Counted from the whole stretch's first letter, positions 1-63,795 are shown. The stretch is DNA of 63,795 nt, filler included, from Pelomyxa schiedti (GCA_020536535.1; 13 parts of 13 records of this genome joined end to end with filler, not necessarily neighbours in it); one strand, 5' to 3'. Numbers and translations: made by a program. Notes: generated by a model from the letters alone, not told the origin.

Positions 1-910
1 GGATGCTGAATCACGTTTTTGTTTATGTCATGCAATTGGGTGCTGAATCACGTTGTGACTGTGAGAATATGCTGAATCACGTTGTGACTGTGAGAATATG
101 CTGAATCACGTTGTGTTGATGCTGAACCACGTTTTTGTTGTGTGATGGCAGTGGGTGCTGAATCACGTTGTGCAATGAGAGTGGGTGCTAATCAAGTTTT
201 GTTTTTGTGATGCTTGTGGGTGCTGAATCACGTTGTGTTATGATGGTGGATGCTGAATCACGTTTTGTGGGTGTAAGTGTGAAAATGGTGATGCTGGTCA
301 TGCTGCTGAGGGCGGGAATTTGCTGATACTGTTTGTTGCTTGCAGGTACTTCCTCCCACCACTTTGTTTTTATTTAATAGTGTTTTATTACAGAGATCTA
401 TTTATGTGCGCCTTTCCTTCCCAGTAATTCGATTCTTTTCCGCGTATTTTTTCCCAAACGAAAAAATTTTGGCCCGACCCTGTAACCCAATGGCGGAGAG
501 GAAAAGGATTGTCTGGTCTGCGATTTCGATCCAAAGCAAGAATGTCCTTTCTTCGCTATTTCTCACAAGTCTTTCCACCACCCACACCATAATACACACA
601 AAACGTGATTCAGCATATTCTCACAGTCACAACGTGATTCAGCACCCACCGCCATTACACAACCAAAACGTGATTCAGCATCCACACCCAATTGCATAAT
701 ACACACAAAACGTGATTCAGCATATTCTCACAGTCACAACGTGATTCAGCATATTCTCACAGTCACAACGTGATTCAGCACCCAATTGCATGACATAAAC
801 AAAAACGTGATTCAGCATCCACTCTCACAACACAACGTGATTCAGCACCCACTGGCATCACACAACAAAAACGTGTCCAGCACCCACCATTACACCACGT
901 GATTCAGCAC
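1..910. repeat. Foldback-like modular inverted repeat: two opposed arrays of a 13-bp core GCTGAATCACGTT
   Basis: About 9 cores on + (5, 42, 71, 100, 121v, 157, 187v, 222, 252) and about 10 reverse-complement cores AACGTGATTCAGC (602-~910), spaced roughly 21-57 bp apart. Bases 1-112 are the exact reverse complement of 709-820. A unique spacer of about 330 bp lies between the arms. The left arm is cut by the window edge. Confidence 0.9.
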
Positions 911-1243
911 CAATCCACATTCCTCGACACCCGACTCGGCAAACAGCTCTATGTGAACACTTTTTATAGGGTCAAATAATCAAGCACTAACAAATAATCA
1001 ATTGTACCTTGTGCAAGTATTTCTTTGGTGTTTGCTCCCATCATCATTGTGGGCGACGTCGTTTCCGATTCGGAATCAAAGAAGGAAAGAGGGAAACAAC
1101 CAACAGTACTAACAACACCGGAATTACCCCCTACACCTACAAATCCAACATTGGCACCAACTGCTGCACCCACACCAAGTGCACAAACAGTGCTGCCAAC
1201 AACAACCCCAACACCGGGCACAACAACCGCTCAACCCTTTTAT

Positions 1244-1330
1244 TGAATAAAATAATCAACAGACCGGAACGCTGTCACGTTATCGTCGCGCAGTACCGGT
1301 GCCAGTCTGGTGTTTTTTTTTATTCAGCCA
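1244..1330. mobile_element. Short MITE-like element with terminal inverted repeats (copy 1)
   Basis: TGAATAAAA...TTTTATTCA ends. The internal sequence ATAATCAACAGACCGGAACGCTGT...CGTTATCGTCGC...GTCTGGTGTTTTTTTT matches the reverse complement of 60494-60590 on another contig. Confidence 0.65.
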
Positions 1331-1331
1331 C

Positions 1332-2462
1332 ATGGACAGGCCGCCGCCTGCGACGCACGTGGCGTGGGCACGAGACCAATTTGTTGCACTTGGCATCGGT
1401 TCGTTCGTGAACCGGTGCGGTGCCTCGAGCCCAGCGCGCGTGCTCAACCACCCCTTGTTGCGCTACGAAATAGGAAGCAAATGGGTCATGCACACAAAAA
1501 CGAGGGTTGTTGCGAAGATGATAGTGTGCAGGGGGAATGCACCCGCGGAGGTCCAGGTGTTCGTGAACGTGGGCGTGTCGCACACGGGCGGGGTCCTGGA
1601 CCTGTGGACTGCTTGCATTCCAGTTGCAAAGATGGAGGTGCGTGGGTGGTTGGGGAGGGGCGAGATGATGATCGACCTGTCGCTGAAGGGGATGGCAGCA
1701 CGCTGGGGCACTTGCAACTTGGATGGACTCACATCCACGGGGTGGTTACCTGCTCCTTGTTCGGGCTGGAAGTGCAGGCGTGGTGCAACGTGGGGGGTTC
1801 TGTATGGGAAGTCTGGCAAGATAATGGTACTGTTCCCTATTCCTAGACCAGGTGGTACAGAAGAATTCGAAATTGTGCCTGTGCCTGTGGGATATTACTT
1901 GGAGTGGGTGGATTTTCTGGAGGAGGGACACGACGACGAGGCTGTGGCATTCGTTCTGCGACAGCCAGAAGTGTGGCACATAGACCTCGCAGCCACATAC
2001 CAGAACACACAGTTCGTTCTCAAGTCCGCATGGCCTTCTGACCGATTCGGCGATCTCAGGCACATAATGCTGCTGTCACGAAGTGGCGAAATGGTAGTCG
2101 CGTCACAATACTCGTCAGTAAACTACATGACAATAGAGCGACCTGCCACTGTGCACGAGTCTAAGAGCAGGGTGACACACAAGGTGGGATGGAGGCACTT
2201 TGCTGAACTTGAGGACAACAACTCCCGCGAGATCAGGGTGTTCTCGACGAGCAATTTCACTACTCCGTGCAGGGTTTTCCGCCTCAACAGCCGCGCCAGG
2301 TTCAAGTTTGAGGGTGGGTTTGTGGCATTGTGGGATTTGGGAGGCAACCACATGGACCTGTGCGACGCAGTCACTGGGTGTTGGTTGTTGAGACAACCAC
2401 TCCCCACTGACTCACACGTCCCCGAACGATCTCGTCACCTCTTTTCTCTGCGAAGATCCTGA
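1332..2462 (+). CDS. Intronless hypothetical protein, expanded 'QFxA-RCG-SPA / DAxTG' family
   Basis: Open ORF from ATG 1332 (MDRPPPATHVAWARDQFVALGIGSFVNRCGASSPARVL...IGSKWV), with C-terminal LCDAVTGCWLL. These motifs are shared with other ORFs in the window. Confidence 0.8.
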   Translation: MDRPPPATHVAWARDQFVALGIGSFVNRCGASSPARVLNHPLLRYEIGSKWVMHTKTRVVAKMIVCRGNAPAEVQVFVNVGVSHTGGVLDLWTACIPVAKMEVRGWLGRGEMMIDLSLKGMAARWGTCNLDGLTSTGWLPAPCSGWKCRRGATWGVLYGKSGKIMVLFPIPRPGGTEEFEIVPVPVGYYLEWVDFLEEGHDDEAVAFVLRQPEVWHIDLAATYQNTQFVLKSAWPSDRFGDLRHIMLLSRSGEMVVASQYSSVNYMTIERPATVHESKSRVTHKVGWRHFAELEDNNSREIRVFSTSNFTTPCRVFRLNSRARFKFEGGFVALWDLGGNHMDLCDAVTGCWLLRQPLPTDSHVPERSRHLFSLRRS

Positions 2463-2696
2463 TGTTTCTAATCAATCGTTGTTTCTGGGACGTTGCGAAA
2501 GTCGGTAAAGCGAACAGCGTTCTCTCTTATTTCAAGAACTTCTAATCCTTTAGGATAGTTCTAACCGTGTGTGGTGATGTCACGGCGACTGCTGATAGAA
2601 CTATAGCCAATCTGAGCCAGTTTGAGTGAGTCTGGGTCTGCTGGATGTGGGTTCTGAAACGGCCTACAAGAGGAGGAAAAGAAAAACACACCTCTG

Positions 2697-4332
2697 TTAT
2701 GGAGACTGGAGAAGGAGGGACATGAGAGATTGCTCGTTGTATTGCTGGTGTTGTAGACTGGTTGGAGGGGTCAGGTCATAGTACTTGAGAACCGGGTGCT
2801 GGAACATGAGGAATCCAAGGCTTCGGTAATAGCTCACAACGCCACACTGTTCATAGGTGCGGATGGCAAGGTGCCGTGATGCAACCTGCTGTGTTACATA
2901 CCGGCCTATTCCGGCACCCCGCGATGCAGTTCCAAGGAATATTCCAACCCGGCGGATATCCTGAAGCTCCAGCACAAGTCCAACTATGTCTGTGTCTGAG
3001 AATACAGGCCGCCGGACTTCAGCTTTGGAGTATGTGTCCGGGTTCCCGATGTCAGTGAGGTGTTTGTCAAACTCAGCATTGACGGTTTGCCATTGGTGTT
3101 CAAGCCTGGGTATTGCGGAATCGGTGAGGCCGAGGAGTGCTCCATGGTGTACAAGGTGTACAGCAAAGTCACCGGCTGTGCAGTTCCCCACTGCAGATTC
3201 TATCTCTGTGGCTTCTTCAACTGTTCCACAGGGAAATGGGAACTGTGTGGATTTGGTGAATTTGCCCCACGGTTGGTGGAAGTGAAGGAACTGTGTGATG
3301 TGGGGATAGCGCTTGTAGAGTAGTTGCTGCACACCAGAGTCAATTGATGACTTGAGTAGGGTGACCTTCGAGAAGTTACACACACGCCGTGTGGGTAAAT
3401 CCACTCTGACTAGCGGGCATTGGTCAGGAGAAACCACAGATTTGTCCACTTGCCTTGGAGTAACACGGAAATAATCTGGCCCACAGAGGGCAGAGACATT
3501 TCCAGAGTTATTGAAGAGAAGATGGCTAGACTGTGCAAACTTGAGAAGGGCGGTGAACCGAGATGAATCTAGATGTTCAGGAAGATTTGTGCCATCGATT
3601 ACAGTCTCGAACCACAGCACTTCCCACCTCTTGAGAACGAAGGTGGATAGGGCTGTTGCTATGGGGGCCGCTTCTTTGAATGGGCCCATGATACCTCCTT
3701 CCGCGGTTACGAAAGTAGCACAGTCATCACGTATATCCATACAGACGGTCATATTGAGCCTTGCAACTCGATTCTGAGTCATAGCGTTGGTCACAGTTTC
3801 GTGCCATTCCATGTGGTTACACTGTGAAAATACCACAATCGCACACTTTGGGCAGGTACTTCTAAGAATTTGTGTAATCTCCGGTACCTAGAAGCGGTTA
3901 TTACTATAACACAAACAAAAAATTATTATTTTTATCAATATCTTATACCAAATAGTTTTGCACAATACCGGAGCTGTGTGAATAAAAATGTCGATTGAGG
4001 ATTCCGCTCTCAGTCTTGTGATCAACGCCGTGGTGTCAGAGCAACTAACAACAGTAACGCCCTGTGTGCACAATTGAGTGGTGTCAACAACGGCCTCGGC
4101 GCATTGTGTATTTGTTGTTCGTATCCATGCCTCAACCACACCTAATATCCACTTTTAATTTTACAGCATTCTCAAGGGGGAAAAAAAAGGGGATTTTCGC
4201 ACTTTGGGACGTCGGCTCCCGCGAATGCAGGCGACGCGCAAGGGCCGACACAACAGCCACCGTTACGTCTCTCGTGCTATCGCCATTATGGGTCGCGTCC
4301 GTTGGCTCCCCAACCGTAACCACCACCCTCAT
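2697..4332 (-). CDS. Fusion protein: degenerate CoaB/Dfp-like domain + class II aldolase/adducin domain + GNAT-like domain (3 exons)
   Basis: Exon 1 from ATG 4332 (MRVVVTVGEPT...ALARRL). GT-AG introns at about 4202-4142 and 3968-3888 keep the frame. Class II aldolase motifs: SGNVS, FLHFH, PCGTVEEA, HLVHHGAL. GNAT acetyl-CoA motif SRGAGIG and YYRSLGF. IDIFIHTAP and ILRSTCPKCAIVVFS resemble CoaB/Dfp. Confidence 0.65.
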
Positions 4333-4391
4333 ATCTCTTGTGGTAAAAGGCGCAGGGTTGAGATTGCTTGTTTCCCCGAAGTGTTGATCGT

Positions 4392-5642
4392 ATGGCGACG
4401 GGCGTAGACTTCGCGGTGTATTTTTGTGATGCTGAATTGCAGTTTGTCGCATTGGCCTGCGCATCTAATGACAGGTGCGGGGCACGGAGCCCAGCGAGGT
4501 TGCTGTGCCATAATCCCGTTTTGCGCGAGCAGTTTGGCCGTGACTGGGTCGTCGGCTGCTGCAGGGAGTACGGCGCCACCATCTGTCTCCAAACAGGCGC
4601 CGAGTACGCGCCATCAGATCAGGAGCCCGTTCACGTGTTCATTGGAGTGAGCGCAATTATGGGCGTGGTGTGGTGCACGTGGGGTGGGATCGATGAAGTT
4701 ATGTGTGATGGGTACAATGGGTTCATTAGTCTGTGGATTCAAAGCTGTGTGGGTAATGACAGGTTCTTCTCGTCAGCATCGTTTCTGTGCGTTATTGACA
4801 GCAACCAGAAGGTGGTGGCAAGGCTGGATGAGATACACTCGTCTAGCTACGATTTTTGGGTTACAAACACAAAGTGGATAGTGAATGTTGAACCGCATGA
4901 GAACAGGCTGGTTGTGTGGGTTACGGACGATGGGGAACCTCTGTCATCCCATGGTGTTGATATCACTGGCGGCAATTTGCCTATGAGGGCGCATGGTGGT
5001 GGGTTCTCTCCGTTTGACCCCGGCAGTGATGAACTAATTCTGGTTGGAAACAGCCGGGACGATGATGGATTCATCTGCTTTGTTGACCTTGTGAGGAGCA
5101 CTGGAACCGGGGTCATGGTGATGAGCAGGGAGAGTGTCAAACTGCCATACGCAAGTCCATGGGACTTGGCTTGGGCTTCACCAAATGCAATCCTCACTGT
5201 GCATAAAGAGCTCTATGACCACATAGTTTACAACACAGCAACAGGTGAAGCGGAAAACTTCTCTTTGAGGAGGTATCACGAGGTTTATGCCATTCCACCT
5301 GGCCTGCACTTTGCCGCTATTTTGCGGAATGATTCTGGCCAGCTTTCATCTTTCTGTGAGGTGTACAGTGCCTCCAACATGAGTCAGCCATTGTATCGAT
5401 ATAAATGCAACCGCGTGCAACATTTTGCACTGACATCCTCATCCAAACAGCTCTGTGTGGTGCAAACCACAACCTGCTCAGGACCAACACAAACAGGAAG
5501 ACGCGGCCCTGCGTCCCCTGCATTTGTTCACGATGCCATCACAGGCACACTATTGATAGAAGTTAGAGTTTCACAACGTTGTGTGGAGCAGAAGGGTGAA
5601 TCCATAGATAGTGAAAATGAAAGAGAAACTGAAAGTGAATAA
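4392..5642 (+). CDS. Intronless hypothetical protein, expanded 'QFxA-RCG-SPA / DAxTG' family
   Basis: ATG 4392, MATG...ELQFVALACASNDRCGARSPARLL...FGRDWVVG; C-terminal VHDAITGTLL. Clear paralog of 54763-55962 (FSPFDPGSDELI vs FSRFDPCSDELV). Confidence 0.85.
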   Translation: MATGVDFAVYFCDAELQFVALACASNDRCGARSPARLLCHNPVLREQFGRDWVVGCCREYGATICLQTGAEYAPSDQEPVHVFIGVSAIMGVVWCTWGGIDEVMCDGYNGFISLWIQSCVGNDRFFSSASFLCVIDSNQKVVARLDEIHSSSYDFWVTNTKWIVNVEPHENRLVVWVTDDGEPLSSHGVDITGGNLPMRAHGGGFSPFDPGSDELILVGNSRDDDGFICFVDLVRSTGTGVMVMSRESVKLPYASPWDLAWASPNAILTVHKELYDHIVYNTATGEAENFSLRRYHEVYAIPPGLHFAAILRNDSGQLSSFCEVYSASNMSQPLYRYKCNRVQHFALTSSSKQLCVVQTTTCSGPTQTGRRGPASPAFVHDAITGTLLIEVRVSQRCVEQKGESIDSENERETESE

Positions 5643-5683
5643 CATTGAGTATTTTATTCGCCCAAGTGAAGCCAAAATAGAAT

Positions 5684-6374
5684 TCATGGTGATGTGCGAT
5701 CGATTTCTCTTACCAACTCAAAGAAGGCACTCTCAACGTTGACAGAAGTCTTTGCAGATGTCTCAAAGAAAGGGCATCCAATGGACTTGGCGAGGTTCTC
5801 ACCTTCTGACCTTGTCACTTGGCGTTCTGCGTCTTCCACATCACATTTGTTCCCACACAGTACAATGGGAACTGTGCCGGCTGGCCGGGAAATGTGGATG
5901 GACTCCCTTGTATGAGTGAGAATGGGTAGAATGTTGTGGTAACACACAGGTAAGAGTTGATTTCTGCAAGTGATTCTCTTGATGTGACAGAGTAAACAAG
6001 AAGGAATCCCTGTGCAGCGGATGTATACAGCTGCCGCATGGCATGGAACTGTTCTGTCCCGGCTGCAAGTTAGTTAGTATCATTCTCCATAAGAAAAGAA
6101 CAAGCAGAGAGATTTACAACCGGTGTCAAGAATATTCAGTCTACACACAGGACAGTTGTCGATTTTAACCTTTTTCTGGTATGAGTTTTCAATAGTTGGA
6201 TCATAACCTGGAAAGAATAAGCGAAAAGGAGAATTACTTCCCCCCGGAAGAATACTAATACTAATTACCCGTAATGAAGGTGTTTTGAACAAACTGCACA
6301 GTCACAGCCGATTTGCCCGATTGCGCCGCACCAAAAACAACCAACTTGTAGTCCTTGGGTGGCCCCTCGTTCAT
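5684..6374 (-). CDS. Ras/Rap-like small GTPase, spliced, no CaaX box
   Basis: [22 protein letters not shown] (G1), YDPTIENSY (G2), LDT(A)GTEQF (G3), GNKCD (G4), FETSAK (G5). Ends [11 protein letters not shown]. Short GT-AG introns. Confidence 0.88.
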
Positions 6375-6451
6375 CTTTTAAAATTTTAGCGTAAAGGGTT
6401 TCGTTAGCGTAAAGGGGAGTTTGAATTTCCCCGTCGTTTCAACCCCATCGG

Positions 6452-7110
6452 TCACAGGGTTTTGACTAGTTCCAAGAAAGCACTATCAACGTTGGTGGGG
6501 GTACTGGCTGATGTCTCAAAGAAAGGGCACCCAATTGATTTGGCTAGGGCAATTCCCTCTTCTGGGGTGACTTGCCGTTCTTCGTCCAGGTCACATTTAT
6601 TCCCACACAAAACAATGGGAATTCTGCCAGCCGGTCTGACCTGGTGAAGCCGGTCCCTGTTTCAAATTAGTGTTGACAATTTAGTAATAATAGTGTGGGG
6701 GGGGGGCAAAAACACAAACTTACACATAAGAATTGACTGCCGAAAAAGATTCTCGCGATGTTATAGAGTAAACAAGGAGGAACCCGTCTCCATCCCTCAT
6801 GTACCCGTCATGCAGGTTGTGTACTTCATCTCGACCACCTTGCACATGTGACACAAGGAGCAATTGGGGGGAATGAAGTACCAATGTCGTGAATATACAG
6901 AGGGCAGCCGGGGCCTGATTTGATGTATGTGTCTTCCTCTGTTGGATCGTATTCTATTGAATGACTGTAAGCATTCCCCTCGTTATGCGTTATACTAAGC
7001 GTTTTGTACAACATACTGTTAATGAAAAAATTCTGGACAAATTGCACAGTCATTGCAGATTTTCCAGTGGCCTGTGCACCAAAAACCACCAACTTTTTCT
7101 TCTCGCTCAT
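6452..7110 (-). CDS. Divergent Ras/Rap-like small GTPase (tandem paralog), spliced, no CaaX box
   Basis: MSEKKKLVVFGAQATGKS, YDPTEEDTY, IHDIG(G)RDE, FLLVYSITSRESF, GNKCDL, FETSAS. Ends ELVKTL* at 6452. Confidence 0.85.
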
Positions 7111-7422
7111 CTCTGTGCTTTGTGTGTCGCTTCAAACAAAATTTATCAGAGATTGATTGATGCGATGTGACATCACTTTCTGGTTTTTGTTACGTTTCGG
7201 CTCTCTGATCAATTCAAAGAAGGCAAGCGATTGTGTGGTTGTGAAAGTTATGGATAATTTTCGTGTTGTGTGCTCCACCGCATACGCGGTAATGATACTC
7301 TTCCATTTGGAGTGATGTTGGTTATGTGGAATGATAATGGGTGGTGCACGACATTTGATAGTGTATTATTGGAAGTAGGTACATTTATTGTGGTGGGTGG
7401 AATGAGCGAGTGCGTGTGTTTC

Positions 7423-8897
7423 TCAGGATAATTCTACGTTGTTTTTGTGGGATTCTGAAAGGTATTGCTGGTAGTGGTCTCGGTTTCCCTCTGTCCACGC
7501 ACTTGAAGACAGACCTAGGTCTATCTTGGGTGTCTCATTGGCTGGAAGCGGCAGTGCCTCGGGTATGTAGGTAAACATGTTGCCAATGAAGAAGAAGAAG
7601 GGTGTGTCCCCGGCCACGCTGAACAGGAAAATGGCACTCGGCACAATTTCGGGGAGCATTATGGCAAAGGATATGAACACCCAATAAACACAGACTTGTT
7701 TGGTCAGAACCAGAATCAGAATTACTAATTTAACCAAGAAGCATAGGGATAATATCGTAGGGATGCCAAGAATCTGTGGATTATTAGTTGGCGGTAATGT
7801 TTAGTGGTCTTACAATTGTTCGTTGAGTCCAAGACCAGTATTTCCGGGTTGTGGTGGCGAGAAATAGTCGTACCCCAAATAAAATGAAGGTGACGCTATA
7901 AAACACCATCACAACAACAGTAATTATGGCCGATATAATGGTTACTTCATCCTCAAGTTCCACTTGGAGGTACCAACACCCATCTGTTGACAGAAAATTG
8001 TTAGCAGGCTTTGGTATTGAGCGGTACTTGCCTTGCGTATTGTTATCCGAAGATTGAGGTATGTGAGAATATGAGCTCGAAGTTCCCGCCCCGCCGGGGT
8101 TTCGTGTTGGGGCTGATGACATGGATCCCAACGTTTTCCATCTCAGGTCTTCTGGTGTTTTTGCAGTCGACAACCCAATCACCATCAAAACAAATAAAGC
8201 TATTACGACTACACTTGTAACAGCAACCATAAGTATACGCATTTGCCAGGAGAGGTGCTCATAGTCAAAATCTGCCTTATTTTAGACTAAAAAAGGGTTG
8301 TGGTAAAGTACTGATGCGAACAGCATTCCGCAATGTAGATTTCATCCCCACCAGTGTGGAAACGGCTTGAATCCTTTTTGTATTATTATTTATTTATTGT
8401 AACCAACTAACTGGAGTAGTTCAGATTACCAGGTAAAGCACAGGTCAGTATAGAGTATAATAAATAACATCTGACAAAATCTATTGAGGAGGTAGTTTGC
8501 CCGACTCAACTCCATGGATGGCATCGCCGGATCTCCCTTCATAGGTGTAAATAGCTGCACACCGAGCCAGGCCAACCTAGCTTTGGTTGGGTTATTTAAA
8601 TAACACGCAGAATAGAACTAATCATTAACTTAATTAAAAGTTTGATATTTATTCCTGCGAAAAAACCCAATTACGAGGCTGTAATATTCATACCTGAGTG
8701 AGTGAGGGAGGGAGTCACATACCTAGGAGGAACCCAATTTGCAGCACATAGAACAACTTTAGCAGGCGGCTGGAGACAGGAAGCTTCTTTACCACGCGGT
8801 GCACAATGTGACCAACCACACACCCCAGAAGCAAGCTGTACATCACCAGCCCAACGCTCACTGGCACCAACTTGGACACCTGGTCCGTGATAAACAT
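7423..8897 (-). CDS. Multi-pass membrane protein, possibly TOM1/THH1/GPR137-like, spliced
   Basis: Several hydrophobic helices across exons (VSVGLVMYSLLLGCVV; FIILYTDLCFTW; IISAIITVVVMVFYSVTFILFGVRL; VYWVFISFAIMLPEIVPSAIFLF). The family assignment comes from motif resemblance only. Confidence 0.5.
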
Positions 8898-9294
8898 ACT
8901 GACTTTCTCTCTCTCTCAACAGAGCGCGCCCTTGTGTGTGTGTGTTGTGTAGTTGTTGGTGATTACGACCACCTGTGGTACAGGCGCCAATGAATAGATA
9001 TAGCTTGATTGTTGCTCCCCTCAACCAACCAACACGCCTGACAACAACCCCAAGCAAACTTGTAGCGAAATGTCAAACGATCTTTGTTTACCAAAAGCGG
9101 ACAATTTCCAGATCATCAAGCTGGGAGAACAGATTGACAACACAACCACACAAGCCACTGAGCACAGTCGCTATGCGCAGCCCGTCTCTCCACTGGTCCC
9201 GACTTCTGAGTGCCAGGGACTGGCCGGGCTTCGTCTAACTCTCTTGTTTTTTTTCATTCGAAAACACAATTCGTTCGAAGCAAGCAATACGGCG

Positions 9295-12121
9295 ATGATG
9301 CGTTCGGTGTCGCCGCTTGAACCAGCAGCAGCTACTACTACTACGATGCGGCAGCAGCGACAGACGCCGACGACCCCGATGCGCGGTGCTGTGGGCGGCA
9401 GCGCCTCCCCGTCCGCCAGGCGACGCCCCACAACAACAACAACAACGGGCACCTCAATCGACCCGCTGTCGATCGCAGTCGACAACGACGAAGACGCGCG
9501 ATCATTTATCGCGCCAAGTAGCATCACCAACAACCCCAACAACAGCAACAACAATGTAATGAATAGCAACCAACAACCAAGGCAACAGCATCAGCAACAG
9601 CAACAGCCGGGACGGTGTGGGTCGCTCACGCAACAACCGCCGGCGATTACGCTGAGGCCACAGACCCTGCCCTTCCCACCACCTTCGACTCCTTTGTGTG
9701 TGGGTGCAAGCCACTCCAAGACCGGGGGGGGGGAGGGGCTGCTGCAGTCGTCGTCGATGTCGGCGCCCAGGACACACAACCACGCCCCCCACGCCGCCAT
9801 AATCCCGGTTGCTCCCAACACTGAACGGCGCCCACAGGGGGGCCCAAAGTCCGTGGATTCCTTGCTAGGAGACTTGCTTAATAACGTGAGGAACAAGAAA
9901 ATCAAAAGTCTACGTATGTATCTTTTTGCTCGATTCCACGTCGAGCCCTAGAAACTTTATCTTTAATATATGTCTTTATACACCATTTTTTATGTTTGTG
10001 AATCTTAATTCCTTCATAGCCCCAAGAATTGGTCTGAAGAAGGGTGACATTCAAAAGGTTAGCGGACTCCAATTTGTGATCTTCCTTTGATAATTTAATA
10101 GGCACAGTCACCTTCACTCCGTGGACTCCAACTTATTAGCCGTGAGGATGTTAAAAAATGTAAAAAGCCCACCAAGTCCTTCTCCTCTAATCTGTAATTC
10201 AGTGGGCACTCTTAAGGAGATTCAACATGGAATGAAGTTTGATCAGTCACGGTCGGAATGGGAGGGTAATGAGGACGACCTGGAACAGTTCCCCCAGGAT
10301 TTACGCAGCATTAGACCTCTTGGACCCCAAACAGGTGTGTGCCATTCATTGTACATCACCCACTCAACGTTCTCAGTTCCCCCAAACAAGAACGGCATGC
10401 AATACGACCCAGTGAACAAAGTCTGGAATGGCAACCAAGATATGCTTGCCACTTTCGAGAAGAAACAACTTGGAGTTATTGGGCCACTTACAGTGTCGTC
10501 AGTTCATTTCAAGTTTGTACCTCCACAGGCTGCAACTACAGGCATGAAGTATGATGAAGAAAAGAAAATGTGGATAGGAAACGCTGAAGGTATCTTTAGT
10601 TGGAACCTTCTTCTTTCTTATTGGAAAGCAGAAGATGACGTATTTGCCGATATAGACACTGCTTTCCTATCAGAGCCAGGTTGGTACTTCATTTTGATAT
10701 TCTTGCACTCAAGCCTGCACTTTAGTGAAGGAGAACGAGCTTCCTGATTTTAGTCTTTCCCAGGATCAAATCAACTTGTTCCGGCGCTGTGGTTCGTCCA
10801 AACAGATTCTTCACAGTTTAATTTCTCTCTAGAAATTGTAAATGAAGAAGATATGCGGGGTTGGATTGTTTTATCAGGGCAGCTTGTCCCGCATACACAA
10901 GCACAGCTTAGCTCGTTGTCTGTACTTCGAGAGGTGTAAACCCTCAAATATTGTTACTTTTTCGAACTAAAGAAGTAACAGTTTGCTTGGATAAAAGTTA
11001 TTGAAACTCATAAACGCAAAATGCGAGTTGCACAGGGTTTACCAGCAGACCCAGAATCTGAGGTTGTTGAAGAAAGAATTTTGGATGCCCCAGTTGAAGA
11101 TGACTACTCCAACGACTTCGAGGTTCCAGATAGCGTCTTGAAACTCCAGCCTACATCGCGGGGTGAAAACCCCAACGTTGAGGCGCTTTACAGTGTGCCG
11201 GAAGTCGTATCACGAGTCACCAAACTGCCACATAAACTATCCTCTGTCCCACCAGTAGCATCCTCAACCTTCACCTCCACAAAGCCAGAGTCTCTAGAAG
11301 AGGTCACTGGGCTCGTGGTCAATGATAATTTCAATCCAATCCCACTGTATGTCTGATTCCCAAATCAGTGATAATTCTCTCATCTTCCGCTTTTACAGGC
11401 AAAAGGAAAATTCTCACCCTGATACTATTGATGTAAGTGAAGTTGACCCCAAGGAGGATGATACCAGTACTAATTCTTTGATTCATTCAAATTTGTTTAA
11501 CTTTCCGGCAGTTGATGACGAATCTGTTGGTCTTGAAGTCTCTTCAAGTACACACTTGGAAGCGCCAGTAGTAAATACCCTGAACAAACTTGCCGTCTCT
11601 GATGAAGTGAACTTTGGAGTCGACCCCCCTCGCCTTGCCAACTTCACTGAAATGAAACCGGCTTCTAGCAGACATCCTCCCAGCAACCTGGTGCTCATAA
11701 AGCCACCGCCCATAGCCAGTGACAACGAAGAGGATTGGCTTGGCCTTGAGCTTCCCGGTAAACTTCTCCCCGGTTTTATTCCTCATTACTAATATTACCC
11801 AAAAAAAAAGAGAATGACAAAATGACCATGGTGGGCAGTTCCGCTCCATCCCGGAAGCTGCATGATGCATCATCACACCGCACAGCTTCCTCTGTGTCAT
11901 CATCGCCGTCGCCGCGGCAGGTTTGCCCCACAGACACAGAGGAGTCATGGGAGACATCATTCGACCATGTGCCGGCTGTTCTGCAGGTGAGCTCCCGTGT
12001 TGATGACTCTGACACATCGGGGCTTGACATCCCGCCGGTACTGATGCTCCGTCACCCAGTCCGCCCGGCTGCAACCTGCATCACAGGCACAACCACCAGT
12101 GCCGTGGCTGTGCACTCTTGA
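9295..12121 (+). CDS. Byr4/Bfa1-like protein (GAP scaffold subunit), spliced, with low-complexity termini
   Basis: Three repeats GMKFDQSRSEWEGNE, GMQYDPVNKVWNGN, GMKYDEEKKMWIGN (10228-10585), followed by DDVFADI and FSLSQDQINLFRRC..EEDMRGW, resembling the Byr4/Bfa1 repeat region. The 3' end is approximate. Confidence 0.6.
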
Positions 12122-12336
12122 AGACACCTACCCCTGACTCTCTGTGAATAGGCCACAAGAAATTTTGTTCTTCAAAACTGCTACTACGACACTGACACAG
12201 ACTACACTTCGGAACGGTATGATTGCGTTTCGGAGTGGACTTCCACCTTTCTACATTCTGAAAGAGAAAAAAAAACCGTTGAAAGGTGTTGTCGATCAAA
12301 ATGATGCGGGAACTGTTTGGTGGTCCAGGTGCCACG

Positions 12337-13337
12337 ATGCCGCCACCCGACCACGTTGCGTGGGCAGAGCACCAGTGTGCGCAGGGGGAATTGTGGGACG
12401 TTGCGCGTCGGCGTCGCCGTTGCCGTTGCGGGTGCTGCCACACCAGTCTTGTGCCACGAAATCGGCAGAAACTGGATCATGGGCGTGGCAAAGAGCGTGC
12501 TTGTGACCTTGCGAGATTCCTCCAAGGAGAACTACGAGGCACTTTGGTTTGTTTGCATCTCGCACACCCTGGGTGTGGTTTCAATCGAATGTGACTTCAG
12601 AAAGACCAGTGCGTGCATTTTTGGGTGGGTTGGCCACTACCACGTGGCTACCTTCGAAGGGCTCTGGGGGACGGGCACCCCATCCGCGATGAGGGAGACA
12701 ACACAGGGGTGGTGAGTAACGCGCGGTGGCAGCTGGTGTACAACTCTTTCGGTGGGAAAACGGTTGCAATCTGGCCAAAACCGCTGCCACCGGCAACCAA
12801 CAGCACAACTTCAGGGAGAGCAGATTTGGTGAGAAGTGTGGTTATCAAAGAGGTGAAACAAGTGCAATGGATCGACGCAACTCTGGGTGGCAGTGATGCC
12901 AACATTGTGGCATTTGCAGTGTGGACGGTACACAAGGGGGCACTGTGGATTGTTGACTTGGAGAAAACATACCAGCAGAGCGGGTGAGCCGCAGACTCAA
13001 CCACTACCCAGCTGGTCCTCACATCCAACCTTCATGATTGACATTGACACAAAACAAGCTGTGAGGAGTTTCATGTGGTTGGGTGGAAAGATTGATGAGA
13101 GCCACGTCTATGAGGTTTCTTCCACAGGGGCTCTGAGCATTTTTGCTGCCAACTGACACCCCCTGCCATGTTTACCAGGGGACCTCAGATTCTCAGTGTA
13201 TGACAGACAATGGGTTGATCGCATTTCAAGGATTCCACCACGTCAACCTCATTGATGCCGTAACAGGCTGTAGCTTGTGGAGTCAACCCGTGCCAACTCT
13301 GACTTCCCATCATGTACTCACACTCCAGTCTCTTTGA
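12337..13337 (+). pseudogene. Frameshifted member of the 'QFxA-RCG-SPA / DAxTG' family
   Basis: MPPPDHVAWAEHQ (cf. PPPATHVAWARDQ at 1332), LCHEIGRNWIMG, LWIVDLEKTY and NLIDAVTGCSLW lie in successive different reading frames, separated by stops. Confidence 0.7.
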
Positions 13338-13966
13338 AGGTCACTTAAGAAATGGACAGTATTTGCTTTTCTTTTGAATGAGGGTTGCCCCTCAATACAA
13401 AAATACGTGATCAAAGCGCATTTGATGACGACCAGGAGCACGGTTGCTCATTAGTAAAAGGCGAATGACAAAAACGTTATGTGCCTGGCCCTGCGCCGGT
13501 GATTATTTATTGTGTTGTCCCTTCGCTCTTTAACCCCCTCCCGACCAATCCACATTATGGGTAAGGTATCGAACCTGTGAAATGTGCATCATTTCACCAG
13601 CAGTTCAAACTTGAAGGGGAATTTGATTTTTTGTTTTCTCTGCTACATGAGAGGAAACTCAAATCAGTGGCCCACTTCCTGACACTTTTCCTTTTTAAGA
13701 AATATGGGGGTTGGAATTTTATTTCTTTCTTACTTGGAGCTCAAATAACTCTGAAAATACGCATCCCTCTGAGCAGAAAACCCTGGGGCCTGCTAACTGG
13801 CACGCCAGGGTGACTGTGGTTCATCCCGATTTCCATGAAACTGAAAAAAAAAAATCGGTTTGATCACAAGCAGGTGCCGTCGGCGCCGACGGTGGCAACA
13901 ACTGCCACTTTAAGTTTTTATTTGGCGGGAAAATTGCAGTCATGGGACGAGTGTGTACTCTTTGGT

Positions 13967-14066
13967 NNNNNNNNNNNNNNNNNNNNNNNNNNNNNNNNNN
14001 NNNNNNNNNNTTAATTAATTAANNNNNNNNNNNNNNNNNNNNNNNNNNNNNNNNNNNNNNNNNNNN
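13967..14066. other. Artificial contig linker N44-TTAATTAATTAA-N44
   Basis: Six-frame-stop linker. The same linker recurs at 35823-35922, 43098-43197, 46985-47084, 49052-49151, 50589-50688, 51771-51870, 54082-54181, 56633-56732, 59219-59318, 61039-61138 and 62688-62787. Plain 100-N scaffold gaps occur at 14744-14843, 20827-20926 and 41108-41207. Confidence 0.98.
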
Positions 14067-14743
14067 TCGACCCTGAAATCACCTTCTTTGAAAACCTGCG
14101 AGCCTCTTCAAGCACTGAGAAGGGAGGACATGAAGGCACTTTATCCTCACAAAAGGGTCACAACACAGTCGTGTGCATTGGGTGTGATGGTGTTGTTTCA
14201 TCAGGCGTGTGCCCTGAGAAGTGCAAAGTGGTTGGGACGGAGCAGCTCTTCCGAATTGGAGTGACCAGTGAAATTGAACTTGTTCCGTTTGACAATGTTG
14301 GAAATCCCTGTTCTCCCATTGATCCTGTCATCTCTGTGGTGCCCTCTTCGTGCAACATCAGTTCGTTTTTCCTGTTCTTTCTGCTTTCGAACACTCACTC
14401 CAAAATCCAGGTGTGAAAAGGAAAGCTGCATTCAGTGACTCTTCTTCTTCTTCTGCTGCTGCTGCTTCACAACCACCAGCAGCAGAGCCTTCATCAGCAT
14501 CGTCACTTCCGACACCAGTTTCGTTCATAATTTCAGTTGCACCCACTGAATCAGGGAAACACCATGTTTCCATCAGCTTTGGTTCCGCACAGTGCTTGAA
14601 AGTTGAGTTTCGTGCACATGCGAGGGCTTGTGCAACCAACAGCAAACTCACGGCTCTTTGCAATCGGCTGTCATATCCAACTGACTTTGTTGTTGGTGAC
14701 AATGCCAACAAAGGAACCCCATGTGCCGAGATATCTCTTGTGG
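14067..14743 (+). CDS. TRIM-like gene, copy 0 (internal fragment, filamin/Ig region)
   Basis: Near-identical to 16251-16921 and 19938-20611. Cut by the contig start and by an N gap. Confidence 0.8.
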
Positions 14744-14843
14744 NNNNNNNNNNNNNNNNNNNNNNNNNNNNNNNNNNNNNNNNNNNNNNNNNNNNNNNNN
14801 NNNNNNNNNNNNNNNNNNNNNNNNNNNNNNNNNNNNNNNNNNN

Positions 14844-17800
14844 GCCAGCGGAGACAACAACGCGAGGCCCATGGGGGAGGGCGGGCCCTTCGACGGGGTG
14901 CCGCGGCGGCTGGACTGCCTGCACTCGTTCTGCACCGGGTGCCTGCGTGGCCTCATCGCGGCACCCCCACGAGGGGGCGGCGGTCCCGGTTGCACAACTA
15001 CTACCGCGGCAGCGAGCAGTGAGAGCAACAACAACAAGAGCAAGAACAAGGGGAGCGAGGAGAAGGGAGGCGCGGAGTGCCCATTGTGCGGGCTCGTGAC
15101 TCCAATCCCTGACTGCGGTGAGTATATTTTGTGTTGGTGTTTTTTTGTGCGCCGAGGAGGAGCGATTGTGGTTTGTGGGTTTGGTTTTTGGGGAACTGAA
15201 CTTGGTTCTTTTTTTATTATTTTTGGGGGGAGCAGGTCTGAGAGGATTCTTGGTCGATTTTCATATTGTGAGGCAGATAGAAGTGTCCCAGCCCATGTGC
15301 AACCAGTGCGAAAAGAAAAACAAGCAGATTCCAGGCATTGCGTGGTGTCCCCAATGTGCCAAATTTATGTGCAAGGAGCACAAGACCTTTCACGACGGCT
15401 TCATGGAGGTTAATTCCCTCATCACTTCAAACTTCCACCTCATTTTATTCTCTTTCCTCTTTTGGACCAATTCACACAGGATCACATCACTGTCCCAGCA
15501 GGAAACAAACCTGAGGGAGAAGGCAAAATCGTACCACAAAACAACAAACCAATTTTTTGTGAGAACCACCCAGATCAAGAACTCACTTTCTTATGCAGCT
15601 GCAAAAAGGTCCGAGCAAGCAGGTGGCTTCATTTGTTTATTAACTTGACTGCAGATTATCTGCAGAGACTGTGCTATTCTCTCACATCGTTCGTGCACCC
15701 AACCAGTTGTTGCTCTCGAAGCAGTCAAAGAAAACCTCAGTGAAATTGAACAACTCACCAAAAATATCAAATCTCGTATTCCTGAGGTCAATGAAGGTTT
15801 GTCCTCAAGTATATATGACAAGGAGCGAACTCATCCAAAGGAATTTCATCACTTGAGCGAACCTTGGCACTTGTGGATGAAAACGCAAAGAAAACCAAGA
15901 AGGAAATCGAAATGCACATGAGCTTGCTGCATGAAGCAGTGAACAACCGGCACCTTGCATTGAACAAGGAAGTTGAAGAGTTGTCAAGTCAAAAGATCGC
16001 TGCTCTTGTTGCCCAGAAAGAACGAATCTCAATGGTATCTATATTTATAGATGGAGATGCAAACGCGCAAGCCACAATTTCTTTCTTTGGCTCACACGAA
16101 ACAAGGTGGGAATTCAAATGACACAGGCAACAAAAGTTGCAGACACGCTGACGGAATGGAGTCCCGTTGAAGTTCTCCTCACACAAACCAAGATCAAGGA
16201 ATGTGCAAACCACCTTCTTCAATTTCCATCTTCATCCATGGTTCCTGTTGTCGACCCTGAAATCACCTTCTTTGGAAACCTGCGAGCCTCTTCAAGCACT
16301 GAGAAGGGAGAACATGATGATATCCCATCCTCACAAAAGGGTCACAACACAGTGATGTGCATTGGGTGTGACGGTGTTGTTTCCTCAGGCGTGTGCCCTG
16401 AGAAGTGCAAAGTGGTTGGGACGGAACAGCTCTTCCGAATTGGAGTGACCAGTGAAATTGAACTTGTTCCGTTTGACAATGTTGGAAATCCCTGTTCTCC
16501 CATTGATCCTGTCATCTCTGCGGTGCCCTCTTCGTGCAACATCAGTTCGTTTTTCCCGTTCTTTCTGCTTTCGAACACTCACTCCAAAATCCAGGTGTGA
16601 AAAGGAAAGCTGCATTCAGTGACTCTTCTTCTTCTGCTGCTGCTTCACAACCAGCAGCAGCGGAGCCTTCATCAGCATTGTCACTTCCGACACCAGTTTC
16701 GTTCATAATTTCAGTTGCACCCACCGAATCAGGGAAACACCACGTTTCCATCAGCTTTGGTTCCGCGCAGTGCTTGAAAGTTGAGTTTCGTGCACATGCA
16801 AGGGCTTGTGCAACCAACAGCAAACTCACGGCTCTTTGCAATCGGCTGTCATATCCAACTGACTTTGTTGTTGGTGACAATGCCAACAAAGGAACCCCAT
16901 GTGCCGAGATATCTCTTGTGGATGCTGATGGGGAACCTTATTCACATGGTGATGTTACTCCCGTTCTCACTGCGTGGCTTGTCACTCAAAGAGGAGACAA
17001 GATTCCACTGAGCACTCACCTGTCACAAGGAGCCAGGCCTGGTGTTCTCAGTGTGGCACTCGGTGTCGATCTCCAGCAGCAACAAACCATCACAGCCGGC
17101 AATGTGGAAGTTCAAGCAGCACTGACTGATGGCAACCTCACAGGGAGCCCCCTCAGAGGGATGCCAGTGTGGAAGGGTCCTTCTGCCACCAAGTCGACTC
17201 TCGTTGTCCAGTTGGCCAACACAACCAAAGCCACGGCCACACTGCAGCTTCGCGATGCATCCGGCGCGAACATGACAGCCGAAGCCATCGAGGCCATGCA
17301 AGTCAGTGTCACAGCCACTTGCACCGTGGCCAACAAGCCCGTCACCGCCAAGGTGGCAGCCGACACAGCCAGCGGCGGCAGCTTCGCGGTCGAGTGCGGG
17401 CCCTTCACGGAGTTCGGGGAGGCCACAGTGGTTGTGCAAGTGGCGTCGCCGATCGGCGTGGAGGGGTCCGACTCGCCGCCTTCGTTCACTGTGTCGGCGC
17501 GTGCTGCGATACAGAGGGACCTGTCGTGGATGGAAACGACGGACCAGTGTAGGGGTTTCAGGCAGTGCACGTACAACCCCAGGGTGAGGTTCGCCGTGGC
17601 CAAGGACACGACGTGGGACAAGGACCGCGTGTATGACTGCCCCCCGGGTTACCACTGGGCATCAACCGCCGAGGGTAAGGCCATATTCACAAGTTCCTCT
17701 CAAAACACTGTGTATGCATACTACGGTCAGGGAGGGTGGTCTGGCTACGAGTGGGGTGGGAAGACACGGTACTACTTCAGGTTCAGTGACTCAAAGCAGA

Positions 17801-17901
17801 CAAATGCGTACAAGCATGCAGGCAACCACGAAGAGTACCTAGTTGGAGAAAACGGTGAGACTTCAACCTTCGCGGGGATTGTGTGCATCACTGACACGTA
17901 G
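14844..17901 (+). CDS. TRIM-like E3 ligase, copy A: RING, two B-boxes, coiled coil, 3 filamin/Ig-like repeats, C-terminal CLec-like domain (5' end in gap)
   Basis: RING half RLDCLHSFCTGC...CPLC. B-box1 CNQC..WCPQCAKFMCKEHKTFH. B-box2 CENHPDQELTFLCSCKKIICRDCAILSH. Coiled coil (KEIEMHMSLLHEAVNNRHLALNKEV). Ig repeats CPEKCKV..FDNVGN, CATNSKL..VDADGE, SATKSTL..RDASGA. Stop at 17901. Confidence 0.85.
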
Positions 17902-18647
17902 TTAACACCACGGTACCTCCTGCTTTATCACAGTCCTCCTACTCATCGGGAATTATCCCCCAGACTTCCATAACATAGGCCCAGGCTGCAGCGCTCCTCT
18001 ATGGCTGCAATAACTTCGATTTTTATCAGTATGAATACAAAAAAGATAACACAGATGGACCACCCAAGTTGTTGTGGGAAGTCGTTCACTTATTGGAGAA
18101 TAGCCATAATTATGGTTGTTCTCATATGTTATGTTTGCTTATATGTGTGCTTGTGTGGGATGTGTAGTTTGTTGTGTGACGGCAAAGCCAGAGAACAAGA
18201 ACGAGATAAAGAAAGAGATTCTATTATTTGTTCTGTTTGTTTGTTGTTAGTTTTGATTTGTAAGGTTTGAGTCGATTCTAAGGTCGAGGAGTGTGTCGGG
18301 CTGAGAAGGACTGGTAGATTTCCGCGAACTTGATTTCCTAAGTTGTCAGTCCGAGTGTTCAGCAGGTCTCGGTGGTCGTGCTTGCAGAGAGTTTGCTTGT
18401 GTATTCTACAGAATCACACATATATTACAACTTTGTATTGTGTAAATAGTTAAGACAAAGTCAGAGGGTTTATAAGGGTCGGTTGAGCATGAACTCGCTG
18501 GTTCCTGTGAATGGTCATTCTTAGTTGGCCAACTTGGCGCAAGCCATCATCACTCCTCACAATTTCCGTCGCCCGCGGCCACCCGTCCTACAAGGCAATC
18601 ACACCAATTGGGAAAAGATACGGAAGAGGGCTCGAAGCAACAGACAC

Positions 18648-21594
18648 ATGAACAGCGGAGCAGGGAGCACAACAACCACGGAGGACAACACACACTTGTG
18701 TTGTTCCATGTGCCACGGCCACTTCACGCGGCCTCCCACAACATTGCTCGCCTGCGGTTTCGCACCCGCTGCCCCGACTCCCAACCAACCGCCGGCCAGC
18801 GGAGACAACAACGCGAGGTCCATGGGGGAGGGCGGGCCCTTCGACGGGGTGCCGCGGCGGCTGGACTGCCTGCACTCGTTCTGCACCGGGTGCCTGCGTG
18901 GCCTCATCGCGGCACCCCCACGAGGGGGCGGCGGCCCCGGTTGCACAACGACTACCGCGGCAGCGAGCAGTGAGAGCAACAACAACAAGAGCAAGAACAA
19001 GGGGAGCGAGGAGAAGGGAGGCGCGGAGTGCCCATTGTGCGGGCTCGTGACTCCAATCCCTGACTGCGGTGCGTGTGTATTAATATTGTGATTTTTATTG
19101 CGAGTTTCACATTTCCTTTTTTTATTATTATTTTTGGGGGAGCAGGTGCCAGAGGATTCTTGGTTGATTTTCATATTGTGAGGCAGATGGAACTGGCTCA
19201 GTCAAACAAAAACACACTGACTCCAGAAAAACAAATTTTCTGCGAGAGCCACCCAGATCAAGAACTCACGTTGTCATGCAGCTGCAAAAAGGTCCGAGCA
19301 AGCAGGTGGCTTCATTTGTTGTCAGTAACTTTACTGCAGATTATCTGCAGAGTTTGTGCAAGTCTCTCACATCGTTCGTGCACCCAACAAGTTCTTGCTC
19401 AAGATGCAGCCCAAGAAAACCTCGGCGAAATTGAACAACTCTCCAGAAATATCAAATCTCGTATTCCTGAGGTCAACGAAGGTTTGTTCTCAGTTTTCGA
19501 GATGACCAGGTCTCAACCCATCCAAAGGAATTTTATCACTTGAGCGAACCTTGGCACTTGTGGATGAAAACGCAAAGAAAACCAAGAAGGAGATCGAAAT
19601 GCACATGAACTTGCTGCATGAAGCAGTGAACAACCGGCACCTTGCATTGAACAAGGAAGTTGAAGAGTTGTCAAGTCAAAAGATCGCTGCTCTTGTTGCC
19701 CAGAAAGAACGAATCTCCATGGTATCTATATTTATAGATGGAGATGCAAACGCACAAGCCACAATTTCTTTCTTTGACTCACACGAAACAAGGTGGGAAT
19801 TCAAATGGCACAGGCAACAAAAGTTGCAGACACACTGACGGAATGGAGTCCCGTTGAGGTTCTCCTCACACAAACCAAGATCAAGGAATGTGCAAACCAC
19901 CTTCTTCAATTTCCATCTTCATCCATGGTTCCTGTTGTCGACCCTGAAATCACCTTCTTTGAAAACCTGCGAGCCTCTTCAAGCACTGAGAAGGGAGGAC
20001 ATGATGGCACTTTATCCTCACAAAAGGGTCACAACACAGTCGTGTGCATTGAGTGTGACGGTGTTGTTTCCTCAGGTGTGTGCCCTGAGAAGTGCAAAGT
20101 GGTTGGGACGGAGCAGCTCTTCCTAATTGGAGTGACCAGTGAAATTGAACTTGTTCCGTTTGACAATGTTGGCAATCCCTGTTCTCCCATTGATCCTGTC
20201 ATCTCTGTGGTGCCCTCTTCGTGCAACATCAGTTCGTTTTTCCCGTTCTTTCTGCTTTCGACGAACACTCACTCCAAAACCCAGGTGTGAAAAGGAAAGC
20301 TGCATTCAGTGACTCTTCTTCTTCTTCTTCTGTGGCTGCTTCACAACCAGCAGCAGCGGAGCCTTCATCAGCATCGTCACTTCCGACACCAGTTTCGTTC
20401 ATAATTTCAGTTGCACCCACCGAATCAGGGAAGCACAATGTTTCCATCAGCTTTGGTTCCGCACAGTGCTTGAAGGTTGAGTTTCGTGCACATGCAAGGG
20501 CTTGTGCAACCAACAGCAAACTCACGGCTCTTTGCAATCGGCTGTCATATCCAACTGACTTTGTTGTTGGTGAAAATAAAGGCACCCCATGTGCCGAGAT
20601 ATCTCTTGTGGATGCTGATGGGGAACCTTATTCACATGGTGATGTTACTCCCGTTCTCTCTGCATGGCTTGTCACTCAAAGAGGAGACAAGATTCCACTG
20701 AGCAGTCACCTGTCACAAGGAGCCAGGCCTGGTGTTCTCAGTGTGGCACTCGGTGTCGATCTCCAGCAGCAACAAACCATCACAGCCGGCAATGTGGAAG
20801 TTCAAGCAGCACTGACTGATGGCAACNNNNNNNNNNNNNNNNNNNNNNNNNNNNNNNNNNNNNNNNNNNNNNNNNNNNNNNNNNNNNNNNNNNNNNNNNN
20901 NNNNNNNNNNNNNNNNNNNNNNNNNNTTCGCGATGCATCCGGCGCGAACATGACAGCCGAAGCCATCGAGGCCATGCAAGTCAGTGTCACAGCCACTTGC
21001 ACCGTGGCCAACAAGCCCGTCACCGCCAAGGTGGCAGCCGACACAGCAGCAGCCAGCGGCGGCAGCTTCACGATCGAGTGCGGCCCCTTCACGGAGTTCG
21101 GGGAGGCCACAGTGGCTGTGCAAGTCGTGTCGCCGAGCGGCCTTGGGGGGTCCGACGCCCCGCAGTCGTTCACTGTGTCGGCCCGTGCTGTGATACCCAG
21201 CAGGGACCTGTCGTGGATGGACACCACGGACTTCTGCCACGGATTCCGGCAGTGCACGTACAACCCCAGGGTGAGGTTCGCCGTGGCCAAGGACACGACG
21301 TGGGACAAGGACCGCGTGTATGACTGCCCCCCGGGTTACCACTGGGCATCAACCGCCGAGGGCCAAGCCGTATTCAAGCGCGGCTACAGCGACGACACTG
21401 GCCCGAACGTGTACTATGGCGAGGGAGGGTGGTCTGGCTACGAGTGGGGCGACAAGAGACGTTACTACTTCAGGTTCAGCGACTCGAAGCAGACAGCGGC
21501 GTGCAAGCATGCGGGCGAGTGTGACATGCACATGGTGGAGTGCACCGACAGCATTGCGCACTTTGCAGGGATTGTGTGCATCACTGACACGTAG
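18648..21594 (+). CDS. TRIM-like E3 ligase, copy B: RING, one B-box, coiled coil, 3 filamin/Ig-like repeats, C-terminal CLec-like domain
   Basis: ATG 18648. C3HC4 RING CSMC...CLHSFCTGC...CPLC with low-complexity inserts. B-box CESHPDQELTLSCSCKKIICRVCASLSH. Otherwise collinear with copy A, introns included. Confidence 0.85.
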
Positions 21595-21976
21595 TTACTC
21601 CGCGTCCAGTACCCCACTCATCGTCTGTTCAACCACAACGCGGATAGAGAAACCGTGGTCGAGTCTTAGTAACACCAGTTAAGAATACTTGTTGCCAAAG
21701 ACGGACATTGGGTTTTTGTTACTGCAAACTTGCCCCTTGGAGGTAGCCAAATCGTTCCTAGTACAGATTACAGCAGAGGCACACATTGGAATCCTGTTTA
21801 GAAAGATATCCGCACTGAGAATCCACAAGGAGGCCTTCTTCGTTCCCTTGATTCGAAACAAAAAAAAAAAAAAGAAAAACCATCATAACAGAGAAAACGA
21901 AGGACAAGCAGCAACTGTACACTTTTTTCCAATTCAACAAAACATCCGATCACCGATCAGCAAAGAGAAAGAGAAG

Positions 21977-24900
21977 ATGAGCACCACACCCACTACCCCA
22001 GCGACCGGCGCCACGCCCGTGACCGCGACAGCAACAACCGCTGCCCCGCCAAAGCCGGCGTCTACCGCAAAGCGCGACAAACTCACCGCCATCGAGAAGT
22101 CGATACGAGATGAGTGGGAGGCCGCACACCTCCATGAAGCGGACGCGCCAGTTGTCGCTAGTAGTAGTACTGGCGGGACCGACGCGGCGTCGCTGCCCCC
22201 GAAGTTCTTTGCAAACTTCCCGTACCCTTACATGAATGGGTATGGCGCCTCCCTTTTGGTTTTTTGGTGGTATTTCCATTTTGGTTTGACTTGCTCTTTT
22301 TTCCTCTCTTACATCTTTTTTTTTTTTTTTTTTGTAGGCTTCTGCACCTTGGGCACACTTTTACTGTAACCAAGGCAGAGTTTGCAGTCAGGTATCAGAA
22401 ATTAAAGGGAAAGAACGCTCTATTCCCATTCGGTTTCCACTGCACAGGAATGCCCATCATGGTAATTAACTGGCATTTCTAAAATCTCAATTAATGTTGT
22501 CTTGTACAGGCTTGCGCCAATAAGCTTAGAGAGGAAATAAGACAATTTGGTTGTCCACCAGTTTTCCCAGGTTCAATTTTTTATTGGTGAAAATGATTTT
22601 CCTCAAAGTCCCTCTGTAGAAGTAGTACAGAAAGCAGAAGAAGACGCCAGAAAGGCAGCAGAGGAAGCTAAGCGACTAGCTGAAGCACCAGCTGCATCTC
22701 CTGCGCCTCCACCAACAACTCCCGCACCTGCACCATCTAAGAAAAATCAGAAAAAAAAACCTGCCACACCAGCAGCCCCTAAGCCATCTGCAGCATCCAG
22801 TGTTGACCCTACTCAATTTCATTCTCGAAAAGTATCTATTCTAGCTCCAGTTTCGTTTTTTAAGTTCTGTGAAGGTAAAAGTCGCCCAGAAAGGTGGCAA
22901 GCGTCAATGGGAAATCCTTCTTAGCAATGGCATTCCTCCTGAACAGATACCTTCCTTCCAAGATCCACTAACTTGGCTGAAGTACTTCCCACCACAGGGA
23001 CTTGTGAGTCTCCTCCACTCCCCCCTACGAGCCTTGCTTTCTAACATTACTGGTTTCAGACTGACCTCAAGTTAATGGGCGTAGCAGTCGACTGGAGAAG
23101 ATCATTCATCACCACAGAAGTTAATCCCTTCTATGACAGTTTTGTTCAGTGGCAGTTCAAGAAACTACAAGCCATGGACAAGCTGGAGTTCGGGAAAAGG
23201 CCTGCAGTTTATTCTCCAATAGACAAGCAGCCCTGTGCAGATCACGACAGATCATCAGGAGAGGGTGTCCTACCTCAAGAATATGTTGCAATCAAACTCG
23301 AGCTTGTCCCGCCATTCCCCGCACCACTGGCCTCACTTCAAGGGAGAAAGATTTTCCTTGTTGCCGGAACTCTGCGCCCAGAAACAATGTACTGCACATT
23401 CCCAACGTTTTACGTCCTCCCCGAACTAATCTTCTTTGCAGGGTTGGCCAAACAAACTGCTGGATACTGCCAGAAGGAGATTATGGCGCTTTTGAGATGA
23501 AAGACAATGAAATCTTCATCTGCACTCAGAGGGCCGCCAAAAGTTGGATTAGTGCCCTGCTTGCAAATTTAATCACAACGGAAAATAGATTTCTCTTATC
23601 AGGAGATGACTCCAGCTGCTGGTGTTGTTGTGTGCCTTGCAACACTTAAAGGTTCTGACCTCGTTGGTGCCGCTCTGAAAGCCCCTCTTTCTCCTTACCC
23701 TGTTGTCTACACGCTCCCGATGACAACAATTAACCCGGATAAGGTATCCTTATTCATCTCAGATTGCCTGAACAAGTTCTTATATTCAATAAAGGGTACG
23801 GGGGTTGTGACAAGTGTGCCCAGTGATTCGCCCGATGACTACATGAACTTCATGCAGCTTAAATCAAAGCCAGAGTATAGGAGGAAACTTGGAGTACGGG
23901 ACGAATGGGTACGCCTCCTTTAAGGGATTTCTTTCTATTAAATTGCCACAGGTTGAACCCTTCGAAATCATTCCCATAATTGACGTGCCTGGACTTGGCA
24001 AAAATGCTGCCGAGTTTGTTTGTAACAAGCTCAAGATTAAAAGCCCTCACGACACACAAGCACTTGAAGAAGCAAAGGGCGAAACATATCTGAAAGGGTT
24101 TTACACCGGAAAAATGCTTGTGGGTGCTTACGCTGGAAGGTTTTTCAGCTCCCTCTGGATTTTTTTTTTTTTTTCCTAAATATCTTCTAGACCTGTTCAG
24201 GATGCCAAGCCACTAGTGAGAGCAGACTTGATAACCTCAAAGCAAGCGTGTGTCTACCATGAACCTGCAAGCAAGGTAGCCGTCATTACCTCGGGTATTC
24301 GTCCAACGCATTCAGGTTATGTCACGCTCTGGAGATGAATGTGTTGTTGCCCTTTGTGATCAGTGGTTCCTGAAATATGGAGATGCCGAGTGGAAACGAC
24401 AAACAATGGAGTAATTCGACCTTATTCCCTGCCCTGAAAACTGATAGCCTACAGGCTAATGAAGAATATGACACTATACCACAGCGCAAGTGATGACATC
24501 ATGTCAAAAACTGTTGAGATTTTTACTCACTGGGGCTGCAGTCGCAGCTTCGGACTGGGTACACACCTCCCTGTGGACAAGCAGTATGTCATTGAGAGTC
24601 TAAGTGACAGTACAATTTACATGGCTTATTACACAGTTGCGCACCTTCTCCAAGGTAGGGCAATGTTTTCGAGTTCACACGTTTAACATTTCACTTCAAG
24701 GTGGTAACCTGGAAGGTACAGCTTCTCCACTGGGAATAAGACCGGATCAGATGACGTTTGAGGTGACAAACATATTCTGAACAGCAACATCTCAAATTTT
24801 GATTAGGTGTGGGAATACATTTTCAGTGATGGTGAACTGCCAGCCACAACTATCCCCAAAGAACACCTTGAGAGAATGCGCGCGGAATTCAGATACTGGT

Positions 24901-26449
24901 ATCCATTTGACTTGAGAGTATCTGGAAAAGATCTACTCAGCAATCACCTTGTCTTCTGCCTGTATAACCACGCTGCCATTTTCCCAAATGTACAATTTTA
25001 GTAATAACCCCCTCTTTGTAACACAACAACAGAAAGGGCCAAAAGCTTTCAGGGCAAATGGCCATCTTCTGATTGACAATGAGAAAATGTCGAAATCTAC
25101 TGGCAATTTCCTGTCACTCAGAGAAGCAGTCGATTTATACACTGCTGGTGTGATTCTAACTCCTCACTCAACACACTTTTCTAACCATGCTCTTTCCTTC
25201 TAGATGGCATGCGCATTGCCCTTGCAGATGCAGGTGATGGTATTGATGATGCAAACTTCCTGAGAAGCTCTGCTGATGCAAGTCTGCTGAAGCTTCACAC
25301 ACAACTTGAGTGGATAGAAGTACGTTATTTTTTAACAGTGTATCAATCTCACGGACATATAACCAAAGGATACTCTGGCTGATTCTGCCGTTTCCAAACT
25401 CGCGGATGGCCCATGTGACAAGTTCCATGATTTTGTGTTCGAAAGTCAGATGAACAAATACATTACTGAAGCTGACCAAGCTTATCAAAAGTATGCAGAG
25501 TTAATCTGTTTCAAACTTCTGTTTCTCAATTGCTTCCAGACTTAACTTCCGTGAAGCGTTACTTCACGCACTGTTCGACTTACAAGCTGCCCGTGACCAG
25601 TACCGTTCTGCAATGGAGGAGCTGTCAATTCCTCTTAAGCGGTGTCTCATTATGCGTTACATTGAAGCACAGGCGCTGGTCATGGCTCCTATTGCTCCCC
25701 ACTTTGCTGATCACATATGGAAGCGAATTCTCAAGCGCCCAGGGTTCGTATGGCGTGATGGACACTGGCCAGAAGCAGGCCCAGTGGACGAACTTGTCCT
25801 GGCGAAGAGCGCCCACCTTGAAAAAATTGCTTCTGACTTCCGGCAAGCAATCAAAGAGCACTGCACGCCTAAGAAGCGGAAGGCCCCAGCCAAACCCACG
25901 ACTGAGGGATCAACTACAGAAGCCAGCAGTCCTGCAGTAGAGGTCATTCCCTACCCACAAGTCGCTGAAATAGTTGTCTCTACTGCCTTCCCACAATGGC
26001 ACGTGAGAACCATTGAGATCCTTAATTCTGCATATGACGAGGTGAGCTTCACTTAATTCAGTATCACTTCTCCCAACTGTCACACAGACAACCAAACAAC
26101 TTCCATCCACTGCCAAGATAGCACCACTGATTACCGCGGATCCCCTTCTCAAGAAGAACACCAACAAAATCATGGCCTTTGTTGCTTTCATGCAGGTTGA
26201 AACTGGCCTTATCTGTTAGTCACATTACCTTTCCATTCTAATCCTTCCGTTCAGGAGGCGGTGGCAACCAAAGGCCGGTCAGCTCTGAGCCTGGACCTTG
26301 GGTTCAACGAATTCCAGCTCATACAGGAGCACCTTCCCTACCTCTCCAAGATAATCAAGATACCTACGCTTGCTGTAAGCACCACTGACAAGCCTGACGA
26401 AATAGCCAAGCTCGTACCTGGCAAACCTGCCATCACCTTCAAGTCCTAA
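21977..26449 (+). CDS. LARS: Leucyl-tRNA synthetase, cytosolic type, about 20 introns
   Basis: After splicing: [14 protein letters not shown] (HIGH motif), [56 protein letters not shown] (CP1 editing domain), [31 protein letters not shown] and KMSKS at about 25084. Confidence 0.97.
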
Positions 26450-26740
26450 ACAATAAAAGTTTTCCCTTTTTGACTCAATGCAGGAGTTGGTGTTTTGTTA
26501 CAGCATAATAAATCAGCTTACCACACACCTCAATATCCTTGGTTTCATCTTGCCCCAAAACGCCTCCTATCCAAAGATGATTCTTTTTTGAGTACCATAG
26601 GGCTGCAAAATCTTACATCACGTAAAAAACGGCCCCGCTGCGGAAGACACAACAAAGGTAACCACCAAAAAGTGTACGGACACTTTTTGGTGGGTAGTTG
26701 TGTAGCATGTCTCTGGTAGGAGTAGTAACAGGAAGGGTGC

Positions 26741-26880
26741 AAAAAAAAAGGGGAATTGGCCACCCCTGGATTCGAACCAAGATCTCATGCTGAATTTGCA
26801 CACTTTTGCACAGCGTCCTAAGGTGTGTGCTTGGCTCATGAGTGGAGCTTTAGGGTTGACTCGTATTCCAACTGAGCAAC
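26741..26880 (-). other. tRNA-like / Pol III-type remnant
   Basis: Minus strand has an A-box/D-arm-like GCTCAGTTGG (26868-26877), a T-arm CTTGG-TTCGAAT-CCAGG with B box (26768-26778), GGTGGCCA, then a T9 run. I could not build a proper anticodon arm or acceptor stem. Confidence 0.35.
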
Positions 26881-27330
26881 TTGTAATTGCGGCATCAGGT
26901 TTGAACATTGGCTTTGTTGTGATGACACTGAGTATGCTAAAGTTTCAAAATCACATCTGTGACAGCCAACTGTGTGGTGAATTGGATTGCCTACCTTCCC
27001 CCTGCCACAAACCCGTTTCTAAGTGACACCATCAAATTCATTTTAGCCACTCCAGGTCTGACCCCACCGTGACTCCAAAAAGCAGAAAAATTCATTGAGG
27101 TAACTGTAAACCATGCCCGATAAAAAAAACTCATCAACATCAATCGCCTCGGCGCTTCGGGGCATTGAAAGAGCGAATTTATTGAAATGACGGACTGGGT
27201 GTCCAACACGTCGTCTAGACTTACAGTTGGGTGCTTCTTTTGTTTTTCTATTTGTTGACCTGTGGGTGGTTTTTTTTTTTTTTCTGATCAGCACAAACCC
27301 ACTGGGTTGTGTGAATAGGAATCATACAAT

Positions 27331-30246
27331 ATGAGTAGCAATAGCAGTGGGAGTGAGATTGGATGGTGGATGCAGGTGTGGGAGGACGCGTGTTTATTCA
27401 TGAGGTTGTGTGTGGCGTGCCTGGCTGCTACTGTGGTTGCAATCCCTGTTGTTAGGTACACCCCGTTCTTGAAGATATCTGCTTACCTGCTTGTTGGAAT
27501 CCTTTGTGGTGTGCAGTACATTCAACTGACCCTTCAATTCCACAAGTTGTTTTGAAATTCTAAAACGAACCTCATGCAGGTCCATATATATTTGGAGTCT
27601 GTGTCAGTGAAACTAGCTGGGCATATTACATAGTAAACAAAACAGCCCTGTCGTTTATTGGGTTCATTGCCGCTCTTGAATTTCAAATGAAGGTTTGCCC
27701 CAACATTCATTTACTTGCTTTCTTCCCTTCCTTTTATTTCTCATGTTGTGGCAGTCTGTATGTATTTATAAATTTCTTCACAGTTCACAGAAAAACCTAA
27801 ATCCATAGTGTTGATGGCTGGAAAATCTGTCGTTTTTTGCATATTTGTCGGCACTCTAGGCGCTTATGGTCTTAGTTTTTGCCTGCCCTGGATAAAAGAC
27901 CAGTCAACAGAAATGTAGCCTTCCAATATATTTCGGTTCTGTAGTACAATTTAATGGGTGCTACAGAAGAATCGCATGTTCCCTACTTGCAGGGACCTTA
28001 AGTATGGCCAGATCTCCCAATATAGCTGTGGATATCGTAAAAGTGAATTTCTACTTCGAAATAAATTACAACCCAACAAAATAAAACAAACACTTAACAA
28101 ACAGAACCGAAATTTTCTTTCTAAGGTGCTTTTAATTTCTAGAGAGAACGTGCTGATGGACCATTCTCAAAAAAAGTTCTGGCATTATCTATGGCCATGG
28201 ATGCTGTAGTCATCACATGCTGGACAATATCCATGAATATTGTAGAAGCATTTGTTCTCAACACTGTAACATGTGCCATACCTTTTCAATGCCGTTAAGA
28301 TCTGACTGTAATTTTTTCAAAAGATGTGAGTGTTATTAATCTCATTTTGGAATTGATCCTATCAACACTTATGGCTTTTGTACTTGCTGCTTTGATTAGA
28401 CTAAGTTTTGGAATCCGAAAGGCATGCTATCTGTCCCAACATCTTTCATCTTATCTAATGTGACCCAAGCACATGCCCAAAAACACATCCCGCAAGGTTA
28501 GATACTGGGTTCGTACTATACTGAGGGGTTTGTTGATATGCATACTTGGATTTTGCACATTCTGGCTTAGTGATACACTTGGTGGAATCCAGTTCAACCA
28601 CGGGTATTCTCTCAAGATGGAACCGCTACTGTCCTGTACGATTGCAGGATTCGTGATAGGAAATTTGACCACCAAAAAAGTGCAATTTGGTCACGTGTTG
28701 GACGTTTTCGCTCCAAGTAATGCTCCATGTTCTAGTAAAACACAATAACACAATTTGACAGTTCTCCTTTTATTCTTTTTTACAATGGTTGGCTGTGGAC
28801 TGCATATCCCCTTAATAGCTGATATTTGGGCACTTGCATTGACAAACTTTGGCCTGCGATTAATATCGGTACGAGAGAACAAACTATTGGATTTAATTAA
28901 TCATCTTATAGTTGTTTCTGGCTAGTTCCATTGCCTTAAGGAGTAGGTTCCCTGTACTACAAAGATTGATTCACTTTACAGCGTAAGGCTTTTATCTCTT
29001 TTTTTCCACCATCTAATGATATTAGCTTTATCACTCAAGCAGGTGCATCTCTTGGGTTGAATTCCGAACTGCCATCTACCTTTGAAGATTGGGGGGTAAT
29101 TTTCGTACCAGTATGCGTACCATTTCATTCTCTGTAGATTTACCTCAGTACGGCGCTTACATGTGGTACTCTGCTGACACATCTTGTCGGCCCAGTAATA
29201 TTTCCTTACACATTGAGGATACTTGGGGAAGCAAATCAAGCGTTTCCCAAGGTAAAATTGCCTATTCTCATTACAGCTTGAAATTAAACTTCAAACTCTG
29301 TAGGACACCGTATTTGTACTCGGTGCAAATCCTCAGAGCTTGGGAATAGCAGGTACTTCTGGAAGTTTAGGCTCTTGATTAATCAATTCATGAAAGCCGC
29401 TATGCTCGATAGTAACTGGAACGTCGTTGTCTCTGATTTTGACGATAGTCGTCTTGAGGAAATGAGGCAACTTGCTGAAAATGCATTTCCAGTAGTTTCC
29501 CAGAAATCTGTTATATATGACGGGATTTTGTCTCTGTAAGTTTTCTTTTTTGTTGATTCCAAACTAATCTTCTTTTTCTAGGATATCCACTACCGCCTCC
29601 AGAAAGAAAAACAGAGGTATTTCATGGGTTTCTCTTTCAAGGTCTGAAGAAAGACTGCTCGAAAATCTTCACATACAGCCCACCGATGTTGTTCTCTGTT
29701 CTTGTGTTGCAGATGAAGACAACCTCCTACTTGCCAATGCGGCTCAAAAGTGTGGAGTTATTCGCCTTGCGGTACTTCCATTCAACCGCGAGAACAGTTC
29801 CATGTTCCTTGAAATCCAAGCTCTAGTACTAGGTTATCCCCATTTCCAATTCACATTCTCAATTCATACTCCAAACCCCAACACACAGTACACACGCTTC
29901 CTGCTCTACCACTCTAACCCGATTTGCTCCTAGAGTTAATTCTCACTTTTTTCCCACAGACCCAACAACCAGCATGGTGCGATACCTTGAAGAATCACTT
30001 CACAGTGCAGCACCCGGCACTATATATAGTTCCTTCAACCCGGTCATGCAACTACGTGGACTAGTGGCTGCCCCTGGCGTGTCTACTTCAGAAGGAGCAC
30101 TTGGTCTCAGCCCTCCCCTTAATGTAACAATCGAAACGGTGCCCAGACCTTCATCTACACCAGTGCCCGTGTTCATCACTGGTGATTTTGGCTCTGTACA
30201 AGTCCCCAATGATGTGAATGAACCACTCCTTGGAACCAACAATTGA
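27331..30246 (+). CDS. Cation/H+ antiporter (CPA family) with C-terminal RCK/TrkA-N-like domain, spliced
   Basis: LKISAYLLVGILCG/PY, ARSP..AV, ADGPFSKKVLALSMAMDAVVI, MEPLLSCTIAGFVIGN, LFFFTMVGCGL; tail ADEDNLLLANAAQKCGVIR. Confidence 0.7.
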
Positions 30247-30419
30247 ACAAAGAAAGTTTTTGATAACTTAAGTTTTCTCTTCCATGGCTTTCACAAGCCA
30301 CGGTTTTTTTGGATTTGGCCGAGAACAGAAGCTGTTACTATTTGGGTTACTCAGAGGTATTCTGTATGGGGGCAGCACTATATTTGTGTGTTAGTTTGGG
30401 TATTTTGTTTTGGAATTAG

Positions 30420-31773
30420 TCATACTGGATGTAGGTCTCGACCTCTTCTTGGTAGGCCAATGGGCCACAAATTGGTTGGTATCTGTGGCCAACAATGTAT
30501 CATGAGAGGTTCTGTTAGTGGTTGCCATTGTTGTAAATGAGAAAGGTTGAGGGAAATGGACAGAATTCCGCCAACAATAGCGCAATTTGTGTCCCTGTCA
30601 CCACCTTTTTAACAGAAATCAATCGCTTGAAGATATCAAAGACGTAGGTACTGACCAACACAGATGGTCATCCACATCACATCTTGAAACGTCATTTCCG
30701 GGTGAGTCAGTGCAGTCGCAGCACACCACAAAGTGAAACTAGGAGGAGTTAACAGGGAAAGCTGAATTAATGGGCATGTACGGCACTGTGTCCATGCAGG
30801 AAGTGTTATTGCCATTACCAAGCGCCGCTGAAGCCTGGGCAACAACAGTGGGATCCATTTGCATGGTGGATGCCGTGACTATCCCTTGCCTAGTCTGTGA
30901 TGTAGGAGTGTGGTGGAGAACGAATTCAAACAGTCCTGCTGCGGAGGGAGGAGTGTGCTCATAGACCGCTCTTACAACATATGCTGCCGCTAAAGCAACA
31001 GCAATGGCTCCTGCAGCTACAGAAGGTTTAAAACCAAACAAAACAAAAGGATAAAAACAAACTGGCTTCTTGATGGAAGTGAGTAACCTGAGCAGATAAT
31101 GTTGCCTCCTGAACAATCCTAGAAGGATCCTGAAATGCAAAGAATGCTCCTAAAGGAGCAACTCGCATAGCCGATCCATTCCCCCATCTTTTGCAATCAA
31201 AAGTAAGTGAACTTAGTTGCAGGATTTTGATAGAGGGAAGTGGCTGACGATCCAGTGCCATTGAATGCAGATGAACTCTCATGCTGCCAACAATCTGGGT
31301 CTGATTTGAACAGTTTTAGCATTTCCGCCATTTGGTTGGTGTATTCACGTGGTCCCATTCTCCTATCAAATTCAATTACACATTCAACATTATTGGGCCC
31401 AAATAGTTGCTGTGCTTGCAAAATATCTGCCAACAGAAAACCGTTTGGCGTTTGGCGCTAGTGAAGACGCTTACCAGTAATTCCTGCCCCACGCTCCAGC
31501 CAAGTCGGACTGATGCCCCACCAGTGTCCCATGCCTCAGCATCACCTCCACGATCCCAATCGCCATCGCCGTGTCGTCCGTCCAGTACCAAGTTGGTCCC
31601 TCTGGCAGCCTGCGCGCGGCCAGGGCCTCGGCCTCGGCGCTGTGCCCAAACTCGGATCGGAACGCTTCGCCGAACGCGTCCCCAGCAGCCGTCGCTTCGA
31701 GCGATGACAGCGTTGCCCGGCAGCCAAACGACGCCCTTTCGTCCCCCGGCACGTACACCTCTTCGCTTTGCAT
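30420..31773 (-). CDS. ADP-ribosylglycohydrolase (ARH/DraG family), spliced
   Basis: SLEATAAGDAFG, WTDDTAMA, GNGSAMRVAPLG, SAQVTH and GDRDTNCAIVGG: all the Mg-binding motifs of the family are present. Confidence 0.92.
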
Positions 31774-31951
31774 TGTTTGGTGGAACTAAATCTAGTGGCC
31801 TCTCATCAATCAAAGGGTTTGTTTTTGAGATGGCGTTTCCTGGGTGGGAAGGGAGGTAAGAAGGCAAAAGTGGATGTTTTAGCCATCACAAAAATAGGTG
31901 TGGGTGATATACAATAGGGGAATAGGGGTGAGAACTGGGTGCTGTTGCTTG

Positions 31952-34900
31952 TTAGGATCCCCAGGTGGAAAAGTCAAGTTGGAGGTGCTCTTTGGGGATC
32001 AGAATTTCCGCACCTTCCATGGTTTGCCCCGGCTTTTTTTCTCTGGTAGCAATGGATTCTAGTAGCTGTTTCATTACATCCTCCATGGAACCTCCCGGTT
32101 TCTGTGCTGCTCGCCGGGCAGCCTCTTCTTGTCTTTTCCGGACCTGTGTCAGGGTGTCTTGGATGTTCGCTTTGATGTCTTCGACATTGACAAGGCGTTC
32201 CATGTCATACCGTTTTCCCCTTCGCAGTTTCTTTTTGTTTTCTGGTTAGATATTTCCCCAGAAGGAGTTTATACCTCGATTTCGGATGAAGGCATGGATA
32301 TGCACTGCTCATGTTTAAAAAGCTCCTTCTCCCAGGTGCACATTAATTGATATGACTGATTGGGATTGTCAGGGAACTTGACAATGAAGAAAGGATATGT
32401 GTCCAGCAAAAAGGTAAGCACGTCTGCATGACTGAGTGCAAGGTAAGAGGTAAGGGTACCAAGTAATATTTCTTGCATACTCCCTGAATGCAGTCATATA
32501 ACTATCGGTGCATTTTTCAACTCCCTTTGCTACTTTGGAAAGTTCAGAGCTTCTAACTTGAGCCTCAACTTCAGCTTTCAATTTATCCAATGGGCGTGTG
32601 CGGACCTTTGTCATGTATTTTCGGGGGCCTTTGGTGCCCGGTGCTTTGCCGGTATCTCCCCCTGGGGGTGGTGGGGCTCCAGGCGGGGGTGGAGGGGGTG
32701 GAGCACCAGGTGGAGGAGGGGGTGGCGGGGGTGGCGGGGCACTAGGTGGTGCTGAGGACGTGGACTCTTCAGGAGCTGCCGAGTCATCAGTCTCGTTTGG
32801 TGGATCCCCAACGTCGGTCCTGATTACATGTCCAACCTCTGGAGGTAAGTTAGGTTACACTTGAGGAAAGCAAAGATGTCATACCTTTCATTTTCTTGAT
32901 TTCAGCTTGCAAATTCGAAACCATTGCCAGTAAATCTTTTATATTGGAATTTTGCATCTGAAGTGTTTTCAGAGTGAGTATTTGGGCGGGGTTACAGTTG
33001 TTTTGTGTTCATACTAACTTCGCGCTGAAGAACCTCGATCTGACTAAGTCGGTGGTGCATTTTTTCAATCTCCACGACAGTATTCACTGAAAATTGGTTT
33101 GAATGTTGGAATTATGGATGAAAGGAGGCTCAACCTTTGCCACTTGATGTCACAGACACAGAAGAAGTTGAAGTTTCAGATTTTTCCTGTGGTGCTGCAG
33201 TTGTAGGGGGGACTTCGGAATCTACTGGTTGAGTTGTTGAACTGGATTTGTCTGATGTGGCAGTTGTAACAGAAGTGGTGTCCACTGAAAGTGTTGAGGT
33301 TGTGTTGGCGGACAGAGTTGGTGTTGTGCTTGTAGCTGTGCTTTGAGTTGGACTGAGAACAGGAGAAAGAGGAGGCGTTGGTGTTGGAGCTGGTGTTAGT
33401 GGCGGGGTTGGAACTGCAGACATAAGGGAAACTGCTAGAGCAGGCGTAGGTGTTGGAGTAACTGGTGCTGGTGAGGCTGGAAGAGAAAGGGCCGGACTGG
33501 GTGAATTGACTGTATCTGGTGAAAAGGACTCAGATGTTGAACGTGAAAGCGAAGGTGAGTGAGGACTTGGTGTGTGTGGTATATGCGATTCCATAGATTT
33601 CTTCAAGAAATATTCTTCTAAAATGGGTTAGTTTTTAAATACTGTGACGATTAGGCGCTCACCGCAATGCACAAATTGTTCATTCTTCATATCCCAAAAC
33701 AAATCATCTACAATGCATTCCTCAGACTCACTTTCCTCAGTGTGATACATGTCTTGTAAACTACTTTGAGGAGGTTTCGGTTGACCTGCACGAGAAGCTC
33801 TTGCGTATCTCTCGTATTCAGTTTCAGGGCTATTCTGTGGGACATTTTAAAAAGAGTGCATAAATGAGGCACACACTGTTGCGCTGACACCAGGTGGAAG
33901 GTCAGGGACTTGAAGTTGTACTTGCTTTATACTTCCCTCCAAAGGAGGAGGTGCCAACTGAATATTCTTGATATCCTTGTTTGTTGTTGGATCTTATCAC
34001 TGGCTCTGATTGATTTACATACTGCTGCGAGCTTCTTTATCTCTGCATGCATCAATGCACGTGCACAATCTACGTTTCTAGTCATACAGTATTCGATAGG
34101 CGTTATACCAGCGGAATCGTGCATGGTCGGATCAAAACCTTTGCCAAAGTTTGAATAAAATCCAAGATATCCATCAAGAATTACCGCGCTCAACAAGGTC
34201 TACAACAAGGGCTACTGGATCGTCTTGGCTTAAAACGCCATCAAGTAGCATCCATCCGTACTCGAGTCCCTGCTCAGGGCAAGCATCCAAGTTCTGTTCC
34301 GTTTCATCAGTTTCTGTGATGGTCTTCACAGGTGGTGGTGCCAATTGGGTTTTGGTGTCTGATATCTCAGGGGTATAGTCATTAACAAGATTATCCGTTA
34401 GCGACGTGGAAGCACTTGACGAGTCGTCAGAGGGCGTCACAATTGTGAATGCAGCCTCTTCGTCCTTTTTTTCGTCATCTTCAGTGTGATTAGTGGTCGA
34501 TTCCAGGTGCACGAAATCGAAATCAGTGGTCAACTGTTCAGCCGTTTTACCCGAATGGCAAAGTGTTGTAGCCAACGTGGATGAGGCGCAGCAGCCGCCC
34601 CCACCGCTGCAGCTCTCGGATATTTCACTGTCCTTCTTCTCCGTGATTTGCATGAAATCTGCCACAGCCGCGTCCCCCGGAGGTCCTTTCTCGCCGCCGG
34701 TTTCCACTTTTGATCCCTCGATGGGCACTCGAGGCACCAAGCTGTCGCCAGCACTCCCAGTCCCGGTCTCCGTCTCGGTCTCAGTATCGCTCTCGACCTC
34801 GGCCTCGGCCTTGGCCTCAGACTCAGACTCACCCCCCAGCTCTTTTTTTCCCAGCACACAAGCCGAGGAACCAGGCGATGAACAACACAAAGACATCGCC

Positions 34901-35409
34901 GACGATCCGCACATCTCCAAGCCCAAAGTAGTTGTAGCGGTTGCCGTGGCCGTGTGCGTCGCCGCCGCCGCCGCACCTTCGTCCTCGCCGTCTCCATCTC
35001 CATCTCCATCTCCATCTCCATCTCCATCTCCATCTCCATCTCCGTCACCCTCCGCCTCTCCCTCCACTTCCCCTTCCCCTTCCTCTCTCTCGTCCGCGGC
35101 GCCTTCTGCGCGGCGGCCCACCGCATCGTCGTCGTGGCCGGGGCGGCCGCCCGTGGCCTCGTCGGAGCCGCCGCTGCTCCCGCCTCCTCCTGCGGCGCGC
35201 TCCTCCGGCTCCCCCCCTTGCCGGCCGCCGTCGCCCTCCCGTCCACCGGCTTCCATCGTCTCCGCAGCGGGGGGAAGATCCTTGCCCCCGCCCCCCGCGC
35301 CGTCCCCGTGGCCGGGGGCGACTTCGACCGCAGTCCTCGTCTCTTGTTGCTCCTGATGAGGTGTCGAGGCAGTCGCATCGGCTGCTGGTGCCGTTGTGTT
35401 GCCCATCAC
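31952..35409 (-). CDS. Large hypothetical protein: acidic low-complexity N-terminus, ankyrin-like segment, S/T/P-rich linker, coiled coil, poly-proline tract
   Basis: Chain of minus-strand ORFs (34174-35409, 33927-34196, 33708-33890, 33130-33606, 32369-32800, 31952-32203) separated by short intron-like gaps. GFDPTMHDSAGITPIEYC is ankyrin-like; poly-Pro runs at about 32660-32745. Confidence 0.6.
34992..35041. repeat. (TCCATC)n coding microsatellite (Gly-Asp repeat)
   Basis: About 8 tandem TCCATC units. Confidence 0.9.
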
Positions 35410-35922
35410 TAGCCCAAAAAAAAAATTAATTGTTTTCTCCTGGGGTTACACGAAAAACCAATTTGAACTGTTGAGCCCCACCCAAGCCTCACCAACCACA
35501 ACCACCCAACAAAACGCAAAGAACACCATCCTTTGGTCCAAACCCAATCCACCCCAGTGAATTGTGTCCCCCAGATTCGGCAGACAAAGATATTTCGTCT
35601 ACTACTTGATCTCAGTGTCACTCATGGCCACAACGGAGGGCAGAACATTGGGGTGTGAGTGTGAACCACAGCCACCATCACACACCACGATGCCGACCAC
35701 CATGAGCAGTTCTCCCACAATTGAGCAATTCCGGTCCACACTGCAATCCTTCGCCGGTATGTGTGACTGTTAATGGCTCTTTTTTTTTTGTTTTTTCCAA
35801 ACTTGTAGTGTGGTCAACTTGTNNNNNNNNNNNNNNNNNNNNNNNNNNNNNNNNNNNNNNNNNNNNTTAATTAATTAANNNNNNNNNNNNNNNNNNNNNN
35901 NNNNNNNNNNNNNNNNNNNNNN

Positions 35923-37016
35923 GATGCAGAAGGGGACATGTTATTTTCCTGACACTCAACTGACCACTCGTGTATATCCAAGCTGGTAGCTTCAATCTAA
36001 GCCGAAAAGAATCAAGATAAAGTACCAGGAGAGTATCGGCCAAAGGGATTTACCATTTTGAGCTGCGACAAACAGCTAGGGCTCGAAGTAGCAGGGAGCG
36101 CGGCGGCGGACTGAGTAGGCGGCGCAATCCTCGCGTGCAACCCACCCAAGGTACCGGCATTCCCTTGGCTCCGGCCGCCGCTCCCGGGGTGATACGGCAG
36201 CATCGGAGGTATGAAAGGCACCCCGCCCGAGGATACTGACAGTGACAGGTTCGTATTTGGGTGCAGGAGGTGCCGGTTTTGATGATCGAAAGCCTGTAAT
36301 GACGGAGGCGAAACAGGCGGCGAACCGACCGAGTTTGAACGTGATCTCACAGTCGCTCCGCTCGGATTAGTATTCATATTCGTATTCGTGTTCGTATTTA
36401 CATTTGCATTTGCATTTGCATTTGCGTTTGCGGCTGTATTCCCATTCCCACAATGGCCTCCCACAGTGGCAGCCCCGCCTGGATTCGGCCCGACGCGAGT
36501 GGCCTTTGGCACCACAATCACGGACGTGGGCATCGACCGCGGCGATGTATTCGGCGCCACTCCCGTCCCCGTCCCGCTGTTTCCCCCGCCCCCGCCGCCC
36601 CCAATACAATCCATCATCATCATCGTATTCGCGGTCCCAGTACTAGCACAACCACCACCAGTACTAGTACTAGTAGTGATATTACTGTTGCTGCGGGTGC
36701 CGCCCCCGCCGCCGCCAAACGAGGAGGGTGGGGTGCTGTTGAGGGACAGGGAGGGGAACCGGGGCACGAGAACCAGGGAGGGAGCCGTGGGCGTGGTGGC
36801 CCCCCCGTCGCCCTCGCCGTCCCCCACGTCGTAGTCCTCGTCGTCGCCCTCGTCCCCGTCGTCGGTGGTGGTGCCCCCGCCGCTGGTCGTGCGTCTCAGC
36901 GCGAGGGGCGGCTGTTGTTGTTGCTGCTGTTGCTGCTGCTGCCGCCGAAGGAGCCGTGTGAGCTGCTCGTGTTGTAGAAGAAGTGATTGTGTTGTTTGGT
37001 GATTGTGGGTTTGCAT
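35923..37016 (-). CDS. 5' part of a hypothetical protein with a Q/G/N/T low-complexity N-terminus (truncated by contig end)
   Basis: 334-aa ORF with polyQ, polyG and AN/TN repeats. A probable GT donor follows RYSP and the gene runs into the linker. Confidence 0.55.
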
Positions 37017-37535
37017 CCCCCTGCGCCGCGGCGGGTTGGTTTAGAGCGAATGAGAGGAAAAAATTGGTGGCCGGAAAAGGGGATTGTGGGTGCAGTTGTG
37101 GCTGGGGTGTTGGTGGTGTGGTTGCTGGTCAGTAGTACCCGGGTTGCGTGTTGTTGAAGAGTAGCAGATCTTCGCCGATTTTTTTTCCGTTCGCGTGCGC
37201 TTCGCCGTTCTATTTCCATTTTCCTGGTTGTTGGGTCTTTTCGGCGACAGCAATTGCTCGCCACTAGAACGTTCAGGAACGTACACGAAGGTGTGCCGAA
37301 AGTCCTCCCCCCACAACAAAGGACAAAGGTACAAGGATTGGTACAAGGATACTTATGGGATTGCTCTCCAATCCTACTGCATAGGAACGACCACAAACGA
37401 GTGTTGTGATCTTTGTCAGCATTCCCCGGCACCAAAGACGTTCCAGGTGATGTGAAACGAAGACGAAAAAAAAAAAGAACCAACGCGGCGCTTATTGTTG
37501 TGGTAGCGTGGGATCTGCGGTCTTTGCATACTCAA

Positions 37536-40500
37536 ATGGCCACCGGTGTGTCTACTGTCGGCAAGATCTCCACTACATCGGCACCTCGTCCTGCTACGTC
37601 GCTCAACGTACCCCTCACACCATCGTCCTTGTCAAAGCAGTTTCCTTTGCCCATTTTCCAACGCGGCTCCCCCACGGAGACCGACCCGAAACCGCTCCCG
37701 ACGACTACGGCTACTTCCTTTTGCAAAAGCACTCCCACACTCATTCCACGGCGCGATTTGGAGCACACTGTGGACGCTCCTGGATTCTTGCCGCCTGCTA
37801 AACCGTCGGCGTCTTCAAAGAAGCTCGGCCCGCTTCTTGCAGCAGACTGCGAAGTAACAAGACCGAAGAGTATCTATGTAGTGAAGAAACGCGAACCTGG
37901 TGATGCGTCATTGACTCGGAAGCTGGCCAGTACACCAGCACGGCAAGTGAAAACACCTGTCTGTTCTTTTCGGACAGCTACTCCTATGCCTCCCAAAGTT
38001 AGTGGCTCGCTACTTACAGTTGAACGCAACAAGAAGCGCTTCAAAGACGTATCCCAGCTGCTGCAAAAGGAGGAAATTAGTGGTGCTCCTCATGTGAATC
38101 AAGAGGAGGCAGAGAAAAAAACCGTACTGAACAACGATGACCCTAATCCTGGACAGGAAGCTGAGGCTCCCAATGACTCCCCTCCCGAACCGCGGCCGAA
38201 GCGGTATCGCGCAGCTTCGAAAACTGCTTCCCCCCACCTCGTTTCACCATGGCCACCTGCAGCTCCAAGTTGTGACCCTAGCCTACCTCCTATAGTCTGC
38301 ACTCAGGCTCCTCACTTTCCAAAGAAAAAAGGAATCATTAGTACCCATCTCCTACCGCCTTCTCGTCAACACCCTAGTTTATCAAATCCTAACTCTTGTC
38401 TGAGTTCCAAACAACAAACCTGTTCTGTAGAACGGTCTCTAGAGGGGGAATTTGAACAGGAATCACAAAGCAGCTGTCATGCTATGTACTACTCCATTGT
38501 TCAGAGTTATTATTAATATCTTGGCATAGTAAAAAGAAGTCTACCACCAAGACAACTACCAGAATGAAAGTTCCACTGAAGGTACAGGAAAACCAACCTT
38601 GGACTTTTCCTAATCCTTTCAAAGCAACCAAAGCTTCCACTTGCATTCGAGTCAGAAAAACTAGATTCAACGAGTGCCTTCCAAACTTCGGCCCCATTGA
38701 CAATTAGTGACCCGCTTCCACTCCTCACCCCGCGTACCCCACTCAGCAAATCTGTGTTCGCTCAAATACACACTCTCCCTCCTCCACCTTTTGGATTGAA
38801 ACACTTCTGTTCAGCCGCCATGGAAAACCACACTGAGATTGAAATTGAAGAGGAAGGTGACAAGATAAAGAGGGAGCAAGGGAATAACTCCACGGAAGCA
38901 ACTTGTGGAGAAGACACTGAAAAATCACCACCACTGGAAGCATCCAAAGGAATAGCAGAGAGATTAAGGCCATCTCAAAATCCAAAGAATCAAGAGAACC
39001 GTAACACCGGGGATGGTTTTCCCGAACCAGCAAAGGTTGCAGCAGAGAAAACGGAGGCCAAAGCTGAGGACCAAGAGGACTCAGAAACCGATCCCGATGC
39101 CATTGACAGCAATAATTGCCTGTCTGCCACTCCAACCCGCCTTGGTACCTGATAAAGCTTACATAATTTTAATATCTAACACAGTCTCTCCTCTTCAGGA
39201 AAGCAAGTCCACACACCAAGAACCTTTCAACGAATACCGGACTTGGAATCGGGGCAGCTACCTTCATCAGATATTCTTTCGCTACAACAGGTTTGTACAA
39301 ATTCTGCGTATATCTGTAATGAATGGCAAAATATAGGAACTTTTTTCTGCTGAAACTGAAAGTGACCAAGAAGCAGCAGAAGATGACTCTCCCACAACCA
39401 CGAGCTTGCATTCTTCATTATCCAGCCCCAAAAACAAGAAATTGGACTTAGCACGGTACTTTCTTTTTCTTTTACAATGAAGAAACTGAAAGCCTTTTTT
39501 TTTTTCTTACAGGCACTCAGCTAGTGAAGAAACTGAAGAGAAATCCAGTACGCCGGAAAAACCAGGCATCCAGGATGCTAACCCGGAAGAAGCGGAGGAG
39601 GATACTTCAAGTGAGAACGAAAAAGATAGGAGTGGGTCTGATCGGGATAACGAAACAAAGAGAAAGCGCAATGCAAAGCCCTCTGTTGAGAAGAATGAGC
39701 ATCATGACCAACTAGTTGAAACAAAGAAAGAACCGCAATCTGACTCAGAACATGAGAGAAGTGAGAGTGAAACAGACAGCAGTGATAATGAAGGTTTACC
39801 AAAAGACAAAAGAAGAACAAAGAGCCCTGCTCTGCAGAAACGAGAAAGCTCCCAAGACGATGATTCCAGCAGCGGAGAGGATGAAGTTGAAAAGAAAACA
39901 ACAAAAATCAAAATAAAGCCCAAGGTAAAGAAAGGGAAGAAGAAAACCAGGGAGAGATCTACAGAAGAAGATTCAAGTTCGAGTGAAAGTGAAATAGAAG
40001 CAGAAACTCAACCGCGGCACAGAGCAAAGCTAAAATCTAAGTCAAAAACAAAGAAGATTACAAGAAAGGATAGACCCTCTTCCGATTCGAACTCAAGTTC
40101 AAGTTTCAGTGAAAGTAGCAGCAGCGAAGAAAGTTACTTTGACATACTTCACAGAAAGAGGCGCCCTGTCACTCTTATGCAACTGCGTTATCTGAGCAGG
40201 ACACTGGGAAAGCCAGTTCCCACTCTTTCCCGGATTCAAGGTAATTCACAGTCACTCAATTCCTTATCACTAACCGCACCAAAACATATATTCCCGCGAT
40301 GCCAGCTGCCGAAACCGCACGAGGCGGCCTTGACAGAGGTTCCATCCCTCCCATCAGGGAGAACACACCCTCATCCACAGACAAAAAAACACCGCACCAC
40401 CATCATAAACATGAGCAAGGGGTTCCAAGCACCACCACACAACACAGAAACCTCCCCTTCACACCGGAATCACCTCCGTTCGTGTGGGAAACAGTCCGGA

Positions 40501-40770
40501 AGCGGCACCTCACAACGCACTACTCACCCTCCCTCACTCTCACCGCCGCAGCCCTCAAAAGGGCAAAGGCAAGGCCCAAACACAAAACCAAAACCACCAC
40601 CCACAACAAGAAGCACAGCAAGAAGCGGCCACCCTTTGCCACAACAGCATCTGGCGGCACTGGTACCACCAGCAGCAGCAACACAGAAAGTGACAGCTGT
40701 AACAACTCATCAACATCAGATGACACAGAGTAACAACACACTCAGAGCCTCCTCCCCCAAGAACACATAG
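37536..40770 (+). CDS. Hypothetical intrinsically disordered protein (Pro/Ser-rich, acidic and basic blocks), spliced
   Basis: Consecutive + ORFs (37413-38516, ~38530-39152, ~39200-39450, ~39513-40240, ~40300-40770) with intron-like breaks. No recognisable domain. Confidence 0.55.
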
Positions 40771-40822
40771 CATTGCCCCCAATTTTCTCTTGAGAGAAAA
40801 ACCCAACAATTGTTTTTCTATT

Positions 40823-42309
40823 TCACAACCAAAACGTCAATGGATACAGGTTGTAGTAACAGTTGGATACAGTGACGCAGAGCAAGGGGCGGCTAAGTCC
40901 AAGGCACTGCACCGTCGCAGTCCCATGGGTGTCAAGAGCAAACACCAAGCCCCCTCGTGTGGTGATATGAAGAGACTTGTCTTCGAGGTCCCACTCGGAC
41001 CAGCCACAGCCACAGACGCCACCAGCAACAGAGAAGAATGGTCCCCCTGGGTGGTCGACTTCCTCATCTTCGTCCAGAATGGAGCGGTTTGTTTGAAGGC
41101 GGCAGGTNNNNNNNNNNNNNNNNNNNNNNNNNNNNNNNNNNNNNNNNNNNNNNNNNNNNNNNNNNNNNNNNNNNNNNNNNNNNNNNNNNNNNNNNNNNNN
41201 NNNNNNNGGTCCCACTCGGACCAGCCACAGCCACAGACGCCACCAGCAACAGAGAAGAATGGTCCCCCTGGGTGGTCGACTTCCTCATCTTCGTCCAGAA
41301 TGGAGCGGTTTGTTTGAAGGCGGCAGGTGTTGCCGCTTCCTTCCTCAACTTCAACAAGCAAGTGCTTTCCATGGCCAAAGGAAACCATCACATCCACATA
41401 GAGAAGAAAGGAACGTGGGCCACTGTTCTTGTTCTTCCTGATAATGAGCCCAGAGTCAATACGAGGTAGCCCATAGGCACCTGATGAAAGTGACGCGGTC
41501 GTGGTGCTTATTTGTGTGAACTTTCTTGTGGCCCAGGAAGCTGCAACGTCAAACACCGTAAGTTCTGCTTTCCAAACACCGTTGAGGCGGTCAAGATTTA
41601 TGCTGTAACACAATGCCTCATCGGGAGCTTCGTCATTGAACGAGAATCCACCACTTGTTCCAGAAGACAGAGGTATGCTGCGCGTGATGTCATCGCCTTG
41701 CTGAACAGGAAACAGAGGGGTTATGAGCAGGGAGTCCTTCTCGCCACAAAACCTAGTACCAAGTACGAGGAACCATTTGCCGTTACAGGAGCTGTAAGCC
41801 GGGAATTCCGGCGACAACTTAGCACTGGGTACCTTGAAAGATGCCAGAACCTCCGAAGTTGCGACGCTGGTGATGCTGAACTCGTCAAAGAAGAAGCCAT
41901 AATCCTCAATGGTCATTTCCTTCGACAACACACAGAACGGGTTGGCACAAACGATGCATACTTTTGGGGCCATCTGCAAGAACCGCACGTCGCTGGTGAC
42001 GGCGCCCATGAGTGGCGACACTCCGAACGCAATGCCGCTGTTGTACACAGAAGACATGAGGAAGAACCACCTCGTCGGGGCCGAACGGGAGATCCAGTCC
42101 CACAGCACCCTGATGGCACCCAATGAATCACATTGTGACACCCTCTGAATTGCTTCGCCCGACGGCGACAGGTCTTGGTCTTCTGCGCGGTGTATGCCGC
42201 AGCAGCGGGGATGTGCGCACATCACAATGGCAGCGAATTGATCCTTGACCCTGAGAGATGTGCACGATGAGCCCTCTGGTATCCTCCCGTCGCTCGCCGT
42301 TGAGTCCAT
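40823..42309 (-). CDS. Intronless 'QFxA-RC' family protein (3' part mis-scaffolded around an N gap)
   Basis: MDST...KDQFAAIVMCAHPRCCG...LWDWI; CNGKWFLV. The sequence flanking the gap is duplicated (40987-41107 = 41208-41328). The likely true end YPLTFWL* matches the paralog at 42557. Confidence 0.75.
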
Positions 42310-42556
42310 CGTGTCGGTGTTGCTTAGATTCAGCTGAATGGAATAGTAATCAACAGATCGGAACGCTGTAATCCTCGTAATACTCGCCACCTGAGACCTT
42401 GATTTTCGCAGGCGGACCACCTTATTGTGCTGCAAAGCTTCGGGGTGAGACTTGCCTCAATGAGACAGTTTCTTTTTATGAGGGGAGGCAGAAGTGTCAC
42501 TTGATTGCACCGTAGTCCTACCACACCAACAACAACTGAAATTTTTGTTTTCAATT

Positions 42557-43097
42557 TCACAACCAAAACATCAATGGATACAGGTTCATCCAGGCAAAAC
42601 AATACTTGGATACAGTGATGCGGAGGAAGGGGCGACCAGTTCTAAGGCACTGTACTGTCACGGTCCCATGATCAAGAGCGAACACCAAGCCCCCTCGTGT
42701 GGTGATACGAAGAGCCTTGTATTCAGGGTCCCACTCAGACCAGCCACAGCCACAGCCACCAGAAACCGAGAAGAATGGCCCCCCTGGGTTGTCCACATCT
42801 TCGTCGTCGTCCATAAGGGAGCGGTTTGTTCGAAGGCGGCAGGTGTTGCCGGTTCCTTCCTCAATTTCAACAAGCAAGTGCGTGGGGGGGCCGGAGTTAG
42901 TCTCCACGTCCACATAGAGAAGAAAGGAACGTGGGCCACTGTTCTTGTTCTTCCTGAGAATGAGCCCAGAGTCAACACGAGGTTCTCCAGATGCACCTGA
43001 TGAAAGCGACGCAGTCGTCGTGCTTATTTGCCTGAACTTTCTTGTGGCCCAGGAAGCTGCAATGTTGAACACCTTCAGTTCAGCTTTCCAGACATCG
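42557..43097 (-). CDS. Tandem paralog of the 40823-42309 gene, 3' part only
   Basis: FNIAASWATRKFRQISTTTASLSSGA...IDSGLI/VDSGLILRKNKNSGPRSFLLYVDV, near-identical to the neighbour. Cut by the linker. Confidence 0.8.
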
Positions 43098-44285
43098 NNN
43101 NNNNNNNNNNNNNNNNNNNNNNNNNNNNNNNNNNNNNNNNNTTAATTAATTAANNNNNNNNNNNNNNNNNNNNNNNNNNNNNNNNNNNNNNNNNNNNATT
43201 CATCACGAGATGATGCGCGCAGTCTAGGGTTGCCTCAAATAGGACAAGGCAACCTCCTCAACACCAGGTTTCCTACACTCCAAAATTCCCAAACCACAAG
43301 CCCAGGGTGCTTGCTTATTACATGCACCGATTGGATCCCATTTCTATCTGAACTGCAATCCTGTTTTGCACTGATTCACACCACTGATCCACACCAATCT
43401 GTGCTGACTGCACCAACACCGACCTGTCAGGCTTTATTCCGATTACCCTCTGGGCTCACTCTGTTTCACTCTATTCGCTCCATCTCAACCCCGATCCATC
43501 AGGAAGGATACACATAGCTTTACATCACCTTGCTCCACTTTACTCCACTTTGCTACGTTTTGCTCCGTCTACTACAACAGTACTCCAATTCACCTACGTT
43601 TTACTATGTCTTGCTCTGAATGCCACGATTTACTCTGAACCCAGCTCAAATTACCCCCTGTATTCGGGCATACTCCGGAATGCTCCAGTTTACTCCGATT
43701 TACTCAGGCATACTCCGTCCGGTTTACCCCGGTTACGCCGGTTCACTTTGGCTTACACCAACTTACTCAGTTCACTTCTACACCACATTCAGGACCCACT
43801 GACACCCAGAGAGTGGTTTGAGAGAAGGAGGGAGTGTGTGGGTGTGTTCCAGACTCAGGACTCTGATCTCCTATCAGTGGCACACCACACACGCACACAA
43901 TAGCGCCGATGTCACTCACCCTCACTGCAACCACGAATCACACGCGCCACACATCCCTTTCCTTTCAGTACGATTGGTTCGTTGTCCTGACTAGGATACT
44001 CCACACGACTAAACATAACAACCCTACCCACCCTTTTCTGGGGTTGTCAACACACACAAGTAGATTCTTGGAACTGTGGGATCTCATATTCGGAACTCGA
44101 AGCTAATTTAATTTTTCAGAATTAGCAACTGCGAGCATTTTCTGTTTTATTCTTTCTCGACATCGTGTGGTGGCTGTGAGAGTTGGTTCGGCACCGGGGA
44201 ATGCGTATGAAACATGGCGCTACGTACATTCCTAATTCCTTTGCGTAAAAAAAAAAAAGGTGTGTTTTGCTGGCACTGTGTAGTG

Positions 44286-44530
44286 TTGCTTGCTTTTGCT
44301 TGTGTATTGCTTGCAGTGTGTGTGCGTGAAGTAGTTTTGAGTGCTTGCTTTCTTGCTTCCTTTCTTGTTTGCTTGCTTGCTTTTGCTTGCAGTGCGTGCA
44401 GCAGTTTTGAGTGCTTGCTTGCTTGCTTGCTTTTGCTTGCAGTGCGTGCAGTATTTGCTTTGCTTTTTTGGCTTGAGCTTGAGCTTTTGCTTTTGCTTGC
44501 AGTAATGCTTGCTTGAGCTTTTGCTTGCTT
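44286..44530. repeat. Degenerate (GCTT)n / TTTTGCTTGCAGTG simple-repeat tract
   Basis: Many tandem GCTT units with a higher-order repeat TTTTGAGTGCTTGCTT...TTTTGCTTGCAGTGCGTGCAG. Confidence 0.85.
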
Positions 44531-45108
44531 GGGCCAAATGTTATGTTGTGAAGAAGTTGCATTGTATTGTGGCGTGGGAGTTGTGTGTATCTGTTGTGGC
44601 ACCCCAAGTACGGCGGGGGCAGTGTGAGTGCCAAACATGACTGAGAGGATCTGGGAATTTCAACTGTTGCCAACGAACTTGTTACGCACCGTCACTCATT
44701 AGACCTGCTTCAACACTTGGCACCGTTCAATGCACATGAGGTTTGCAAGACAAGTTTTCACCTCTGAGGACAGTATATCCCCACCCACCAACCAACCAAT
44801 CAGCCTGCGGAACTTGATACGTACATGCCCAACCGCCTTGTATCTCTACGTTTCCGTTCTGTACGTTTTTCACTTTTAACCGAATTGATAACAGCGTGGA
44901 GAATTTCTCGGCGACAGTGAAGACGCGAACTTCGAACATTGATTCTTCTTCCTGTGTCGAATGGTTTTGTTACAAGAGATGGTCAGGAAAAAACACAGAC
45001 ACAACAAGATGACAAGATGACAGGATTGCCCTGCGCGGTTTTGGTTTTTATTATTTGAGACGTCAACTTATTTCTTTTTTTTTTTGTTCTTGTAGAGAAT
45101 TGGCAGCT

Positions 45109-46979
45109 ATGGCACAGTCAACAAGAAAGATCTACTTGGACAGTGTATGTGCTTCATTCCTTACCAAAGATTGTCGTCTTCCTCACTTAAGCATCTAACA
45201 GGCTTCGACGGGTTGTGTGGAGCAATCCGTTGTTGATGCTATGGTTCCTTACTTTCATGATAAATACTACGCTTCTGGTTTGTTCCACCTTCCCTTGTGA
45301 CATTTGTACATCGAGGCGCGAATAGATGGTGACCATCAAGGCGCGAGAACCGCCAGGGAGGAGGAGTCTAATTGCATGCGAGATCTGAGATCACAATTGA
45401 ATAGCCGAGACGACGATAGGATCATTCTGGTCTACTGTGATTTCTTTTTTTTCCTGTGGTACTTACTTAAATTCAGACCTCAAGTGGAACTGAAGCATGC
45501 AATCAAGGTTCCTCCAATTCTTAAAGTATGATGAGATTTACACAACACAGTGATCAAGTCGGTATACTTTACTGCTCAGTCAAGTTGCCATGGACGCACT
45601 CAAGTTCGTTTGATTTTTTCTTCATGTGAACTGAATTCCAATTAGATAATAACTTCTTTGGCCGACCACCCTGCAATCACAAGGTATGCATGCACCTTCC
45701 CTCATTTTAGTATTGCACCTGGAAGCACATGAAAAACTTCTTGTGGCTAGGCCATGTAGATTTGTACAAGAACGCGGAATTCCAGTTTGTTTCCTTCCCT
45801 GTGATTTAGGTTTGTGTTGGCATGACAGTATTACTATGGATCCAATTGCCAACAGGAGGCTACGTGAGCGTCGAGAGTCTCAAGAAGTACATAAGTGAAA
45901 AAACAGCACTTGTGTCAATAGTATGGCTCCAACCGTAAACAGCGTTCAGAGACTAAATTATTTCAGACGTGGGCTTCTCATATAACTGGAGTGATGAACC
46001 CTGTGGAGGTATTATTGATGATGGTCTTCCTCACACCCTCTAAAACAAACCCACCCAACAAAAGGAAATTTGCAGGATAGCCCACGAGGTATTACATCTT
46101 TTTTTGATCTATCACACGTCCTAATCTGTCACCCTGCCGTTGTCATATGAAGCACGGTGCCTTGGTCCACATTGATGCAGTCCAGTGCTTGGGAAAGATT
46201 CCCTTCTCCTTTGTTGCCACAGACGCCGATTTTATCTCGCTCTCGGCACACAAGTTCCATGGACCAAAGGGTAGTTTCCACTTCCTTTGGCCTTTTCTGC
46301 CTTTTTCATTTTCCCAAGGCGCTGGATTACTTGTTTATAGGAATGGAGCTTATGCTGTTCCTCTCATCCACGGAGGTATATTATGCACATTTGCCTTCAC
46401 CCAATAATTAATCATACACAGAAAACCAAGTACCTCTTTCCCACGTCCGCTTTCATTTTGTGTATGATGTTATGCTTTCTGAAGATGGAAGGCAACCGTG
46501 GTGGGACTGTGAACTTCCCTGGGTTGATTGGCATCACAGAGGCAGTGAGGGTTGCTGTCAGCACCCAATCTCGTAAGTGTCTAGCCCCCTTATTCACAAA
46601 CATCTCACGTCCATTTTCAGAGGTTTCAAGCAAGGTACGAACCCAGAGGGACAGATTTGAAGAAGCACTGATGAAAATGGCTCGGGATATCAATGTGCCC
46701 ATCAACATCATCGGCCGGGAATCCCCAAGGCTTCCTCACATCAGCTTTGTTTCATTCGAGAACAACACCCAGAAAGTCCTGACTACTCTTGAGTGTGTAC
46801 CCATACAACGAATGTTTCGTTTCTCACATAGGCCCAGCTCCAATGGGATTCTTGTTTCTCACTTCTATGCACCAGGATCACTTGCTGTTCAAGGAATCAG
46901 GTTCTCTTTGAGCAAGCATACCACCGACGAGGAAATTGACCAAACTGTCCATACCATAGCACAGGCTCTCCATCCCTAA
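45109..46979 (+). CDS. NifS/IscS-like class V PLP enzyme lacking the catalytic cysteine loop, spliced
   Basis: IYLDS/AST, SGTEACNQ, IITSLADHPAI, HIDAVQCLGK, SLSAHKFHGPKG (PLP lysine), GGTVNFPG, RLPHI, GILVS..., IRFSLSKHTTDEEID. There is no SSGSAC motif. Confidence 0.85.
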
Positions 46980-47084
46980 AAGAANNNNNNNNNNNNNNNN
47001 NNNNNNNNNNNNNNNNNNNNNNNNNNNNTTAATTAATTAANNNNNNNNNNNNNNNNNNNNNNNNNNNNNNNNNNNNNNNNNNNN

Positions 47085-47485
47085 ATGGGAGTATGTTTCT
47101 TCATGACTTTGTGTGCTGGGAGGGAATGGCCCATGCTGTGCTCTATCAGAACGAGGGTCTTCTGTGCCTGAGCACTGGGCAGAGGACGCCATTGCGCCCT
47201 GGGGTAGCACACCCAATTGGTGGGAAGTATGCGGCAACGTGTACTTACAGTGACGAGGAGTGCATAACGGAGGTGTACAGTGTTTTTGAGCCAGAGAGGG
47301 TGTGCTTCACACACAGGGTACTGCGAGAAAGTGAAAGACTGAGGTTTGGGCATGAAACTATTGTGATGGATAATGTTGTCAGTGGCTCACAAGGCGTAAA
47401 CACCATCAAAGTCGTTGATGCTGTGTCTGGCTTCCTTATGTGCAAAATGGGTGTAAAGGGGTTCTCTGTGACTGATGTTTCCTGA
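47085..47485 (+). CDS. 3' fragment of a 'DAxTG' family protein
   Basis: Ends IKVVDAVSGFLMCKMGVKGFSVTDVS*. The 5' part is lost at the linker. Confidence 0.65.
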
Positions 47486-47705
47486 CAGAATCACCTCATT
47501 CTGTGTGTTCTAAATCTTTTTCTGTTTTCACATTTTTGCCACTTTGCAAGTGTTGTTCTTACTTTTCTCAAAGTCAAACGAACGATGCGCAACAGCTGTG
47601 TTTTCGTAGGTAAATTAGGTCCACTCAGGCACAGACTTCTTGTTGTCAGAATTCGTCGAACCAACTCTGTACATTTTCATCAGTGTTGTGGGTGAAACAT
47701 CGGCG

Positions 47706-48182
47706 ATGTCATGTGTGGCGATCAGAGATGCAACCCACGCACAGAGCCAATTCATTGCACTCGGCGTTGGCGCGATTGTGGGACGGTGCGGCCGCTCCAG
47801 CCCCGCGTCGGCCCTCTCGCCGTCGTCCCTGTCGCTCATCGGTCGCGAGTGGGTCGTGTTCCCAGCCAGGCACGTCGTCATCGGCACCGGCAAAAACAAG
47901 CAGTGGCAGTTCATCACGCTCAGTGTGTCACCGACACTCGGCCTCGTCGACCCACCTGCCACCCTCGGCAGCAGGGTCGTTGATTTCCAGGGATGGCTTG
48001 GCCCACGACAATCCCACAATGGACTTCCAAGGTTCGCCCTTGTGCTTAAAGAGGGCAGGAAGCTGCGCGTTATCGACACCAAGGGGCACTCAGTTCGGGT
48101 ATTTGTGTTCTACGATAACAGCACGTCGCAACTCGAGCGAAGAGACACGAAAATCGAAACGCATCCTCCACCAATTTGTTAG
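47706..48182 (+). pseudogene. Truncated 'QFxA-RCG-SPA' family gene
   Basis: AQSQFIALGVGAIVGRCGRSSPASAL...IGREWVV...VSPTLGLV. Its stop codon (TAG 48180-48182) comes from the first bases of an inverted-repeat element. Confidence 0.7.
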
Positions 48183-49051
48183 CTTCTGTGGGAAGAGAAT
48201 AAAGCCCCACAGAGGGAAAAGAACGAAAGAGAGTAAGAGTGTAAAGGTTCTCTTGCTTGTTCTCGTGCTTGGGTTGCACGTGGTCAAAGGATAATTAATT
48301 TGGTGCGGTTAGGTGCGGTTAGCTTCGAAGCCAGGCTGTTGTCCAATTCTCAGTCGAGATTACCTTAGAATCAATCACCGCTGCAGTCCGCATTAGTGCG
48401 TTCTGTGTCTCATAAGATTGCCACTGCCTTATTCCAGTAATTTCATCAAGCCCGCATTGGATCTCGAGAGTTGAGATTCGTACAGAGTCCGCAGAGTGTC
48501 CATAGAGCTAAAGCTCGTGTACTTGCTAAAGTACACACGTGTCTGGTTTTGTTGTCTTCAAACTGGAGAATGTATTTCCTGTGCTACAGGTTTCTTGATA
48601 AAACATAACATGGTGGTTTCTTCTGAGACAATGAAACGATTGGAAAGGAACCAACAAATACAGCAACAAGAACGCGGCAGGCGGTTTTGATTACATGCAC
48701 ACTTGTCTGAGAATCCATTTGAACATCACAGCCTTTTAACCCAATTGCACAACCGCTCTGTGTATCCCTTTACAACAACAACGAGAACAAACAAGAGAAC
48801 CCTTTATTCTCTTCACTCTCACTCGTTTTCTTCCTCTGTGGGACTGATTCTCGAGCCCACAGAAGCTAACAACCCAAAATCTCCTTTTTGTTTTTTGGGA
48901 CTTGGGGTAAATGCCAAAACACAGTTTGAAACTGTTAGCTTCTGTGGGCTCGAGAATAAGTCCCACAGAGGAAGAAAACAAGTGAGAGTGAAGAGAATAA
49001 AGAGTGTTCTCTTGTTTGTTTGGTCGTTGTTGTTGTAAGGGGGTAAAAAGG
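48177..49051. mobile_element. Non-autonomous element(s) with ~95-105 bp terminal inverted repeats beginning TGTTAGCTTCTGTGGG
   Basis: Three copies: 48177-~48270 (+, diverged), ~48767-48871 (inverted) and 48933-~49040 (+). Each has an internal CTGTGGG...CCCACAG hairpin. Confidence 0.65.
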
Positions 49052-49420
49052 NNNNNNNNNNNNNNNNNNNNNNNNNNNNNNNNNNNNNNNNNNNNTTAAT
49101 TAATTAANNNNNNNNNNNNNNNNNNNNNNNNNNNNNNNNNNNNNNNNNNNNGCAACAGGCAATAACAAACACAACAAACAAGGAATTATTCGTTAGTCGA
49201 GTCGTGCACATGCCTCGCGGGTCCATTGCGTGTTGCACTTGTAATGGTTTTTTATTTTATTTTTTTTATTTTTGTTGAAGTTTCTTCCTTGGATCTGCAA
49301 CTGACGAGACGTTTAGAACAACGCGAAAAAAAAAAAAACAGAGTTTGTTTAGAATAGTACAGATAAGGTGTAAATTTCCGTACAACAGTGATACGGCGTG
49401 GGAGGTGTGTGTGGATGTTT

Positions 49421-50550
49421 CTAACAACATGAGGATGACTCTGGCTTCTCGTGGACTGTGGTGACACGAGATTTACGCTTGTGCCGGCCAACAGAGGTCT
49501 CTTCAGGTGTGAACCTGGTTGTAAATGTTAGGGTTGCAGGTGGTCAAGCGTTTGCTTTACGGTTCGTTGTCTCTTTCGGTCATGGCATTTCTGGCTATCA
49601 TCTGGAAGGCTTGCTCGACGTTGATGGATTCTTTTGCACTTGTCTGCGGATTTGGATTCCTTGTTAATAAACCAAAAAGTATTAGGTGGTAATAACCTCA
49701 AAGTATGTAATGTTCCCTTTGGACTTGCACCATGCCATGGCCTCACTGGCAGTTATCTGCATGAACAATGACACAAACATTAGAAGAGGTGGTTGCTTAC
49801 GGCACGTGATGGTAGATCAATTTTATTGCCAATGACTACAAAGGGAAAACTCTGGGGTTCAAATGGCGCTGCTTGGATGAGGAATTCCCCCACCCAGTTT
49901 TCAAGGCTCTCAAAAGTTTTTGGTGTAGTTACATCAAACACCAAAACACAGCAATCAGCTCCTGCACAATTTACAGAAGTTTAAAAAGTACAAGAAGAAA
50001 AGGTGGGGAAATTTGAACCTCGATAGAAAGCAACACCCAAGCTACGGAACCGTTCTTGGCCTGCAGTATCCCAAATCTGTATTAGTGTTACTGTAGTTTC
50101 TTGTAGGGGTGTGGGCTTTGAACCTGCATAGTGACAAGGCGGCCATCGACCATAACTTCCTGAGTACAGTGTTAAAGCATGAACAGAAACTATCATCCCT
50201 ATTCAACAAATAAATACAGTACAAAATAATCATGAAAATCATATTTTATAATAAGGTTAAACACCTTTGTGAGGAAATCCGCACCAACAGTAGCCCTGTA
50301 GTTTTGAGAAAACTTTTGATTCACATACTGATCCATAAGAGAAGTCTTCCCAACACTAAACTATGGTTATCCTCAACAACTACGAAGTGGCATTGGTGGC
50401 ACCACAGCAACAAATAACATTATATGCACATTCAAAGGTAACCCAAACGAAGCAACGCCCAATGTCATAAAAAAAAACAAAATAAAAACCAGTTCACACT
50501 CACCCACTGTCGCCCAACAACACGACTTTTAAAAGTGCCCGTCCGGTCAT
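49421..50550 (-). CDS. RAB7: Rab7-family GTPase, spliced
   Basis: [100 protein letters not shown]. Ends SSSCC* (prenylation motif). Confidence 0.92.
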
Positions 50551-51182
50551 TGCGACGATTTGATTTTTTGGTTTCCTGGTCTTGGGGTNNNNNNNNNNNN
50601 NNNNNNNNNNNNNNNNNNNNNNNNNNNNNNNNTTAATTAATTAANNNNNNNNNNNNNNNNNNNNNNNNNNNNNNNNNNNNNNNNNNNNTGCTTGTGTGCC
50701 CCAGCTGAGGGAGTCGGCGAAGGAGACGACGACATGAGGGCGCTCGAGCGGAAATCCAACGACAGAAATTAATTATCAGAGATCTCTTAGTGGAAGAACC
50801 GTTGGTGCCCTGTTGTTGAAGGAATGCCGTGGTTGTTATTGTACTAACAGCATGCAGATGCATGATGGGAACAATGTTGCCAGGGTGTGTTTGCCACCAA
50901 GCTGTCGTGATGGTGTTGAGAAATTTTTGTTTTTTTTTCGTCCAACGAGGGAATGGATGTCGATTGGGGATCAACGAAAGAGGAAAGGGCACAGCAGTTA
51001 CTGCTGGGGTCCCATGTTCTGTGGAGTATAGTGATGCCCAGGGAGGGTCTATGTGACACTCAGACTGCCCCCCTCACCCTGGCTGAAGCTTTTTTCCCGT
51101 TTCACTCTATTCCCTCCGTTCCCTTTTGCTTTTCTTTAACTAAGTCACTTTTTCTTTTCGGTTTTGTTTTGGGGCCAGGCTG

Positions 51183-51770
51183 GTGGCACTGATTGGGAGA
51201 CGGTTCCTGTGTAGATATCCGAGTCATACTGATGCACTGATGTCATGTGCCTCTGCTGGTGCAGTGAAAGTTGCAAGGTGGATGCTCAAGGCGAACCTCA
51301 CAATAGGCTCGACCAGCGCCTCATCCACACCGATTGCATTCCTGATAACATCCTCAGCCTATTCCAGAGCATTTGTCACAGCCGCAGCCCAGGGACACGG
51401 CGACTTCGTCGACTGGATTCTAGGGGAATTCCCCGCGTCGCCCTCGCAGATGAGAGCCGGCTTCCTGCAGTGCGGAATGGCCGGCCACCTGGGCCTGGCC
51501 AAGTCCCTGGCCGACAAGTTCTCCCTCACTTCAGCCGATGCCAAGGACTCGAACAACCTGCTGCTGCGCTCGTGCTGCTCCCGCGGCGACGGCCTGACCG
51601 TGGCCTGGCTGGCCGAGCGGTTCGGGCTGGCGGCCGCCGACGCCCGCTGCATTGGGACTGCCCAAACTTTTTCGGTGTGCACACGATCAAAAAACGAGCG
51701 TTTTTCTGGGAAAACAGTGTGCACACAGTTTGCAGCACGCCAACGGCCAACAGACACACCAATGTGCTTC
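51183..51770 (+). CDS. Ankyrin-like repeat protein fragment
   Basis: Repeats CASAGAVKVARWML, AAAQGHGDFVDWIL, CGMAGHLGLAKSLADKFSLT and CCSRGDGLTVAWLAERFGL. Both ends are uncertain. Confidence 0.7.
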
Positions 51771-51870
51771 NNNNNNNNNNNNNNNNNNNNNNNNNNNNNN
51801 NNNNNNNNNNNNNNTTAATTAATTAANNNNNNNNNNNNNNNNNNNNNNNNNNNNNNNNNNNNNNNNNNNN

Positions 51871-52411
51871 TTTGGGGATCAGCCACACTCACAAGGTTCT
51901 GCGAGTATCCAGAGGACGGTTCATGCGACATCCTGGACGAGGAATCGGGCCTTTACCTGAACCAGACCTGCCTTGACCAGTCATCAGTCTCCGAGGAAGG
52001 AACCACCTTCGAAGGAGGGTGAGTGTTTTCTCACACCATTTCATTCCTCTCCTGACAAACACACACAGAGCCGTTCTGTTGACCTCACAGAGTGGTAGCT
52101 GCAACCTCGAGGAAATCACTGCGATGACCTTCTACCGCGGGGGCGACTGCGTGTGCAACAACGAGGGCGAGTGCTGGTCGCTCGAGTGCACCCACACAAC
52201 CGACGAGGAGCCAGGGACTGTCACTTTCGCCAGCTTCGATTCTGCTGATGGAAAGTGTGACAGTGCAGTCACGCCTGACGAGATTCCAGAGGGCGAGTGC
52301 TACGAAGAAGGGGGTGTCACCACGATGTGGCTGTGCTCTGCCCCGTCGGCTTCATCGATTGCCTCTTTGTTGGTGTTGCTTCTTGTGGCTTCTTGGTTGT
52401 TGCTTCTGTGA
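51871..52411 (+). CDS. 3' part of a Cys-rich surface protein with a hydrophobic (GPI-signal-like) C-terminus
   Basis: CNLEEITAMTFYRGGDCVC...CYEEGGVTTMWLC followed by SAPSASSIASLLVLLLVASWLLLL*. Confidence 0.65.
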
Positions 52412-52630
52412 GTTTCGGTGCCCTGAATTTCGTTGTATCAAAAATTTGAAAATACTTGAAGTTCCCTTTTATCAGGGATTTTCTTCTTTGTTTCGAAATA
52501 TCCGTAAGTGCAGGTCACAAAATGTGCTTGGCAAGAGGATTTCCCTGAAGTATTTGTGCAACAGGCAGTGCTTTTTAGGCCCACCAAGTTCAGTCTCAAC
52601 GACACTCTCACAAAAAAACCTACGCGTCGC

Positions 52631-54081
52631 ATGGCGGGCTCGTTGGTTTTATCTTCCCTTCTTCTGTTGGTGGTCTCTTCGACAGCATTATGGCAGGAAT
52701 ACCTCTACTACGAACAGCCTGGTACTTCGAGACCCCCCACCATTTTTTTCTCCCTAACGGTGATGGTTCTTCAGATTATACAACATGCAGCAACCTGATT
52801 TATGTCGAGGTTGAAGATGTGAGCACATGCAGTGAATCGACCTGCTATGTGGGTTACGAATACAACTACATGGTTAAATGCCACGACGTGATGCCTGATA
52901 TCGACTCCTATTTTGACGAAGAGTAAGTAATTCGAAAATTTTCGAATTGTGTTGTGGAACCTCACTGTCTCCTTCCCCCCCGCCAGGTATTACTCTACAA
53001 CCACTTACTCTGATATGCTGGGGACCAAAGTCACTGAGTTCTCTGTGGCGAAGAAATCCTGTGTCTGGAGCTACTGGTATGATGATTACCGAGGCTGGAC
53101 TTGTGATGGGATAGCTGGGAAAATCACGGTGAGTAAACCCTCTCACCCCCTCCTTTCCCCGGTGTTGACCACTCCCTCAGGAATACGACTACAGTTCGGA
53201 TTCTACGTGCACTACTTCAGGGAGTTCTTACAAAGTTGCTACACCCTCGCAGTCCAACAGATGGGCCGACGTTTTCTATTGCAGTTCCAGCAAGTGGTAT
53301 ACCGTGGATTGTGGGAACATAGACACTCCAGTTTCAGGCTATCAGCTCATCACGTACTATGCTGTCGAGCAAGATTCGAGTGAGTGTCCTGTTGTTTGGA
53401 ATGGTTCTTGTTTCTCAACTCAAAACAACAGCTTCCACGTGTGCCTCGTCCGCAATCCTCGGATACGAGTACTTCCACACAGACGACTGCATCGTTCAGG
53501 ATTGCGGTTCTGGTCCTCAGTGGAAAGAGAGTTGGTCTTGCTCTGACACGGAGCCTGATCCTGCCACTCTGGTTCCTGACACCGCCAACCCGTATGATGA
53601 TGCCTTTTGTTTCCTCTTTCTTCCCCTCATTGTCTCCCCACCAGGCCATTTATTCTGCAATACATTGACACAAATGACAACTTCTGCAGTGGTGACGTAT
53701 TCACCACCCAAGTGTGGAAATCATCTTGCCTGCCATACTCTTCCACTTCACTCCAAGTCGTTGAAAGTGGCTCCTATCTTAACTTCGAGATGTTTTATTC
53801 TTCCACGGATTGCACTGGCACCAACACAAATGAGGATTACATTTACAAGGGCGGTGACTTTGTGATTCCCGGCTGCTACAGTACATACGAGAACGTGTGG
53901 TACACTTTGACCAAGAACCAGGTGGCCAATGAAAAATACCAAACTGTGGAGTACTACGCTGGTGCTGACACAACAGGTGTGTTTCTTTTTTAAATTGTGC
54001 TCAATGGGTTACTCAATTGCGCACAGCAACTCCAATGATGATCGAACAGTATTTCTCCCATTACTGCGAGACGAAGACAGT
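52631..54081 (+). CDS. Secreted/surface Cys- and Tyr-rich repeat protein (tandem paralog, 3' truncated), spliced
   Basis: Signal peptide MAGSLVLSSLLLLVVSSTA. Repeated Y-x(5-6)-C modules; YIYKGGDFV resembles FYRGGDCV in the upstream gene. Confidence 0.7.
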
Positions 54082-54762
54082 NNNNNNNNNNNNNNNNNNN
54101 NNNNNNNNNNNNNNNNNNNNNNNNNTTAATTAATTAANNNNNNNNNNNNNNNNNNNNNNNNNNNNNNNNNNNNNNNNNNNNCCGGACCACATGTTAGTAA
54201 CAGATTTCGCAGAATGGTACAATCTACAGCGCTGTGTCAAAAAATCGAAATTGTCGCATCGTTGTGTCAAAAACCAAGAAATTGGAGTTATTTGACCCCC
54301 AATTTTGAAGTGAGGAATACATACCCAATGTGACTGGTGCACTGATAGCAGCAGCTGGTGGAGGGGGTGGTGGACACAGCTCCAGGGTGGCGGTGGCAGA
54401 GGAGCTGGTCATCCACCGACTTCCAGAGGAAGAAGTGGCAACGGTGGTTTTGTTGGTTGCAATGCCACGAGTGGGCAGTGCCCCCCAGTGGTCAAAGCCA
54501 CACTGGAAACCCTCCTTATGTTGGTGGGGGAGGAGGGAGTGGCAGCACAGTGGAGCTCGAGCTGCCAGGTGAATGCTGCCAACGAGGGCGACGCACACCA
54601 CTTGCATTTCTCACAATTGAAATCAAGTAAAAAAAAAAGGAAAAGTGGACTGAAAGGGTATGCCGAGAGAGATGTTCACTGGCACTTCAATGTCGCGGCC
54701 TCCACTTGCACGACAACACTGCGTGCTCCTTTATTTTTTGTTCAGGACTTGGTGACTGTGTA

Positions 54763-55962
54763 TCAGGTACAGTGAATGCGTGCAATGCACTTCTGGGTGA
54801 AGGCATCACGAATTTCAGTGGTTGCCAGTGCTCCAGTAGCAGCACTTTCTGCAGGGAAACTGTTGATACCTTTCAATGAAAGCCGTTCAGGGTTGGCACC
54901 TTCACAGATCAATGAGGGCTGACTCAGATTCGAAGCACGGTAAATCTCACATGTTGGTGGGAGTCTTCTCTTTTTTCGACGTACAGAATGCAATAAGGCT
55001 GCAATGTGTGCACCAGGTGGAACAGAATAAATGCCAGAATACTTTGCATGAGGAAATGTGTGCACTTCACCAGAGTTTGTGTTGTAAACCTCGAAGCTGT
55101 GGAAAGTTGTGTCATTGTGCAGAGTGAGGATTGTGTCTGGTGAGGTCCAAGCAAAGTCAATTGGGGAGGGATGAGGCAGAAGAAGGCTTGGCCTGCTCTG
55201 AACTGCAACACCAGCTTCAATGGTCCTTTCAAGGTTGACAAACGAAATTGTTGCATTTGCATCACGATTGTATCCAATAAAAACAAGCTCATCACTGCAA
55301 GGGTCGAACCGCGAGAATCCACATTTTTTCACTTGCCCAGTGGTCCACCTCACACTTACGCCATCGCCGAGAGGCACGCCACCACCCATCCTCCACACGA
55401 TAAGCCCTCTCCCCATGATGTCATTAATCACCACGAGCCACTTGCAGTTGCTGGCATAACCCCCCAAAGTACCAAACGCCCAATCCTCTTTTCGTCCACC
55501 CAGTTCCGCTACCACCCTCCCATAAGTGTCAACCACCTTGGCCACGTCACGCATAGTGAGTGTCGTTGCCAGGAACCTGCGATCGCCGATGCATGCCGCG
55601 ATTCTGTGGAAGTATGCGCCCATAAGTAGGAGTGGCCTCGCGTCCACGCACCTGCACCACACGACGCCGAGAGTGGCGCTCACTCCCATGAACACGTGCA
55701 CCGTCGCCTCGACGTTCGCCGACCTCTTCCTCCCTGTCGTGAACGAACCACCCCCGTGCAGCTCCGCAGTGGTGCCAACTTGGTAGCAGCACCCGACGAC
55801 CCAGTCGCGCCCAAACAGCTCGCACAACGCGCCATTGTGGGACAGTGACTGGGCCGCGCTGCCGACACCGCATCTCTCGATGGACGAACTCGCAAATGCA
55901 ACGAACTGTGATCGTGCGTCGACAACAACCTCGATGCGCGTGGATACTGCTCGCGTCACCAT
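54763..55962 (-). CDS. Intronless 'QFxA-RCG / DAxT' family protein
   Basis: MVTR...DARSQFVAFASSSIERCGVGSAAQSL...FGRDWVVG...GVSATLGVV...NCKWLV...IRDAFTQKCI. Confidence 0.85.
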   Translation of the reverse strand: MVTRAVSTRIEVVVDARSQFVAFASSSIERCGVGSAAQSLSHNGALCELFGRDWVVGCCYQVGTTAELHGGGSFTTGRKRSANVEATVHVFMGVSATLGVVWCRCVDARPLLLMGAYFHRIAACIGDRRFLATTLTMRDVAKVVDTYGRVVAELGGRKEDWAFGTLGGYASNCKWLVVINDIMGRGLIVWRMGGGVPLGDGVSVRWTTGQVKKCGFSRFDPCSDELVFIGYNRDANATISFVNLERTIEAGVAVQSRPSLLLPHPSPIDFAWTSPDTILTLHNDTTFHSFEVYNTNSGEVHTFPHAKYSGIYSVPPGAHIAALLHSVRRKKRRLPPTCEIYRASNLSQPSLICEGANPERLSLKGINSFPAESAATGALATTEIRDAFTQKCIARIHCT

Positions 55963-56016
55963 TTTATTCTTATTTTTTCCTTCTGAAAGAAAAACCACCT
56001 ACATGTCAGTGGTCAC

Positions 56017-56610
56017 TCAGATCCGGCAAGCCCTGCGTCTGCAACTGAAAGGGTCAAACCGCGAGAATCCACATTTTTTCGATTGCTCAGAGCCCATCAC
56101 CCTGACTCCATCCCCCACAGGCACACCACAGTCCATCCTCCACACAGTGAGCCCTCCCACCCACGGAATTTCATCGATCCACACTATCCACTTGCAGTTG
56201 ATGACCCAGCTCCCCCACGACGGACTGGAGACGTGCAGTGGAACCACAACCTTCCCATTGGTGTCCACCACCTTCGTCGTACCGTATGGAGATTGTGATC
56301 ACTGACACACTCCCTGATGCTGTCAATCATCAGTGAGTGTTCGGGCTTGGAGTCTGACACGCACGTCCACCACACAACAACCCCGAGCGTGGCGCTCACG
56401 CCCATGAACACGTGCGAGACAGTCTCCTCCCTGTTGCACACGGCGGTGGTCCCAACTTGGTAGCCAGCACCCGACGACCCAGTCGCGGCCAAACAGCTCG
56501 CAAAACGCGCGATTGTACTTGAGTCTCTGCACAGAGTAACAGGACTGTGCCCAGTTACTTCTGGTAATCGGAAAAAAGTTTTTGATGGCAACAGCGCAAC
56601 GACTCCGAAC
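56017..56610 (-). pseudogene. Frameshifted, 3'-truncated tandem duplicate of the 54763-55962 gene
   Basis: FCELFGRDWVVGC, HVFMGVSATLGVV, VDTNGKVV..NCKWIV and KKCGFSRFDPF lie in three different frames. Homology stops at about 56045. Confidence 0.8.
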
Positions 56611-56732
56611 CATTGAACCCATAATCGACGCANNNNNNNNNNNNNNNNNNNNNNNNNNNNNNNNNNNNNNNNNNNNTTAATTAATTAANNNNNNNNNNNN
56701 NNNNNNNNNNNNNNNNNNNNNNNNNNNNNNNN

Positions 56733-58613
56733 TCTTCATCAGAGAAATTCCTTGGAGCCGCTTTATCACTCAATTCCAGAAGAAGGCCTTTGCTTGGACT
56801 GTCAACCTTTGAAAAGAAACACATTCCCACCATCTTCTGTGCTTTGGAAGATACTGACTGATTCACGTTCCATGCAACTTTATGAGCAGATGTGGAGGGA
56901 CAAGATTTCTGCGTGTTCATGTAAGAACACCAACACACATCATGGCCTTTACCAAACACCATCAGATGCCCTGAAGCCTCGGAACGAAATGATGGTGAAA
57001 GCTCTTCTTCAGTTGGAGTTGGGGAACATCAGTTCTGCTGTTGGTCTTGTCTCACAGGCTTATGACAATTTCAATAGTGATCCAGGCTGTTGTGGTAACT
57101 TTTCACCTTCTCTTTTTTCCCCAACACACCAACAGGAACAGACGTGACAAATCAGCAGCACTTCCTCCCGGGGTTGTTGTTCCTTTTTGGGTTGCGAAAA
57201 ATCACATCAAATTGTGAGAAGCTTTTCCATGAGAACACCACTCCTGAGTTGTCACATGCTTTCTCACGTGCAATCTCCTACAATGACACTGAATTGATAA
57301 AATATTCCAAACATGTTCTGGCATTCAACAGAGCGAAGAATCCAGCTGTTATTGATGAGTGGAATGAGTTACTTTCCACTGTGTCAGCAAACATAATTCA
57401 CAGAGTGAAGGACCTCAGGGAGGAGCCATCTCCAAGGAAAAGGTGGTGTCAAACCAGAAAACTCACTCACGAAGAAGCCTTTGTAATCACACAGCACCTA
57501 GGATATGAACATACACTGTCAGGATGCTGGTCATTGATGTACTTTGTGGTGCTCTGGATGCACATTTGCATGAGAACAAACTGTGTACAGTTGCTTTTGA
57601 ATGAGCTTTCAAAAATTCCCCCCTGCACTCTGCCAACAAGCCCAGCGGGCAGCACTGTCCAACCACAACCCATGTTGTCAGGTGTGTGGAAGTTACTATT
57701 GGCCTGGTATTACAGGGGAAGAAGGAGTACACCCCAAGACAAAAGCAAAGTGGTGTCACTCTTGGAGGATGCTGCAAGTCAAGGCTGTACTGAGGCTATG
57801 CATCTCCTTGCTCGGCAGTATGAGCGGGGCTCTTACTTCAAGAGAGATACCAACAAGTCCGCTTCTCTGTATCAAATGGCCGCTGATGGTGGTGACCCAA
57901 GTGGTGTGTTTTACCTTGGAAGATGCATCGAGCGGGGATCACGTGGCTTTGAGGGAGACATCACAAAAGCTGTTGCACTTTACCAGAGGGCTGCTGATGC
58001 AGGAAACAACGTGGCCATGGAGCGCCTTGGTTCAAGTTACATCAATGGCTGTGGTGTTGGCAAAGACAAAGCCAAGGCATTTTCACTGTTACAGCAAGCA
58101 GTTGAATGTGGAAACGATGAAGCACTCCTATTGCTTGGTACTTGCTACGAGAGAGGGAAAGGTGTCAGAAAGGACACCACCAGAGCTGTTGCACTGTATC
58201 AGAGGGCTGCTGATGCTGGCATCGCTGAGGCATTTCACCACATTGCAAACTGTTATTACTTTGGGAGGGGTGTGGCCAAAAATGTCGACAAGGCTGCAGC
58301 TCTTTTCCAGCAGGCCATTAATGCCGGCTATACAGCATCAGCATATGACCTTGGGATTTCTTACCGCGATGGTGAAGGTGTTGTGAAGGATTCCAAGAAA
58401 GCAATGGAGCTGTTCTACACGGCAGTGATGAACGAGGGGTGTGGCAGCAGTGAGGCCCTGGCAGCACTTGGTTTTTGCCACCTTGAGGGCGATGGTGTGA
58501 GTGTCGTTGATGTGAAGACAGCAACGAAGTTCTTGAGGCTGGCTGCTGCAGACAAAGTTACTGAAGCACAAGAGGAACTCGACAAAATCATTCACCATTC
58601 GAGGCACCAGTGA
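56733..58613 (+). CDS. Sel1-like repeat protein (5' truncated)
   Basis: About 7-8 repeats of the form A..LG.CY..G.GV.KD..KA..LYQ.AADAG in 57700-58580. Probable intron at about 57095-57135. Confidence 0.92.
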
Positions 58614-59318
58614 TCCCATGGGAAAAACCAAAAGACTGCCCATCCTCAAGAACACAAAGACACTGCAGATCTCACGGGGCGCGTAACCAGCGCAGAGCAC
58701 CGCCATTGCCTGCGAGCAAGACCGTTGATTAATTTTGGTCAGCCATGTGAGGCACCAGTGAATACTACCTCCGCCATTCACAACTTCGTAACCCTCGTAA
58801 CTTTGTGAATTAGAGCCAAAAACAGCTCTTATCGGAAAATATCAAAATATATTTGGTTTTTTTACCAACTTGGGATGATTCCCCGACCAAGGAATAGGAA
58901 CTCGGGCTGCCTTTCTTCTTCAACGAGGCTGTTTTTAAGTGGATTTGGGATTATTTATTTTACAGCAGAAGAATCTTATTCCACAGGGTGTGCGATCACG
59001 AGGATGATGAGTGGGAATCATCTTTAGATGCAGCGATTCCCGCCAGGCAAGCGGCAATGTGCCCCGTCACGTCGTTGTCAGTGCCACCAGCAGGTGGGGA
59101 GGAGGGGTGCTGACGAGAAGGGGAGCGCAACGGCGGGACTGTTGTGCTTGTGCTTGTTGTTGGGTTTGTGGTTGTGCGTGTGGGTCTTGCTGTTGTGAAC
59201 ACAATCTCCGCACATGTTNNNNNNNNNNNNNNNNNNNNNNNNNNNNNNNNNNNNNNNNNNNNTTAATTAATTAANNNNNNNNNNNNNNNNNNNNNNNNNN
59301 NNNNNNNNNNNNNNNNNN

Positions 59319-59457
59319 GTGCGCCGCATCGCGGGTGGGCCACGAGCATCAGCGACACCATTTGGGACTGCGCAGTTGTGGCTCCTTCGACTCGAAGTGG
59401 AGGTGTGCGTTGGGGCCCTGTGGTGGCCATACTTTTGGGATCCACACTTTTATCCAT
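59319..59457 (-). CDS. 5' fragment of a 'Q..HPRCG' family protein
   Basis: MDKS...TAQSQMVSLMLVAHPRCGA, cut by the linker. Matches QFAAIVMCAHPRC of the gene at 42309. Confidence 0.6.
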
Positions 59458-60035
59458 CCCGCTCTAACGGTTAGAAACAAGCAAGATGAATAATGTTTTT
59501 TTATTCGACTTTGGCCACAATTAAACAATTATGGTTCGGCTTAAGAGCGCGCGACTTTTCTCGTGCGGTGGTGCGGTGTTCTGCGGCTAACGTCGTTCGG
59601 TGACGCCGTCGTGGATTTCGCTGCAGTCTCGGCGCGATCCTGTCCAGTGGCACAGACCCACGAGGTCTCATCCAATGGTGGAATGAGAGGTCTTTTCAGT
59701 ATGGTAAGCCATTTGTGTGCCACTGGCTTGTTGCCAATGTGCTCACAGTGAAGCTGTGTAACTGTACACCTGGCCATATCTGCCAGTGTGCTATGATAAT
59801 AATGGGCATGAGGAACTGTGTTCTCTTCCCACATAAGCTCCCAAGTGTGTATAAAACTAATTGCAAGGGGAAATAAGGAAGTGCACTGTGGAATTACCAG
59901 TAAAACATGGAAAAAAAGGTAACCACCCAAAAGTGGCTCCCTTTGGTCACACACTTTTGGGTGGAGGTGAACTTAAGTCACCATGTTAAATAAATGTATA
60001 CATTATATAAGACCATCTTAAAACTTTTGGTAATT

Positions 60036-60434
60036 GTAATCCACACACAGAGACACACAGAACTGTATGCACACTTTTGTTCAAGGCCCACATTTTACTG
60101 GCAAACTCAGACAATTTGGGTGCTTTCACCCTCAGGAAGCGCTTTCTGTTACAAGCATTTGACAAGTTAGGGCACCCCAATTCAATGCCACTGTGAGGGC
60201 CATGGTCCAAAACCCACTTCCATGCTTGGCATTGGTTGTGATGAAGTGGCACTGGGGGAGAATGGTGCAAATTTCCTTTTTTGTTTCCTTTCCTTGATTA
60301 TAACTCCTGGACAGTGCTGATGTCTGCCCCGAAATGCTGTGAGCCGTAATCCACACACAGAGACACACAGAACTGTATGCACACTTTTGTTCAAGGCCCA
60401 CATTTTACTGGCAAACTCAGACAATTTGGGTGCT
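60036..60434. repeat. Perfect 89-bp direct repeat (60036-60124 and 60346-60434)
   Basis: GTAATCCACACACAGAGAC...GACAATTTGGGTGCT occurs twice, 310 bp apart. Confidence 0.92.
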
Positions 60435-60493
60435 GGATTTACAACAGTCCTATTGGGTTATCAACAAAAATTTCCCTTCACAGAACAGTAAGT

Positions 60494-60590
60494 AATTGGC
60501 TGAATAAAAAAAACACCAGACCACCGAGCCTGAGCGACGATAACGAAAAGTACAGCGTTCCGGTCTGTTGATTATTTTATTCAGCCAATT
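60494..60590. mobile_element. Short MITE-like element with 16-bp TIRs (copy 2)
   Basis: AATTGGCTGAATAAAA...TTTTATTCAGCCAATT. The internal sequence is homologous, inverted, to 1244-1330. Confidence 0.7.
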
Positions 60591-60931
60591 GGTTGGGAAG
60601 CCAAGTATGAGGTTTATCCAAGTTGGTAACACCTTGAATATCGAACGTTGAATACCGTTTTTTTGGCCAAATATTTGTTTTTCAAGTACCAGACTGGCCT
60701 ATTCAGTATTTGCACAGCTTTGCTTTCACACAGCCTGGCCACTCCATCTTGGAAAAACCTGGGGTTCGCCCCTTCTCACAATGGGCCGATCCAGGAAACA
60801 AGTCTTTGCGAGCTCGAACTCAGGCCCAGTGTGTGAATCTCTGCACCCTGCCCTCTCATCAGTTCACGGAACCCCCCTTTTCGGCTTGTATTCGCAGCTC
60901 ATCAACACAGCACCGCAGGCTGAGAGGGAGG

Positions 60932-61038
60932 ATGGAGGCAGCACGGAGGCTGATGGAGCGGCACGGGTGGGTGCCGGGCAGCGGACTGGGCAAGGAGTCG
61001 AACGGCATCACCAGGCCAATTGTGGCAACACTCAAGAA
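60932..61038 (+). CDS. G-patch domain protein, fragment
   Basis: ARRLMERHGWVPGSGLGKESNGITRPI is a canonical G-patch. Cut by the linker. Confidence 0.8.
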
Positions 61039-61433
61039 NNNNNNNNNNNNNNNNNNNNNNNNNNNNNNNNNNNNNNNNNNNNTTAATTAATTAANNNNNN
61101 NNNNNNNNNNNNNNNNNNNNNNNNNNNNNNNNNNNNNNAAAAAAAAAACAACCCTGAGAGCAATGGTGAGGTGGTGGATAGAGTGACGTGGAGGTTTACC
61201 CAGCTGGTCCAGTTTCGAGGGCTGGCCAGCGGGTTGACAAGGATCTCATTTCAGGTGAGACCCCTGTCCAGCAGTTGCTTTAGGGAGGTTTAGTCGATGA
61301 ACCACGTTCACATTCGAGCACCATTGTTTCCCCACAAAAGGCTCTCCAAGGTCAGTTTTCTGGTTCACAAGGCCACGCAGATTAGGAGAAGAATTTCGCC
61401 TCGCGTGGGATTATGGGAGTTTGGGTACACATG

Positions 61434-62687
61434 TCAGGGTGTGGTATTGGCAATCAAAGTAGGGGTGAAGTGTAGCCAGTCTGCTGCAGTAAGTATGCAC
61501 CGGAGTTGTGTGTTGGCTGTTGTGTCACCGGAGGAATCACCGGGAATAGTGCAGTCTGTTCCGCGGAGAGAAGCTTGTGTGGAGGGTGATAGCCGGCGGA
61601 GGTTGTGGAGGTGGCCGTAGGTGCATATGTTGACTCGGTGCTGTGACATGAGATTGGTGACTGTGGTGGGTTGGCCGGTGCTGCTGACCGGTGGGTAGTG
61701 AACCATCACTATCTTCAGTATTGGTGCTGTTGCGGCAGTATTACTTGTGACTGCGGTGGCTGAGGATGGTGGTGTGGTGGATTCCGGTGAAGACGATGAG
61801 GTTGTTGTGGATGTTTCTGTGGTGGATGTTTCTGCCGGTGTTGCTGGGGTCTGTGATGTGGGATGCGATATGGTGGAATTTGGGGTGGCAGAGCAAACGC
61901 GGTCAAGGTTTTCAAGGCAAGATTTGAGGCGATTGAGCTCTCTTGTGGCAATTTTGGCGTCATTGGGGGCTTGGAGATACATTGAGTTGGGCTTTGGTTG
62001 CTGTGCCTGTGGTTGTTCTGGTGAAGATTGAGAATTTTTTTTTTTGTTGTTGATACCTGTTGATGGATTTGTGGCTTGTGGCTCGGGTGGGTCTGCTAGA
62101 GCAGATTCGGCAGGCCAGTTTACAGTATCTGGAAAGTCCCAGAGTCTAGTGCCAGTGATAGCCACATTCCCAAAAGTGACAACATTGTTTCCAACGAGAA
62201 GGTGAATGGAAGAAGGAATTTGCAGGTTCTTCAGTTTACCAGCAGAAGGCCACCACATGTCATGGTTACCTTCAACTAAGACCTACAAAAGTATAGACAA
62301 GGCTTGTCAAGAGTTAATCCATTGTGTCCGTACTTTTTGGCCAGGGAGAGCATGCAGCCACTGCAAGTCAACCATCGCATCACTAAGCCGCAATGCCCAA
62401 GATATATCTCCACTTACAAGGACAATATCCTCGGGATTAACCTTTTCATTGTCAGAGGAGGAAACTCCATGCAAGCCGAAGTAAAATAGTAGTGCAACCA
62501 TCAAACCATAAGGAAAAAATTATAAACAATGTACAGAGAGGACTGTATGCTAGTGCAATATTTCATGGAAAAGGCGTACCAACTGACACCAGTTTTGTTG
62601 AATCGTTGTGAAGTGATTGACCCACTCAGTTCCAAATTTACTCATGTCCTTCCCTCGTGCCATGGACAAATGCACGTCACTGAGTAG
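61434..62687 (-). CDS. Calcineurin-like metallophosphoesterase, DR1119/COG1768-like, spliced, 5' truncated
   Basis: LSDVHLS..KDMSKFG.EWVNH..IQQNW, DIVLVSGDISWA, LPGQK/VLVEGNHDMWW, ITGTRLW, MVHYPP, CTYGHLH, TAADWLHFTP. Confidence 0.88.
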
Positions 62688-63689
62688 NNNNNNNNNNNNN
62701 NNNNNNNNNNNNNNNNNNNNNNNNNNNNNNNTTAATTAATTAANNNNNNNNNNNNNNNNNNNNNNNNNNNNNNNNNNNNNNNNNNNNCAGGGCCATGATT
62801 GTTTCCCTCCCTGGTGCCTCTGAGAAAGAGTGTTTTGATCTTTCTCTCATCGCCGAACCACGTGGTAGCTAGGTGAACAACCGTTGTAAATTTGGTTGAA
62901 TAGAAAAAATAAAAACAGTCTTTAATTTTTTGAAGGAATGGCACATGACAAAACAATTCGATTACAAGCAGAGAGTTGCAAGTTTCCAGTAGATCCATCT
63001 TTTTTCCTCTGTGAACCTCAATGAACCTCCCGGACCCTCTTTCTCCTCAGGAACGGAAGTGATTCGGCTTCTCGCTCCGGTGAACTAGTTCTTGACATCT
63101 TTTGCACTAGTGGGATGCCATGAGGGAGCTCCCTGCTGCTTTGCGTAGAGATTAGTCTGTATGGTAATTTGTTCCCACCAAACCTCAGGCCAAAATAAGC
63201 ACAGGAGAGCATAGGAAGACGATGAAGATTTGTGCTCATCCAGCCATTTGTGCCGTTTCGCCTTGAGACCACCATTCAGGATGCTTGGTGCTGTTGTGCC
63301 AGGAAAGTGGAGGGGCACACGGGTTGGTACATGCCCATGTCTTCCCATGGTGCAACAAGTACTAGTTTCAGGTTGGGCGTGGTATCCACACCAACATCAG
63401 AGGCTACACCACCTTTCATCTCCAAGCTCCTCGTCACTCATGTGTTATTTTGTTGGTTTTGTTTCCTTGATCACTAACGCGCTTCCTTGTATCTGCCACA
63501 TGCCACGTAGTGATTAGGTGTGCATGTCCCGACCTGCCAAAAAAAGACAAGGGCGCATCCAACTGACAGCGCTTTATCGCTCTAATTCAGAAAACATCGC
63601 ACTCAAGCGCGTTTCATCCATTCCTTCACGATGCATCGCGCTCCAGTACACCCAAAACCCATCTTTTATCTAAGCATATCTGGAGCCCA

Positions 63690-63792
63690 GGGGCGGTCAT
63701 TTTACATAGAGGAAAAACCACATGCTGTCATTTAGGGCGGTCACCTATCATTTCCTGTGTAAAATGACCGCCCCGGGGCGGTCATTTTACAC
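63690..63792. repeat. Inverted-repeat / palindrome cluster built from GGGGCGGTCATTTTACA
   Basis: 63690-63706 is inverted against 63758-63774. A perfect 36-bp palindrome GTGTAAAATGACCGCCCC|GGGGCGGTCATTTTACAC lies at 63757-63792, with a partial GGGCGGTCA at 63735. Confidence 0.88.
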
Positions 63793-63795
63793 TTT

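Follow-up and report, generated by a model that had tools for sequence, protein, structure and literature searches.

A transcribed tandem TRIM-type gene of Pelomyxa schiedti with predicted C-type-lectin-like heads that differ in four short patches

Animal TRIM proteins of subfamily C join an RBCC scaffold to a filamin region, usually followed by NHL repeats. As judged from their sequences, members of this subfamily (TRIM2, TRIM3, TRIM71, TRIM45) appear to share the order RING, B-box1, B-box2, coiled coil and filamin-type Ig with the protein described here, whose host Pelomyxa schiedti is not an animal but an anaerobic amoebozoan (archamoeba). Subfamily C has one Ig repeat, whereas the Pelomyxa protein has three and ends without NHL in a C-type-lectin-like (CLec-like) domain, the head, which replaces the NHL, PRY-SPRY or MATH domains of animal TRIM proteins. 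A second class of related systems is represented by TRIM5alpha and TRIM21, which are alike in combining RBCC with a C-terminal recognition domain, in concentrating variation in a few loops and in forming tandem paralogs; their recognition domain is a beta-sandwich PRY-SPRY, unlike the CLec-like fold in Pelomyxa. Marin 2012 (PMC3503706) lists no class of animal TRIM proteins with a CLec-like domain and, outside animals, reports TRIM37-like genes only.

The window, i.e. the whole stretch of DNA analysed, comprises 63,795 nucleotides, filler included, from 13 joined records of the P. schiedti assembly GCA_020536535.1; all positions are counted from its first letter. The contig considered here, C700, contains a partial copy (copy 0) and the copies A and B of a spliced, transcribed TRIM-type gene, all in the same orientation with a repeat period of 3.69 kb, in agreement with a sequence-only reading that had proposed tandem TRIM-filamin genes. 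The features are as follows:

14067-14743, plus strand: copy 0, partial; end of the linker/filamin-1 exon, an intron of the 50-nt class and the start of the Ig exon, ended by an N gap
14744-14843, no strand: assembly gap 1, a false join of the copy 0 Ig exon to the copy A RING exon
14844-17901, plus strand: copy A
14844-15119, plus strand: copy A exon 1, 3' part of the RING (CLHSFCTGC ... CPLCG); exact match to P0151 residues 1-83
15238-15408, plus strand: copy A exon 2, B-box1 (CNQC...CPQC...C..H); P0151 residues 84-140
15480-15608 and 15655-15798, plus strand: copy A exons 3 and 4, intron-split B-box2 and start of the coiled coil; P0151 residues 141-231
15843-16037 and ~16105-16544, plus strand: copy A exons 5 and 6, coiled coil, linker and first half of filamin-type repeat 1; P0151 residues 232-442
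16545-16594, plus strand: copy A last intron, 50 nt, GT..AG, removed in RNA contig X4 record 21
16595-17511, plus strand: copy A last exon, first part; remainder of filamin-type repeat 1, repeats 2 and 3
17512-17901, plus strand: copy A head, a 129-aa CLec-like domain, and stop codon
18150-18420, no strand: dispersed ~270-nt repeat in the A-B spacer
18648-21594, plus strand: copy B
18648-19070, plus strand: copy B exon 1, start codon and complete RING with long low-complexity loops, from ORF and translation
~19148-19291, 19338-19483 and ~19528-19720, plus strand: copy B middle exons, intact B-box2 and coiled coil without B-box1, from landmark peptides
19792-20231, plus strand: copy B linker/filamin-1 exon; neighbouring introns 19721-19791 (71 nt) and 20232-20284 (53 nt), each GT..AG
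20285-21201, plus strand: copy B last exon, Ig part; contains gap 2, frame preserved
20827-20926: assembly gap 2, within the Ig part of the copy B last exon
21202-21594, plus strand: copy B head, a 130-aa CLec-like domain, and stop; four patches differ from head A

The two gaps are of different kinds. The flanks of gap 1 are different parts of the repeat unit (mid-Ig exon of copy 0 on the left, mid-RING exon of copy A on the right); ~1.9 kb is therefore missing, the sequence is not continuous and ORFs spanning the gap are artefacts. Portions of the repeat unit recur at 92-97% identity on several small unplaced contigs, three of which (C5193, C3096 and C4411) probably belong to sequence of the kind lost here. 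The direct repeats D1 and D2 link copy 0 to copies A and B with 83-98% identity; a further contig, C4686, is 100% identical over 14067-14187 and adds upstream sequence of copy 0 that reaches into the coiled-coil exon. For gap 2, the counterpart in copy A measures 112 nt, and 112 and the 100 positions of the gap are both 1 mod 3; an RNA contig continues 41 letters beyond 20826, and the displayed 30 of them agree fully with 17137-17166 of copy A. The sequence is thus consistent with preserved continuity and reading frame. Between copies A and B the join crosses the dispersed repeat at 18150-18420, which is a caveat on its continuity: the repeat has at least 158 candidate copies in the genome at 73-90% identity, a very high contig depth, and 59 nt in common with polyadenylated RNA contigs.

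Public gene models exist for copy A (P0151, labelled 'tripartite motif-containing protein 2/3' by NCBI) and for paralog C (P0003). Exon 1 of copy A, whose 5' RING part is lost in gap 1, is 98-99% identical to copy B. In a genome search the B-box1 exon was found in copies A and C only, ~270 nt being lost at this place in copy B, and the region of paralog C equivalent to exons 3 and 4 of copy A aligns with B-box2 and coiled coil of TRIM28. Transcription and splicing are supported by single-cell RNA contigs, in which three GT..AG introns are removed. One contig (X4 record 21) covers 16150-16544 and is spliced onto 16595; another (X3 record 17) spans 17340-17897 and thereby head A. A third (X3 record 20) begins at 19577, splices from 19720 to 19792 and lacks both introns flanking the linker/filamin-1 exon with the frame maintained; it is assigned to copy B with 9 mismatches, copy 0 being a possible source. 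Head B is covered by no contig among the RNA contigs searched.

The encoded order is RING, B-box(es), coiled coil, filamin-type Ig repeats and C-terminal head. The RING ligand pattern C-x2-C ... C-x-H-x2-C-x2-C ... C-x2-C is complete in copies B and C (8 of 8 zinc ligands), with unusually long loops in both. Pfam RING models match under their cut-offs (E 0.002-0.02; zf-C3HC4 E 0.002 in copy B), as does zf-B_box (E 0.011), and RING matches in the PDB are weak (E 0.05-0.8). Residues 106-352 of P0003 align with the RBCC of TRIM28 (B-box1, B-box2, coiled coil; E 1.5e-9) and with TRIM3 (E 3.7e-6), and the isolated B-box2 of TRIM28 (2yvr) is matched at E 0.008; the proposed TRIM-like RBCC architecture is thereby supported. 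As in TRIM proteins, B-boxes (two in copies A and C, B-box2 only in copy B), here after a putative RING, are followed by a coiled coil, the TRIM28 and TRIM3 structure alignments running through residues 250-375 of P0003. NHL-bearing TRIM2/3-like proteins show 21-23% identity to the Pelomyxa proteins. The Filamin model likewise stays under its curated cut-off (PF00630; E 0.021 and 0.094, 16 and 14 bits against 26.9), and an AF2 model of the Ig region is all-beta at low confidence (pLDDT 53.6); searched with this low-confidence model, Foldseek ranks the Dictyostelium filamin rod (E 2.7e-11) and Ig 3-5 of human filamin A highest. In P0048, a related protein that also bears the head, the Filamin model scores above its cut-off (E 1.2e-10). 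The evidence for filamin-type repeats, also part of the sequence-only reading, is weak but consistent.

The head is modelled with high confidence (AF2 pLDDT 97.1). Comparison with the PDB yields 46 representatives with Z of at least 2, nearly all of them CTLD-superfamily folds, the best being the Link module of LYVE-1 (Z 4.7); with Foldseek, the best known CTLD has an E of 0.86. The nearest structural clusters in the ESM Atlas are Fib_succ_major (TM 0.50-0.54 over 99-117 residues), and language-model neighbours include Lcl_C and InvE_AD. These scores are weak and back the class, not homology, so that the model supports an assignment of the head to the CLec fold class. The nearest predicted or solved structures are thus Fib_succ_major, Lcl_C (DUF1566) and Link modules (LYVE-1, CD44), in line with the original suggestion. 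In these families a motif G-W-R-L-P-x-x-x-E-W marks a strand followed by helix alpha1. The head has P-x-G-[YW]-H-W-A-x-x-x-E at a strand followed by helix alpha1 and shares a variable region ahead of the last strand; it differs in its own signature (W-M-x-T-x-D-x-C-x-G-F-R-Q, G-G-W-S-G-Y, F-R-F-S-D-S), with Z of at most 4.7 and TM of ~0.5. Membership by sequence in PF09603 or PF07603 was ruled out: neither model matches any head-bearing protein scanned at E up to 0.1, a search of the whole Pelomyxa genome with PF09603 gave zero matches, and no Pfam or NCBIfam model covers the head. It is instead a large, widespread, previously unannotated domain family of 470 cluster representatives (E 1e-3 or better), most of whose members are on extracellular proteins, bacterial and eukaryotic, including bacterial surface proteins, oomycete giant proteins and sponge Ig proteins.

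Copies A and B form a mosaic. Their near identity over about 2 kb, as initially read, holds for 14844-15043 and ~15838-17420 (92-100%); it fails in the B-box region, where identity is 78-91% (85-86% over 15640-15837) and the ~270 nt are absent from copy B. This region is a second diverged block, and the mosaic is not confined to the head. The heads share 75% amino acid identity, and the four variable patches and invariant scaffold strings quoted earlier were all found in the translations. DNA identity between A and B is 96.0% in the Ig part of the last exon, 95.4% in the head scaffold and 50.7% in the four patches (Fisher p 3e-25, with patches delimited only after the differences were seen). 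Each patch is 12-66 nt long and embedded in otherwise identical sequence. Within the patches, identity to paralog C is similarly low (A-C 58%, B-C 56.5%), whereas outside them A-B identity is 95-96% and A-C identity 61-80%. Of the 15 patch codons whose amino acid is unchanged, 6 differ silently; the head scaffold shows 10 such differences among 74 codons of this kind, each no more than 6 codons from a patch, and the Ig part 9 among 246. The patches correspond to high-entropy columns of the family (2.97 vs 1.91 bits, p 8e-8), in support of the claim that variation stays within positions at which the family varies. Outside the patches, variable columns of the family are the same in A and B even at silent sites. 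For the whole head, dN/dS is 0.41 (A-B), 0.25 (A-C) and 0.35 (B-C), values that have no counterpart within the patches because silent sites are saturated there. The silent changes in and beside the patches point to old blocks kept against gene conversion, not to a measurable dN/dS above 1; with 3-4 sequences, selection looks the same as relaxed constraint combined with chance boundaries of conversion tracts. The diversifying system proposed earlier is not borne out; the pattern fits mosaic gene conversion and not a burst of replacements.

On balance, and by a modest degree, we favour a set of tandem TRIM-type E3 paralogs with lectin-like heads, kept as separate copies for different binding specificities. 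The coiled coil would dimerise the TRIM-like protein, the head would bind a target, possibly through the patches, and the RING would recruit a ubiquitin-charged E2, whereupon the bound target or its surroundings could be ubiquitinated. Gene conversion would hold A and B at ~96% identity across most of the unit and its introns, while four head stretches stay as diverged as in unrelated paralogs, the copies most likely being retained by selection for their differing binding specificities. The locus looks like a ligase set with different target specificities, not like a large hypervariable immune system. The latter belongs to the proposal of a diversifying intracellular immune receptor and E3, whose heads recognise viruses, ingested bacteria or cytosolic symbionts for ubiquitination, convergent with TRIM5 and TRIM21, which we consider unlikely. 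All support for the tandem TRIM paralogs applies to it too; moreover, prokaryotic symbionts (Ca. Syntrophus and Ca. Methanoregula) are found free in the cytoplasm of P. schiedti (PMC10579272), CLec-like folds typically bind glycans or surfaces and also serve as the variable scaffold of DGR systems, and old retained patch alleles are the expectation under balancing selection on a receptor. For a diversifying receptor one would look for many heads and dN/dS above 1 at binding sites; the genome contains only three TRIM-linked head types (A together with a near-identical fragment on C5193, B, and C) and one FN3-linked head, at ratios of 0.25-0.41, and the RBCC scaffold is found genome-wide at C700, C702 and a few small fragments only. 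With this number of heads and no measurable dN/dS above 1, a large hypervariable system is not supported, and the terms 'hypervariable' and 'diversifying system' overstate the case. A search for donor cassettes for the patches found none, and the gene is not mentioned in the Pelomyxa papers PMC8887013 and PMC10579272. The contrast to TRIM5alpha and TRIM21 lies in the three head types, in positive selection that is not demonstrable and in an immune role that is a proposal. The DGR variable proteins Mtd, TvpA and TaqVP are weak structural matches and likewise vary near the C-terminal end of the CLec fold; the Pelomyxa locus has no template repeat, nearby reverse transcriptase or adenine-specific pattern, and its differences include indels and resemble old alleles.

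The mosaic may also be neutral, arising in young or homogenised duplicates with permissive patches whose divergence blocks conversion, so that copy B may drift to loss of function. The patches are indeed the least constrained columns of the family, the diverged B-box block and the in-frame loss of B-box1 lie outside the head, head B is without an RNA contig and overall dN/dS is below 1. We nevertheless think this rather improbable: head B has an open frame and retains 17 of 17 near-invariant residues of the family, its score is 179 bits with an HMM of the family from which Pelomyxa sequences were left out, every exon of copy B is open and a B-like transcript is spliced. The identity of A and B in variable columns outside the patches implies that divergence does not simply track low constraint, and a patch distance between A and B equal to that to C requires long retention. 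A different concern is the assembly, a co-assembly of several amplified single cells (PMC8887013), in which alleles or chimeric MDA products could have been strung together head to tail; the copies would then represent divergent haplotypes of a single locus. Two N gaps, the A-to-B join inside a highly repeated element, the unplaced near-identical contigs and one DNA contig that leaps from copy B at 20664 back to copy A at 16975 would fit such an artefact. We hold it to be very improbable, given three co-oriented copies at a regular period, a copy B that is structurally unlike A and leads via unique sequence into an aminoacyl-tRNA synthetase gene, and a second instance of the spacer-then-RING-exon order on the overlapping contigs C4411 and C3096. 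Logan DNA contigs of two runs (X1 and X2) give head B and its downstream flank exactly, and patches of such short length in identical surroundings cannot stem from chimeric joins.

The reading of tandem TRIM-type ligases with different specificities also draws on proteins elsewhere. The same head is found C-terminal to a B-box/RING scaffold in P0028, P0048 (with Filamin), P0065, P0140 (with TIG) and P0147, to BTB_2 (KCTD-type BTB) in P0039, P0046 and P0127, and to BTB-BACK in P0148 and P0139, which is in keeping with the suggested role as recognition module of an E3. In the metagenomic BTB-BACK and BTB_2 proteins the head occupies the substrate-binding position of BTB-Kelch, MATH-BTB and KCTD cullin-3 adaptors, whereas the Pelomyxa scaffold is a RING-based TRIM and not a BTB. 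Several lineages have recruited the head onto intracellular E3 scaffolds. Position 74, one of four commonly conserved cysteine positions, is a cysteine in 0 of 13 E3-linked heads and in 66 of 109 others (Fisher 1.7e-5, with E3-linked heads possibly of common ancestry and the events then not independent). The absence of this cysteine fits a reducing compartment; the Pelomyxa proteins are presumably cytosolic.

The locus on contig C700 is best read as encoding a few TRIM-type E3 ligases in which a C-terminal, CLec-like domain (the head) is the target-binding module, and in which the variable stretches of this module stay distinct between tandem copies. The proteins would act as E3 ligases in the cytosol and bind targets through the four patches of the head that differ between copies A and B, and these patches would be retained by selection. 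The host, P. schiedti, is an anaerobic archamoeba whose genome assembly derives from amplified single cells (PMC8887013). Three endosymbionts, two bacteria and an archaeon, live with it; Ca. Syntrophus pelomyxae and Ca. Methanoregula pelomyxae are the two that lie free in its cytoplasm (PMC10579272). The gene is absent from the text of both papers. Contig C700 (14067-35822) comprises 21,756 bases of the 52.4-Mb, 5,337-contig assembly, and direct-repeat analysis resolves a 3.69-kb unit that occurs three times in one orientation.

Gene copies and spliced introns on contig C700
14067-14743: copy 0 (partial)
14844-17901: copy A
16545-16594: intron of copy A, spliced out in an RNA contig
18648 (start codon) to 21594 (stop), plus strand: copy B
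19721-19791 and 20232-20284: introns of copy B or a B-like copy, spliced out in an RNA contig

The public model of copy A is P0151 (876 aa, from C700), named 'tripartite motif-containing protein 2/3 [Pelomyxa schiedti]', which maps exactly onto seven exons. The related gene on contig C702, paralog C, is represented by P0003 (938 aa, 'hypothetical protein Pelo_8958 [Pelomyxa schiedti]'). These two whole models stood for copy A and paralog C, and copy B was analyzed exon by exon. The scaffold of RING, B-box and coiled coil (RBCC) is confined in this genome to C700, C702 and small fragments; the family is tiny. In Logan contigs from two single-cell RNA-seq runs, the genome study's own, three GT..AG introns are spliced out with the reading frame intact across the junctions. 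The last piece of the spliced contig assigned to copy B shows 9 mismatches, and this contig may derive from copy 0. Transcription is seen in these spliced introns and in one RNA contig that covers head A (17340-17897); none of the RNA contigs of the two runs covers head B, which is matched exactly by DNA contigs of two runs.

The scaffold is TRIM-like. Residues 106-352 of P0003 match the crystal structure of the TRIM28 RBCC (E = 1.5e-9) and also TRIM3 (E = 3.7e-6); the relatives found in databases, TRIM2/3-like NHL proteins and TIF1 proteins, share 21-24% identity. All eight ligands of the RING are present, yet its Pfam scores are sub-threshold because long low-complexity loops space the ligands. 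The Ig region likewise gives sub-threshold Filamin matches; its AF2 model is poor (pLDDT 53.6), yet Foldseek, queried with this model, ranks the Dictyostelium filamin rod (2.7e-11) and Ig repeats 3-5 of filamin A highest. Both B-boxes are kept in copy A and paralog C, whereas copy B lacks approximately 270 nt of the B-box region, an in-frame deletion (19178-19213 versus 15238-15608) that removes B-box1 and fuses VRQMELAQ directly to the peptide before B-box2. Outside animals, a survey of the family recorded only TRIM37-like members (PMC3503706). A two-B-box, filamin-bearing TRIM with a new recognition domain in an archamoeba would widen the range of architectures of the family.

The four variable patches and the invariant strings between them, as described in the sequence-only reading, are all found in the translations. 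DNA identity between copies A and B varies along the gene as follows.

DNA identity between copies A and B
RING exon: 98-99%
B-box region: 78-91%
15640-15837 (versus 19325-19524), second half of B-box2 and start of the coiled coil: 85-86%
Coiled coil to Ig repeat 3: 92-100%
Head, in 100-nt windows: 82-89%
Last 100 nt: 63%

Within the four head patches DNA identity is 50.7% for A-B, 58% for A-C and 56.5% for B-C; outside the patches the corresponding values are 95-96% for A-B and 61-80% for A-C, with B-C about the same as A-C. Selection was assessed by pairwise Nei-Gojobori estimates and a silent-site test instead of site models, because site-model dN/dS is meaningless with three to four sequences and with the patches saturated. 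For the Ig part, dS is 0.061 and dN is 0.028 (ratio 0.45); for the head, dS is 0.473 and dN is 0.193 (ratio 0.41), with silent sites saturated inside the patches. Among codons with conserved amino acids, silent differences occur in 6 of 15 within the patches, in 10 of 74 elsewhere in the head, where all 10 lie no more than 6 codons from a patch, and in 9 of 246 in the Ig part. Since silent differences and DNA divergence concentrate there, the patches are old blocks inside a recently homogenised gene. The pattern is the signature of gene conversion with diverged segments retained, rather than of replacement changes that accumulated in a recent burst, and makes the Pelomyxa cluster a compact example in which retention of variable stretches counters gene conversion. 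The earlier proposal of a hypervariable, diversifying immune system is not supported: the genome has three TRIM-linked head types, and a dN/dS above 1 is not measurable.

Of the two main rivals to the best-supported reading, the first is a neutral mosaic. The second diverged block, at 15640-15837, extends the mosaic pattern beyond the head. The patches match the most variable columns of the head family, and at other family-variable columns A and B are the same, silent sites included. Head B is intact, scoring 179 bits against a family HMM made without Pelomyxa sequences and keeping 17 of 17 near-invariant residues. Across the whole assembly, head B has no further copies beyond A, contig C5193 and C, and there are no donor cassettes for the patches. 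DGR-like or cassette diversification is ruled out, as extra copies of head B and a nearby template repeat are both lacking and the differences include indels. The last patch of head B (21493-21558) has gained three cysteines and has three histidines (C-K-H ... E-C-D-M-H ... E-C ... A-H). None of these cysteines is present in heads A and C, and the residues may form a metal site or reflect drift.

The second rival is an assembly artefact, by which the tandem copies would be a product of misassembly. The contig has two gaps. The left flank of gap 1 (14744-14843) lies in the middle of the Ig exon of copy 0 and its right flank in the middle of the RING exon of copy A. The gap is a false join of different parts of the unit; approximately 1.9 kb is therefore missing, and ORFs listed across it are artefacts. 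Unplaced sequence of this kind seems to lie on four small contigs: C4686 has an exact overlap with 14067-14187 and carries copy 0 further upstream, C5193 holds part of a head (96.5% identity with head A), and C4411 and C3096, which overlap by 114 nt at 100%, together give a spacer and a RING exon that is 92% like that of copy B. Gap 2 (20827-20926) is consistent with continuity. Its equivalent in copy A is 112 nt, and the frame is kept because 112 and 100 are both 1 mod 3; an RNA contig enters the gap by 41 letters, of which the 30 shown equal 17137-17166 of copy A. In sequencing run X2, one DNA contig links position 20664 of copy B to 16975 of copy A, with 7 differences from copy A; it points either to a graph artefact that arose between repeats or to a further hybrid copy. 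An artefact is nevertheless unlikely, because the 3.69-kb period is regular, the 3' flank of copy B is unique, the spacer-RING arrangement occurs a second time (C4411/C3096) and independent contigs agree.

The spacer between copies A and B contains, at 18150-18420, a dispersed repeat of approximately 270 nt with at least 158 candidate copies genome-wide (73-90% identity) and a DNA contig depth of 1000-1900. A 59-nt part of it (18162-18220) also occurs in RNA contigs that have a poly(A) end. The repeat resembles SINE- or MITE-like elements, and the tandem duplication may have arisen through it. A non-coding RNA in the spacer is ruled out, with no Rfam or tRNA matches in the C700 piece. Downstream of copy B, at 21689-26100 on the plus strand, lies a multi-exon class I aminoacyl-tRNA synthetase gene (Pfam Anticodon_1 at 25613-26053, E = 6.9e-8), whose N-terminal peptides we take to resemble cytosolic leucyl-tRNA synthetase.

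The head belongs to a large, well-folding family without a Pfam or NCBIfam model. A profile built from five genomic heads retrieves 470 cluster representatives at E <=1e-3, and 295 at E <=1e-10, among 1.84 billion proteins. Scans with Pfam and NCBIfam give no model covering the domain, a PDB sequence search with the profile gives a single chance match (E = 0.37) and Foldseek against the PDB finds nothing below E = 0.86. The AlphaFold model, from an alignment of 122 sequences, has a pLDDT of 97.1. With an exhaustive structural aligner it matches 46 PDB chains at Z >=2, nearly all of them C-type-lectin-like folds, including Link modules (LYVE-1, Z 4.7), C-type lectins, invasin and intimin, pertussis toxin S2/S3, FGE and EgtB, DGR variable proteins and the C-terminal domain of Legionella Lcl. 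The nearest structures in the ESM Atlas are Fib_succ_major clusters (TM 0.50-0.54), and the language-model neighbors include Lcl_C and InvE_AD. The proposed placement near Fib_succ_major and DUF1566 is thus supported by the predicted structure as a fold class, but not as Pfam membership by sequence; a genome search with PF09603 finds no loci in Pelomyxa and likewise none in the control genomes. Large, well folded and strikingly widespread, the family deserves a description of its own.

Proteins carrying the head in other contexts (surface: extracellular or surface)
Surface: P0002, bacterial, with signal peptide, two heads and PEP-CTERM
Surface: P0013, head with myxobacterial cysteine-rich repeats
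Surface: P0027, Big_9 lipoprotein with head
Surface: P0001, seven tandem heads
Surface: giant cadherin- or EGF-annotated oomycete proteins (Saprolegnia, Aphanomyces, Pythium, Thraustotheca), labeled here as adhesins
Surface: Dicty_CTDC-repeat proteins with head
Surface: P0191, P0192 and P0195, Ig-superfamily proteins of the sponge Corticium candelabrum, C-terminus 64-67% identical to head C
E3-linked: P0028, P0048, P0065, P0140 and P0147, B-box with or without RING, head C-terminal
E3-linked: P0039, P0046 and P0127, KCTD-type BTB_2, head C-terminal
E3-linked: P0148 and P0139, BTB-BACK, head C-terminal

Close relatives of P0001, among them P0183 from a Myxococcales MAG, have approximately 1,400 residues and are 46-60% identical to head C; for the repeats in Myxococcales MAG proteins of this size the identity with the head is 53-60%. 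So close a match between different domains of life, in the sponge proteins too, suggests that the head has spread horizontally. In the B-box group, P0048 has a Filamin repeat above cut-off and P0140 also has a TIG domain. Alignment positions 13, 43, 74 and 125 hold cysteine in 61-77% of 109 non-E3 heads. At position 74 cysteine occurs in 0 of 13 E3-linked heads (Fisher 1.7e-5 versus the 109 others), a comparison in which the E3-linked heads may be kin, as the tree gives no proof of independent events; the tree of 122 heads does not separate a single from a repeated origin of the fusions. The loss fits life in a reducing compartment. Because the head is repeatedly fused to E3 scaffolds, of three kinds, and a commonly conserved cysteine is lost, we predict a portable target-binding module.

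Animal innate immunity depends centrally on TRIM ligases whose recognition domains vary. The biology of the host makes an immune or symbiont-policing role possible in Pelomyxa. A cytoplasm full of prokaryotes puts candidate ligands at hand. In a far-reaching version, to which we give little credence, a surface domain of bacteria, oomycetes and sponges was captured, possibly several times, by intracellular E3 scaffolds of protists (TRIM, BTB-BACK and KCTD-type) and would constitute an unrecognized class of E3 receptors, lectin-like and cytosolic. Crowded with bacteria and archaea in its cytosol, Pelomyxa would use the tandem TRIM copies, whose anciently diverged binding stretches balancing selection would preserve against gene conversion, to recognize and ubiquitinate prokaryotic surfaces, policing symbionts or clearing escaped prey. 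This would amount to TRIM-based cell-autonomous immunity outside animals.

Pelomyxa encodes a fourth head at locus L005 (contig C628, minus strand, 1360-1839; P0007), which shares 40% identity with head A. It sits behind a fibronectin type III domain in a different gene and has a longer insert at the equivalent of patch 4. The RING, B-box and head protein P0065 is encoded by an intronless gene on metagenome contigs (loci L006 and L007, 24.7% GC) that are packed with ORFs without Pfam matches and may originate from a giant virus or an AT-rich protist.
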